From Heterodontus francisci (lineage: Eukaryota): 64,000 bases of DNA. Position 1 is the stretch's first letter. Each line of letters opens with the position of its first letter. Where the stretch lies: assembly GCF_036365525.1 (NCBI RefSeq), contig NC_090400.1, positions 61,290,209 through 61,354,208 on the forward strand. Reading direction: 5' to 3'. The notes under the pieces were generated by a model. It worked only from the letters and a program-made list of their open reading frames with translations. It was not told the origin of the DNA and did not search any database. Below are positions 1 to 64,000 of this stretch, one piece after another. Position numbers and translations under genes: made by a program.

Positions 1-345
1 TTCTAAATGCCCTGCTATAACACCTTCAATAGCTTCTAACATTTTCCCTAAGACAGATGTTAAGCTAACTAGCCTGTAGTTTCCTGCTTTCTGTCTCCCT
101 TCCTTTTTGAAAAAGGAGTTACATTCACTATTTTCCAATCTAAAGGAACCTTCCCCGAAACTAGGGAATTTTGGAAAATTAAAACTAACGCATCAACTAT
201 CTCACTAGCCACTTCTTATAAGACCCTAGAATGAAGTCCATCAGGACCTGGGGGCTTTTCAGCCTGCAGATCCAACAATTTGTTCAGTACCACTTCCCTG
301 GTGATTAATTTTCTTGAGTTCCTCTCTCCCTTCCATTTCCTGACT
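1..345 (-). mobile_element. CR1 LINE ORF2 fragment (region just upstream of RT core)
   Basis: Reverse strand resembles the KSPGPD...W...NV.PLFKK...NYRPVSLTSV region seen in the other CR1 copies in this window; decayed. Confidence 0.85.
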
Positions 346-621
346 TAACAGCTACACAGATTTTTTTGTGACTTTGATTAGTGCTGTGGCAGGGGCATAA
401 ACCTGATTGCCGAGATTCAAACATGAAGTTGCAGGAAAGATAGGCATGGATTTGGAAAGTGACAGCATGTTCAAGGACTTTTCAGAGGAAAGGAAAAGAA
501 AGTAAGAAGGGGTGGTAGTTTGCAAGGACAGAGTGGCCGCAGGTGAGTTTTTTTCAGGGTGGGGGAATACGCTGTTACGAAAGGGAGGGGGATAGTACCT
601 GAGGAGAGGGAACCATTTACA

Positions 622-1750
622 ATATCAGCTGGCATGGGGGCCAGAGTACCAGCTGGCATGGGGGGGGCAGGATATCAGCTGGCATGGGGGGGGCCAGGAT
701 ATAAGCTGGCATGGGGGCCAGGATATAAGCTGGCATGGGGGCCAGGATATCAGCTGGCATGGGGGCCAGGATATCAGCTGGCATGGGGGGGCCAGGATAT
801 CAGCTGGCATGGGGGGGCCAGGATATCAGCTGGCATGGGGGGGGCCAGGATATCAGCTGGCATGGGGGCCAGAGTACCAGCTGGCATGAGGGCCAGAGTA
901 CCAGCTGGCATGAGGGCCAGAGTACCAGCTGGCATGAGGGCCAGAGTACCAGCTGGCATGGGGGCCAGAGTACCAGCTGGCATGGGGGCCAGAGTACCAG
1001 CTGGCATGGGGGCCAGAGTACCAGCTGGCATGGGGGCCAGAGTACCAGCTGGCATGGGGGCCAGGGTACCAGCTGGCATGGGGGCCAGGGTACCAGCTGG
1101 CATGGGGGCCAGAGTACCAGCTGGCATGGGGGCCAGAGTACCAGCTGGCATGGGGGCCAGAGTACCAGCTGGCATGGGGGCCAGAGTACCAGCTGGCATG
1201 GGGGCCAGAGTACCAGCTAGCATGGGGGCCAGAGTACCAGCTGGCATGGGGGCCAGAGTACCAGCTGGCATGGGGGCCAGAGTACCAGCTGGCATGGGGG
1301 CCAGGGTACCAGCTGGCATGGGGGCCAGGGTATCAGCTGGCATGGGGGGCCAAGGTATCAGCTGGCATGGGGGGCCAGGGTATCAGCTGGCATGGGGGGC
1401 CAGAGTACTAGCTGGCATGGGGGGCCAGAGTACTAGCTGGCATGGGGGGCCAGGATATCAGCTGGCATGGGGGGCCAGGATATCAGCTGGCATGGGGGCC
1501 AGGGTATCAGCTGGCATGGGGGCCAGAGTACCAGCTGGCATGGGGGGGGCCAGGATACCAGCTGGCATGGGGGCCAGAGTACCAGCTGGCATGGGGAGCC
1601 AGGATATCAGCTGGCATGGGGGCCAGGATATCAGCTGGCATGGGGGGCCAGGATATCAGCTGGCATGGGGGCCAGAGTACCAGCTAGCCTGGGGGCAAGA
1701 GTACCAGCTGGCATGGGGGGGCCAGAGTACCCGCTGGCATGGGGGCCAGG
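622..1750. repeat. 24-bp minisatellite, about 46 copies, consensus CCAGCTGGCATGGGGGCCAGAGTA (variant ...GGATAT)
   Basis: Direct tandem repetition is visible. It gives (MGARVPAG)n in the ORF track. G-run length varies in the flanking copies. Confidence 0.97.
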
Positions 1751-1861
1751 AAGGGTAGTTGAGTAGTAATGGGCCAAGAGAGGAGGAGGTGGGGCTCATG
1801 GACTATATGAGCATGAAGGGAGAAAGGAGAGAAACTAGAGAAGGACGTAGGCTTTCTTCAA

Positions 1862-2150
1862 CAGAGCCTCCAAAACCCATGATCTCTACAACCTAGAAGA
1901 ACAAGGGCAGCAGGCGCATGAGAACACCATCATCTGCAAGTTCTCTACGTGTCACCCACCATCCTGACTTGAAAATATATTGTTCCTTCGTTATCGCTGG
2001 ATCAAAATCCTGGAACACACTCACTATCAAAACTGGGAATAGCTTCACTACGCAGACTGCAGTGTTTGAAGAAGGCGGTTCACCACCACTTGGAGATGGG
2101 CAGTAAATGCTGGCCTTGCCAGCGACACTGTATCCTGTCAATGAATATAA
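1862..2150 (+). mobile_element. 3' end of a CR1-group LINE (same family as 8620-9810)
   Basis: Matches 9490-9800 (cctagaagaacaagggcagcag...catcctgacttgaaaatatattg...aaatgctggccttgccagc). Confidence 0.85.
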
Positions 2151-2769
2151 AGAAGTTTGAAAGCAGAGAGGAGCCTGAGGGAGGTGTAACCTAGTGGGGA
2201 AGGGGTGTGTAAGAAAGCAGTTGAAATGCTGAACAGATGGTCTCAATCTCAGTGACAGAGCTCCTCGCACTTGGAGGTGAGGGTGAGGATGGCGGGGTCA
2301 GGGGAGGGCTTTAAGAGTGGTTGGTAGCAAAGAAAAGAAGCCAGGATTATCTTTGCTCTTCAGGATCATCATAGAGTAATGAGGGGTTTTGTTTAGAAGG
2401 GAGTGTAACTCAGAGTGGTCCAGCCAGATTAGCCAGTGGATGGCTAAACTAGTTATGTGCCAGATACCTTCACGCCTGTGCCCCTGGGACATGAAGGAGC
2501 AAAGATGGGGGCTATATCAGGGGGAACCAACAGGATGGGAGAGTGAAGGTTTTGACTGAGAACAAGGGCATGAGAGGTGGAGGTGAGGGAATGGTTGAGT
2601 AAATCGACAGCTGCCCAAAGTAGCGGTAAATCGCAGATTATACGACCTATTTGGAGAATGGAAAGAGCTAAATAAAGGGAACAGTTTAACAGTGACATCC
2701 TCAGAAGTATGATGGGGCTCATATTGAAAATTAAAGTAAACCCTTAAAACGATGCAATATTGCAAATCC

Positions 2770-3935
2770 TTCCTTTTTGGCCTCCTTGTCTCGAGAGACA
2801 ATGGGTAAATGCCGAGAGGTGGTCAGTGGTTCGTGGAGCAGTGCTTGGAGTGGCTATAAAGGCCAGTTCTAGAGTGACGGGCGCTGCAGGTAAAGTTGGT
2901 TGTCGGGGCTGTTACACAGTTGGCTCTCTCCTTACACTGCTGTCTCTTTTCCTGCCAGCTGCTGAGTCTCTGCGACTCGCCTCTCTTCAGCCCTACCTTT
3001 ATAGCTGTCTGCCAGCTCTGCCGATCGCTGGCAACTGGCTCCCACGACTTGTGATCAATGTCACAGGACTTCATGTCGCGTTTGCAAACGTCTTTAAAGC
3101 GGAGACATGGACGGCCGTTGGGTCTGATACTCGTGACGAGCTCGCTGTACAATGTGTCCTTGGGGATCTTCCATGCGGCTCACATGGCCAAGCTATCTCA
3201 AGTGCCACTGGCTCAGTAGGGTATACATATATGCTGGGGATGTTGGCTGCCTCGAGGACTTCAGCATTGGAGATACGGTCCTGCCACCTGATGCCAAGGA
3301 TTCTCTGGAGACAGCGAAGATGGAATGCATTGAGACGTCCCTCCTGGCTGACATATGTTGTCCAGGCCTCGCTGCCGTAGAACAAGGTACTGAGGACACA
3401 GGCTTGAAACACTCGGACATTTGTGTTCTGTATCAGTGCGTCATTTTCCCACACCTTCCTGGCCAGTCTTCACATAGCAGCAGACGCCTTTCCCACGCGC
3501 TTGTTGATTTTTGCATCGAGAGACAGGTTACTGGTGATAGTTGAGCTTAGGTAGGTGAACTCTTGAATCACTTCCAGAGCATGGTTACTGATATTGATGG
3601 ATGGAGCATTTCTGACGTCCTATCCCATGGTTTTCGTTTTCTTGAAACTGATGGTTAGGCCAAATTCGTTGCAGGCAGCCGCAATCCTGTCGATGAGTCT
3701 CTGCAGACACTCTTCCGTGTGGGATGTTAATGCAACATTGTCAGCAAAGAGGAGTTCCCTGATGAGGACCTTTCGTACTTTGGTCTTCGCTCTAAGATGG
3801 GCAAGGTTGAACAACCTGCCCCCTGATCTTGTGTGGAGGAAATTCCTTCTTCTGAAGACTTGAACGTATGTGAGAGCAGCAGTGAGAAGAAGATCCCAAA
3901 CAGTGTAGGTGCGAGAACAGAGTCCTGTTTCAGCC
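2770..3935 (-). mobile_element. RTE-clade LINE, 5'-truncated (RT C-terminal half plus 3' end)
   Basis: FNLAHLRAKTKVRKVLIRELLFADNVAL...FGLTISFKKT; ACVLSTLFYGSEAWT..RLNAFHLRCLQRILGIRWQDRISN; RPNGRPCLRFKDVCKRD; terminal GLYSHSKHC. These are typical RTE ORF motifs; the copy is frameshifted. Confidence 0.9.
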
Positions 3936-4534
3936 CTGCAAATCAGAAATAGAAAAAATACAGGAAGTGCACCGCAGATCTGTCAGCATCTGCAAAACAA
4001 AAATTGGTCTTCGTATTTTGGCTGGGGCAATTCTATTTAAAATAAAGTTTAGTCTTTTGAAGGATTCTCAGTACAGCCCTGAGACATCAGTCCCATGCCA
4101 AGAACAGGTTGTGCATGCACAGAGATTGTCTGCGCCATAACATTGCCACATATTACTGGACTGCACCTGTTCTTCCTTCAGAAACACAGCAACTGTTTCA
4201 TGGAAAGTGTTGCAAATAGAAGCGATATTTGGAAACTAAAACCTTTTGAAATTATTGTTTTTTAAATTGCATTCAAATGGTAGAGGTTAAATATCAAGCA
4301 TTGAAGGTCCTTACCTGACTGCTCTATTACTTCTAAGTAATGAATATTCATATTCTGCAAATTAGAGAATGGAAGAGTCACGAAACATTTCTTAACTTGC
4401 TTCTCAAAGCTATTGTGAGATGTTGCGCTGAGGCCCAACTGCCTATTCAAGTGGATGTTAAAAATTGCATTTAAAAAAGGGAGTTCTCCCAGTGTCCTGC
4501 CAACTTTTAACCCTGAACCAACATTGCTAAGAAC

Positions 4535-4721
4535 GGTGGAGAGAGAAGCAGAGTTAACGTTTCAGATCAGTGACTTTTCTTCAGTTCTGAAGAAGGGTCA
4601 CTGACCTGAAACATTAACTCTGCTTCTCTCTCCACAGATGCTGCCAGACCTGCTGAGTACTTCCAGCATTTCTTGTTTTTATTTCAGATTTCCAGCATCC
4701 GCAGTATTTTGCTTTTATATT
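4535..4721 (+). mobile_element. Penelope-like (PLE)-derived short non-autonomous element with inverted 5' duplication; 12-bp TSD
   Basis: Flanked by ATTGCTAAGAAC at 4523-4534 and 4722-4733. Imperfect palindrome spans 4536-4635. Body is homologous to 16794-16927. Confidence 0.8.
4583..4619 (+). ncRNA. Minimal type I hammerhead ribozyme-like motif
   Basis: AGTT-CTGAAGA-A-GGGTC(ACT)GACCT-GAAAC-ATT-AACT: CUGANGA core, stem II, GAAA, and stem I AGTT/AACT. Activity not shown. Confidence 0.6.
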
Positions 4722-6039
4722 ATTGCTAAGAACAGATTAGCTAGTCATTCATCTCATCATGTGATGGGCAGCAGTTTCCTACAGCAACAACAATGGCCGC
4801 GCTTCAAAGGTAATGCAATTACTTCAAAGTAATCAAATGTGAAACATGTTGGGATGACATGAGGTGCGTTAGAAATGCAAGTTCTTTTTTAGTAGGGATT
4901 CTTTGATTTGTTGTAGTAGAGAATAGCCCTGTTAATAAAGCTAATTGGTGAATAATCGAGTGCCCAAATTTTCCCCTTCCACATCACAGAGATGAAGGCA
5001 AGTACAATCCAATAGGCACAAAATCTGTTCCATGTGGTGCATAAAGTAGCTGCTGCCAAAAGCCTGTATTTACATATCATGACATCAGAGGTCACGTGTA
5101 CAGCAAGCCAAAGTGTTCAAAAGTATTTATCCAAACAAAATCGATTTAATCTCAATTCATGTCTCCGGTAAGATGTTGTCTCATGAAAATTCTGGTGGAT
5201 GATAGAGAAGGCAGGTGATTGGAGTGTAGGTAGTGCAGGTTCATTATCCTCCTTCCTTTTGATATATTGCTGTTGAACAGGCAGGATTCTGGAAGATATT
5301 GTTTTTTGGCTCAGCCTGACTTGGGAAGAAGCTCATAAGCAAACAGATGTCCAGGTCTAACCAAATGCTGTGTCTGAGAAGAAGTTCCCAGGCTTAGCAG
5401 CGTTTGAAATTTATTATATATTGTGCACTGAGTCAGATTTTCCATTCACTGGAGTGCTAGCTGCTGATGAGTCTGTGGTTTATCCGTTTGGTTTTATACA
5501 TGTACCCTGTCTGCCATTCGGTGAAATATGACTGAAAGCAGATTAAGCTGCTATGCAAATATTCAGCACTGAAAGCAGATTAATCTGCTGCATGGGTTTA
5601 ATCGTGCAGTAATACGAATTGTGAAGTCAAGAGGGTTGTGAATGAACAGGAGTTTGAAATTTTTTTAAATCATGTTAAAGGGGTGGGGGGAGAATGTTTG
5701 TAATTTTTCCATGTTGAGTTGCCAACTCCAACATCCTTTGTGGAAGCAAATGGATGTTAAAGGTGCATTTCTTTTTTGATGGATTTGATTACTGGGATAA
5801 GTTAATGTCTGAAAGAAGTAATGCCATTATTGGATTAACTGGCACTCCATGTTCACATAACTTTCCTTGAAATGTTTCTCTTCGAAATTCCATCTCTGAA
5901 ACGGGCACAAATCTGGAGCAATTCAGGGGAGTTGGGGACACAATTCTTCTTGACAAGTAAAAGTCGAGTAACAGACTGGCCTGGGGGCATATTGGGTGAG
6001 ACAGCAGCCTCCCACAACAAACAATCACAGATTACAACC

Positions 6040-6765
6040 TTGGGGAGATGTCCAGCACTATGCTGAACTGTGGGAGATGTCCAGCACTGTGCTGAACGGT
6101 GAGAGGTGCCCAACCTTTTGCTGACCAGTGGGAGATGTCCAGCACTGTGCTGAACTGTGGGAGATGTCCAGCACTGTGCTGAACGGTGGGAGGTGCCCAG
6201 CACTGTGCTGAACGGTGGGAGGTGCCCAGCACTGTGCTGAACGGTGGGAGGTGCCCAGCACTGTGCTGACCGGTGGGAGGTGCCCAGCACTGTGCTGAAC
6301 GGTGGGAGGTGCCCAGCACTGTGCTGACCGGTGGGAGGTGCCCAGCACTGTGCTGACCGGTGGGAGGTGCCCAGCACTGTGCTGACCGGTGGGAGGTGCC
6401 CAGCACTGTGCTGACCGGTGGGAGGTGCCCAGCACTGTGCTGACCGGTGGGAGGTGCCCAGCACTGTGCTGACCGGTGGGAGGTGCCCAGCACTGTGCTG
6501 ACCGGTGGGAGGTGCCCAGCACTGTGCTGAACGGTGGGAGGTGCCCAGCACTGTGCTGACCGGTGGGAGGTGCCCAGCACTGTGCTGACCGGTGGGAGGT
6601 GCCCAGCACTGTGCTGACCGGTGGGAGGTGCCCAGCACTGTGCTGACCGGTGGGAGGTGCCCAGCACTGTGCTGACCGGTGGGAGGTGCCCAGCACTGTG
6701 CTGACCGGTGGGAGGTGCCCAGCACTGTGCTGAACGGTGGGAGGTGCCCAGCACTGTGCTGACCG
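6040..6765. repeat. 29-bp minisatellite, about 25 copies, consensus CGGTGGGAGGTGCCCAGCACTGTGCTGAC
   Basis: Direct tandem repetition. Leftmost copies are diverged (ggagatgtccagc); central copies are near-identical. Confidence 0.97.
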
Positions 6766-6767
6766 CT

Positions 6768-6932
6768 GGGCGAATTCCAAAGATTCACAACGCTCTGAGT
6801 AAAGAAATTTCTCCTCATCTCTGTCCTAAGTGGCTTCCCCCTTATTTTGAAATTGTGTCCCCTGGTATGAGACTCCCCAACCAGGGGAAACATCTTAGCT
6901 GCATCTACCCTGTCTATCCCTTTAAATATTTT
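6768..6932 (-). mobile_element. CR1 ORF2 C-terminal fragment
   Basis: MFPLVGESHTRGHNFKIRGKPLRTEMRRNFFTQSVVNLWNS. Confidence 0.9.
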
Positions 6933-7172
6933 GTAGTTACCAGGGCAAGAGTTCCTGTGAGTTTAGGTATTAAACACTGAAAAATACAAGTGATGTGAGC
7001 AGCATTACTTCATACTATTCTGTTCGTAACTGAGGGGGAACACAGAAACCAGGAAGCATCAGCTCTTAGTCTTTCCACAGCTTGTGTAACTTTCTGTTTT
7101 TTTTTTCATTTTCATTCATCAGGCACTGGGTAGTTGGTATTGTTTCTGTTCTTAAATCCAGTTTATTTTTAG

Positions 7173-7495
7173 GAGAATTTGTTTGAAGAGTCTTCTACTC
7201 TCTGGCTCTCCCTGAAAATTAACAGCACATTCCACTTTCAGCTGCTGCCAGATTGTGAAACATTGAACCAACATTCTGACACAAGAAGGTATCACTGTAG
7301 ATACAAGGCAGACATCATTTATATCCCTGGTGTAAGAACGTTTGACTTCACTCTGGGACCACAATCCATCATGGTCACAATGAATAATTTCATGTCTGTG
7401 AACCAAGGAGTTCATTTCAGGCTCATACGTGTGCAGCTTAATGCAGCCCTCGTGTTCATGTGTTGTCAGTCTAGGGGGGTACAGTGCTCTGAAGA
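7173..7495 (+). other. Weak candidate internal exon (AG...GT window with open frame)
   Basis: ttatttttag|GAG acceptor and GA|gtaagc donor, with 107 open codons between. I do not recognise the translation. Confidence 0.15.
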
Positions 7496-7710
7496 GTAAG
7501 CGACAGTTTCCATATTTTCTGAATGATCCAGATGCTTGGACCTGGATAGAAAAGATGATTTTTAAAATTTATTTTAGGCTGGCAGAAAGAAATAACTAGA
7601 AAGGGAAAGTCATGAGTAGTGTGGAGAAAAAACATTGTGGGTAGATTTTTATCATAATTTCCACTCTCTGATTCCCGATCATCTAAAATTTATATTTGTG
7701 ACTTGCTAAT

Positions 7711-8580
7711 CAACAGCAACTTGCATTTATAGAGCACCTTTAATGTCACAAAACATCCCAAGGCTCTTCGCTGGAGAGTTATCAAAGAAAATATGGCATT
7801 GTGCCACAGAAGGAGACAATGGGGCAGATGACCAAAACCTTGGTCAAAGAGAGAGGTTTTATGGAACATCTTAAAGGTGGAGAGGTTTAGGGAAGGAATT
7901 CCAGAGCTTAAGGTCATCGGCAGCTGAAGGCACAGCTGCCAATGGTGGCGAGATTAAAATCGGAGGTGTGTAAGAGGCTAGAACTGGAGCAGTATAGAGA
8001 TTTCAGAGGATTGTAGGGCTGGAGGAGGCCAAAAAGCTGTGGAGGGGCAAAGCTGTGGAGGGATTTGAAACCAAGGGTAAGAGTTTTAAAATCGAGGCGT
8101 TATTCAACTGGGAGCCAATGTAGGTCAGCGAACAAAGGTGATTGGTGAACGGACTTATTTATTTAGAGATAGAGCACTGAAACAGGCCCTTCGGCCCACC
8201 GAGTCTGTGCCGACCATCAACCACCCATTTATACTAATTTGACACTAATCCCATATTCCTACCACATACCCACCTGTCCCTATATTCCCCCACCACCTAC
8301 CTATACTAGGGGCAATTTATAATAGCCAATTTACCTACCAACCTGCAAGTCTTTTGGCTGTGGGAGGAAACGGGAGCACCCGGCGAAAATCCACGCAGAC
8401 ACAGGGAGAACTTGCAAACTCCACACAGGCAGTACCCAGAACTGAACCCGGGTCGCTGGAGCTGTGAGGCTGCGGTGCTAACCACTGCGCCACTGTGCCG
8501 CCCTGGTGCGATTTAGGACACGGGCAGCAGAGTTTTGGATGAGCTTAAGTTTTTGGAAGATAGAATATGGGAGGCTGACC
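7711..8580 (-). mobile_element. L2 LINE 3' end, split by a V-SINE
   Basis: Tail caacagcaacttgcatttatagagcacctttaatg; body matches 21350-21900 and the reverse complement of 41530-41937. Confidence 0.8.
8156..8503 (-). mobile_element. Full-length tRNA-derived V-SINE (HE1-like)
   Basis: Reverse complement of gggcggcacagtggcgcagtggttagcac...gggttc (A/B boxes), V-domain gggttt..ccgggtgctccggtttcctccc, and a CR1-like 3' tail ending in (taaa)n. Confidence 0.9.
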
Positions 8581-8619
8581 AGTTGAGGATTAATAAATGG
8601 ATTGGTTAACTTGTCAGCC

Positions 8620-9810
8620 TAGGTTGTTGATGCCACTGTTGTACAATAGTAGGTGAGGTGAGAGTGACTGCACTTGACAGCAAGGCAGCATTTGTCTGAG
8701 TGTGACATCAAGGAACCCTAGCAAAATTGAAGTCAATGGAAATTGGGGAAAACGCTCCTTTGGTTGGAGTCTTACCTAGCATAAAGGAAGGTGGTTGTTA
8801 GAGGCCAATCATCTCAGTCCCAGGATATTACTGCATGGGTTCCTCAGGGTAGTGTCCTAGGCCCAAGCAGCTTCAGCTGCATCATCATTGACCATCCCAA
8901 CAACGTAAGGACAGAAGTGGGGATGTTTGCTGATGATTGCACAGTGTTCAGTACCATTTACAACTCTTCAGACACTGAAGCAGTCCGTGCTCAGCTACAG
9001 CAAGACCTGGACAACATTCAGACTTGGGCTGATAAGTAGCAAGTAACATTCACACCACATAAGTGCCAGGCAATGACCATCTCAAACAAGAGAGGATCTA
9101 AACACCTCCCCTTGACATTCAGTGGTATTACCATCGCTGAATCCCCACTATCAACCATTGACCAGACAGTGAACTGGACCAGCCACATAAATACTGTGGC
9201 TACAAGAGCAGGTCAGAGGCTGGAAATTGTATGGCGAGCAACTCACTTCCTGATTCCCCAAAGCCTCTACACCGTCTACAAGGCACAAGTCAGGAGTGTG
9301 ATGGAATACTCTCCACGGGCCTGGATGAGTGCAGCTCCAACAACACTCACAAAGCTCAGCAGTATCCAAGACAAAGCAGCCCGCTTGATGCATCTCATTC
9401 ACCACCTTCAACATTCACTTTCTTCACCACCAGCACACAGTGGCAGCAGTGTGTACCATCTACAAGATGTGCTGCAGCAACTCACCAAGGCTCCTTCAAC
9501 AGCATCTTCCCAACCTGAACCTGTATCACCTCGAAGGACAAGGGCAGCAGACACATAGGAATGCAACCACCTGCTAGTTCCCCTCCAAGCCACACACCAT
9601 CCTGACTTAGAAATATATTGCCATTCCTTCAACGTCACTGGGTCAAAATCCTGGAACTCCCTTCCTAACGGCACTGTGGGTGTACCTACCCCACATGGAC
9701 TGCAGTGGTTCAAGAAAGCAGCTCCCCACCACCTTATCAAGGGGCAATGAGGGATGAGCAATAAATGCTGACCTTGCCAGCCAGGCTCACGTTCCAAGAG
9801 TGAATAGAGA
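8620..9810 (+). mobile_element. CR1-group LINE (family distinct from the dominant CR1), RT to 3' UTR
   Basis: [52 protein letters not shown]; 3' UTR ends caataaatgctgaccttgccagc. Confidence 0.88.
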
Positions 9811-10573
9811 AAAACAAAGTCTGGTGATATTCTATAGGCATTGCTGGCATTTACAATTGAAACACAAAGACACTCCTATTTGATCCTTTGCCCAGCTGAG
9901 CAGCTAATACAATAGAAACCCCAGGCTTAGTGTTCATGCAGTGGGTTTCATTCAGTTCTGGGTCAGAGCTCTATGCTGTCTGATACTGAAAAGACAATTG
10001 GGTTGTTTTCCTGATGAATTGAATATTTATTACTGTAATTGACAGGTTATATCTTTGCTGGAATAATAGTGTGCTCTTACCAGTGCTACTGACTCTCAGA
10101 AGAGGAGAGAAGAGAAAGGTTACGTATAGGAATTTGGCTGTGGTGTAAAATATATATTAAAATAACACAAATCATGAAACTGCAGGTAATCCCTAATGCA
10201 CATTACCTGCAAAGTCCGAGTGAATAATAATACAATCCTTTGATCATGTGCCTCAATTTTATACACTCAATCCACTATCAATTTTCTAATAATGCCATGG
10301 AGAGAAAAGAAACTCACATTTTTATAGTATTTTATGACATAGCTATTAAATCTGGTACTAATATTTTTGCCTTTCAGTCTTCAAACCTTTTTCATAATTT
10401 CTCCCTTCAGGGGGAAATGTAGACTTTGTTGGGTGGGTTTGCTGGCATGTTTCATGGTGTCACCTTGATTCCATGCATTAATTAAATGGTTGTAGCTCAC
10501 TGTAATGCTTGTAGTGACAGCAGCTACCAACCACACAGTAACTGAAGTTAATCATCTCTTTTTCACTTTCTTG

Positions 10574-13500
10574 CCCTCCTCCTCTCCTCGCTCTCCTCCT
10601 TCTCCTCTCCCCGCCCTCCTTCTCCTCTCCCCGCCCTCCTCCTCCTCTCCTCGCCCTCCTCCTTCTCCTCTCCCCGCCCTCCTCCTCCTCTCCCCCGCCC
10701 TCCTCCTCCTCTCCCCGCTCTCCTCCTCCTCTCCCCGCTCTCCTCCTCCTCTCCCCGCCCTCCTCCTCCTCTCCCCGCCCTCCTCCTCCTCTCCCCGCCC
10801 TCCTCCTCCTCCTCTCCCCGCCCTCCTCCCTCCTCCTCCTCTCCCCGCCCTCCTCCCTCCTCCTCCTCTCCCCGCCCTCCTCCTCCTCTCCCCGCCCTCC
10901 TCCTCCTCTCCCGACCATCCTCCCTCCTCCTCCTCTCCCGACCCTCCTCCCTCCTCCTCCTCTCCCCGCCCTCCCCCTCCTCCTCCCCCGCCCTCCCCCT
11001 CCTCCTCCTCTCCCCGCTCTCCTCCTCCCCCCGCCCTCCCCCCCTCCTCCTCCCCCCGCCCTCCCCCCCTCCTCCTCTCCCCGCCCTCCCCCCCTCCTCC
11101 TCTCCCCGCCCTCCCCCCCTCCTCCTCTCCCCGCCCTCCCCCCCTCCTCCTCTCCCCGCCCTCCCCCCCCTCCTCCTCTCCCCGCCCTCCCCCCCTCCTC
11201 CTCTCCCCGCCCTCCCCCTCCTCCTCCTCTCCCCGCCCTCCCCCTCCTCCTCCTCTCCCCGCCCTCCCCCTCCTCCTCCTCTCCCCGCCCTCCCCCTCCT
11301 CCCCCCGCCATCCCCTCCTNNNNNNNNNNNNNNNNNNNNNNNNNNNNNNNNNNNNNNNNNNNNNNNNNNNNNNNNNNNNNNNNNNNNNNNNNNNNNNNNN
11401 NNNNNNNNNNNNNNNNNNNNNNNNNNNNNNNNNNNNNNNNNNNNNNNNNNNNNNNNNNNNNNNNNNNNNNNNNNNNNNNNNNNNNNNNNNNNNNNNNNNN
11501 NCCTCCTCTCCCCGCCCGCCCCCTCCTCCTCCTCTCCCCGCCCTCCCCCTCCTCCTCCTCTCCCCGCCCTCCCCCTCCTCCTCCTCTCCCCGCCCTCCCA
11601 CTCCTCCTCCTCTCCCCGCCCTCCCCCTCCTCCTCCTCTCCCCGCCCTCCCCCTCCTCCTCCTCTCCCCGCCCTCCCCCTCCTCCTCCTCTCCCCGCCCT
11701 CCCCCTCCTCCTCTCCCCGCCCTCCCCCTNNNNNNNNNNNNNNNNNNNNNNNNNNNNNNNNNNNNNNNNNNNNNNNNNNNNNNNNNNNNNNNNNNNNNNN
11801 NNNNNNNNNNNNNNNNNNNNNNNNNNNNNNNNNNNNNNNNNNNNNNNNNNNNNNNNNNNNNNNNNNNNNNNNNNNNNNNNNNNNNNNNNNNNNNNNNNNN
11901 NNNNNNNNNNNNNNNNNNNNNNNNNNNNNNNNNNNNNNNNNNNNNNNNNNNNNNNNNNNNNNNCCTCCTCTCCCCGCCCTCCCCCTTCTCCTCCTCTCCC
12001 CGCCCTCCCCCTTCTCCTCCTCTCCCCGCCCTCCCCCTTCTCCTCCTCTCCCCGCCCTCCCCCTTCTCCTCCTCTCCCCGCCCTCCCCCTTCTCCTCCTC
12101 TCCCCGCCCTCCCCCTTCTCCTCCTCTCCCCGCCCTCCCCCTTCTCCTCCTCTCCCCGCCCTCCCCCTTCTCCTCCTCTCCCCGCCCTCCCCCTCCTCCT
12201 CCTCTCCCCGCCCTCCCCCTCCTCCTCCTCTCCCCGCCCCCCTCCTCCTCCTCTCCCCGCCCTCCCCCTCCTCCTCCTCTCCCCGCCCTCCCCCTCCTCC
12301 TCCTCCCCTCCCCCTTCTCCTCCTCTCCCCGCCCTCCCCCTCCTCTCCCCGCCCTCCCCCTCCTCCTCCTCCCCTCCCCCTCCTCCTCCTCCCCTCCCCC
12401 TCCTCCTCCTCTCCCCGCCCTCCCCCTCCTCCTCCACCCCCCGCCCTCCCCCTCCTCCTCCTCCCCCCGCCCTCCCCCTCCTCCTCCCGCCCTCCCCCTC
12501 CTCCTCCCGCCCTCCCCTTCCTCCTCCTCTCCCCGCCCTCCTCCTCCTCCCCCCCGCCCTACCCCTCCCCCTCCTTCTCCCCCCCGCCATACCCCTCCTC
12601 CTCCTCCCCCCGCCCTCCCCCTCCTCCTCCTCCCCCCGCCCTCCCCCTCCTCCTCCTCCCCCCGCCCTACCCCTCCCCCTCCTCATCCTCCCCGCCCTCC
12701 TCCTCCCCCCGCCCTCCCTCTCCTCCTCCTCCCGCCGCCCTCCCCCTCATCCTCCCCCTCCTCCCCCCGCCCTCCCCCTCCTACCCCCGCCCTCCCCTCC
12801 TCCCCCTGCTCCCCCCGCCCCTCCTCCTCCCNNNNNNNNNNNNNNNNNNNNNNNNNNNNNNNNNNNNNNNNNNNNNNNNNNNNNNNNNNNNNNNNNNNNN
12901 NNNNNNNNNNNNNNNNNNNNNNNNNNNNNNNNNNNNNNNNNNNNNNNNNNNNNNNNNNNNNNNNNNNNNNNNNNNNNNNNNNNNNNNNNNNNNNNNNNNN
13001 NNNNNNNNNNNNNNNNNNNNNNNNNNNNNNNNNNNNNNNNNNNNNNNNNNNNNNNNNNNNNNNNNNNNNNNNNNNNNNNNNNNNNNNNNNNNNNNNNNNN
13101 NNNNNNNNNNNNNNNNNNNNNNNNNNNNNNNNNNNNNNNNNNNNNNNNNNNNNNNNNNNNNNNNNNNNNNNNNNNNNNNNNNNNNNNNNNNNNNNNNNNN
13201 NNTCCTCCTCCTCCTCCCCCCGCCCTCCTCCTCCTCCCCCCGCCCTCCTCCTCCTCCTCCCCCCGCCCTCACCCTCCTCCTCCCCCCCGCCATACCCCTC
13301 CTCCTCCTCCCCCCGCCCTCCCCCTCCTCCTCCTCCCCCCGCCCTACCCCTCCCCCTCCTCATCCTCCCCGCTCTCCTCCTCCCCCCGCCCTCCCTCTCC
13401 TCCTCCTCCCGCCGCCCTCCCCCTCGTCCTCCCCCTCCCGCCGCCCTCCCCCTCGTCCTCCCCCTCGTCCTCCCCCTCCTCCCCCCGCCCTCCCCCTCCT

Positions 13501-14864
13501 CCCCCCGCCCTCCCCCTCCTCCCCCCGCCCTCCCCCTCCTCCCCCTGCTCCCCCCGCCCTCNNNNNNNNNNNNNNNNNNNNNNNNNNNNNNNNNNNNNNN
13601 NNNNNNNNNNNNNNNNNNNNNNNNNNNNNNNNNNNNNNNNNNNNNNNNNNNNNNNNNNNNNNNNNNNNNNNNNNNNNNNNNNNNNNNNNNNNNNNNNNNN
13701 NNNNNNNNNNNNNNNNNNNNNNNNNNNNNNNNNNNNNNNNNNNNNNNNNNNNNNNNNNNNNNNNNNNNNNNNNNNNNNNNNNNNNNNNNNNNNNNNNNNN
13801 NNNNNNNNNNNNNNNNNNNNNNNNNNNNNNNNNNNNNNNNNNNNNNNNNNNNNNNNNNNNNNNNNNNNNNNNNNNNNNNNNNNNNNNNNNNNNNNNNNNN
13901 NNNNNNNNNNNNNNNNNNNNNNNNNNNNNNNNNNNNNNNNNNNNNNNNNNNNNNNNNNNNNNNNNNNNNNNNNNNNNNNNNNNNNNNNNNNNNNNNNNNN
14001 NNNNNNNNNNNNNNNNNNNNNNNNNNNNNNNNNNNNNNNNNNNNNNNNNNNNNNNNNNNNNNNNNNNCCTCCCCCCGCCCTCCTCCTCCCCCCGCCCTCC
14101 TCCTCCCCCCGCCCTCACCCTCCTCCTCCCCCCGCCCTCACCCTCCCCCTCCCCCTCCCCCTCCTCCTCCCCCCGCCCTCCCCCTCCCCCCGCCCTCCCC
14201 CTCCTCCTCCCCCCGCCCTCCCCCTNNNNNNNNNNNNNNNNNNNNNNNNNNNNNNNNNNNNNNNNNNNNNNNNNNNNNNNNNNNNNNNNNNNNNNNNNNN
14301 NNNNNNNNNNNNNNNNNNNNNNNNNNNNNNNNNNNNNNNNNNNNNNNNNNNNNNNNNNNNNNNNNNNNNNNNNNNNNNNNNNNNNNNNNNNNNNNNNNNN
14401 NNNNNNNNNNNNNNNNNNNNNNNNNNNNNNNNNNNNNNNNNNNNNNNNNNNNNNNNNNNNNNNNNNNNNNNNNNNNNNNNNNNNNCCTCCTATCCCCGCC
14501 CTCCCCCGCCCTCCTCCTATCCCCGCCCTCCCCCGCCCTCCTCCCCCCCTCCCCATCCACCTCATCCTCCTCCTCCTCTCCCCGCCTCCTCCACCCCCCT
14601 CCCCCCCCCCGCCTCCTCCTCCCCCTCCCCCGCCCTCCCCCTCCTCCTCTCCCCGCCCTCCTCCCCCTCCTCCTCCTCTCCACGCCTCCCCCCGCCCTCC
14701 CCCTCCTCCTCCTCTCCCCACCCTCCCCCTCCTCCTCCTCCCCCCATCCTCCCCCCTCCTCCTCATCCTCCCCCCGCCCTCCCCCTCCCCCTCCTCCTCC
14801 CCCCATCCTCCCCCTCCTCCTCATCCTCCCCCCGCCCTCCCCCTCCCCCTCCTCCTCCTCCTCC
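10574..14864. repeat. C-rich polypyrimidine tandem array (17-26-bp units, e.g. CCTCCTCCTCCTCTCCCCGCCCTCCC) with five N runs
   Basis: Directly visible. N runs at 11320-11501, 11730-11963, 12832-13202, 13562-14067 and 14226-14485. Confidence 0.95.
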
Positions 14865-14869
14865 AGTAA

Positions 14870-14965
14870 TCTGGCCCAGTGATATATGTCCAACTCAGGT
14901 TGGTGTATGACTTTGAGGGGAACTTGGAGGTGTTGGTGTTCCCACTACATTGCTGCTCTTGTCTT
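14870..14965 (-). mobile_element. CR1-group 3' fragment (family of 8620-9810)
   Basis: Reverse-complement similarity to 9535-9630. Confidence 0.6.
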
Positions 14966-15060
14966 TGTAAAGGCCTTGAAACAAGAATGTAGTATTGAAG
15001 TAAGTTGCTATACTGGATCCTATTGCTGGTACGCTAGTGCTGGAGGTAATGGATGTTGAT

Positions 15061-15185
15061 AAAAGCAAATTTCTGTGGATTTTGGAAATCTAAAATAAAA
15101 ACAGAAAATGCTGGAAATGCTCAGCAGGTCTGGCAGCATCTGTGGAGAGAGAAACAGTTAACAATTTAGGTCTGTGACCTTTCAT
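15061..15185 (-). mobile_element. PLE-derived short element (same family as 4535-4721), older copy
   Basis: aaaagcaaat...gaaaatgctggaaatgctcagcaggtctggcagcatctgtggagagagaaacagttaac is the reverse complement of the family body. Confidence 0.8.
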
Positions 15186-16793
15186 GTGGATGTTGAAACT
15201 AATGACAGAACACTGTCACCAATTAAACAGGCATGAGATTCTTTGTTTATTTTTGCACTTTCAGCTGTCTCATGTCAAATATTAGAAAAGCAAAACTACT
15301 GAAGGTAGTGATGATGGTAGAATTCAAAGGAATAGATTTTGAACTTGCAGCTTGGGTATAAAGCTGGCATTGTGGATCAGCTGCCTGTTACAGAAACAAA
15401 CTGATTATATTTCCATTGATATTTATAACAGGTGGCCAGTCTGCAATGCCATGTTTACACCTGGGCAGCAAGTTGAAAAATTAACCCCAAACCTTTAAAG
15501 TGGCTTGAATTTTATTGGGTTCCTCTCGATCTATGAGGAACCGAGGTGTTGCAGTGCAATTTGGAAAAAAAGATTCTAGCAGCAAGCAAATTTGCTAATT
15601 ATTTCAGAAGCTTTAATCCTTTCTGAGCTGCTGCAGATAATATTGTTGATGCTTATGTTAGGCTGTGGTGCAGCACTTTTCATAGGCCCGAAAGCTTTGA
15701 CTGAAGCCAGCTGTCTAGTGTGGCTTTGAGCTGCTAGCAATGTGCAGCGAGCTGCAGCATAGACATCATCAGTGACAGCTTCTGGCAGTCCTCGACCCAC
15801 AAAGGGGCCCAGCCAGTTCCGCTAACAGGGACATATAAATCTAATTAGCTGCTGAATGGTGATAGCATCAAATGAAAAGGCGTATATACAGCACTGGCAA
15901 CAGTTCAGCAGCCCAATTCTCTCAAACAGGAAAATGGGCACTGTGCCAAAATCAATAGCGAGGTAGTTTGTATTTCTCCGCAGCTGCCTTTAGATGTGAA
16001 TGAAGCTGTTAAAGGCTTTCCTTCAATTCACATGGAGGACAGGTTTGGTGTTCATTTATGTCATTTTCTATATAGTAAACTTCTCTATCTGCACCAATTC
16101 AAGTTCAACATTAGAGCAACAGTGCAGATAACTTCACATTCCAGTTTACCCTTTCAGCTTATGCAAACATGTGTCTGTCTGTGCAGATATGCTCCTTCTG
16201 AGTCAGTAGCTGACTGTGCAGTGTTCTTAAATAAAATCAGAAACTACTGCAAATGCATAGGAACTCAGTCAGCATGCATAGAAAGAAATGGCAGCTTAAT
16301 GTTTCAGTGGGACCCACACCTGAACCAGTCAGCTTTCTTTTCTCTACAGTGCTGACTGAGTGGCTGTATGTTCCCAGTTTTTCTATTTGTTTGTGGAGTT
16401 TTCTTGTGTTCCAAGCTCTTTCTTGATGGTCAAAGGCTCCAAGAGAACTGAAGTAGAATTCTGTGCACCCCACCCCCGAGTTCTTCCTTCTCACTGCATC
16501 TGGGAACTGCTGTTAGAGATTCCTTAGAGGATGAGACTGGAAATTAATAATGGGAAACAAGGAAATGGCAAAACTTTGAACGAGTATTTTGAATCTGTCT
16601 TCAGAGTAGAAGACACAAAAAGCATCCCAAGAATAGCAGAAAATCAAGAGGAATAAGGGAGGGAGGAACTTAAAATAATCACTATCACTAGAGAAGAAGT
16701 ACTAGGAAAACTAATGGGACTAAAGGCTGACAAGTCCCCTGGACCTAATGGCCTGCATCCTGGGGTCTTAAAAGAAGTAGCTGCAGAGATAGT

Positions 16794-16927
16794 TCCGAAG
16801 AAGGGTCACTGACCCGAAACGTTAACTCTGCTTCTCTTTCCACAGATGCTGCCAGACCTGCTGAGTGGTTCCAGCATTTCTTGTTTTTATTTCAGATTTC
16901 CAGCATCCGCAATATTTTGCTTTTATT
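16794..16927 (+). mobile_element. 134-bp PLE-derived element with hammerhead-like motif at its 5' end; 8-bp TSD
   Basis: GAGATAGT at 16786-16793 and 16928-16935. Removing the insert restores CR1 EVAAEIVDAL. Motif CCGAAGA-A-GGGTC(ACT)GACCC-GAAAC-GTT-AACT at 16795-16827. Confidence 0.85.
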
Positions 16928-18325
16928 GAGATAGTGGATGCATTGGTTGTAATCTTCCAAAATTCCTTAGATTAAGAAAACGTCCCAACAGATTGGAAAA
17001 TTGCAGATGAAACACCTCTATTCGAGAAAGGGGGGTGGGGAGGTGACAGATAGCGAGAAACTATAGGCCTGTTAGCTTAACATCTGTCATTGGGAAAATG
17101 CTAGAATTATTATTATGGAAGTAGTAGCAGGACATTAGAAAATCATAATGCAATCAGGCAGAATCAACATGGTTTTATGAAAGGGCAATCATGTTTGACA
17201 AATTTATTAGAGTTCTTTGAGGATGTAACAAGCAGGGTGGATAAAGGGGAACCAGTAGATGTAGTGTATTTGGATTTCCAAAAGGCATTCAATAAGCTGC
17301 CACATAAAAGATTACAGCACAAGATAAAAGTTAATGGTGTTGGGGGTAATATATGGATAGAGGATTGGCTAACTAACAGGAAAGAGAGAGTAGGCATAAA
17401 TGGAGCATTTTCAGGTTGCCAAACTGTAACTAGTGGGGTGCCACAGGGATCAGTGCTGGGGCCTCAACTATTTACAATCTATATTAATGACTTGGATGAA
17501 CTGACTGAGTGTATTGTAGCCAAATTTGTGGACAATACAAAGATAGGTAGGAAAGCAAGTTGGAGGAGGACACAAAGTGGTCTACAAAGAGATATAGATA
17601 GGTTAAGTGAGTGGGTAAAAATTTGTCAGATGGAGTATAATGTGGCAAATCGTGAGGTTGTCTGCTTTGGCGGGAAGAATAGAAAAGCAGAATATTATTT
17701 AAATGGAGAGAGAGACTGCAGAATGCTGTGGTACAGAGGGATCTGGGTGTCCCTGTACATAAATCTCAAAGTTAGCATGCAGATACAGCAAGTATTTAGG
17801 AAGGCAAATGGAACGTTGGCATCTATTGCAAGGGGGATGAAGTACAAAAGTAGGGAAGCCTTGCTACAGCTGTACAGGGCATTGGTGAGAGCACACCTAA
17901 AGTACTGCGTACAGTTTTGGACCCCTTACTTAAGGAGGGATTTACTTGCATTGGAAGCAGTGCAGAGAATGTTCACTAGGCTGATTCCTGGGATGAAGGA
18001 GTTGTCTTTTGAGGAAAGGTTGAGCAGGTTGGGCCTATACTCATTGGAGTCTAGAAGAATGAGAGGTAATCTTATTGAAATATATAAGATTCTGAGGGGG
18101 CTTGACAGGGTAGATGCTGAGAGGATGTTTCCCCTCGTGGGAGAATCTAGAACGGGGGTCACAGTTTCAAAATAAGGGGGTCTCCCTTTTAAGACGGCGA
18201 TAAAAAGGAATTTCTTCTCTGAGGATTGTTAATTTTTCGAATTCTCTTCCCCAGAGAGCAGTGGAGGCTGGGTCGTTGAATATATTCAAGGCTGAGTGCG
18301 ACAGATTTTTGATTTTCAAGGGAGT

Positions 18326-18856
18326 CTTGAATGACTTGGATCTTGGAATACAGAGTAGAATCTCAAAATTTGCTGGCAACACCAAACTTGGAGGTGCGGC
18401 AAACAGTATGGTATGAACAGCCTGCAACAGGACATAGATAGGCTAGTAGAATGGACAGGGAGATGGCAGATGGAATTTAATACTGACAAGTGTGAGGTAA
18501 TACGTTTTGGCTGAAGGAATAGGGAGAGGCAATATATTTAATGGCACAGTTCTAAAGAGGGTGCAGGGACCTGAGGGTCCATGTGCATAGATCTTTGAAT
18601 GTGGCAGGACATATTGAGAGAGTGGTTAGCAAAGCATATGGGATCTTGGGCTTCATAAATTGAGGTATAGAGCCCACAAGGGTGGTGGAAGCAGAGACAA
18701 TCAATGTCTTCAAGAGGAAGTTGGATGGTCACCTGAGTGAAATCGACTTGCAGGGCTGGGGATCCAGCTGGGGAGGAGGAGTGACTGCATAACTCCATGG
18801 AGAACTGGCATGGACTCGATGGGCCAAATGGCCTCCTTCTGTGTCATAAATGGCTC
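18326..18856 (+). mobile_element. Second CR1 subfamily fragment nested in the 3' end of the 16520-18992 copy
   Basis: Restarts at RT NDLD...KFA, is internally deleted, and has its own tail gggccaaatggcctccttctgtgtc. Confidence 0.8.
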
Positions 18857-19007
18857 AGACAAGGGTTATGGAGGGCAAGCAGGAAAGTGGAGTTAAGGCC
18901 ACAATCAGAGCAGCCACGATCTTATTGAATGGTAGAGTGGTTTTGAGGGGCCAAATGGCCTACCCCTGCTCCTATTTTTTTTATGTTCTTATAATTCAAC
19001 ATGTGCC

Positions 19008-19360
19008 AACTTGGCTCAGCTGATAACAGTGAGAAGGCTGTGGTTTCAAGTTCCACTCTTGGACTTGAGCTATTAATCCAGGGTGACTGCCACACTCAGA
19101 GTACAGCATTGTCAGAGCTGCCTTCCTTTAGATATGACATTAAACCAAGGCCTTGTCTGTTTCTAGAGCTCAGCTAGATAAAGATCCCGTAGCAGTATTG
19201 GAAAAAGCAAGCTGTCCTGGCCAACCTCCCCCACCCCAATTACAAATCAATGAACTGGTTACTCGTCTTGTGACTGTGACATTATGTTGGTTCACACTGC
19301 ACTCCAAAAATAAAATGCTTTAAGCCATTTCAACGACTTCATAAATACAAGTGTTTCTTT
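19008..19360 (+). mobile_element. Degenerate DeuSINE-like tRNA-derived SINE
   Basis: ttggctcagctg...ggtttcaagttccactc...gacttgagc...tgtcctggccaac...ataaatacaagt; colinear with 28640-29030. Confidence 0.65.
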
Positions 19361-19521
19361 CCTTTTATCCAAAAGGAAGGGGCCCATTTTCTCTGTGGCT
19401 CCAGCAGCCGCCTGGGAGTCATGAAAAGTCAGGTCTCAGAAGCTATTTGAGGTACACAGCCTCCCTCACCACAGTGCACTGCGTGTTGAGGAAGTGCTGA
19501 GACTTTGCCAAGGATGGAACA

Positions 19522-20880
19522 TTTTTTTTATTTCCAAAATATACTTTATTCATAAAAATCTGTTAAAAAAAAATACATGACAAAACAGTTCTAAACAGCA
19601 CCAAGTCAAAAATTACAAACAGTGCAAAGGAGGTCAGTTTCCTTCAATGCAGGAGTGAGTTGCCTCACAACCCTTCCATTTCATTTTTCACGCCATATAA
19701 ATTTTACAGCAAATGAAAATTTTCCCGATACAGTTCGAGGCATTTTCCATGGATCCAGCCCCTCAGTTCAGCTTGGTGGGGGGACCTTGCACAGTGGTCT
19801 TTCCCCATTGAGCTTTTGCTGCGGCTGCCCCAAGCTTTAGTGCGTCCCTCAGCACGTAGTCCTGGACCTTGGAATGTGCCAGTCTGCAACATTCGGTCGT
19901 GGACAACTCTTTGCGCTGGAAGACCAGCAAGTTTTGGGCAGACCAAAGGGCGTCTTTCACCGAATTGATAGTCCTCCAGCAGCAGTTGATGTTTGTCTCT
20001 GTGTGCTACCCTGGGAACAGCCCGTAGAGCACAGACTCCTGCGTTACAGAGCTGCTTGGGATGAACCTCGACAAAAACCACTGCATCTCTTTCCACACCT
20101 GCTTTGCAAAGACACATTCCAGAAGGAGGTGGGCACCCTTCTCTTCCCCACCACAGCCACCGCGAGGGCATTGTGCGGAGGGGGTGAGACTTCGGGTGTG
20201 CAGGAAGGATCTGACGGGGAAGGCTCTTCTCACCACCAGCCAAGCTACATCTTGGTGCTTGTTTGAAAGTTCTGGTAATGAGGCGTTCCGCCAAATGACT
20301 TTGGCGGTCTGCTCGGGGAACCATCTGACAGGATCCACCATCTCCTTTTCCCGTGGGGCCTTGAGGACATTCCGTGCAGACCACTGCCTGATGGATCGGT
20401 GGTCAAAGGTGTTTTTCCGCAGAAACTGTTCCACGAAGTATAGGTGGTACGGCACGGTCCAACTGGATGGAGCGTTCCGCGGCAATGTGGCCAGGCCCAT
20501 CCTTTGCAACACCGGGGACAGATAGAACCTCAGCACGTAGTGACACTTGGAGTTTGTGTACTGGAGGTCTACACACAGATTGATGCAGCCGCACACGAAG
20601 GTGGTCATCAGGATGAGGGCGATGTTGGGTACATTTTTCCCGTCCTTATCCAGAGGTTTGAACATCGTGTCCCTCCGGACCCGGTCCATTTTGGATCCCC
20701 ATATGAAGCGGAAAATGGCTCGGGTGACCGTCACAGCGCAGGAGTGGGGTATGGGCCAGACCTGCGCCACGTATAGCAACAATGTGAGCGCCTCACACAT
20801 GATGACCAGGTTCTTACCCATAATGGAGAGAGATCGCTGTTCCCACATGCTCAGCTTGTGTTGTATCCTGGCTACTCGTT
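19522..20880 (-). mobile_element. Tx1-clade (L1 group) LINE, 5'-truncated: ORF2 C-terminus, 3' UTR and poly(A)
   Basis: W..RSLSIMGKNLVI, FRFIWGSK, and a CCHC knuckle CPRGGCGGEEKGAHLLLEC. One frame runs 19763-20880 with a single TAG at 20006-20008. AATAAA and an A-tail lie on the minus strand near 19522-19550. Confidence 0.88.
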
Positions 20881-21349
20881 TAAAATTGTCTGAAGAGCAA
20901 TGCATGAAAGGAAGCAGTATTATAAAAACTATTGGTAGAGATTGGTATTATTTAAATAATAGGAACTGTTGAAAGCCACTTTGGAGTAAAGCACAGGACT
21001 GGTCGCACTCGTTGATTGATGAATAATGAGGTGCTAAAGTGGCCTATCTGGATGAACCATAACAGATTTAGCATTTCCAGGGGTGGAAATGGGTGAACCA
21101 TTGATCTCCCCTTTAAAGTGCATGTCCGGTTTCTGGGCTGACGAGCTATAGATTTAACACAGCACCCTCCACAGTGGTGACAAGGGTCATTGATTAGCTA
21201 GTCAGTATTTAACAAATCAGCGACGCTGAGTCTGTAATAAAAGCAGAAAATGATGTACAGCAGTCCCTTCAGCTTCTGAAATGAGACAAGACAGGTTAAT
21301 GTTTATAGGGGAAACTGTTGCTCAGAAATGGAAATTGATAAGCAAGTCC

Positions 21350-22300
21350 TAACAACTACCTGTACTTATACCTTTAATAAAATAAACCATCTCAAGACAC
21401 TTCACAGAACCGTTATAATGGAAAATTTGACACCGATATCGTAAGGTGATATTAGGGCAGATGGCCAAAAAGATTTTAAGCAGCACCTTAAAGGAGGACA
21501 GAGAGGTGTAGGAAAGGAATTCCAGAGCTTAGGGCCCAGGCAGCTGAAGGCACAGCCACCATGGTGCAGTTAAAATCGGGAATCCTTGGGAGTCTAGAAT
21601 TGGATGAGCATAGATATCTCGAGGGTTGTGAGGCTGGAGGATATTGCAGAGATAGAGAGGGGATGAGGTTATGGAGGGATTTGAAAACAAAGGTGAGAAT
21701 TTTAAAATCAAGGCGTTGCTTAACCAGGAGTCACTGTTGGCCAGCGAGCGCAGGAGTGATGGGTGAACAGGACTTGAGAACAAGGACACAGGCAGTAGAG
21801 TTTTGGATGACCTCAAGTCTACAGAGAGTAGAATGTGGTAGGCCAGCCAAGGGTACAATGGAATAGTCAAGTCCAGATGTAACAGAGGCATGAGTGAGGG
21901 TTTCAACAGCAGATGAGCTAAGGCAGGGGCAGAGTCAGGTGATGTTACGAAGGTGGAAATAGGCAGTCTTCATGATGGCATGAATATGAGGTTGGAAGCT
22001 CAACTTGGGGTCAAATATGACTCTATAACAAGGTTGCGAACAGTCTGGCTCAGCCTCAATTAGTTTCCAGGAAAAAGGATGGAATTGGTGGCAAGGGGAC
22101 GGAGTTTGTAGCAGGGACCAAGACAGTGGCTTCAGTCTTGCCAATATTTCTTGGGAAGAAATTTCTGCTCAACTATTACTGGTTGTCAGACAAGCAGTCT
22201 GATAATTTAGTGACAGTGAAGGAGTCGAGAGCGCTGGTGGTGAATTAGAGCTGGGTGTCATCAGTGTATGTGTGAAAACTGACACTGATGATGTCACCAC
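21350..22300 (-). mobile_element. L2 LINE RT C-terminus and 3' end
   Basis: VIFDPKLSFQPHIHAIMKTAYFHLRNI; the right edge corresponds to the YADDTQLY-like region (reverse complement of agagctgggtgtcatcagtgta). Confidence 0.85.
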
Positions 22301-23212
22301 CTCCAAGAGGGAAGGGGAAACTGGGCATAAATAAATTAGGTATCCTAACTCCTGTCACAGAGACAGGTTTAATAATCTATTGTCTTTCTGGGAGTGGCGA
22401 CACTTTGAAGGAATGCAGTCCAGATCATGGCACCAAAAGGCAAGGAACTGCACAGGAGGCAACAGCAAAGAGTAGAAACGCATTTGTTAAAGGAGATTCC
22501 ACAGTTAGGGGGACAGACAGGCATTTCTGTAACCGTTACCGTGGGTCCTGCATGGTGTGTTGCCTCCCTGGTGCCAGGGTAAAGGACATCATGGAGAGGG
22601 TGCAAAATATTCTGCAGGGAGAAGAGAGTGGGCCTGAAATTGTGCTACATGTCAGTACCAACGACATAGAGAAATCAGGTATTGAGGCCCTCTGGTCAGA
22701 TTTTCAAGAGCTAGGGAGGAAGTTAAAAGTAGGATCTTGAAGGTAGTAATCTCTGGATTACTCCCAGTGTCATGTGCTAACGGGAGTAGAAATAGGAAGC
22801 TAGGGAGGATCAATGATTGGCTTGAGGCATGGTGCTGGACGGAGGGTTTCAGATTCTTGGGCCATTGGGATCAGTTCTGGGGCAGAAGGCACCTATTCAA
22901 AAGGGACGAGTTGCACCTCAACAGGACTGACACCTATGTCCTCATAGGGAGGCTCACTAGTGTGGTTAAGGAGGGTTTAATCTAAATTGGTAGGGGGGTT
23001 ATCACCAGCATATAGAAGTAGAAAAGAGGAATAAGGTGCATAAAGTGAGAGTGTGCGATAGTACAAGAGAACGAAGTAATACCATATTAGATAGTCCTTC
23101 TCAGTCTGCTCCTATGAGGAATACAAACACAGATTTAGAACGCATGTATGTAAATGCACAAAGACTGATGAATAAGGTTGATGATCTACAAGCAAAATAG
23201 CCATGTGAGAAT

Positions 23213-24240
23213 ATCACAGAATCGTTACAACGCAGAAGGAGACCATTCAGCCCATTGTGTCGGCACCGGCTCTCCGAATGAGCAAATCATCCAGTGCCAC
23301 TCCCCGCCTTCTCCCCATAACCCTGCACATTCTTCCTTTTCATATAACTGTCTAATTCCCTTTTGAATGCTTCAATTGAACCTGCCTCCGCCACACTGTC
23401 GGGCAGTGCATTCCAGACCTTATCCACTCGCTGTGTGAAAAAGTTTTTCCTCATGTCACTTTTGTTCCTTTTACCAAATACTTTAAATCTGTGCCCTCTC
23501 GTTCTCGATTCTTTCACGAGTGGGAACAGTTTCTCTCTATCTACTCTGTCCAGAACCCGCATGATTTTGAATACCTCTATCAAATCACCTCTCAGCCTTC
23601 TCTTCTCCAAGTCCCAACTTCTCCAATCTATCTTTATAACTGAAGTTCCTAATCCCTAGAACCATTCTTGTGAATCTTTTTTGCACCCTCTCTAACGCCT
23701 TTACATCCTTCTTAAAGTGCGATGCCCAGAACTGGGCACAGTACTCTAGCTGAGGCCGAACTAGTGTCTGATACAAGTTCAACATAACCTTCTTGCTCTT
23801 GCACTCTATGCCCCCATTAATAAAGCCCAGGATACTGTATGCTTTATTAACCACTCTCTCAACCTGTCCTGCCACCTTCAATGACTTATGCACATATACA
23901 CCCAGTCCCTCTGCTGCTGCACCCCCTTTAGAATTGTACCCTTTATTTTATATTGTCTTTCTATGTTTTTCCTACCAAAATGTATCACTTCACATTTCTC
24001 TGCATTGAACTTAATCTGTCTGCCCATTCCACCAACTTGTCTATGTCCTTTTGAAGTTCTACACTATCTTCCTCACAGTTCACAATGCTTCCAAGTTTCG
24101 TATCATCTGTAAACTTTGAAATTGTACCCTGTACCCAAAAGTCTAGGTCATTAATATATATCATGAAAAACAAGGGTCCCAATGCTGAACTCCACTACAA
24201 ACCTTCCTCCAGCCCGAAAAATGTTCATAAACCACTACTA
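23213..24240 (-). mobile_element. CR1 3' part nested in opposite orientation
   Basis: GPLFFMIYINDLD, KFTDDTKL, LYQTLVRPQLEYCAQFW, RRLRGDLIEVFKI; tail ending in tctgtgat. Confidence 0.92.
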
Positions 24241-24956
24241 TGATGTAGTGACAATAATAGAAACATAGCTTACAAATGGTGCTTAATATTTAACGATATA
24301 AAGTGTTCAGAAACAATAGGGAAGGAAAAAAGGTGAGTGGCATTGATTAAGGAAGACATTGTAATGTTGGAAAAAGAGAAGGTCCTTGAGGGAGCAAAGA
24401 TAGAATCCATTTGGTTAGAGTTGAGAAGCAAAAAGGGGATGATCATGCTAATGAGGGTATTCTTTAGGCTTCCAAATAGTGAGGGAGATAGAGGAACAAA
24501 TTTGCAGGGAAATCACAGAGATGTGCAAGAACTATAGAGTGGTGATACTGGAGCACTTTAGTTCCCCAAATATTGATTGGAATAATGTTAGAGTAAAGAG
24601 TAAGGAGGGGTCGGAATTTCTGAAATGTGGTCAGGAGAACTTCCTTGTCCAGTATGTTCTCGCCCCAATGAGGAAAGAGGCATTGCTGGATCTGGTGCTT
24701 GGGAATGAGGTGGGCCAAGTGTCTGTGGGGGAGCATTTGGGTAAGAGTGATCATTATATCATAAGGTTTAGATTAATAATGGAGAAGAGCAAGGAACAAT
24801 CGAAAGTAGAACTTCTGAATTGGGAGAGGGCTAATTCCAATGGGATAAATGGGATCTAGCCAGGATAAAATGGAACCAAAGATTAGCAAGAAAAACCGGT
24901 AACGGAATGGATGACCTTTCAGGAGGAGATGTTTCAGGTACAGACTAGATACATTA

Positions 24957-25310
24957 GGGCGGCACAGTGGCGCAGTGGTTAGCACACCGCAGCCTCACAG
25001 CTCCAGCGACCCGGGTTCAATTCTGGGTACTGCCTGTGTGGAGTTTGCAAGTTCTCCCTGTGTCTGCGTGGGTTTCCTCCGGGTGCTCCGGTTTCCTCCC
25101 ACATGCCAAAAGACTTGCAGGTTGGTAGGTAAATTGGCCATTATAAAAATTGCCCCTAGTATAGGTAGGTGGTAGGGAAATATAGGGACAGGTGGGGATG
25201 TGGTAGGAATATGGGTTTAGTGTAGGATTAGTATAAATGGGTGGTTGATGGTCAGCATAGACTCGGGCCGAAGGGCTTGTTTCAGTGCTGTATCTCTAAA
25301 CTAAACTAAA
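24957..25310 (+). mobile_element. Full-length V-SINE (HE1-like)
   Basis: gggcggcacagtggcgcagtggttagcac...; (ctaaa)n tail; possible ACATT TSD. Confidence 0.9.
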
Positions 25311-25641
25311 CATTCAAACAAGGGCAGAAAGTCAGGGAACAAAGCCAGGACTCCTTGTATGATGAGGGAGAAAGAGAATATGATGAGGCAAAAAAAGAGA
25401 TGTGTATGATGCCTGGCAGGTGAATTCTTCAAGCGAGCACCAGGCCAAATACAATAAGTTGAGAGGGAAAGTGAAGAGGAAAATAAGACTAGAATGGCAG
25501 TTAAGAAAAACAGGAACCCAAAAATCTTCCACCAGCAAGTAAATAACAAATGGGTCGTAAGAGGCTGAGTGAGTCCCATTAGGGACACATGGGGTGATAT
25601 ATGCTTAAAGGGTCAGGGCAAGGCTAGAATACTTAATGAAT

Positions 25642-27271
25642 AGTCTCAGTCATCTCATTATCAAAAAGGAGGAGGTGTTGGGTGTCTTGCAAAGCATTAA
25701 GGTAGATAAGTCCCCAGGGCCTGATGGGATCTACCCCAGAGTACTGAGGGAGGCAAGGGAGGAAATTGCTGGGGCCTTGACAGAAATCTTTGCATCCTCA
25801 TTGGCTACAGGTGAGGTCCCAGAGGACTGGAGAATAGCCAATGTTGTTCCTTTGTTTAAGAAGTGTGGTAAGGATAATCCAGGAAATTATAGGCCGGTGA
25901 GCCTTACGTCAGTGGTAGGGAAACTATTAGAGAGGATTCTTCGGGACAGGATTTACTCCCATTTGGAAACAAACGAACTTATTAGCGAGAGGCAGCATGG
26001 TTTTGTGAAGGGGAGGTCGTGTCTTACTAATTTGATTGAGTTTTTTGAGGAAGTGACGAAGATGATTTATGAGGGAAGGGCGGTGGATGTTGTCTATATG
26101 GACTTTAGTAAAGCCTTTGACAAGGTCCCGCATGGCAGACTGGTGCAAAAGGTGAAGTCACATGGATTCAGAGGTGAGCTGGCAAGATGGATACAGAACT
26201 GGCTCAGTCACAGAAGACAGAGGATGGGTGTTTTTCTGAATGGAGGGATGTGACTAGTGGTGTTCCGCAGGGATCAGTGCTGGGACCTTTGCTGTTTGTA
26301 GTATATATAAATGATTAGGAGGAAAATGTAGCTGGTCTGATCAGTAAGTTTGCGGACGACACAAAGGTTAGTGGAGTTGCGGATAGTGATGAGGATTGTC
26401 AGAGGATACAGCAGGATATAGATCGGTTGGAGACTTGGGCGGAGAAATGGCAGATGGAGTTTAATCCGGACAAATGTGAGGTAATGCATTTTGGAAGGTC
26501 TAATGCAGTGGGAGGTATACAGTAAATGGCAGAACCCTTAGGAGTATTGACAGGCAGAGAGATCTGGGCGTACAGGTCCACAGGTTACTGAAAGTGGCAA
26601 CGCAGGTGGATAAGGTGGTCAAGAAGGCATACGGCATGCTTGCCTTCATCGGTCAGGGCATAGAGTATAAAAATTGGCAAGTCATGTTGCAGCTGTACAG
26701 AACCTTAGTTAGGCCACACTTGGAATATTCCGTGCAATTCTGGTCGCCACACTACCAGAAGGACGTGGAGGCTTTGGAGAGGGTACCGAAGAGGTTTACC
26801 AGGATGTTGCCTGGTCTGGAGTGCATTAGCTATGAGGAGAGGTTGGAAAAACTCGGATTGTTTTCACTGGAACGACGGAGGTGGAGGGGCGACATGATAG
26901 AGGTTTACAAAATTATGAGCGGCATGGACAGAGTGGATAGTCAGAAGCTTTTTCCCAGGGTGGAAGAGTCAGTTACTAGGGGACATAGGTTTAAGGTGCG
27001 AGGGGAAAAGTTTAGAGGGGATGTGCGAGGCAAGTTTTTTACACAGAGGGTGGTGAGTGCCTGGAACCTGCTGCCAGGGGAGGTGGTGGAAGCAGATACG
27101 ATAGCGACGTTTAAGAGACGTCTTGACAAATATATGAATAGGAAGGGAATAGAGGGATATGGGCCCCGGAAGTGCAGAAGGTGTTAGTTTAGGCAGGCAT
27201 CAAGATCGGCGCAGGTTTGGAGGGCCGAATGGCCTGTTCCTGTGCTGTACTGTTTTTTGTTCTTTGTTCTT
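25642..27271 (+). mobile_element. Relatively young 5'-truncated CR1 (RT and 3' tail)
   Basis: Long ORFs 25636-26253 and 26594-27187 with canonical CR1 RT motifs; (ttctttg)n tail; TGAAT at 25637-25641 and 27272-27276 is a possible TSD. Confidence 0.93.
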
Positions 27272-28639
27272 TGAATCCTTTGTATCAGTGTTTACTAAGG
27301 AAGAGGATGCTGACCAAATATCAGTAGAAGTGGAAATGGTCGATGTAATGGATGGGGTGAAAATTGAGATGCAGGTGTACTGGAAAGGCTGGCTATGCTT
27401 TGCGTGGATAAGTCGCCTGGTCTGGATGGCTTGCATCCTAGGTTGCTAAAGGAAGTGGGAGTGGAGATAGCGGAACGACTTGCCATAATCTTCCAATTTT
27501 CCCTAGATATGGGGGAGGTGCCAGAGGATTGGAGAGTGACGAATGTGACACCCTTATTCAAGAAAAAGCGTAAGGACATTCCTCCTAACTGCAGACTGGT
27601 CAGTTTAACATCAGTGGTAGGTAAGGTTTTAGAAAAATAATCAGGGAAAAAATGATGCAACAGAGAAAGTTGATGAAGGGAAAGCAGTTGATGTTGTCTA
27701 TATGGATTTTAAGAAAGTGTATGATGAAGTACCAGATAAAGGCTGGTCAACAAAATTGAGGCTCATGAATAGGAGGGTCAGTGTCAGCTTGGATAAAAAA
27801 AATTGGCTTAAGGACAGAAAACAGCGAGTCGTGGTAAATGGGTGTTTTTCAGACTGGAGGATGGTAGACAGTGATGTTCACCAAGGATCAGTGCTTAAGA
27901 CCACTGCTTTCTTGATATAAATACATGACTTGGATATTGGAATACAGAGTAAAATTTCAAAATTTGCTGATGCCAAACTTGGAGGTGTGACAGTGAGGAT
28001 GATTCAAATCAACAGCAACACGACATGATAGGCTGGCAGAATAGGCAGCAAACGGCAGATGGAATTTAATATAGCCAAGTGTGACGTGATGCATTTTGGC
28101 AGAAGGGGATAGGGAGAGGCATTGTAGACTTAATGGCACAATTCTAAAGACCTGGGGTCCATGTGAATAGATCTTTGAAGGTGGCAGAACATATTGAGAG
28201 AGTAGTTAGCAAAACATGTGGGATCTTGGACTTCATAAATGGAGGTATTGCGTAGAAAAGCAGGGAGGTTATGCTGAATCTTTATGAAGCTCTAGTTAGG
28301 CCACAACTAGAGTTTTGCATTTAGTTCTGATCACCACACTTTAGTAAACATGTGCGGGTTCTTGAGAAAGTTACCAGAATGATTCCAGGGATGAGTGATT
28401 TTAGCTGAAATGTTAGGTTGTAGAAGCTGGGGCTGTTCTCCTTGGAGCAATGGAGATTGAGGGAAGATCTGATAGAGATTGTACAGGTAATGATCATGAC
28501 AGGCTTAGATAAGGTAGACAAAGAAAAGCTGTTCCCATTTTCTGATGGTGCAAGGACTAGGGGACACAGATTTAAGATTTTAAGACTATGGCTCTGTGTC
28601 ACATTGCTGCCTTATTTAACTGGCGGCCAGTAATGTTGA

Positions 28640-29030
28640 TGTAGCTCAGTCGGTAACGCTCCTGCCATTCAGTCAGAAGGTATTGAGTTCACACCCCACT
28701 CCAGAGACTTGAGCACAAAAATACGGACTGACACTCCAGTACTCAGGGAGTGCTGCATTGTTGGGAGGTGCTGTCTTTCAGATGAGAGGTGAAACCAAGG
28801 TGCCATCTGCTCTCTCAGGTGGGCATAAAAGATTCAATGACCACTTTTTTGAAGAAGAGCAGGGGAGTTCTCTCTGGTGTCCTGGCCAATATTTGCCCCT
28901 TAACATCACTTTAAAAAAACAGATTATCTGGTTATTATCACATTGCTGTTTGTGGGAGCTTGCTGTGTGCAGATCAACTGTCGCATTTCTTGCATTACAA
29001 CATTAACTGTACCGCAGAAGTACTTCAGTT
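28640..29030 (+). mobile_element. DeuSINE (SacSINE1-like)
   Basis: tRNA-like head gtagctcagtcggtaac...gagttcaca. Deu-domain gaagagcaggggagttctctctggtgtcctggccaatattt...acagattatctggttattatcacattgctgtttgtgggagcttgctgtg. Confidence 0.82.
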
Positions 29031-29339
29031 CTCCTGAGCAAATCTCTCCCTCTGTATTTGAAAGGCTGCATTATTTTCACACACAACAGTTATTTGTGTA
29101 ATAACCTTACATTGCTGTGGAATTTTTGTAATTCAATTTTTTCAGTATTTATAATGTTGGATTGTAATGCATTCTTGAAAGGGTGATGGAAGCAGGTTCA
29201 GTAGTAACTTTCAAAAGAGAAAGAATAAATACTTAAAAGAAGAAAAAATTTCAGGCCTATGGGAAAAGTGAGGGGGAATATGTCTGATAGCTTGTTTGAA
29301 GAGCCAGTACAAGCACAATGGTCTGAATGGCTTCCTTTA

Positions 29340-29567
29340 GTCTTCGTGTCTGTGTGGGTTTCCTCCGGGTGCTCCGGTTTCCTCCCACATGCCAAAGACT
29401 TGCAGGTTGATAGGTAAATTGGCCATTAGCAATTGCCACGAGTATGGGGATGTGGTAGGAATATGGGATTAGTATAGGATTAGTATAAATGGGTGGTTGA
29501 TGGTCGGCACAGGCTCGGTGGGCCGAAGGGCCTGTTTCAGTGCTGTATCACTAAACTAAACTAAACT
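29340..29567 (+). mobile_element. 5'-truncated V-SINE, preceded by an old CR1 tail (about 29170-29338)
   Basis: V-domain and (ctaaa)n tail as in 24957-25310. Confidence 0.88.
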
Positions 29568-30446
29568 ATAATTCCACTGACTCTGAAAATGTGATTATTT
29601 CAGTCAGGGGAGTTCTTGAAGTAGCCTGGAGGTTACTGTATTCATCTGTTTTTTTCACTTCGGTCTCTGAATATTCATAATTTTGTGATCAAAAGTAGTC
29701 ATAAATAATTGATAACGTGCACAGTTGGTGAGACTTGGGAACTTTGGACCTTTAAAGGAGATAGTACATGTAGGTGTTTCAGTATAAGCTATTCTCATCA
29801 TCTAGGATGCTTCTTTAAATAAAACCTTCTTTGTATGAGGTATTTGAATTTTTAGTTTATTTTCCTCCCCCATGGAGTGCCCCCCCCCCCCCCGCCCCCA
29901 ATACCATTTCGGGTTTCCGCATTCAGCAGAGCGCTGCTTAGCTGACATTTGACAGCTACAGGACCCACCATGGCGTGACACAGGAGTGGAAAAGGCCATA
30001 AGGCCCGCCCATATAGCACATCCCTTTTTTAATTGATCTCAACCCCACCTACTTGCCTTTCCACCATGTCTCCTATCCCTGTCACTCTCCAGAAACACAC
30101 TGGTTGTCTGAGTCCATTTGGACAACATTCAAGCTCACATCGATACAATGTACACTTTTTCAAAATTCTGATTCTTTTTCACAACTTGTTGCATTATGTG
30201 CTGGCTAAAGACATGTGGATTATAGCACATCATCTTGCATTCATTTTCACAGCTTTCGGTAGGCTTTTTACTTAAGTACACAAATTCACAATTATTCAGC
30301 CCACTGTCCCATGTGCACAAAATATTTCACTTTCAGAATCAATGGCTACAGACATATCCCTTTGAGATGTTGAGTCAGAGTGACAAAATAAACTGGGAGA
30401 GATCCTTTGTGGAATGGTTGTTGACAAAGCTACATTCCAATATAGG

Positions 30447-30803
30447 TTTGGATTGCCAACCTCCCCAATTTTCCCGAGAGTCTCCAGGAATTCATGATTA
30501 ATCCCAGGAAACTGTTGCAAATAACCTAGGAGAAAAATCATTGGAACATTGATAAAATGTGTGCGTTTTATTTTATTTGAACACTTTCATGTATTAGTTC
30601 TAAAAATATTGGAGCTGAGAAAAAAGGCTGTTTGACAGTCAAGAATCGTTCAGTCAGGTAACAGAGTTCATTCACCTTCCAGTTGACCATGGGAAGGCAA
30701 GGTGTTGTGAGGATGGACATGTCGGGCAGCCAGTGTTGGATAGAGGTGGGAGATCAGGTGATGAAACCTCCAGGAATACATCCTTCAAGAGTTGGCAACC
30801 CTA
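30447..30803. mobile_element. Non-autonomous DNA transposon (hAT-like MITE)
   Basis: TIRs ttggattgccaac (30448-30460) and gttggcaacccta (30791-30803). Flanking 8-mers aatatagg/aatgtaga match 6/8. Subterminal ctccaggaat occurs twice. Confidence 0.65.
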
Positions 30804-31069
30804 AATGTAGATCTTGTTAAATTTGAGTGTGTGGACCAAGCACTGCCTCTTTCAACTCCTGCCATTCAGACTGAAATAATAATACCGTAATAAACAATTT
30901 GCCTGAATCAGGTTTATCAAAGTCCTCTTCACAATTGAATATCAGTTAGATCTTCTGAAAGTCTCCTCTTTAATAAAGGCAACAAGTCTAACTTTGTTGA
31001 GCTTTTCTCAGATACCCTGAATTGTCCCTCCATTACCCCTCAAGGGCAATAATATCCTTCCTATGATTA

Positions 31070-31522
31070 GCAACATAGAGAATCATGTAGTACAGAAGGC
31101 AGTCATTCAGCCCATTGTGCTTGTGCCAGCTCTCTAAAAGAGCTATCCAATTAATCCCACTCCCCTGCTCTTTCCCCATAGCCCTGCACATTTTTTTTAT
31201 ATTCATGTGGAAAGGATGTTTCCCCTTGCGGGAGAATCTCCAACTAGGGGGTCCCTATTTAAAAATAAGGATTGCCCATTTAAAGCAGAGATGAGAAATG
31301 TTTTCTCTCAGAAGGTTGAGAGTCATTGGAATTCTCTTCCTCAAAAGGCAGTGGAAGCAGTCTTTGAATATTTATAAGGCAGAGGCAGATAGATTCTTGA
31401 TAAGCGAGGGGTGTAAGGTTGTCAGGGATAGGTGGAAATGTGGAGAAATCAGTTCAGCCATGAACTTATTGAATGGCGATGCCCGAGGGGCCGAGTGGCC
31501 TACTCCTGCTCCCAATTCATAA
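31070..31522. mobile_element. Two CR1 3' ends in opposite orientation (31070-31195 minus; 31205-31522 plus)
   Basis: CR1 tail motifs; gatgtttccccttgcgggagaatc...ggggccgagtggcctactcctgctcc. Confidence 0.8.
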
Positions 31523-31844
31523 ACATCATTTAACACATTTTCTGCCATAGGCTTGTGTTTCCCTTAACTTTCTCATAGTGCTTATACTTCACGGAAACCC
31601 TTTAGATTGATGGGTAAGAAAGTGGTAGATAAGACTAAATTTTGAAAATAATGAAGCGCGGTTTAAGATTGCGAAGCCTAGATACTGAAAGGCAACCTAC
31701 CTCAGCTCCATCTGAAAGGCAGTCAACCCTAGGGAAGTGTGACTGCATCAGCTACGTAGTTGAGCTGCACCAGCACTCTAAGGTTATGGAAGCTGCTGTC
31801 AACTCAAATTATCTACCACCTTGACAAATCTGGCTTTCTCCATA

Positions 31845-33880
31845 ATTACAGAACATGTACAGCACAAAATCTGGCCATTCGGCCAAACTGGTCGATGCTG
31901 GCGTTCAAGCTGCACTCGAGCCTCCTCCCACCCTGCTTCATCTCACCATATCAGCATATCCTTCTGTTCACTTCTCACCTGTGTTTATCCAGCTTCCCCT
32001 TCAATGCTCATAGAAGCATAGAAAATAGGAGCAGGAGTAGGCCATTCGGCACTTCGAACCTGCTCCACCATTCATTATGATTATAGCTGATCAACTCAGT
32101 AACCTGTTCCCGCTTTCTCCCCATACCCTTTGATCCCTTTTGACCCAAGAGCTATATCTAACTCCTTCTTGAAAACATACAATGTTTTGGCCTCAACTGC
32201 TTTCTGTGGTGGCGAATTCCATAGGCTCACCACTCTCTGGTTGAAGAAATTTCTCCTCATCTCAGTCCTGAAAGGTTTACCCTGTATCCTTAGACTATGA
32301 CCCCTGGTTCTGGATACCCCCACCATCGGGAACATCCTTCCTGCATCTACCCTGTCAAGTCCTGTTAGAATTTTAAACTCTTCTGAACTCCAGCGAATAT
32401 AATCCTAACTGACTCAATCTCTCCTCATATGTCAGTCCCGCCATCGCAGGAATCGGTCTGGTAAACCTTTGCTGCACTTCCTCTATAGCAAGAACATCGT
32501 TCCTCAGATAAGGAGACCAAAACGGCACACAATATTCCAGGTGTGGCCTCACCAAGGCCCTGTATAATTGCAGCAAGGCATCCCTGCTCCTGTACTCCAA
32601 TCCTCTTGCTATGAAGGCCAACATACCCATTTGCCTTTTTTACTGCCTGTTGCACCTGCATGTTTACCTTCAGCGACTGGTGTATGAGAACACCCAGGTT
32701 TCGTTGTATATTCCCCTCTCTCAGTTTATAGCCGTTCAGATAATCTGCCTGCCTGTTTTTGCTACCAAAGTGGATAACCTCACATTTATCCACATTATAC
32801 TGCATCTGTCATGCATTAGCCCACTCACTCAACTTGTCCAAATCACCCTGAAGCCCCTCTGCATCCTCCTCACAACTCACCCTCCCACCCAGTTTGTGTC
32901 ATCTGCAAACTTAGAGATATTACATTTAGTTCCCTCATCTAAATCATTAATATATATTGTGAATAGCTGGGGTCCTAGCACCGATCCCTGCAGTACCGCA
33001 CTAGTCACTGCCTGCCATTCGGAAAAAGACCCATTTATCCCTACTCTTTGTTTCCTGTCTGCCAGCCAATTTTCTATCCATCACAGTACACTGCCCCCAA
33101 TCCCATGCGCTTTAATTTTACATGCTAATCTGTTATGTGGGACTTTGTCGAAAGCCTTCTGAAAGTCCAAATAAACCACATCCACTGGCTTCCCCTCATC
33201 AACTCTACCAGTTGCATCCTCGAAGAATTCTAGTAGATTTGTCAAGCATGATTTCCCTTTCGTAAATACATGCTGTCTCTGCCCAATTCTACCACTGTTC
33301 TCTAAGTGCTCTGCTATAAAATCTTGGATAATGGTCTCCAGAATTTTCTCCACTACTGACGTCAGGCTGACTGGTCTATAATTCCCTGCTTTCTCTCGAC
33401 CTCCCTTTTTAAATAGTGGGGTTACATTAGCTACCCTCCAATCTGTAGGAACTGTTCCAGAGTCTATAGAATCTTGGAAGATGACCACCAATGCATCCAC
33501 TATTTCTAGTGCCACTTCCTTACGTACTCTGGGATGCATACCATCAGGCCCTGTGGATTTATCAGCCTTCAATCCCATCAATTTCCCCAACACCATTTTT
33601 CTACTAATACTGATTTCCTTCAGTTCCTCTCTCTCACTGAGCCCTGTGTTCCCCAACATTTCTGGTATGATATTTGTGTCCCCCTTTGTGAAGACAGAAC
33701 CTTTGCTATTCTACATTCTAATCACTCTGTGTGAACATGTTTCTCCTGAATTGCATATTGGATTTATTCGTGACTGTCTTATACTTATCTCCCCTTGTTT
33801 TACTCTCCCTCACAAGTGGAAACATTTTCTCTATGTCTACTCCATCAAACCCTTTCATAACCTTAACGATTTCCACCCCT
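31845..33880 (-). mobile_element. CR1 cluster: main copy about 32008-33700 nested in an older CR1 3' end
   Basis: ORFs 33081-33659, 32373-32630 and 32096-32335 carry CR1 RT and C-terminal motifs. Confidence 0.9.
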
Positions 33881-34470
33881 CCACCTTTTCTTTTCCACAG
33901 AAAGTGTGGTTTTCTGTATGGTGTCTCTAAACTCTGCTCTTGCCCACTTTTGCGATTCATTTGCCATTGCTTCAGACAAAACCTTTGGCATGGTTTTCTA
34001 CTGCAGACATCGAAGCATGTTTTCGTCTCACCGAAGCTGTGCATGTGGCTCAAGTTTCTCTCAAGTTGTGTTACCTGTGCATGCAGTGAATGAAATTTAA
34101 AATATACTGGTCACTTGAGGTGTTGCAGTCCTCATTCCACTTTCCCATACTTCTCTATACGCTTTTGGACTCAACATGAAAAGTTAACTCTTAGGGCTTC
34201 CTAAATTAGGTGTTCTGGCCTTTTCTGCAGACAGTTCTTTGATAATTAGATGGCCTTGAAGTGTTTACATATGTGCCCGTATAATTCCTGTTGTGTATTC
34301 ACAGAGTAATGAAGTCTTTACTGGGAGCAACCATGTTGAAACTTTATTTACACCTCCCAGCAGAGAGGCAGTATACAAATGCTTAGCTATCACAATACAA
34401 TGATCCAGTTCAATACAGTACCCAACAGTTCCCATCCCTTTTTCCTTTAACCAGATGACAAATGCACTCA

Positions 34471-36826
34471 AAGAACAAAGAAAATTACAGCACAGGAACA
34501 GGCCCTTCGGCCCTCCAAGCCTGCGCCGATCCAGATCCTCTATCTAAACAGGTTGCCTATTTTCTAAGGGTCTGTATCTCTTTGCTTCCTGCCCATTCAT
34601 GTATCTGTCTAGATACATCTTAAAAGACGCTATCGTGCCCGCGTCTACCACCTCCGCTGGCAACGCGTTCCAGGTACCCACCACCCTCTGCGTATAGAAC
34701 TTTCCACGCATATCCCCCCTAAACTTTTCCCCTATCACTTTGAACTCGTGACCCCTAGTAATTAAATCCCCCACTCTGGGGAAAAAGCTTCTTGCTATCC
34801 ACCCTGTCTATACCTCTCATGATTTTGTACACCTCAATCAGGTCCCCCCTCAACCTCCGTCTTTCTAATGAAAATAATCCTAATCTACTCAACCTCTCTT
34901 CATAGCTAGCGCCCTCCATACCAGGCAACATCCTGGTGAACCTCCTTTGCACCCTCTCCAAAGCATCTGCATCCTTTTGGTAATGTGGCGACCAGAACTG
35001 CACGCAGTATTCCAAATGTGGCCGAACCAAAGTCTTATACAACTGTAACATGACCTGCCAACCCTTGTACTCAATACCCCGTCCGATGAAGGAAAGCATG
35101 CCGTATGCCTTCTTGACCACTCTATTGACCTGCGTTGCCACCTTCAGGGAACAATGGACCTGAACACCCAAATCTCTCTGTACATCAATTTTCCCCAGGA
35201 CTTTTCCATTTACTGAATAGTTCTCTCTTGAATTGGATCTTCCAAAATGCATCACCTTGCATTTGCCCTGATTGAACTCCATCTGCCATTTCTCTGCCCA
35301 ACTCTCCAATCTATCTATATTCTTTTGTATTCTCTGACAGTCCCCTTCACTATCTGCTACTCCACCAATCTTAGTGTCGTCTGCAAACTTGCTAATCAGA
35401 CCACCTATACTTTCCTCCAAATCATTTATATATATCACAAACAACAGTGGTCCCAGCACAGCTCCCTGTGGAACACCACTGGTCACACGTCTCCATTTTG
35501 AGAAACTCCCTTCCACTGCTGCCCTCTATCTCCTGTTGCCCAGCCAGTTCTTTATCCATCTAGCTAGTACACCCTGGGCCCCATGCGACTTCACTTTCTC
35601 CATCAGCCTACCATGGGGAACCTTATCAAACGCCTTACTGAAGTCCATGTATATGACATCTACAGCCCTTCCCTCATCAATCAACTTTGTGACTTCCTCA
35701 AAAAATTCTATTAAGTTGGTAAGACATGACCTTCCCTGCACAAAACCATGTTGCCTATCACTGATAAGCCCATTTTCTTCCAAATGGGAATAGATCCTAT
35801 CCCTCAGTATCTTCTCCAGCAGCTTCCCTACCACTGACGTCAGGCTCACCGGTCTAAAATTACCTGGATTATCCCTGCTACCCTTCTTAAACAAGGGGAC
35901 AACATTAGCAATTTTCCAGTCCTCCGGGACCTCACCTGTGTTTAAGGATGCTGCAAAGATATCTGTTAAGGCCCCAGCTATTTCCTCTCTCGCTTCCCAC
36001 AGAAACCTGGGATAGATCCCATCCGAACCTGGGGACTTGTCCACCTTAATGCCTTTTAGAATACCCAACACTTCCTCCCTCCTTATGCCGACTTGACCGA
36101 GAGTAATCAAACATCTGTCCCTAACCTCAACATCCGTCATGTCCCTCTCCTCGGTGAATACCGATGCAAAGTACTCGTTTAGAATCTCACCCATTTTCTC
36201 TTACTCCACGCATAACTTTCCTCCTTTGTCCTTGAGTGGGCCAATCCTTTCTCTAGTTACCCTCTTGCTCCTTATATATGAATAAAAGGCTTTGGGATTT
36301 TCTTTAACCCTGTTTGCTAAAGATATTTCATGACCCCTTTTAGCCCTCTTAATTCCTCGTTTCAGATTGGTCCTACATTCCCGATATTCTTTCAAAGCTT
36401 CATCTTCAGCCTCCTCGACCTTATGTATGCTTCCTTTTTCCTCTTAGCTGGTCTCTCAATTTCACCTGTCATCCATGGTTCCCTAATCTTGCCATTTCTA
36501 TCCCTCATTTTCACAGGAACATGTCTCTCCTGCTCGCTAATCAACCTCTCTTGAAAAGCCTCCCACATATCACATGTGGATTTACCTTCAAACAGCTGCT
36601 CCCAATCTACATTCCCCAGCTCCTGCCGAATTTTGGTATAGTTGGCCTTCCCCCAATTTAGCACTCTTCCTTTAGGACCACTCTCGTCTTTGTCCATGAG
36701 TATTCTAAAACTTACGGAATTGTGATCACTATTCCCAAAGTAGTCCCCTACTGAAACTTCAACCATCTGGCCGGGCTCGTTCCCCAACACCAGGTCCAGT
36801 ATGGCCCCTTCCCGAGTTGGACTATT
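34471..36826 (-). mobile_element. Young 5'-truncated CR1 (EN C-terminus through RT to tail), 6-bp TSD
   Basis: PTREGAILDLVLGNE...NSDHN, a full RT motif set including KFADDTK, few lesions. CACTCA at 34465-34470 and 36827-36832. Confidence 0.95.
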
Positions 36827-37099
36827 CACTCAGGTGGTCTTATTTTGAAGCTTGTGTTGGATCACCTGAGTAGACTTCAGTCACTGACACCTTTGACGGG
36901 ACTAGTTCACAAATTGAAACCCAAACCGCTGGATCTAAGGCTTGAGCAGGTCCAACCCTCAGCTTTATAAAAGTTTCAAATGAACTTTGCAATTTTTAAT
37001 GTTTACAGTTCAATTTAATACAGTTACAGCTTTTAAATGAGTAGAATTATGTTAACCTACTTAGACTTTTAGTTTTTGTATGGAGGTTTAATGCAGAGG

Positions 37100-37232
37100 A
37101 GTGTTGTTACCTCTAGACTTGACTATTCCAACACACTCCTGGCTGGTCTATCAAATGCTATTCTCCGTAAGCTTGAGGTCATCCAAAACTCTGTTGCCCC
37201 ATGTCCAAACTTGCACCAATCCCTGTTCCCCT
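37100..37232 (+). mobile_element. L2 fragment (left half; continues at 41530)
   Basis: gttacctctagacttgactattccaac...gtcatccaaaactctg = L2 SRLDY.N...IQNS region. Confidence 0.8.
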
Positions 37233-37237
37233 ATCAC

Positions 37238-38141
37238 AGAATCACAGAATAATACAGTGCAGAAGAGGCCCTTCGGCCCATCGAGTCTGCACCGATGCAT
37301 TATAACACCTGACCTGTCTACCTAATCCCACTTGCCAGCACTTGGCTCATAGCCTTGGATGTTATGACGTGCCAAGTGCTCATCCAGGTACTTTTTAAAG
37401 GATGTGAGGCAACCCGCCTCTGCCACCCTCCCAGGCAGGGCATTCCAGACCGACACCACCTCTGGGTAAAAATGTTCTTCCTCAAATCCCCCTTAAACCT
37501 CCCGCCCCTCACCTTAAACTTGTGACCCCTTGTAACTGACCCTTCAACTAAGGGGAACAGCTGTTCCCTATCCACCCTGTCCATGCCCCTCATAATCTTG
37601 TACACCTCGATCAGGTCACCCCTCAGTCTTCTCTGCTCCAGTGAAAACAACCCAAGCCTATCCAACCTCTCTTCATAGCTTAAATGTTCCATCCCAGGCA
37701 ACATCCTGGTGAATCGCCTCTGCACTCCCTCCAATGCAATCACATCCTTCTTTTAATGTGGCGACCAGAATTGCAGACAGTACTCCAGCTGTGGCCTTAC
37801 CAAAGTTCTATACAACTCCAACATGACCTCCCTGCTTTTGTAATCTATGCCTCGATTGATAAAGGCAAGTGTCCCATATGCCTTTTTCACCACCCTATTA
37901 ACCTGCCCTTCTGCCTTCAGAGATCTATGGACAAACACATCAAGGTCCCTTTGCCGCTCGGAACTTCCCAGTGTCAGGCCATTCATTGAATACTTCCGTG
38001 TCACATTACTCTGTCCAAAGTCATACTTTTCAGCATTAAATTCCATCTGCTACTTTTCTGCCCATTTGACCATCCTGTCTATATCTTCCTGGAACCTAAG
38101 ACACTCCACCTCACTGTTAACTGTTAACCACTCGGCCAATC
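37238..38141 (-). mobile_element. CR1 3' segment (post-FADD RT to tail)
   Basis: MEFNAEK, KKAYGTLAFINRG, LYRTLVRPQLEYCLQFWSP, RRLRGDLIEVYKI; tail (attctgtg)n. Confidence 0.93.
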
Positions 38142-38403
38142 CAGTTTGCACTGGAGTGCTGACTTGGGTTGCATTAGAGTGTTAAAGTGGAAGTTTGGTG
38201 ACTGAGGATAATTAAGTGTTAAATTTATCTTGCGTCTAGTCTGTCTTTTATTTAGTAGATTAACTTAACAGTTGCGGTTTGGGTTGGAGAAGGTGAGTTT
38301 TTTGACCAGCTTTAAACAGAGTTCACTCAGGCTCTGCTTGCAGCTGCATCTTGTTAATTAGAGAATTGGCTTAAGCCAGTTTTCAGGGGCTAGAGTCAGT
38401 CAG

Positions 38404-38410
38404 TATAAAA
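38404..38410 (+). promoter_or_regulatory. TATA box candidate inside the CR1 5' UTR
   Basis: TATAAAA about 30 nt upstream of the second 65-bp 5' UTR repeat (38437). Confidence 0.35.
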
Positions 38411-38722
38411 GTGGGCCATCTTATCGTGCTGACTTTGTTTGCATTGGAGTGCTGACTTGGGTTGCATTAGAGTGTTAAAGTGGAAGTTTGGTGACTGAGG
38501 AAGTTCGGTGAGGAGGGAGCGAGGAGCTCCTTTCATTTCCTACCTGGCTTCAGAGTGAGGGGAGCCGAGAGTTTCCAAAGAGCACAGCTGACTGGTGAGT
38601 AAGTCCTGGTGGGTATTTTTCAAAGTGGATTGAATTGTAAGTCATTGTTTTAGCAAGACTTAGTTGTTTTTTTGGGGTTTTTAAAATTATAATCTTAAGT
38701 TTTAACTTTAAAGGGTTTAGTC

Positions 38723-39659
38723 ATGGCAGGAGAGCTTGAAGGCATGGTTTGCTCCTCTTGCTGCATGTGGGAATCCGGGAACATTTCCAGTCCCCGGGGC
38801 CAGCATGTGTGCAGGGAGTGTGTCCAGCTGCAGCTGCTGGAAGCTTGGGTTTCAGAGCTGGAACTGCGGCTGGAAACACTGTGGAGCATCCGCGAGTCTG
38901 AGAGCATTGTGGATGGCACGTATAGAGAGGTGGTCACACCGCAGCTGAAGGGACTTGAGGAAGGAAGGGAATGGGTGACCACCAGGCAGTCCAAGAGAAT
39001 CAGGAAGGTAGTTCAGGAGTCCCCTGGGGTCCCGCTTGCAAATCGGTATTCCATTTTGGAGGCTGATGAGGCTGGTTGCTCCAGGGAGTGCGGACAGAGC
39101 CAAGCTTCTGGCACCACAAGCAGCCTGTCTGCACAGGAAGGGGGAAAGAGAGGAAGAGCAATAGTAATAGGGGATTCTATAGTCAGGGGAACAGATAGGC
39201 GCTACTGTGGCCATCAACATGACTCCAGGATGGTGTGTTGCCTCCCTGGTGCCAGGGTCCAGGATGTCACTGAACAGCTGCAGGGCATCCTGAAGGGGGA
39301 GGGTGATGAGGCAGAGGTCATGGTACATGTTGGTACCAATGACATAGGTAGAAAGAGGGATGAGGTTCAAGAATTCAGGGAGTTAGGCAGTAGACTAAAA
39401 AGCAGGACCTCTCGGGTTGTAATCTCTGGATTACTCCCAGTGCCACGTGCTAGCGAGTATAGAAATAGGAGAATAGCACAGATGAATGTGTGACTTAAGA
39501 GTTGGTGCAGGAGGGAGGGTTTTAGATTCCTGGACCACTGGGACGGTTTCTGGGGAAGGTGGGACCTGTACAAGCGGGACGGTCTACATCTGAACCAGTG
39601 GGGGACTAACATCCTTGCTGGTGGGTTTGCTAGTGCTGTTGGGAGGAGTTTAAACTTAT
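38723..39659 (+). pseudogene. CR1 ORF1 (zinc finger/leucine zipper plus SGNH esterase) with an in-frame TGA at 39491-39493
   Basis: CSSCCMWE...CRECVQLQLL...LELRLETL; IVIGDSIVRG; HVGTND; RDGLHLN after the stop, in the same frame. Confidence 0.9.
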
Positions 39660-41529
39660 TTGGCAGGGGGAAGGGGATGCAGACTCCTAGCAGAATAGGG
39701 ACACAGCTAAGCACAGGAAAGCAAACAAGTCAGAGGGAATACAGCGGAAGTAAGCTTCAAGAGAGTAAGACCAGGATGGATGGCCTCTACTTTAATGCCA
39801 GGCGTATTTCAGGTAAAATGGATGAGTTAAGGGCAATGATTGACACGTGGAATTGTGATATAGTAGCCATCACGGAGACATGGTTGAGGGAGGGGCAGGA
39901 TTGGCAGCTCAATATCCCGGGTTATAGAGTCTTCAGGCGAGACAGAGGAGGGGGTAAAAGAGGAGGGGGCATTGCAATATTAGTTAAGGAGTCAGTTACT
40001 GTAGTAAGGAGAGATGATTTCTTGGAGGGGGAATCAAATGAAGCTTTATGGGTAGAGTTTAGGAATAAACTAGGTGTTAGGTGTTGCTATGTGTTTATTA
40101 TAGACCCCCAGATAGTTAGCGGTAAATTGAGGAGCAAATATGTGCGCAATTTGCAGAGGTGTGTAAAAATAATAGGGTAATTATATTAGGTGATTTCTAC
40201 TTTCCCAACATTAATTGGGATAGGCATCGTGTGAAGGGCTTAGATGGAGTGGAGTTCTTAAAATGTCTACAGGAGAACTTTTTAGCTCAATATGCAGAGG
40301 ATCCAACAAGGGAGGGTGCAGTGCTGGACGTAATTCTGGGGAATGAAGCCGGACAGGTGGTTGATGTGTTGGTGGGGGGGCATTTTGGTGATAGCGACCA
40401 CAACATGGTACAATTTAGCTTGTTATGGAGCAAGAAATAGACAAGTTGCAAAAAAAGGTTTTGGATTGTGGGAGAGCGAATTTTAGTAAAATAAGGCAGG
40501 ATCTGGCCAAGGTAGACTGGAAAGAGTTACTTGTCGGGAAATCTACAGAAGAGCAGTGGGGGGGTATTCAAAAAGGAAATGGGGAGGGTTTGGGCGCAAC
40601 ATATTCCCTCTTGGGTAATAGGTAGGAGCAACAAGCCCAGAGAACCATGGATGACCAGAAACATTCAGGGTACAATGAGAAGGAAAAGAGAGGCTTTTAG
40701 CAAATACAACGAGAGCAAATCAATGGAAGCATTAATGGAGTACAGAAAGTGTAGGATGGAGCTTAAGAAAGGAATTAGGACAGCAAAGAGGGGATATGAG
40801 AAAGCTTTAGCTGGTGAAAGTAGGGAAAATCCGAAGATATTCTCTAAGTATATCAATGGGAAGAGGATAACCAGGGAAAGAGTAGGACCCATTAGGGACC
40901 AAGGGGGAAATTTGTGGGTGGAGCCAGAGGACATTGGTAGGGTGTTGAACGAATACTTCACCCAAGAGAATAAGGATGTAGCTATGGAACTTGGAGAGAG
41001 AGACTGTGAGGTTCTTGAGCAAATTGTCATAGGGAGTGACAAGGTATTGGAGGTTTTGGAAGGCTTAAAAGTGGAAAAATCTCCAGGTCCGGACGATTTG
41101 TGTCCTAGGATGCTGTGGGAGGTGAGGGTGGAGAGTGCAGGGGCTCTGACCCTAATTTTTAATTCCTCTCTGGCCACGGGGGAGGTGCCAGAGGACTGGA
41201 GAACAGCTAATATGGTCCTACTATTTAAGAAAGGTTGTAGAGATAAGCCAGGGAACTATAGACCAGTGAGTCTCACGTCAGTGGTAGGGAAATTATTGGA
41301 GAAAATTCTGAGGGAGAGAATCTGTCACCACTTGGAGAGGCAAAATTTGATTAGGAATAGTCAGCATGGCTTTGTCAGAGGGAGGTCATGCCTAACAAAT
41401 TTGATTGAATTTTTTGAGCATGTGACCAGGTGTGTAGATGAGGGTAGTGCAGTTGATGTAGTTTACATGGATTTCAGCAATGCCTTTGACAAGGTCCCAC
41501 ATGGGAGACTTATCAAGAAAGCAAATCAC

Positions 41530-41937
41530 CCCTGGTGCTCTCTGACTTATTGTTTCCTGGTCAAGCGACATCTTGATTTTAAAATTCTCATCTTTGTTTT
41601 CAAATCCTTCCAAGGCCTCACCACTGCCTATCTCTGTAATCTCCTCCAATCTAATTCTGGCCTCTTGAGCATCCCTGATTTTAATCGCTTCACCATTGGT
41701 GGCCACACCTTCAGTTACCTGGACACCCACCTCTGGAATACCCTCCCTATGCCTCTCCACCTCACTTTCCTGCTTTAATACACTCCTTAAAACCTGTCTC
41801 TTTAACCAAGCTTTTGGTCATCTGACCTAATATCTCTTTCCGTGGCTCGGTGTCATATTTTGTTTTATGATGTTTCTTTAAAGAGCTTTGGGACTTCTTG
41901 TCACATTAAAGGCACTATATGAATGTAAGTTGTTGTT
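41530..41937 (+). mobile_element. L2 3' end (right half)
   Basis: LDFKILIFVFKSFQGL..AYLCNLL...GGHTFSY...LWNTLP; tail aaaggcactatatgaatgtaagttgttgttg. Confidence 0.85.
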
Positions 41938-41939
41938 GG

Positions 41940-43875
41940 AATGAGGAGAGGAAATATAGACTAAATGGTACATTTCAAAGAGGGTGCAGGAACAGAAACA
42001 TCTGTGGGTGTAATTACACAAATCTTTGGAGGTGGCTGGATAAGGTGAGAAGGCTGTTTTTAAAAAAAATAAGCAAAAAGCGTATGGGATCTTTGGCTTT
42101 ATTAATAGAGGGATAGAATACAAAAGCAAGGACGTTATACTAAATCTTTATAAATCATTGGTTCGGCCCCAGCTGGAGTATTGTGTTCAATTCTGGACAC
42201 TGTACTTCAGAAAGGATGTTGTAGCAGTTAGCAGAGCTGCAGAGGAGATTTACTAGAATGGTACCAAGGATGCGGCATTTCAGTTACATGGACAAAATGG
42301 AGAAGCTGGGATTATTCGCCTTAGAGCAGAGGAGGTTAAGGAGAGATTCAAAATCAAGAAGGATTTTGATAGAGTAAATCATAGAGTGGTTACAGCACAG
42401 AAGGAAGCCATTCGGCCCATCGAGTCTACGCTGGCTCTCTTCAAGAGCAAGTTCCACTCCCCTGCCCGTTCCCCGTAACCCTGCAAAATTTTTAGTTTCA
42501 GGTGCTTATCTAATTCCTTTTGAAGACCACAATTGAATCTGCCTCCACCACACTCTCGGGCAGTGTATGTGTATTCTAGCTCCTAACCACTTGCTGCATT
42601 AAAAAAAATGTTTTCTCGTTACTTTTGGTTCTTTTGCCAATCACTTTCAATCGGTGTCCTCTGGTTCTCGGCCCCTCTGCCAAAGGCAACAGTTTCTCTC
42701 TACCTACTCTGTCTAGACCTCTCATGATTTTGAACACCTCTATCAAATCTCCTCTCAACCTTCTGTTCTCTAAGGAGAGCAACCCCAGCTTCTCCATTCT
42801 ATCTATGTAACTGAATCCCCTCTTTCTCGCAAATCGTTCCTGCACTCTCCCTGAAGCATTCACATCCTTCCTAAGTTGTGGTGCCCACAATTGGACACAA
42901 TACCTCAGTTACGGCCGAACCAGTGTTTGATAAAGGTTCATCATAACTTCCCTGCTTTTGTACTCTATGTTTAAGTTTATAAAGCCCAGAATTCCGTATG
43001 CTTTTTTAACCACTCTCCCAACCTGCCCTGCCACCTTCAACGATTTGTGCACATATGCCCCCAGTCCCTTTGTTCCTGCACCCCTTTATAATTGTACCCT
43101 TGATTTTATTTTGCGCCTCTGCGTTCTTCCTACCAAAATATATCACTTCGCATTTCACTGTCTTAAATTTCATCCGCCATGTGTCCGCACATCCAACCAG
43201 CCTGTCTATGTCTTCTTGAAGTCTATCACTATCCTCCTCAGTTCCAAGTTTTGCTTCTAAATTTTGTGACATCTGCAAATTTTGAAATTGTGCCCTTTAG
43301 ACCCATGTCTGTGTCATCAATATAGATCAAGAAAAATATTGGTCCTAGTACTGACCCCTGGGGAGCACCACTCTACACCTTCCTCTCGTCTGTAAAACAA
43401 CCATTTACTACTACTCTCTCTTTCCTATCAATGAGACAACTTTGTATCTCTGCTGCCACTTTCCCTCTTATACCATGGGCTTCAACTTTGCTGACCAGCC
43501 TATTATGTGGCACTTTATCTAACACCATTTGGAAGTCCATATTACGCTCATCAACCCTCTCTTTTACATCATCAGAAAACTCAATCAAGTTAGTACGGTG
43601 AAGCTGTTTCCAGTGGCAGGAGGTCAGTAACCAGGGGACACAGATTTATGGTGATTGACAAACCTGCAAATTGTTACACTCTGAAATGCATTGCTTGAAC
43701 TTGAGCGTTGGAAGCTAATTCAGTCGTAGCTTTTAAAAGGGAATTGAATAAATACTTGAAGCAGAAGCATTTGCAGGGGATTGGAACTAATTGGGTAGCT
43801 CCTTCAAAGAATCGGCACAGGAATGATGGGCTGAATGGCCTCATTCTGTGCTGTATCATTCTATGAATCTATGAA
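41940..43875. mobile_element. Plus-strand CR1 3' part (41940-42375, 43580-43875) with a minus-strand CR1 (about 42376-43575) nested in it
   Basis: CR1 C-terminal motifs on both strands; separate 3' tails near 42380 and 43870. Confidence 0.85.
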
Positions 43876-46508
43876 TAACTGCTGTCTGTTTTAAAATGTA
43901 ACTGTTGGATCTCATTGGCCCCTGCTAACCACATGACTGAGTATAGCCCATGGCTATCATCACATAGTTAACAGAAAGGAATGTTGCATTCAGACATACA
44001 AAAAAAGTTTAGTCCATAGATTTATGTAATGTAGACATTGTGGATGCAAAATAGCAAACATCAGAGGTAAAAAAGCACCATTTATTATATGAAACTGTGT
44101 CTCCCCAGAGGCTGCAATTTGGAAACAGGAGTGAAATGGATTTGGGGCAGTTGAATGTTTAGAGGCCAGTCTCTGGTGTTGCAGCTGATACTATAAGTTG
44201 TAAAATACCTCCTAATAAATTTTCTATGATCTCTATTGTGGCTATCTGGTCACAGTAGGGCTTCGAGAACTCTTAGCTCAGCTCCATTGGAAGTAGAATC
44301 ATGGATCTCAACTGCTTTCAGTGTTTAGTGTACCCACATAATTAGGAGTAAACATTCACCCACATGTCCAATTCTCTGTCTCTACTGGAACTATAATAGT
44401 GACAGTAGACCACTGACCAGGAAGGGCTTCATGAGCCACGTGTGACTCTGATTTCATAGCTTGAGGCTTTTGTTGAATAAACAGCATCCTGATGTGTTCT
44501 ATACCATTGACATTTTATAATTTCCTTTTTAAAGAAAAGCTAAATTGAGTGACGTTTTGCTTCTTCTTTCTCTCCATTTAAAAAGTTGCAAAATTTCTCA
44601 TTCCTGTATTTATAGCTCTTTGTGCTTTCTCACATAGGCGTCTTGAGTTCTAATGAATGACGTCTTTTAAAGTTTAAACAAGAACCTGTTTTACTTAAAT
44701 GACATTACCGAAAATTGAAGACATCTCAGAAAGGCCACACCTACTGACGTCAAACTCATTTAGGTAATAAAACCCAATGTCACCAGGGGCTGTCCTTGCA
44801 TGGGAACTATCTGTCCCTCAGAACAATAACACAGAAGGATGTTGTCATGGAAACTCAGGGCATCTGACTAAACGAACAGAGAGATAAGTAGTAAAGGCAG
44901 TTGCACAATGAAATGGAGAAAAAAGTGAATAATGCAACGCTGTTAGCTGCTGCTGTTTAGTTCCCTGTCGAGGCCTTTCACTTCTTTTTTTTAATGTATC
45001 CATTTTTTAAAATGTATCACTTTTATTTCTTTGTGATGCTGGGAGCAGCACAGTATAGGAAGCTGCAACTACTGAGAATAGTAATAGCAAACCTACCCTT
45101 GACTCTAAACAGGAACTAAAACTGAAGAAAAGAAGAACCCTTGAGCCAAACCAGCTAACCCCTTGAACTAAACAGGTAATAGCATCAAGAGGGGCTTTAA
45201 TTTCCTCTGATACATCACTGGTTAATAGGTTTGCATTTACTTTCTTTACATTCAGTATCAGCACAGTTTATTTTTAAATGGAGGAATTTTATGCATGCAG
45301 CTTAACTGGTGCAGTACCATAGAAAATGAAACCCTCAGGAGTTTTGGCTCAGTCTTTCACCTCAGCAGATAGCCTGAATCGAAATTTGAGTTAACCTCAT
45401 GCACTTGACTTGGCAGGTAATAACCCAGCCAATGTATCATTAGGAGTTTTTCTGTTTGAGTAGGTGGGATGACTTTGGTTGCAAACCAACTATAAGGAGC
45501 TTGGTAAAATGTGTACATTCCTCTTCCACGCTATTGTGCAGAATGGTGCTTACCAGCTGACGCTGTCATCTAATTCCCTTGATAATGCTCAGTTTCAGGA
45601 CCATCATTGTGTTCCATATCTCGTTCCAGTTGCACATTTCCTGTGGATGCTCAGACCATGTTCCATATGTGGTCTCTGATCTATTTCTCCAACTTTGCAG
45701 CTTAACCTTGTTTTAAGGCTTCATTAATGTGAGCAGGATCACTGAGGTCACAGACAGTTTGGAATAAGGCAAGCAGAACTTTCAGTTCCATCAGCAAGCA
45801 GATCACCTGAGCAAACTCTTGAGTGTTCACATTGATCCATACTCTGTCAAGAACAGATGGGACTCTGATATTTTTTAGTCCAAGGTTTATGAGATTTGTC
45901 AGCTGAGGATTCATGTCAAATATTGGTTTTAGTGAGAAACAAAACTTAAGCCAGTCAGGGTGCTTTTTCTCGATCCTGCACAGTTCTCCCAATTCCATTG
46001 TGATTGTGACTTGGAATTTTGGAAAGAAAAAAATCTACCAGTAATTTTAAGATGCCATGAATAACTGAAGAGATTTGAAACAAATTAAAATTAATGAAGA
46101 GGGCTTACGAGGAGCAGAAGAATCAAGCCTTTTCCGCCATTCAGTGAGATTATGGCTGATCTGTGACCTAACTCCATATATCTGCTTTTGCCCCATATCC
46201 CTTAATACCTTTGGATAACAAAAATCCCTATCCCTATGAGCCCTTATTTGCACAGCAAAGCTAGAATACTTAATGAGTACTTTGTATCACTATTTACTAA
46301 GGAAGAGGATGCTGACAAAATATCAGTGGAAGTGGAGATGATATAGGTGATGGATGGGGTGAAAAATAATAGGAAGGATGTCCTGGAAAGGCTGTCTTTT
46401 TTTTTTAAAGAGAGGATAAGTCGCCTGTCCTTGCATCCCAGGTTGCTGAAGGAAGCGGGAGTGGAGATAGGGAAAGGGCTTGCCATAATCTTCCAATCTT
46501 CTCTGGAA

Positions 46509-46845
46509 GTGGTTAGCACCGCAGCCTCACAACTCCAGCGACCCGGGTTCAATTCTGGGTACTGCCTGTGTGGAGTTTGCAAGTTCTCCCTGTGTCTGCA
46601 TGGGTTTTCTCCAGGTGCTCCGCTTTCCTCCCACAGCCAAAAGACTTGCAGGTTGGTAGGTAAATTGGCCATTATAAATTGCCCCTAGTATAGGTAGGTG
46701 GTAGGGAAATATAGGGACAGGTGGGGATGTGCTAGGAATATGGGATTAGTGTAGGATTAGTATAAATGGGTGGTTGATGGTCGGCACAGACTCGGTGGGC
46801 CGAAGGGCCTGTTTCAGTGCTGTATCTCTAAATAAATAAAAAATA
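46509..46845 (+). mobile_element. V-SINE (HE1-like), slightly 5'-truncated
   Basis: Colinear with 24957-25310; A-rich tail. Confidence 0.9.
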
Positions 46846-46883
46846 AATTTTAAAAAATAAATACTGGAGAGGTACCAGAAGTA

Positions 46884-47205
46884 CGGCGCAGTAGTTAGCA
46901 CCGCAGCCTCACAGCTCCAGCGACCCGGGTTCGGTTCTGGGTACTGCCTGTGCGGAGTTTGCAAGTTCTCTCTGTGACCGCGTGGGTTTCCGCCGGGTGC
47001 TCCCGTTTCCTCCCATCGCCAAAGACTTGCAGGTTGATAGATAGATTGGCCATTGTAAATTGCCTCTAGTGTCGGTAGGTGGTAGGAGAATGGTGGGGAT
47101 GTGGTAGGGAATATGGGATTAATGTAGGATTAGTATAAATGGGTGGTTGTTGGTCGGCACAGACTCGGTGGGCTGAAGGGTCTGTTTCAGTGCTGTATCT
47201 TTCTA
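46884..47205 (+). mobile_element. V-SINE (variant subfamily)
   Basis: ggcgcagtagttagcaccgcagcc...; diagnostic differences (gtgaccgcgtggg, ggagaatggtgggg). Confidence 0.9.
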
Positions 47206-48619
47206 TGATACTCTCTCTATGACTAAGTTTGGAGAGTGACGAATGTGACACCCTTATTCAAGATAGGGTATAAGGACAGTCCTAGCAACTATAGTTTAAT
47301 ATCAGTGGTGGGTAAGGTTTTGAAAACCATAATCAGGGAAAAAATCAACAGGCACTCGGAAAGGTTTGAGTTAATTAAGGATAGCCAGCACAGATTTGTA
47401 AAATGCAGATTGTGCTTGACTAATCTAATTGAAGTTTTTGGTGAAGTAACAGAGAAGGTTGATGAAGGGAATGCAATGGATGTTGTCTGTATGGATTTTA
47501 AGAAAGTGTTTAATAAGTTACCATATGAAAGGCTGGTTAACAAAATTGAGGCTCATAGAATCGGAGGGTCACTGACAGCTTGGATAAAAATTGGTTTAAG
47601 GTCAGAAAGCAGTGAGTCATGGTAAATGGTTATTTTTCAGACTGGAGGATGGTAGATAGTGGTGTTCCCCAAGGGTCAGTTCGAGGACCACTGCTTTCTT
47701 GATATAAATACATGACTTGGATATTGGAATACAGAGTAAAATTTCAAAATTTGCTGATACTGAACTTTGAGGTATGGCAAACAGTGAGGATGATACAAGT
47801 TGATTGCAACAAGACATAGGCTAGCAGAATGGGCAGGCAAGTGTCAGATGGAATTTAATACAGAGAAGTGTGAGGTGATCCAGTTTGGGCAGAAGGGGAT
47901 AGAGTGGCACAGTTCTAAAGAGTGTACAGGGACTGGGCGTAGATCCTTGAAGGTGGCAGAACGTATTGAGAGAATAGTTAACAAAGCATATGGGGTCTTG
48001 GGCTTCATAAATAGAGGTATTGCGTACAAAAGCAGGGAAGCTATGCTGAATCTTTATAAAGCTCTGGTTAGGCCACAAGAAGAGTATTGTTTCCAGTTCT
48101 GGTCACCACACTTCAGGAAGGATGTGAGGCTCCTTAAGAGGGTGCAGAGGAGATTTACCAGAGTGTTTCCAGGGGATTTTAGCTACAAGGGTTAGGTTGG
48201 AGAATCTGGAGTTGTTCTCCTTGGAGCAAAGGAGATTGAGAGGAGATTTGATTGTGGTGTACAAGGTAATAGGTTTAGACAAGGTAGATAAAGCAAAGCT
48301 GTTCCCATTAGCTGATCATACAAGAGATAAGGGACACAGATTTAAGGTTTTGTCAAGAGATGTAGGGGGGGTGCGAGGGAGAACTTTTTATGCAATGAGT
48401 GGTAATGACCTGGAACAAGCTGCCTATGAGGGTGGTGAAAGCAGAGATGATGAATGATTTCTAAAGGAAATTGGATGGGCACTTGATGGAAATAAACTTG
48501 CAGGACTACAGGGATAGTGAGGGGGAATGGGACTGATTGGATTACTCGACAGAGAGCCGGCATGGACTCGGATGTACTGAATGGCCTCCTTCTGTGTCGT
48601 TAGGACTCTGACTATGGGA

Positions 48620-50190
48620 ATCTCAGTTTTAAAATTAACAATTGATCTGGCATCAATTGCCATTTGCAGAAGAGAATAGCAAATTTCTACTGTCCTTTGC
48701 ATGAAGTTGTTTCCAAATTTCGCTCCTGAAAGATCTGGCTTTAATTTTTAGACTCCTCGTCCTGGACTCCCCAACTATTGGAAATAGTTTCTCCCAATCT
48801 ACCCTATTGTTCCTCTTAATATCTTGAAGACTTTGATCAAATAAGCCCTTCAGCTTCAAATTCCAGGGAATACAACCCTAGTTCGTGTAATTTCTGCTCA
48901 TCATCTAACCGTTAGAGTCCAGTTATCATTCTAGTAAAGCTATTCTGCACTTCCCCCACCAAGTCCAGTAGATCCTTCCGAAGGCCCAGAACTGTTCACA
49001 ATACTTCAGATGTGATGGAACCAGGGTTTTGTATACCTGAAGTATGACATCTACCTGCTTGTATTCTATTCATCTCGATATAAAGGCCAACATTCCATTA
49101 GCCTTTTTGATTATTTTCTGTACCTGTTCATGACATTTTAATGATCTATGTACCTGGACCTAAAGCTTGAGGAGAATGAGAAAATAAGTAAAAATGTTAA
49201 GAGCAGGATAAGGAAAGCCAAGAGGGATTGTGAGAAAAATGTTCAAAAAATTAAAAGGAGTAGTGAAGTACTTTACAAACACATCATAAAGAGAATTGTT
49301 AAAAGCCAAATGTGACATGAGAGGAGAGGATTATTAATTTGTAGATGAATGATCAAAATATGGGAGAGGTATTTAGTAAATGCTTCATATCAGCCTTTAC
49401 TAAAGAGAAGGATATTGGAGACGAGGTAAATCCTGAAGTGGTTGCAAGTGAGATGAGCAATATAATAACAGATAAGAGAAAAATTTTGAATAAATTCGAT
49501 AGACAAAGTACTAGGGCCCAGACTGGGACAGGAGTGGAGAGTGGTTAATGTTGTCCCATTTTTTTAAAAAAGAGAGGCAGAGCTGATCCAAGTAATCACA
49601 GGCCTGTTAGTTTAATATCAGGAATAGGGAAGAATTTAGAGTCTGTAATTAAAGATGAATTTACCAGGTATAAAGATTAATAGAAAATAGCTAGAAATAT
49701 CCAACAAGGATTTTAAAAAGGATATTTTTGCTTGGCAAACTTCATAAAATTCGTTGGTGAGTTAACAGACGTCGTGGATGGGGGAATGCAGTGGATGCAC
49801 TGTACATGGATCTGAAAAATTGGGGAGTTTTCATTGAAATTACAGAACAATATCTCAGAAATGTTTAAAATGATAAAAGGATGGTCAGGGGAGATAGAAG
49901 CAGACTATTTCCAGTCATTGAGGGGACTCGAACAAGGAGCCATAGGTACAGTTAAATGTAAGAGATTTAGAAGACAGGGCAGGAAAAACATTTTACAGAG
50001 AGTTGTGGGGCTGTGGAGTTCATTTCCGGTGTTGATGGTTGAATCACAAGCTATGCCAATATTCAAGAATTGATTTGAGAGGTGGATAAAGGAAAAGAGT
50101 TTGAAGGGATATTGGAACAGGGTGGATAAATATGATTCGGACAATTTACTCACATTGGAGTGACAACATGACCTGTTTCCTGTTGTGACT
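48620..50190. mobile_element. Old CR1 fragments (48620-49162 minus; 49165-50190 plus, heavily decayed)
   Basis: EKLFPIVGESRTR; CFISAFTKE; remnants of QGF..CL.NFIKF; LQRVVGLWSS. Confidence 0.7.
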
Positions 50191-50464
50191 TGTGTGTCTG
50201 TGCAAGCTCTTTGCTAGAGCAATCCAAAAATTAATTCCACTGTTGTCCTTTCTCCCCATAGTTCTATATCTTCCTTTGCTTCAAATCTTTATCTTGTAGG
50301 GAGCTATAAAAGATAGTTAATGAGATATGGAAAGTAAACTCAAAACAATGCTTTGATACACCAACACAGCAAGACTTGAGTGCAAAAGTCAGGACTGTGA
50401 AGGGCAAGTTGAGGATAAGCTTTGGGAGGATTTTTTTTTTAAACAGAGAGTGGTCAGCAGTTTA

Positions 50465-50600
50465 GATTTCTCTCTCCTCTGTCCCCTACTGTCACGTGCT
50501 TCTCTTTTTTTTCTGCTCCCTATCTTTCTCTCCCTGCCCCCTACACACTCACTCACTCTCTCACTCTCTCTGTCCCCCTCTATCTTTCTCTCTTTGCTTT
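50465..50600. repeat. CT-rich low-complexity tract
   Basis: Degenerate (CT)n visible. Confidence 0.7.
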
Positions 50601-51779
50601 GTTTTATACTGGTGTGAAAAAATCCCCATGATTTCTATACAGTTATTTGAAATAAAAAGCAAGCATTACGGTTTCAGAATTAGTGCTGTATGTAGTCAGC
50701 ATTTTGCAGGAGTCTGAGTGAACCTATGTCAGCACCCTCCTGACTAGAAAAAGCATGCACAAATGACTTAATGTCTGTGCCCCTGGCCTAAGGTCAAGCC
50801 TGAGATTCTGGTTTTGTGGTCACAGATCATGCTAATGTCAAGTGGCTGACAAGCAGTATGATAATAGGTGGTTAAAATTAGAGAAAGGAGGAAGTTGATG
50901 CTATTGTGGAAATGCTTTTCAGTTTCCTTTTTGCGACTTAAACCTTCTTCCAGAGTTACTGCTCAATCATTTTACTGTTCCTCTCGCTTGACGTAGATGG
51001 CACGTAGCATCTTTACTGGTGCGTGCATTTGGACCAACTTGTGACCATCCCTGTGGCTCCTGATGCTTTCCCCAGCCCAATCTCAGCTGTCCCCCTGGTA
51101 GCCTCAATCCTGTTTGACACGTTTCTCATGAGCCTTTTGGCATTTGACCAACAATGTGGTTTCTCCACTTCCCCCGCCCCCCCCCGGCTTAATGTTCTGG
51201 TTTCCTCCCCAAAACACTAGGTAATAGCGGCTGACTGCAAGAGGGTTACAGTGCTAAAGTACTTCCTGGAAGCTCTGTGCGGCCAAGAAGAACCTCTGTT
51301 GGCATTCAAGGGTGGAAAGTATGTGTCAATGGCACCCATCCCAGACAGCCTGGGAAAGGAAGATGGAAGCCAGCAGGGAAAACAACTGGAGGATCAGGTA
51401 TAGTACACAAGAGGATTTTTTTTCGTTCCATTTCCTGAAATTCCACTGCTGCTACGAGATCCATATGCTGTTTTCTATTTCACTTTTTAATGGATGATTT
51501 AATGGAGCTAACCTCGGAAAGGTCAAGGTTCAGGAGTAGGATAAAGTTTATAGCTGTGGCACTGATTTCACAGGGGGCCTCGCTTGGAGCACTGATACAG
51601 GAAGAGACAAACTCATTGGTTTGTGTGGAAAATTGAACAGCAGCCCACATCCTGATATGATTAGGGATTTTGCTGGTGTTCTTGCTTTTTCATATGCTCC
51701 CTTAAAGCTGCACTATCCCCAGTCCTTTGTTCAGTAAATTCTCTTCTCCTTCAGAACCAATTCATCACGTGGATGCATG

Positions 51780-53118
51780 AACATATCAACATACGAATTA
51801 GGAGCAGGAATAGGCCACTCGGCCCATTGAGCCTGCTCCGCCATTCATTAAGTTCATGGCTGAACTGATTACTCCACATTTCCACCTACCTCTGATAACC
51901 TTTCACCCCCTTTTTTCTCAAGAATCTATCTACCTCAGCCTTAAAAATATTCAAAGACTCTACTTCCGCTGCCTTTTAAGGAAGAGAATTCCAAAGAGTT
52001 ACGACCCTCTGAGAGAAAAAATTCTCCTCCTCTCTGTCTTAAATGGGCGACCCCTTATTTTTAAACAGTGACCCCTAGTTCTAGATTCTCCCACAAGAAG
52101 ATACATCCTTTCCACATCCACCCTGTCAAGACCCCTCAGGATCTTATATGTTTCAATCAAGTCACCACTTACTCTTCTAAATTCCAGTGGATACAAGCCT
52201 AACCTGTCCAATCGTTCCTCGTAAGACAGCCCACCCATTCCAGATATTATTCCAGTAAACCACCCCTGTACTGCCTCCAACGCATTTACATCCTTCAATA
52301 AATAAGGAGACCAGTACTGTACAGAGTACTCCAGATGTGGTCTCACCAATGCCCTGTATAGCTGAAGCATAACCTCCCTGCTTTTGTATTCAATTCCCCT
52401 CGCAATAAATGATAACATTCTATTAGCTTTCCTAATTATGTGCTGTCCCTGCATACTAACCTTTTGTGATTCATGTACTAGGACACCCAGATCCCTCTGC
52501 ATCTCAAAGCTCTGCAATCTCTCATCATTTAGATAATATGCTTTTTTATTCCTGCCAAAATGGACAAATTCGTACTTTCCCACATTATAGTCCATTTGCC
52601 AGGTCTTTGACAACTCACTTATCCTATCTATATCCCTTTGTAGCCTCTTTATGTCTTCTTCACAAGTTACTTTCCTACCTCTCTTTGTGCCATCAGAAAA
52701 TTTAGCAACCATACCTTCGGTCCCTTCATCTAAGTCATTTATATGAATTGTAAAAAGTTGAGGCCCCAGCACAGATCCCTGTGGCACACCACCCGCTACA
52801 TGTTGCCAACCATAAAATGACCCATTTATGCCTACTCTCTGTTTCCTGTTCTATCTTCTAATCTTCTATCCATGCCAATATGTTACCCCCTACACCATGA
52901 GCTTTTATTTTCTGCAATAACCTTTGATGTGGCACCTTATTAAATGCCTTCTGGAAACCTATGTACAGTACATCCATTGGTTCCCCTTTATCCACAGCAC
53001 ATGTTACTTCTTCAAAGAAGTCCAATAAATTGATTAAACATGATTTCCCTTTCACAAAACCATGTTGACTCTGCCTGATTACCTTGAATTTTTCTAAATG
53101 CCTTGCTATAACGTCTTT
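51780..53118 (-). mobile_element. CR1 RT to 3' tail
   Basis: ORFs 51999-52787 ([15 protein letters not shown]) and 52858-53055. Confidence 0.92.
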
Positions 53119-53419
53119 GAGCTTGTGCGTCCGTCAGATAGATCAATGAGGAGCTGAATCAAATGCTTTCTGTCATGGCCCTGTTTATTAATGGACTGAA
53201 TAGTCTACATAAACAAATTCCTGACGGCCTTTGTGTTTTTCCTTTTTGATGATATCTCCGGTTGATGGGCTGCCATGTTGGTTATCAATGCCTGTCTGCA
53301 CTGCAGTAACTAAGGACTGAAACCAGTACCCACCTTCTCTTGCCCTTCCCACTCCCACCCTATAGATAAAAGTTCTTACATGGTGATCAAATATATGATA
53401 ATTGGATATGGTAATTTGA

Positions 53420-53610
53420 GGGAACATAGGAACAGGAGGACGCCTTTCAGCCCATCGAACCTGTTCCACCATTCATTTCGATCATGACTGATCCGTACCT
53501 TAACCACATTTACCCACCTTTGTTCCATATCCCCTGATAGCTTTACCAAACATAAATCTATCAATCTCAGTATTGAAAGCTCCAATTGCCTTCCCCAGCA
53601 TCCACAGCCT
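53420..53610 (-). mobile_element. CR1 3' tail fragment
   Basis: gaacataggaacaggaggacgcctttcagcccatcgaacctgttccaccattc. Confidence 0.75.
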
Positions 53611-53869
53611 TCCTTACATCCAACTGCTGATTCCTGTATTTTACCACTGTGGATTCAGCAATGTTTAACAGCTGGTGAGCTCAACAGAAGCCCAAGTGTA
53701 TTAGAAAATCAGTTCCAATCTCATTACAGACAAGGTGCCTGCTCCATAACTCTGTGGTTGTACATTTGTGTGCTACCTCTGTTAATCTCTCCAACCTGCC
53801 AGTTGACTATAATGGGCTGAGACCAACCAACTCTACCTCACCACCACCTCTCTTGACCCCTCCACTGTC

Positions 53870-54085
53870 TATAAATTGTCAGACTGCTGGCTCCATAGTA
53901 TTGGATGAGCAGAAAATTCTTCCAAGTATTGGGAAGACCAAAACCTTGACTTGGTCCCCACCAATCCATTCCTCTCCCTGGCAACTGTCTGAGGCTGAAC
54001 CAGTGTTCACAACCTTGGTATTATATTGGACCCTGCGATGAGCTTCCAACCACAGATCCATGCCATCACTAAGACCACCTATTGC
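53870..54085 (+). mobile_element. L2 RT fragment
   Basis: Reverse-complement similarity to 21960-22200 (SFQPQIHAITKT). Confidence 0.7.
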
Positions 54086-54089
54086 ACCT

Positions 54090-54375
54090 GTCAGGCGTGG
54101 AAGTGCTTGGGCGTGTGCATGTGTTCTGGATTTGGGTGTTGGGGGTGTGGTTGTGGGAGTGTGCGCATTGGGGCAGGATGTTTACACGTGTCGGGGGCGT
54201 GGCAGTGGGTGTGCGAGCGTGAGGGGCTGGGGGTGTTGGTGTGTGCATGTGTGCCGGGCAGAGTGTGCGTGCGCACGTGCTGGGGCAGGGTGTGTGCGCG
54301 CGCCTGTTGGGGGCATGTGTCATGCGGGGGGGAGGTGTGGCGGGGTGGGTGGTGGGCGTGTGTGTCAGTGTGTGA
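54090..54375. repeat. GT/G-rich low-complexity tract
   Basis: Degenerate (GT)n/(GC)n with G runs. Confidence 0.8.
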
Positions 54376-54389
54376 CCATAGGAGCTGGT

Positions 54390-54540
54390 CATTAAGATCC
54401 TTTGTGGTTGAGTAGCTTGCCGGCTCTTACCATCTGGTCTCACTTGAAGAATGGCTGTCTGGGAAATGTATCAAGAGGCTGACAGGTGCCTCTAAAACTG
54501 CCCCAGTAAGAGTCACCATTTAAAGATAAAATGAGGAGGA
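54390..54540 (+). mobile_element. LF-SINE-like 3' fragment
   Basis: gtggttgagtagcttgcc...tctcacttgaagaatggc...ccccagtaagagtcacc; colinear with 56620-56750. Confidence 0.55.
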
Positions 54541-55144
54541 TACTAGTTCTAAAAGTTTGATGACTAGTTGGCAAAGAGAAGTCTGGAAAGTACCACATTA
54601 CCAAGGGAACATTCTTTTGTTTAGTGAATGTTGCCAACAAATACTTAGCATCTGATTCAAGTCCTGAGAGGATTTTGCAATTAAAACAATATATTAACAG
54701 AACTAAGGTAAGATGGCACAATTTGTATTTGGCAGAAAGGCACAGTGACACTATCTGATCTTTTCCACAATCCGGTTTGCTTGGTTATTGGCTCACAGAT
54801 CTACAGTACAACAGGTCTTAAAGCTACTCTCAGAAAGGCAAGGATCTCCATGTGCTGCCAGAAAATGATGCAAGGAGCCAACATTTCTCAACTTTTTGGA
54901 GATGTCACTGTAGGAAATAAAACCCATTTATTCTAAATCTTTCAGCTCTTTTTTATTTTAAAACAGTGACAGCTGGTCCTCTCTAAAGACTGAGCGCATC
55001 TACTCAGGGCAGCTACACTAAATCTTTAGCACATCCTATTGGAGTATCACACAGGCACTCAAAAGTTTTCTCAGGTACCTATTTCACCTATCTTGTAGGG
55101 ATGAGACTTATAGTCTGCCTCACCTTGCCAATTTTTATTTAATT

Positions 55145-55445
55145 TTCTTTCTCCCTAAAGTGCTGACTCTCGCTGAGGTACTGGTTTCACAGGCACCGCT
55201 GACCATTCTTGTGTGAGCCTTGATTGTAAATCTTGGTACGCTATTTAACTGCGAAGGACATCACAACTGCCTGATCCTGTCCTCACCTGGCATCTGCTTT
55301 TCATGGGCTGCCAGCAGTGGTCTGTGGATAGCAGTCAGGGGTGGGCATCCTTGCCTGGGGATCTGAGAGCACTTATCACACTGCTGCCACCACCCTAGCT
55401 CACTCAGCAATGGAACCTAGGACCCTTTTAGTATGTTCAGTTCCA
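55145..55445 (-). mobile_element. LF-SINE-like element
   Basis: Reverse complement contains ggtgaggacaggatcagg...tgtgatgtccttc...aggctcacacaagaatggtc...gagtcagcac, as I recall from the LF-SINE consensus. Confidence 0.65.
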
Positions 55446-56409
55446 CACTGTGTAATACATTACCAACTCAGCAAGTTTTTCACTTTAATCCTTGCCTCAT
55501 CTTTCCAGTTCATTTTACTGTTACGGAGGCTTACCTCAATATAGTGTTCTTGAGCAGATGGAAGATGGTGGCTTCTGTCACTAAGTTGCTGTCTGTGTAG
55601 CTGGCAGAAGGTACCAATGCTGACTGGTTCTCTTCTCCCTCCACTCTAAACAAAACATCTGATGGGTATCAGTGTTCCAAGGTAATGAGCCAGATGCCAG
55701 TGTTAACAGGGGATATACATGGCTGGTGGAATTGGCACTGTACTGCATTGTTGCTCAGAAGCTGTCAATGCTGCACATGTCCATAACCCATCTGATGTGA
55801 AACTTGCAGAGAAAACTCAATGCTCTGAGCCTGCTGGTACCTCTCCAGCCAAGGGTTTATACCATCTGAATCCAATATCAACAGTGCATAAATGTGGCCT
55901 TGGGCAGACACCAGCAAGTCTGCTGTTCAGTTATTTAAGTTCAAACTCCTTTCATTACCACAATGTCTTAATAGTGGAATACTCCAGTAAACCCTCAAAC
56001 CTAAATCACTAATGACAAATGCTTTAAATTCTATCCAGTAATGAACCTTGATTAAAATTATAGTGATCAGAGCTTTAAATGTCCCGATTATCTAACTTCT
56101 GTTTTATTGCTAAATTACATTGCTTCTCTCCCCCTGCACAGCTTTCTGTGGACTGCTGATTTGATGAGGTCATGCATTGTGCCTCATTCTGCTGCTTGTC
56201 AGCTCCTTACATTACCTGGACAGCATACAGCACACTACTATGGAGCACTTCAGACTGGGCAGTGCAGCTTAATGTATAGACTCTGGTTTTTGATCCTTAA
56301 CGTTGGGTTTTAATGTGGGATTTCTTAGCAGTGAGAATTTTCTACCGTTTATTTTTGAAATGTTACCACTTCCTCACGATTGCTGACGTCACAGAAATGT
56401 TAGCATATG

Positions 56410-56755
56410 ATCTTGGTACTGAACAGTGCCGACTAGGAAGGTCCCAGCTTCAAACCCTGCTATGTGCTGACCTAGCTGATGTCAAGGAGCAGCAGTAGAG
56501 ACATGAAAATTTGCCTAAGCACTCCTGAGAGCAAAATCAGCCTAAGTTACCACTCCTGATTGCTATCATTTCCCCTTGCTGAGTAGTGTTTGAGTTGTTG
56601 GCTGAAGACTCCGTCCCATGACCAAGCAGATTGTCAGTACTTATTGTCTAGGCTTCACACCTGCAGAAGAGCGACTTGAGATGAGAAGAACACCCAAGCC
56701 TGTGAAATTGTACGCTGGCCTGAGTCACCATCTACAAATAAGGAGAAAGCTGGGG
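56410..56755 (+). mobile_element. LF-SINE-like element, near full length
   Basis: ggtactga...aggaaggtcccag..tgtgctgacctagctgat...aaaatcagcc...ctcctgattgctatc...tgtctaggcttcacac...gagtcacc. Confidence 0.7.
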
Positions 56756-57660
56756 GTAGAAACTAGTATGCAGAGTCTTGGGTTTGCATTGTATTTTATA
56801 CAAAAACCTTTGAATTTTTTTTCCTTACTGCTGGTTAGTGGCCTTTATGAATACAGCATTTGCCATAAACACTATCGATTCCTAGCAGTACAGTTAATAT
56901 TGCACCAGTTGTTTCTCTCAAATTAATGTGCTGTGGCACAGAGTAAGACCCAGAACTTTGCTTCCCTGGCCAGAGTAGTGCCCAGAGACACTATCTGCAC
57001 AGCAAATTCCCTTAGTGAATCATTGATAATTGTGCAGTGGTGTGAAGGATTAAAAAAAAACAGTTTTTCTACTTATGAAATGAAAGATGTGATGATCTAG
57101 TCCTGACTTTTCGCACAGGCAATCTGTGTTGCACAAAGTCAGGTGGGGTACTTGGACGCAGTTCCTCAAGGCTGTGGTGCCAACCAGTAGTGGGGTGACA
57201 GTGGAACAGATGTGATCTCCTTCCCTTGTGAAGGCAGTGATTGCCATTTGTGTCATTGGTTACCCAGTCGTGCAGCTTTGCCTCTCTGACCAGAGGTACA
57301 TTATGATGGCGCAGAGCCATGTTCTGAAGTCTGCCTAAAGCATGGTAGAGAACTGATGGAAGTTATCCAGCAGGCAAGGCGTGTTCAAATATCAGTCATC
57401 ATTAGGATTTGGATTTGGAAATCTGCTAGGTTTGGAGTTTACTAGAGCTACCAGACTGCCTTGGTAATCCATGTTTATCTAGATTTCTGGCAGCTTCTAT
57501 TCTTATCAAGGCATTATTAATCAGTGAGGCATGAATATGACATGGCTTGTGTCTGTGTTCCTGAGCTTTTGTTTAATGTATGGGGCTGAATATTGAAGAT
57601 GGCAGCGCCTTGCTGTATCTTGTTAGTAGCAGTCTCATTTTTCACTGTTCCTCACTTCAG

Positions 57661-57836
57661 TTCTGTTGCCAACCATTTGTGCGCAGGAAGAAGATGTCAT
57701 CATTGAAGAATACGAGGGACAAAGCTCTGAGCCTGAAGGCAGCGGAGGGGAAGATGATATAAAGGAATTGAGGGCAAAAAAGCAAGCACTGACTAAAAGA
57801 TTTGCCGAGCAGCAGCGCAGGCAGGAAAAGATCCAG
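57661..57836 (+). CDS. Internal coding exon (176 nt; phase 1 in, phase 0 out) of an unidentified host gene; acidic segment followed by a predicted coiled coil
   Basis: Acceptor ttttcactgttcctcacttcag| and donor CAG|gtac. Open frame LLPTICAQEEDVIIEEYEGQSSEPEGSGGEDDIKELRAKKQALTKRFAEQQRRQEKIQ, with protein-like composition that ends exactly at the donor. Confidence 0.85.
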
Positions 57837-58534
57837 GTACCCAAGGCTCTTCATTGGGGAAAAAAAACTTTCCATCTTTTTTTTCTTTCATTTCTGTCAG
57901 CCTTGAACAGGAGCCAGAAGCATCTGTCTAGCCATATGCTTCAAACTCTTGTGCTATGCAGGGCTGGTTATAAAATAGGCAAACCAAAGACCCTTTTGGG
58001 AAAATGCACATGTGTGCCCTCGAGGCTTTGGCTTTGGTCCTGAACAGACTCGAGTTATTTTTCCAAACCCAGCTTAACCTTTTGAAAGTAAGATAAATGT
58101 TTTAAAATGTTAATATCAACAGCTTCAGATGCTTTCTCCTAGATTTATCCATTCAGAAAAAACATGTTTTCAGACAGCTTCTCCCAACGATTCATTTATT
58201 AAAGTTAGTTACATGTTTTTTCATTTCTAACTCCTTGCTCAGGATCCAGCGTCTCGTATTAAAATCATTAAAATCAATCACTGACTTTGTTAACCTGTGC
58301 ACCAGCTAGAACTGATTTCTTATTTATGAAAGGATTAGTTCCAGCTTTAGTTCCATTAACTCTTTAGATGCTGAAATTTCAGTCCCATCACATTACAACC
58401 AAACTCTGCTACATTTCCTTTATTTAATTCATTACGGACAGATCTTAACGACAAGACCATGGTCCCGAGAGGTCTCAGGTAAGAGTGCTAGGGTGGTGGC
58501 AGTGGGGGCAGATAGAGTTCCTTAGAGAAAAGAA

Positions 58535-58685
58535 ACAAAAGACTTGCATTTATATAGTGCCTTCACAACCTTATTACATCCCAACACGCTTTACAACCAA
58601 TGAAGTACTTTTGAAGTGTAGTCACTGATGAACTGTAGGGAACATGGCAGCCAGTTTGCACAAAGCAAACTCCCACAAACATTGT
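58535..58685 (-). mobile_element. DeuSINE-like 3' part
   Basis: gacttgcatttatatagtgcc...gaagtacttttgaagtgtagtcact...gcacaaagcaaactcccacaaac is the reverse complement of the 28945-29030 type sequence plus tail. Confidence 0.75.
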
Positions 58686-59099
58686 GTTTTTGTGCTTACC
58701 CAGTGTGTTACCTTGACAGCAGGAACCACTCAGATTCAGGTTATTCAGACACACATGCTTTTGAGTCCTGATTATGCAATCTCAATAGGACAATTTATAA
58801 GCATTACTACTTTATCTAGAATCTGACTTTCATATGGGGTGTGGTTATTGACTAAGGAAACCCACAAAATAAGTGTAACTAGAAGAGTTGCTACTTCACA
58901 CTTTGGAATTAAATTTCAGAATCAATTGTTGCCAGTACATTGAATGAGAACTCTGTCAAAACCATCAAAAAGGAAATGTACATATTCCTTGTTTAAAAGG
59001 GGACTAGAGGAATATGTGCAGCCTGACCATGGCCAGTTGTGGGAGGGTTCAGGTGAGAGGAAATTTAGGAAGTTTGAGAAAGTGCAAGGTAGTAATAAG

Positions 59100-60892
59100 G
59101 GTAGTGATGACCAGGAAGGGACAGAGCGGAGCAACATGAGTGCACCATCCAATAGGGTCAGAGCAGGGAAAAATGATAAAAAGACAGAATTAAGGGCTCT
59201 TCATCTGAACGCACATAGTATTCGAAACAAGATAGGTGAATTGATGGCACAGACAGAAATAAATGGGTATGATATGATAACCTTGGTTGCAAGGTGACCA
59301 AGGCTGGGAACTGAATATTCAAGGGTATTTGATAATTCAAAAGGATAAGAAGAAAGGAAAAGGAGGTGGAGTAGCTCTGTTAATAAAGGATGAGATCAGT
59401 ACAGTCGTGAGAAATGATCTTGACTTGGAAGATCAAGATGTAGAATCAGTTTGGGTGGAGATAAGAAATAGCAAGGAAAGAAAATCACTGGTGGGAGTAG
59501 TTTATAGGCACTCTAGCTGTAGCTACAGGGTAGGACAGAGTATAAATCAAGAAATAATGGGGGCTTGTAAGAAAGGTACTTAATTTAATCGTGGATGATT
59601 TTAATCATCTTATAGATTGGACAAATCAAATTGGCAATGGTAGACTTGAGGATGAGTTCATAGAGTGTATTCGGGACAGTTTCTTAGAAGAATACATTGT
59701 GGAACCAACCAGGGAGCAGGCTATTTTAGACTTGGTAATATGTAATGAGACAGAATTGATTAATGATCTCAGAATAAGGGATCCTCTCAGGAAGAGTGAT
59801 CATAACATGATGGAATTCAACAATCAGTTTGAAGAAAGTTGGGTCTGAAAATAGTGTCTTACCTTTGTAATTGCTTTAATTTATGTTTATGAAGACAGAG
59901 TTGGCTAAAGTGGACTGGGAAAATAGGTTAAAAGGTAAGACAGTAGATAAGCAGTAGCAGACATTTAAGGATATATTTCATAATTCTCAACAAAGATACA
60001 TTCTATTGAGAAAGAAAGACTCTACGAAAAGGATGAACCATCCATGGCTAGCTATGGAAGTTAAGGATGGTATCAAATTGGAAAAAAAAGGTGTACAATG
60101 CTGCAAAGGTCAATGGTAGGATAGAAGATTGGGAAAATTTTAGAAACCAGCAAAGGATGTCCCAAAAAAAGGGAGAAATTAGAATGAGAGAGTAAATTAG
60201 CAAGAAATAGAAAAACAGACAGTAAAAGCTTCTACAAATATATCAAAAGGAAGAGAGTAACTAAAGTAAACATTGGTCCTTTAGGGGATGAAACTGGGGA
60301 ATTAAGAATGTGAAGCAAGGAAATGGCAGAGACTTTGAAGAAATATTTTGTATCTGACTTCACAGTAGATGACACTAAAAGTATCGCAATAATAGAAAAT
60401 CAGAGGGCAAAAGAGCGGGACGAACTTAAAACAATCATTATCACTAGAAAAAAAGTACTAGAAAACTAATGGGACTAAAGGCTGACAAATCCACTGGGCC
60501 TGATGGTCCACATCCTAGGGTCTTAAAAAAAGTGTCTGCAGAGACACTGATTGCAATCTTCCAAAATTTCCTAGATTCTGGAAAGGTCCCAGTGGATTGG
60601 AAAACTGCAAATGTAGCGCCCCTACACAAGAAAGGGGGGGAGACGGAAAGCAGGAAACTATTATCCAGTTAACCTAACATTGATCATTCGGAAAATGCTA
60701 GAATTATTACTAAGGAAGTAGTAGCAGGACATTAGAAAATCATAATGCAATCAGGCAGAATCAACATAGTTTATGAAAGGGCAATAGTGTATGACAAATT
60801 TATTAGCATTCTTTGAGGATGTAACAAGCAGGCTGGATAAAGGGGAACCAATAGATGTAATGTATTTGAATTTCCAAAAGGCATTCGATAAA
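59100..60892 (+). mobile_element. CR1 ORF2 endonuclease to early RT
   Basis: LHLNAHSIRNKIGEL, GGGVALLIK, ESVWVEI, PTREQAILDLVICNE, KSDHN, YLNFQKAFDK. Confidence 0.9.
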
Positions 60893-63165
60893 GTAAGGGC
60901 TTGCCATAATCTTCCAGTCTTCCTTGGATACAGGCGAGGTGCCAGAAGATTAGACAGTGGCAAATGTGACACCCTTATTCAAGAAAGTGTGTAAGGACAG
61001 TTTTAGCACGGATAAATGTGAGGTAGTACATTTTGGTAAGATGAATAGGGAGGTAATTTATTACTTGTAAGTTGTAAGTCTAGGTGGAGTAGAGGAAGGG
61101 ACTGGAGGGGATCTTGGAGTACAAATAAACCAATCACTAGAAGTTGTGCCACAGGTTAGAAAGGCCATAAGAAAGGCAAACCAAGCACTAGGCTTTATTT
61201 CTAGAGGGATAGAATTGAAAAGGAGGGAGGTTATTGCTAAACCTGTATCGAACCTTGGTTAGACCACAAAGAGTGCTGGCATTTCTGGTCATCATATTAT
61301 AGAAAGGATATAGAGATGCTAGAGAGGGTGCATAGATGATTTACAATGATACCAGAAATGCATGGCTGTACATCTCAGGAAAGATCGACAGGCTGCATCT
61401 CTTTACTCTTGAAAAAAGAGGCGTGAGCTAATAGAGGTCTTTAAAATTAAGAAATATTTTGATAGAATGGATACAGAGAGAATGTTTCCTCTTGTAGGAA
61501 AGAGCGTAACTGGAGGTCATCAATATAAGATAGTCACCAAGAAATCCAGTAGGGAATTCAGAAGAAACTTCTTTGTGCATAGAGTGGTGAGAATGTGGAA
61601 TTCGCTACCAAAGGGAATGGTTGAATTGAATAGTATAGATGCATTTAAGGTGAAGTGAGACATTCATATGAGGGAGAAGGGAATAGAAGGTTATGATAGA
61701 TTTAGATGAGGAAAGATGGGATGAGGCTCAAGTGGAGCATAAACGTCGGCATGGACTGGTTGGGCCGAATGGCCTGTTTCTGTGCTGTATATCATATGTA
61801 TGTAATATGTAATACAGGCCAATTAGTTTAACATCAGTGGTAGGTAAGGTTTTAGAAACAATAATCAGGGACAAAATCAACAGACAGTTGGAGAGGTTTG
61901 ATCAATTTAGGCGAGTCAGCACAGATTTGTAAAAGGCAGATCATGCTTAACTAATCTAATTGAATTTTTTGATGAAGTAACAAGGTTGATGAAGGGAATG
62001 CGATGGATGTTGTCTATATGTATTTTAAGAAAGCATTTGATAAGGTACCACATAAAAGACTGGTTAACAAAACTGAGGCTCTTGGAATAGGAGGGTCAGT
62101 GTCCAATTGGATAAAGAAAAATTGGCTTAAGGACAGAAAATAGCAAGTCGTGGTAATTTTTCAGACTGGAGGATGGCCGACAGTGGTGTTCCCCCAAGGG
62201 TCAGTGCTGGGACCACTGCTTTTTTTTCTATATATAAATGACTTGGCTCTTGGAATACAGAGTAGAATTTCAAAATTTGCTGATACCAACTTGGAGGTGT
62301 GGCAAACAGTGAGGATGATGTGAACTGCCTGCAACAGGACATAGATAGGCCAGCAGAGTGGGCAGACAGGTGGCAGGTGGAATTTAATACTGACAAGTGT
62401 GAGCTGATGCATTTTGTCAGAAGGAATGGGAAGAGGCAATATATACTTCATGGCACAGTTCTAAAGAGTGTGCAGGAACAGAGGGGCCTCGGGATGCATG
62501 TGTATCGATCTTTGAAGACAGCAGACATAGTGAGAGAGTGGTTAGTAAAGCATATGGGATCTTGTGCTTCCTAAATAGAGGCATAGAGTACAAAAGCAGG
62601 GACATTATGCCGAACCTTTTATAAAGCTCTGGTTAGGCCCCAGCTGGAGTATTGCGTCCAGCTCTAGTCACCACACTTTAGGAAGGATGTGAGTGTCCTT
62701 GAGAGGGTGCAGAGGAGATTTGCTAGAATGGTTCCAGGTATGGGGGATTTTAGTTACAAGGTTAGGTTGGAAAAGCTGGGGTTGTTCTGAGAGGAGATTT
62801 GGTAGCGGTGTACAATATTATGACAGGTTTAGATAGGATGGATAAGGAAAAACTGTTCCCATCAACTGATAGTACAAGGAATAGGGGACACAGATTGAAG
62901 GTTTTGGGCAAGAGTTGCAGGGGGAATATAAGGAAGAACTTGTTTATGCAGCGGGTGGTCATGACCTGGAACTCGCTGCCCACAAAGGAGCGGAGACAAT
63001 CAATGACTTCAAAAGGAAATTGAATGGGTACTGGAAGAGAATAGACTTGCATGGCTACAGGGATCGAGCGTGGGAGTGGGACTGACTGGATAGCTCTGTG
63101 GAGAACCGGCATGGACTTGATGGGCTGAGTGACCACCTCTTGTGCCATAAATGATTCTATGACCT
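60893..63165 (+). mobile_element. Second CR1 (60893-61007 and 61813-63165) with a third CR1 3' end nested at about 61008-61812
   Basis: Sequence restarts at AIIFQ...NVTPLFKK and resumes at YRP.SLTSVVGK after a separate CR1 tail ending (tatgtaa)n. Confidence 0.85.
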
Positions 63166-63721
63166 ATGACATGCCCTGATACAAATCCTGACATAGAAGA
63201 GTACAGGTAAAATAAGGTAAAATTATACAAAGTGAATGATGAAACCTGCTTGTTACTTCCTGGTTTGCCATCTGTGAGAATTCTTTAATGTGATTGGCTG
63301 CTTACCCTGCTTGATGACATCACTGTTGCTGGACGCCAGAGTTCCCCTGTAGCTGGCACACAAACAAAATTAATATCCGGAAAGGTAAAATACATACCAC
63401 AGAGCTTGGTAGATTTTTATAGCCAGTTTTCTTCAAGGTCAGTAGTAAGAGCCATCACTTCACTCCTGACAGCAAAATGTGGCCCCATACTTAACTGCTT
63501 TCTTCCCTAAACAGCAATTAATTAATGTCTGTACTACATTAGAATTTTCCAAACTATTAAGAGTAACATTTACTATAATTCAGAATGTGTAATTCAATAT
63601 AATCCTTAGACTGTTAAAATAATTGTCCTTAGAGTCTGCAATTAGAAAGCTCAGGGTTTTATACATTTTTTGGAATATTATTTATTTCTCCAGCATTTTG
63701 TATATAGCATTTTAAAAGAAA

Positions 63722-63805
63722 TAAAAAGGAAAAACTTCAAATATTGGGAATCTGAAATAACAACAGAAAATACTGGAAATATAGGGCAGGCCAGTCAGCA
63801 TTTGT
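63722..63805 (-). mobile_element. Degenerate PLE-derived short element fragment
   Basis: gaatctgaaataacaacagaaaatactggaaat...caggccagtcagcatttgt resembles 15061-15145. Confidence 0.6.
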
Positions 63806-63814
63806 AAAATTTCT

Positions 63815-64000
63815 AAGTAATTAGGAAGGCAAATGGAATGTTGGTCCTTATTGCAAGGGGAATGGAGTATAAAAGTAGGGAACTTTTGCTGCAACTGTGC
63901 AGGGTGTTGGTGAGATCACAGCTAGAGTACTGTGTACAGTTTTGGTTTCCTTATTTAAGTAGGGATGTACTTGCACTGGAGGCAATTCAGTGAAGGTTCA
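63815..64000 (+). mobile_element. CR1 fragment running off the window
   Basis: aggaaggcaaatggaatgttgg...gagtactgtgtacagttttgg (KANGML...EYCVQFW). Confidence 0.85.

What the first reader, a model, noticed from the sequence alone, without database searches (positions are those of the whole stretch)
4535..4721. TSD-flanked 187-bp element with back-to-back hammerhead-ribozyme-like motifs in a 100-bp palindrome
Seen: a 12-bp TSD (ATTGCTAAGAAC) and a palindrome at 4536-4635 centred on CTTCAG-TT-CTGAAG. The + strand reads AGTT CTGAAGA A GGGTC-ACT-GACCT GAAAC ATT AACT. The - strand reads CTGAAGA A AAGTC-ACT-GATCT GAAAC GTT AACTC. Established: Penelope-like elements carry minimal type I hammerheads (CUGANGA...GAAA, very short palindromic stem III, thought to act as dimers) and often insert with inverted 5' duplications. 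Inference: this is a non-coding, ribozyme-bearing retroelement mobilised in trans by a PLE. Inside an intron, a transcript would fold into a long hairpin that could mask the ribozyme or become an ADAR/Dicer substrate.
Basis: partly seen in the sequence, partly recalled or inferred. Interest (0 to 1): 0.7.

Follow-up and report, generated by a model that had tools for sequence, protein, structure and literature searches.

The report
Mirror-image stub of a Penelope retrotransposon
This 187-base insertion is two back-to-back pieces of the end of a very common Penelope-type jumping gene, likely made in one insertion event from that gene's own uncut RNA; its two ribozyme-like motifs are damaged and likely inactive, so it is an ordinary leftover, useful mainly as one clue to how these elements copy themselves.

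Summary
In detail: a 12-bp TSD, a 49-bp inverted repeat and two hammerhead-like motifs. It is not a separate non-coding element. The + arm is the start of the terminal repeat (pLTR) of an abundant autonomous Penelope-like element (3,296-bp unit, 924-codon RT + GIY-YIG frame, Neptune/Nematis-type linker); it is 126/129 identical to an ORF-linked copy. The genome holds 49,055 exact hammerhead-core hits and 1,888 head-to-head palindromes with varied centres and ends, so each was made independently. Short and ORF-linked copies share every subfamily, and two variants that first looked short-only were each 16 of 30 long. Neither motif here is intact: the + copy has lost its palindromic stem III, the - copy lacks stem I, they lie on opposite strands, and a -97.7 kcal/mol hairpin would bury both. 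Best model: two cDNAs primed from staggered nicks ran to the RNA's likely 5' end and were joined. Inverted pLTRs, tail and TSD are published PLE features, and this scan noted such stubs many times on other DNA.

The parts
4523..4534 (+). Left target-site duplication, 12 bp
   Evidence: Exact repeat; family TSDs mode 14 bp, range 8-18 in 51 of 65 palindromes
4536..4584 (-). Inverted arm: pLTR positions 5-53 (position 1 = window 4583 on the + arm), ending inside the element rather than at either usual end site; 4535 is one unmatched base
4552..4584 (-). Truncated, decayed hammerhead motif: no stem I 5' strand, A-C mismatch in stem II
   Evidence: 16 of 22 dimer pairs possible, MFE -0.1 kcal/mol
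4582..4589 (.). Head-to-head junction: CAG overlap between the two arms around a 2-nt centre
   Evidence: Sequence; 428 genome hits within 2 mismatches of this centre, some sites counted on both strands
4583..4721 (+). Direct arm: pLTR positions 1-139 of the older (CTGAAGA) subfamily of the autonomous PLE
   Evidence: 126/129 identical to L103, whose upstream matches the PLE protein at 93% over 362 aa
4583..4619 (+). Minimal type I hammerhead motif; predicted cut between 4615 and 4616; A at 4613 (family G) breaks the palindromic stem III
   Evidence: Folds as stem I + stem II alone, -5.9 kcal/mol; 20 of 22 dimer pairs; G at this place in 271 of 286 copies
4683..4721 (+). About 35-39-nt 'tail' between end site A (position ~100) and end site B (~136-139); this copy ends at B
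   Evidence: Bimodal 3' ends in 286 copies
4722..4733 (+). Right target-site duplication, begins with ATT
   Evidence: ATT cut preference reported for anole PAc (PMC11167929)

Best explanation
This is the shortest form of a head-to-head inverted insertion of an autonomous Penelope-like retrotransposon, likely made in one event from that element's own uncut RNA. Shown: both arms are the element's pLTR, the TSD, the two family end sites, the pile-up of 5' ends at the hammerhead's front edge. Inferred steps: the element's endonuclease nicks both target strands about 12 nt apart; one nick primes cDNA at end site B, the other at position ~53; both cDNAs run to the RNA 5' end (likely the transcription start, which fits an initiator consensus recalled from memory); the two cDNA ends are joined through the CAG overlap and filled in. 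The stub then decayed; neither motif is expected to cut, and the palindrome is not itself a mobile unit.
For: Autonomous partner: 3,296-bp tandem unit, 924-codon frame, RVT_1 E=1.2e-5 and GIY-YIG E=0.002, DKG and CX4CxxC motifs; 57 of 65 copies reaching the ORF end have the ORF upstream. Same templates for short and long: HHR-start and long copies in all four subfamilies; G18 lineage 16 long/14 HHR-start of 30; G50 lineage 16 long/13 HHR-start/1 internal of 30. Independent origins: many different centres among the 50 sites listed; of 65 palindromes, ends A+B 37, B+short 18 (this one), A+short 6, A+A 3, other 1, B+B 0; A+B also in 13 of 13 longer inverted insertions with both ends in view (read by hand). 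Both arms from one source: 13 of 57 arm pairs share a rare variant versus 1.9% of random pairs. Two cDNAs rather than fold-back: 9 of 50 listed centres have both arms reaching position 1-2 with a 0-1-nt spacer, which a hairpin primer could hardly give (hand count). Uncut RNA: in 35 copies picked by a downstream motif, 17 start at 1-9 and 1 at the cut site. In vitro PAc nicks and extends both strands, starts at two sites and uses uncut RNA (PMC11167929).
Against: This copy's left end (53) is not a usual start site, and 24 of 65 palindromes have such scattered short ends, which fold-back with early stop explains equally well. Pfam hits are below curated cut-offs. HHR-start copies of one subfamily are more diverged than long ones (1.38 vs 0.50, p=0.01, one of four tests), as secondary mobilisation might give. 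The RNA 5' end is not shown: only contigs were available and a cap-derived extra G was not evident (G in 3 of 9 before AGTT). Full-length copies rarely stop at position 1 (1 of 18), which a simple start-site model does not predict. No empty site was seen.
Confidence: 0.85

Rival explanations
1. Same origin, but the inverted arm was made by fold-back: one cDNA reached the RNA end, its last bases paired on itself, and synthesis ran back about 50 nt before joining the target.
For: The centre of this copy fits a tiny fold-back exactly; short arms end at scattered places 27-76; arms share rare variants; self-priming was proposed for such palindromes (PMC3846280 Discussion).
Against: A 2-nt loop is strained; 9 of 50 centres have no room for a loop; the commonest second end is site A, which is also a free end of non-inverted copies (26 of 61 short, 40 of 98 long).
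Confidence: 0.3
2. One reading: a non-autonomous, SINE- or retrozyme-like unit transcribed from short copies and mobilised in trans.
For: About 42% of copies have a fixed 5' end and two fixed 3' ends; the pLTR may hold an internal promoter as in Penelope (PMC8557442); internal priming would hide carried flanks; non-autonomous PLE derivatives are described.
Against: No short-only lineage survived testing; no tandem short arrays examined or seen here; structure of palindromes not shared between sites; PAc needs RNA downstream of its start sites, which stubs lack.
Confidence: 0.08
3. The palindrome has a host function as a hairpin RNA or regulated ribozyme.
For: Very stable predicted hairpin.
Against: 4 differences in 49 bp, like other old palindromes of the family; one of at least 1,888 such sites; no host gene seen among frames of 250 aa or more.
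Confidence: 0.03

Closest known systems
EN+ Penelope-like element insertions with inverted pLTR, tail and TSD (Adineta Pen2a/Pen3a, PMC3846280; general scheme, PMC8557442)
   Same: Head-to-head inverted pLTR, palindrome at the junction, 30-40-bp tail on one end only, TSD, partial tandems.
   Different: Here both halves stop at the pLTR front edge so no ORF is included; tens of thousands of copies allow end statistics.
Minimal hammerheads of metazoan PLEs (Cervera and de la Pena 2014, PMC4209133)
   Same: 4-bp stem I, extra base between 9 and 10.1, palindromic 15.2-16.2, mostly single dispersed copies from truncated PLEs, pairs on opposite strands.
   Different: Stem II is 5 bp; the older subfamily closes it with G-U or A-U; the young subfamilies carry C at core position 4.
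Poseidon PAc of Anolis (Frangieh et al. 2024, PMC11167929)
   Same: Two end sites about a tail apart, both strands used, ATT at the target, uncut RNA as template.
   Different: PAc is Penelope/Poseidon clade with the hammerhead over the ORF start; here a Zn-finger-like linker is present and the main ATG lies at position 173.
Non-LTR retrozymes (bioRxiv 10.64898/2026.07.22.740005)
   Same: Non-coding, hammerhead-bearing, derived from pLTRs.
   Different: Defined there as head-to-tail tandems with complete hammerheads in consecutive units; this is a single head-to-head insertion with damaged motifs.

Membership tests
EN+ Penelope-like element (parent family) | Single ORF with RT and C-terminal GIY-YIG endonuclease | tested here: met
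   924-codon frame; RVT_1 at 450-575, GIY-YIG at 826-860, both below Pfam cut-offs
EN+ Penelope-like element (parent family) | pLTR from tandem or partial-tandem arrangement, inverted 5' copy, 30-40-bp tail | tested here: met
EN+ Penelope-like element (parent family) | RT groups with PLE/telomerase RTs in a tree | not tested
   No reference PLE proteins in session; PDB search blank
Neptune/Nematis clades | CX2-5CxxC linker before GIY-YIG; DKG motif | tested here: met
   CNRRRCNTC and DKG in the frame; definition in PMC8557442. Neptune versus Nematis not resolved
Minimal type I hammerhead, family level | Core, stems I and II, palindromic stem III able to pair as dimer | tested here: met
   22 of 22 dimer pairs in L086; young core has C at position 4, a change reported to lower activity (PMC3088659)
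Minimal type I hammerhead, family level | Covariation in stems | tested here: inconclusive
   One pair only: G-C 57, G-T 28, A-T 13, A-C 2 of the 100 listed (hand count; Fisher p=1e-4, but one lineage path, not independent events)
Minimal type I hammerhead, this locus | Intact stems I, II and palindromic stem III | tested here: not met
   + copy 20/22, - copy 16/22 dimer pairs; descriptor misses both
Minimal type I hammerhead | Self-cleavage | not testable with these tools
   Needs an assay
Non-LTR retrozyme | At least two consecutive head-to-tail units with complete hammerheads | tested here: not met
   Single head-to-head insertion; definition
Non-autonomous PLE-dependent SINE-like family | Own lineage with diagnostic variants absent from autonomous copies | tested here: not met
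   two variants tested genome-wide on 30 loci each, not a full tree

The most novel reading that the evidence does not exclude
The stubs record a fork in the PLE life cycle: uncut linear RNA can only give 100-136-nt run-off copies ending at the transcription start, while long and tandem copies come from RNA that the hammerheads have cut and closed into a circle, so the ribozyme would be what makes the element autonomous. Multimeric read-through RNA or template jumping could give the same pattern.
Probability: 0.2. Interest if true: 0.6.

Novelty: new member of a known kind. Interest (0 to 1): 0.2.

Why it matters
The locus itself is an ordinary transposon leftover. The family matters modestly: how PLEs make inverted ends and what their hammerheads do are stated as open in PMC8557442 and PMC11167929, and this young, high-copy family with intact ORFs gives countable footprints (A+B end rule, 5' pile-up away from the cut site, first-pass versus second-pass stops) and a substrate for direct tests.

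Tried and rejected
Rfam scan: no hammerhead hit; miRNA matches reflect the hairpin only. DNA search of the genome returned nothing because common words are skipped; patterns used instead. PDB sequence search blank; Atlas unavailable. Bacterial promoter scan not applicable. RNA contigs from guessed-RNA runs: family sequence present, no splice joint among those shown for the putative intron, flanks of this locus not covered; contigs cannot show starts, cuts or expression. Idea that T at position 25 is decay of this copy: rejected, it is the older subfamily's state (85 of 90). Idea that copies begin at the ribozyme cut: rejected (1 of 35). Cap-derived G: inconclusive. One search's G50 classification had an offset bug, corrected; one search crashed after the parts cited. 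Lunse et al. 2017 on dimeric PLE hammerheads was not held and is not used. Searches that found no paper on this family in cartilaginous fish or on the second-pass pattern: (open-licence library only; repeat databases not searched).

Full report
Observation. The 12-bp direct repeat (4523-4534, 4722-4733), the 49-bp inverted arms (4536-4584, 4587-4635; 92%) and both quoted motifs are present. The hairpin is far beyond chance (z -11.8), and so is the TSD in shuffled flank (1 of 20,000). Rfam has no matching hammerhead model at E<=10. Positions below count from window 4583 = 1.

What it belongs to. The window holds two more good copies (16791-16926, 15183-15059) and four weak partial matches. In the 6.0-Gb genome there are 49,055 exact hits to a 26-nt core and 90,606 to a downstream 27-mer, with 0 for reversed controls. 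Upstream of many copies lies a 386-nt UTR and an ORF end. Intact units are 3,296 bp, in tandem, with a 924-codon frame that hits RVT_1 and GIY-YIG below curated cut-offs and has the DKG motif and a CX4CxxC linker, which PMC8557442 (passages) gives for Neptune and Nematis. The + arm here is 126/129 identical to L103, whose upstream matches that protein at 93% over 362 aa. That the host is a shark rests on my recall of the repeat and on earlier notes, not on a call.

Ends. Among 286 copies, 3' ends fall at two sites, ~100 (A) and ~136-140 (B), matching the 30-40-bp tail of PLEs (PMC8557442) and the two RT start sites of anole PAc (PMC11167929, parts 1-2 of 4). In 119 copies from motif-selected loci, 50 begin in the 19 nt around position 1, 31 in the next 372 nt upstream, and 38 reach the ORF. 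In 35 copies picked without requiring the core, 17 begin at 1-9 and 1 at the predicted cut 33/34. So the copied RNA was uncut, as found in vitro for PAc.

The palindrome class. There are 1,888 sites with two exact 13-nt halves head to head within 10 nt. Their centres vary widely. Of 65 examined, 51 have a TSD (mode 14 bp); ends are A+B in 37, B+short in 18 (this copy: 139 and 53), A+short 6, A+A 3, other 1, B+B 0. Longer inverted insertions with junctions in the UTR or ORF show A+B in 13 of 13 with both ends in view (by hand). Two other sites end at 53 but differ in centre and subfamily. Arms share rare variants in 13 of 57 pairs against 1.9% of random pairs. The palindrome is therefore made anew at each insertion, from one source element. 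Inverted pLTRs with junction palindromes and TSDs are described in PMC3846280 (passages and Discussion).

Trans-mobilised element? Short and long copies coexist in all four subfamilies. Three variants seemed confined to short copies; two were tested genome-wide: G18 (896 hits) gave 16 long and 14 short of the first 30, G50 (595 hits) 16 long, 13 short, 1 internal; G54 was not tested separately. Against this, short copies of one subfamily are more diverged (p=0.01, one of four tests). A separate non-autonomous family is unlikely but not excluded.

The ribozyme. The family motif fits the minimal hammerhead of PMC4209133 (parts 1-2 of 4): 22 of 22 dimer pairs. Variation among 100 listed copies includes core position 7, the loop and one stem pair that stays paired in 98 (hand count); this is one lineage path and weak as covariation. 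Young subfamilies have C at core position 4; PMC3088659 (passages) says this change lowers activity in vitro yet suffices in a viroid. At this locus the + motif has lost the palindromic stem III, the - motif lacks stem I and has a broken stem II, and forcing the + fold costs 40 kcal/mol against the long hairpin (-57.8 vs -97.7). Activity here is unlikely; none was measured.

Mechanism. Inferred: staggered nicks, two cDNAs (from B and from ~53), both running to the RNA 5' end, joined by the CAG overlap. Two primers are favoured over fold-back because A is also a free end of non-inverted copies and 9 of 50 centres leave no loop; scattered short ends like this one fit either (about 60 to 30). The 5' pile-up is most simply the transcription start, not shown.

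A lead. I fetched all 21 loci with frames of 920-936 codons in the list plus 3 shorter ones. Eighteen reach position 1 a second time; 17 read on into the upstream unit and 1 stops at 11, against 42% at first pass (p=8e-4; 1 of 10, p about 0.04, without multi-hit loci). A linear RNA starting at position 1 predicts stops. Circular RNA, proposed in PMC4209133, multimeric RNA or template jumping would explain it.

Prior notes. A sequence look-up gave nothing; word and place look-ups gave 156 and 79 notes (8 shown each), read after my analysis, reaching the same by-product, start-site and twin-priming reading on other DNA. They are not independent support. bioRxiv 10.64898/2026.07.22.740005 was read in part (part 1 of 5, passages, Discussion); its supplements are closed and I opened no supplements of any paper, which may list this family.

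Verdict: real, explained, a new member of a known kind; interest 0.2.

Noticed in passing
L086:1810-1985 (unit positions 56-173); donor-like site at window 4657: Putative 96-nt intron from GT at position 75 to a strong acceptor before the main ATG; removing it puts an upstream ATG (position 56) in frame with the ORF. Both end sites lie inside it, so copies derive from unspliced RNA, as known for PLEs. No splice joint seen in contigs.
   Followed up: partly
G000 young subfamilies, e.g. L086:1814 and window 16795: The intact, youngest elements carry C instead of U at hammerhead core position 4 while keeping all stems.
   Followed up: partly
G000 palindromes L183, L184, L190, L192: The two arms often differ A/T at core position 7 (22 of the 100 rows listed) even when they share private variants; slippage or mixed templates, unexplained.
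   Followed up: partly
window 16791-16926 (+) and 15059-15183 (-): Solo stubs of the same family with TSDs of 8-10 bp, both starting near the hammerhead front edge and ending at site B; older fragments at 63720-63805, 3936-3992, 16225-16307, 21231-21304.
   Followed up: partly
G000:C2:92976810-92990128 (L086, L087): Array of four near-identical 3,296-bp units with intact 924-codon frames ending at site B; the family looks recently active.
   Followed up: partly
window 622-1751, 6043-6779, 10500-14900: Minisatellite and GA-rich simple-repeat arrays; the longest frames elsewhere in the window look like decayed LINE reverse transcriptases (by eye).
   Followed up: no
window 8155-8504, 24956-25311, 46508-46846, 46885-47200: A dispersed ~340-bp repeat at 85-95% identity, SINE-like in size, not identified.
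   Followed up: no
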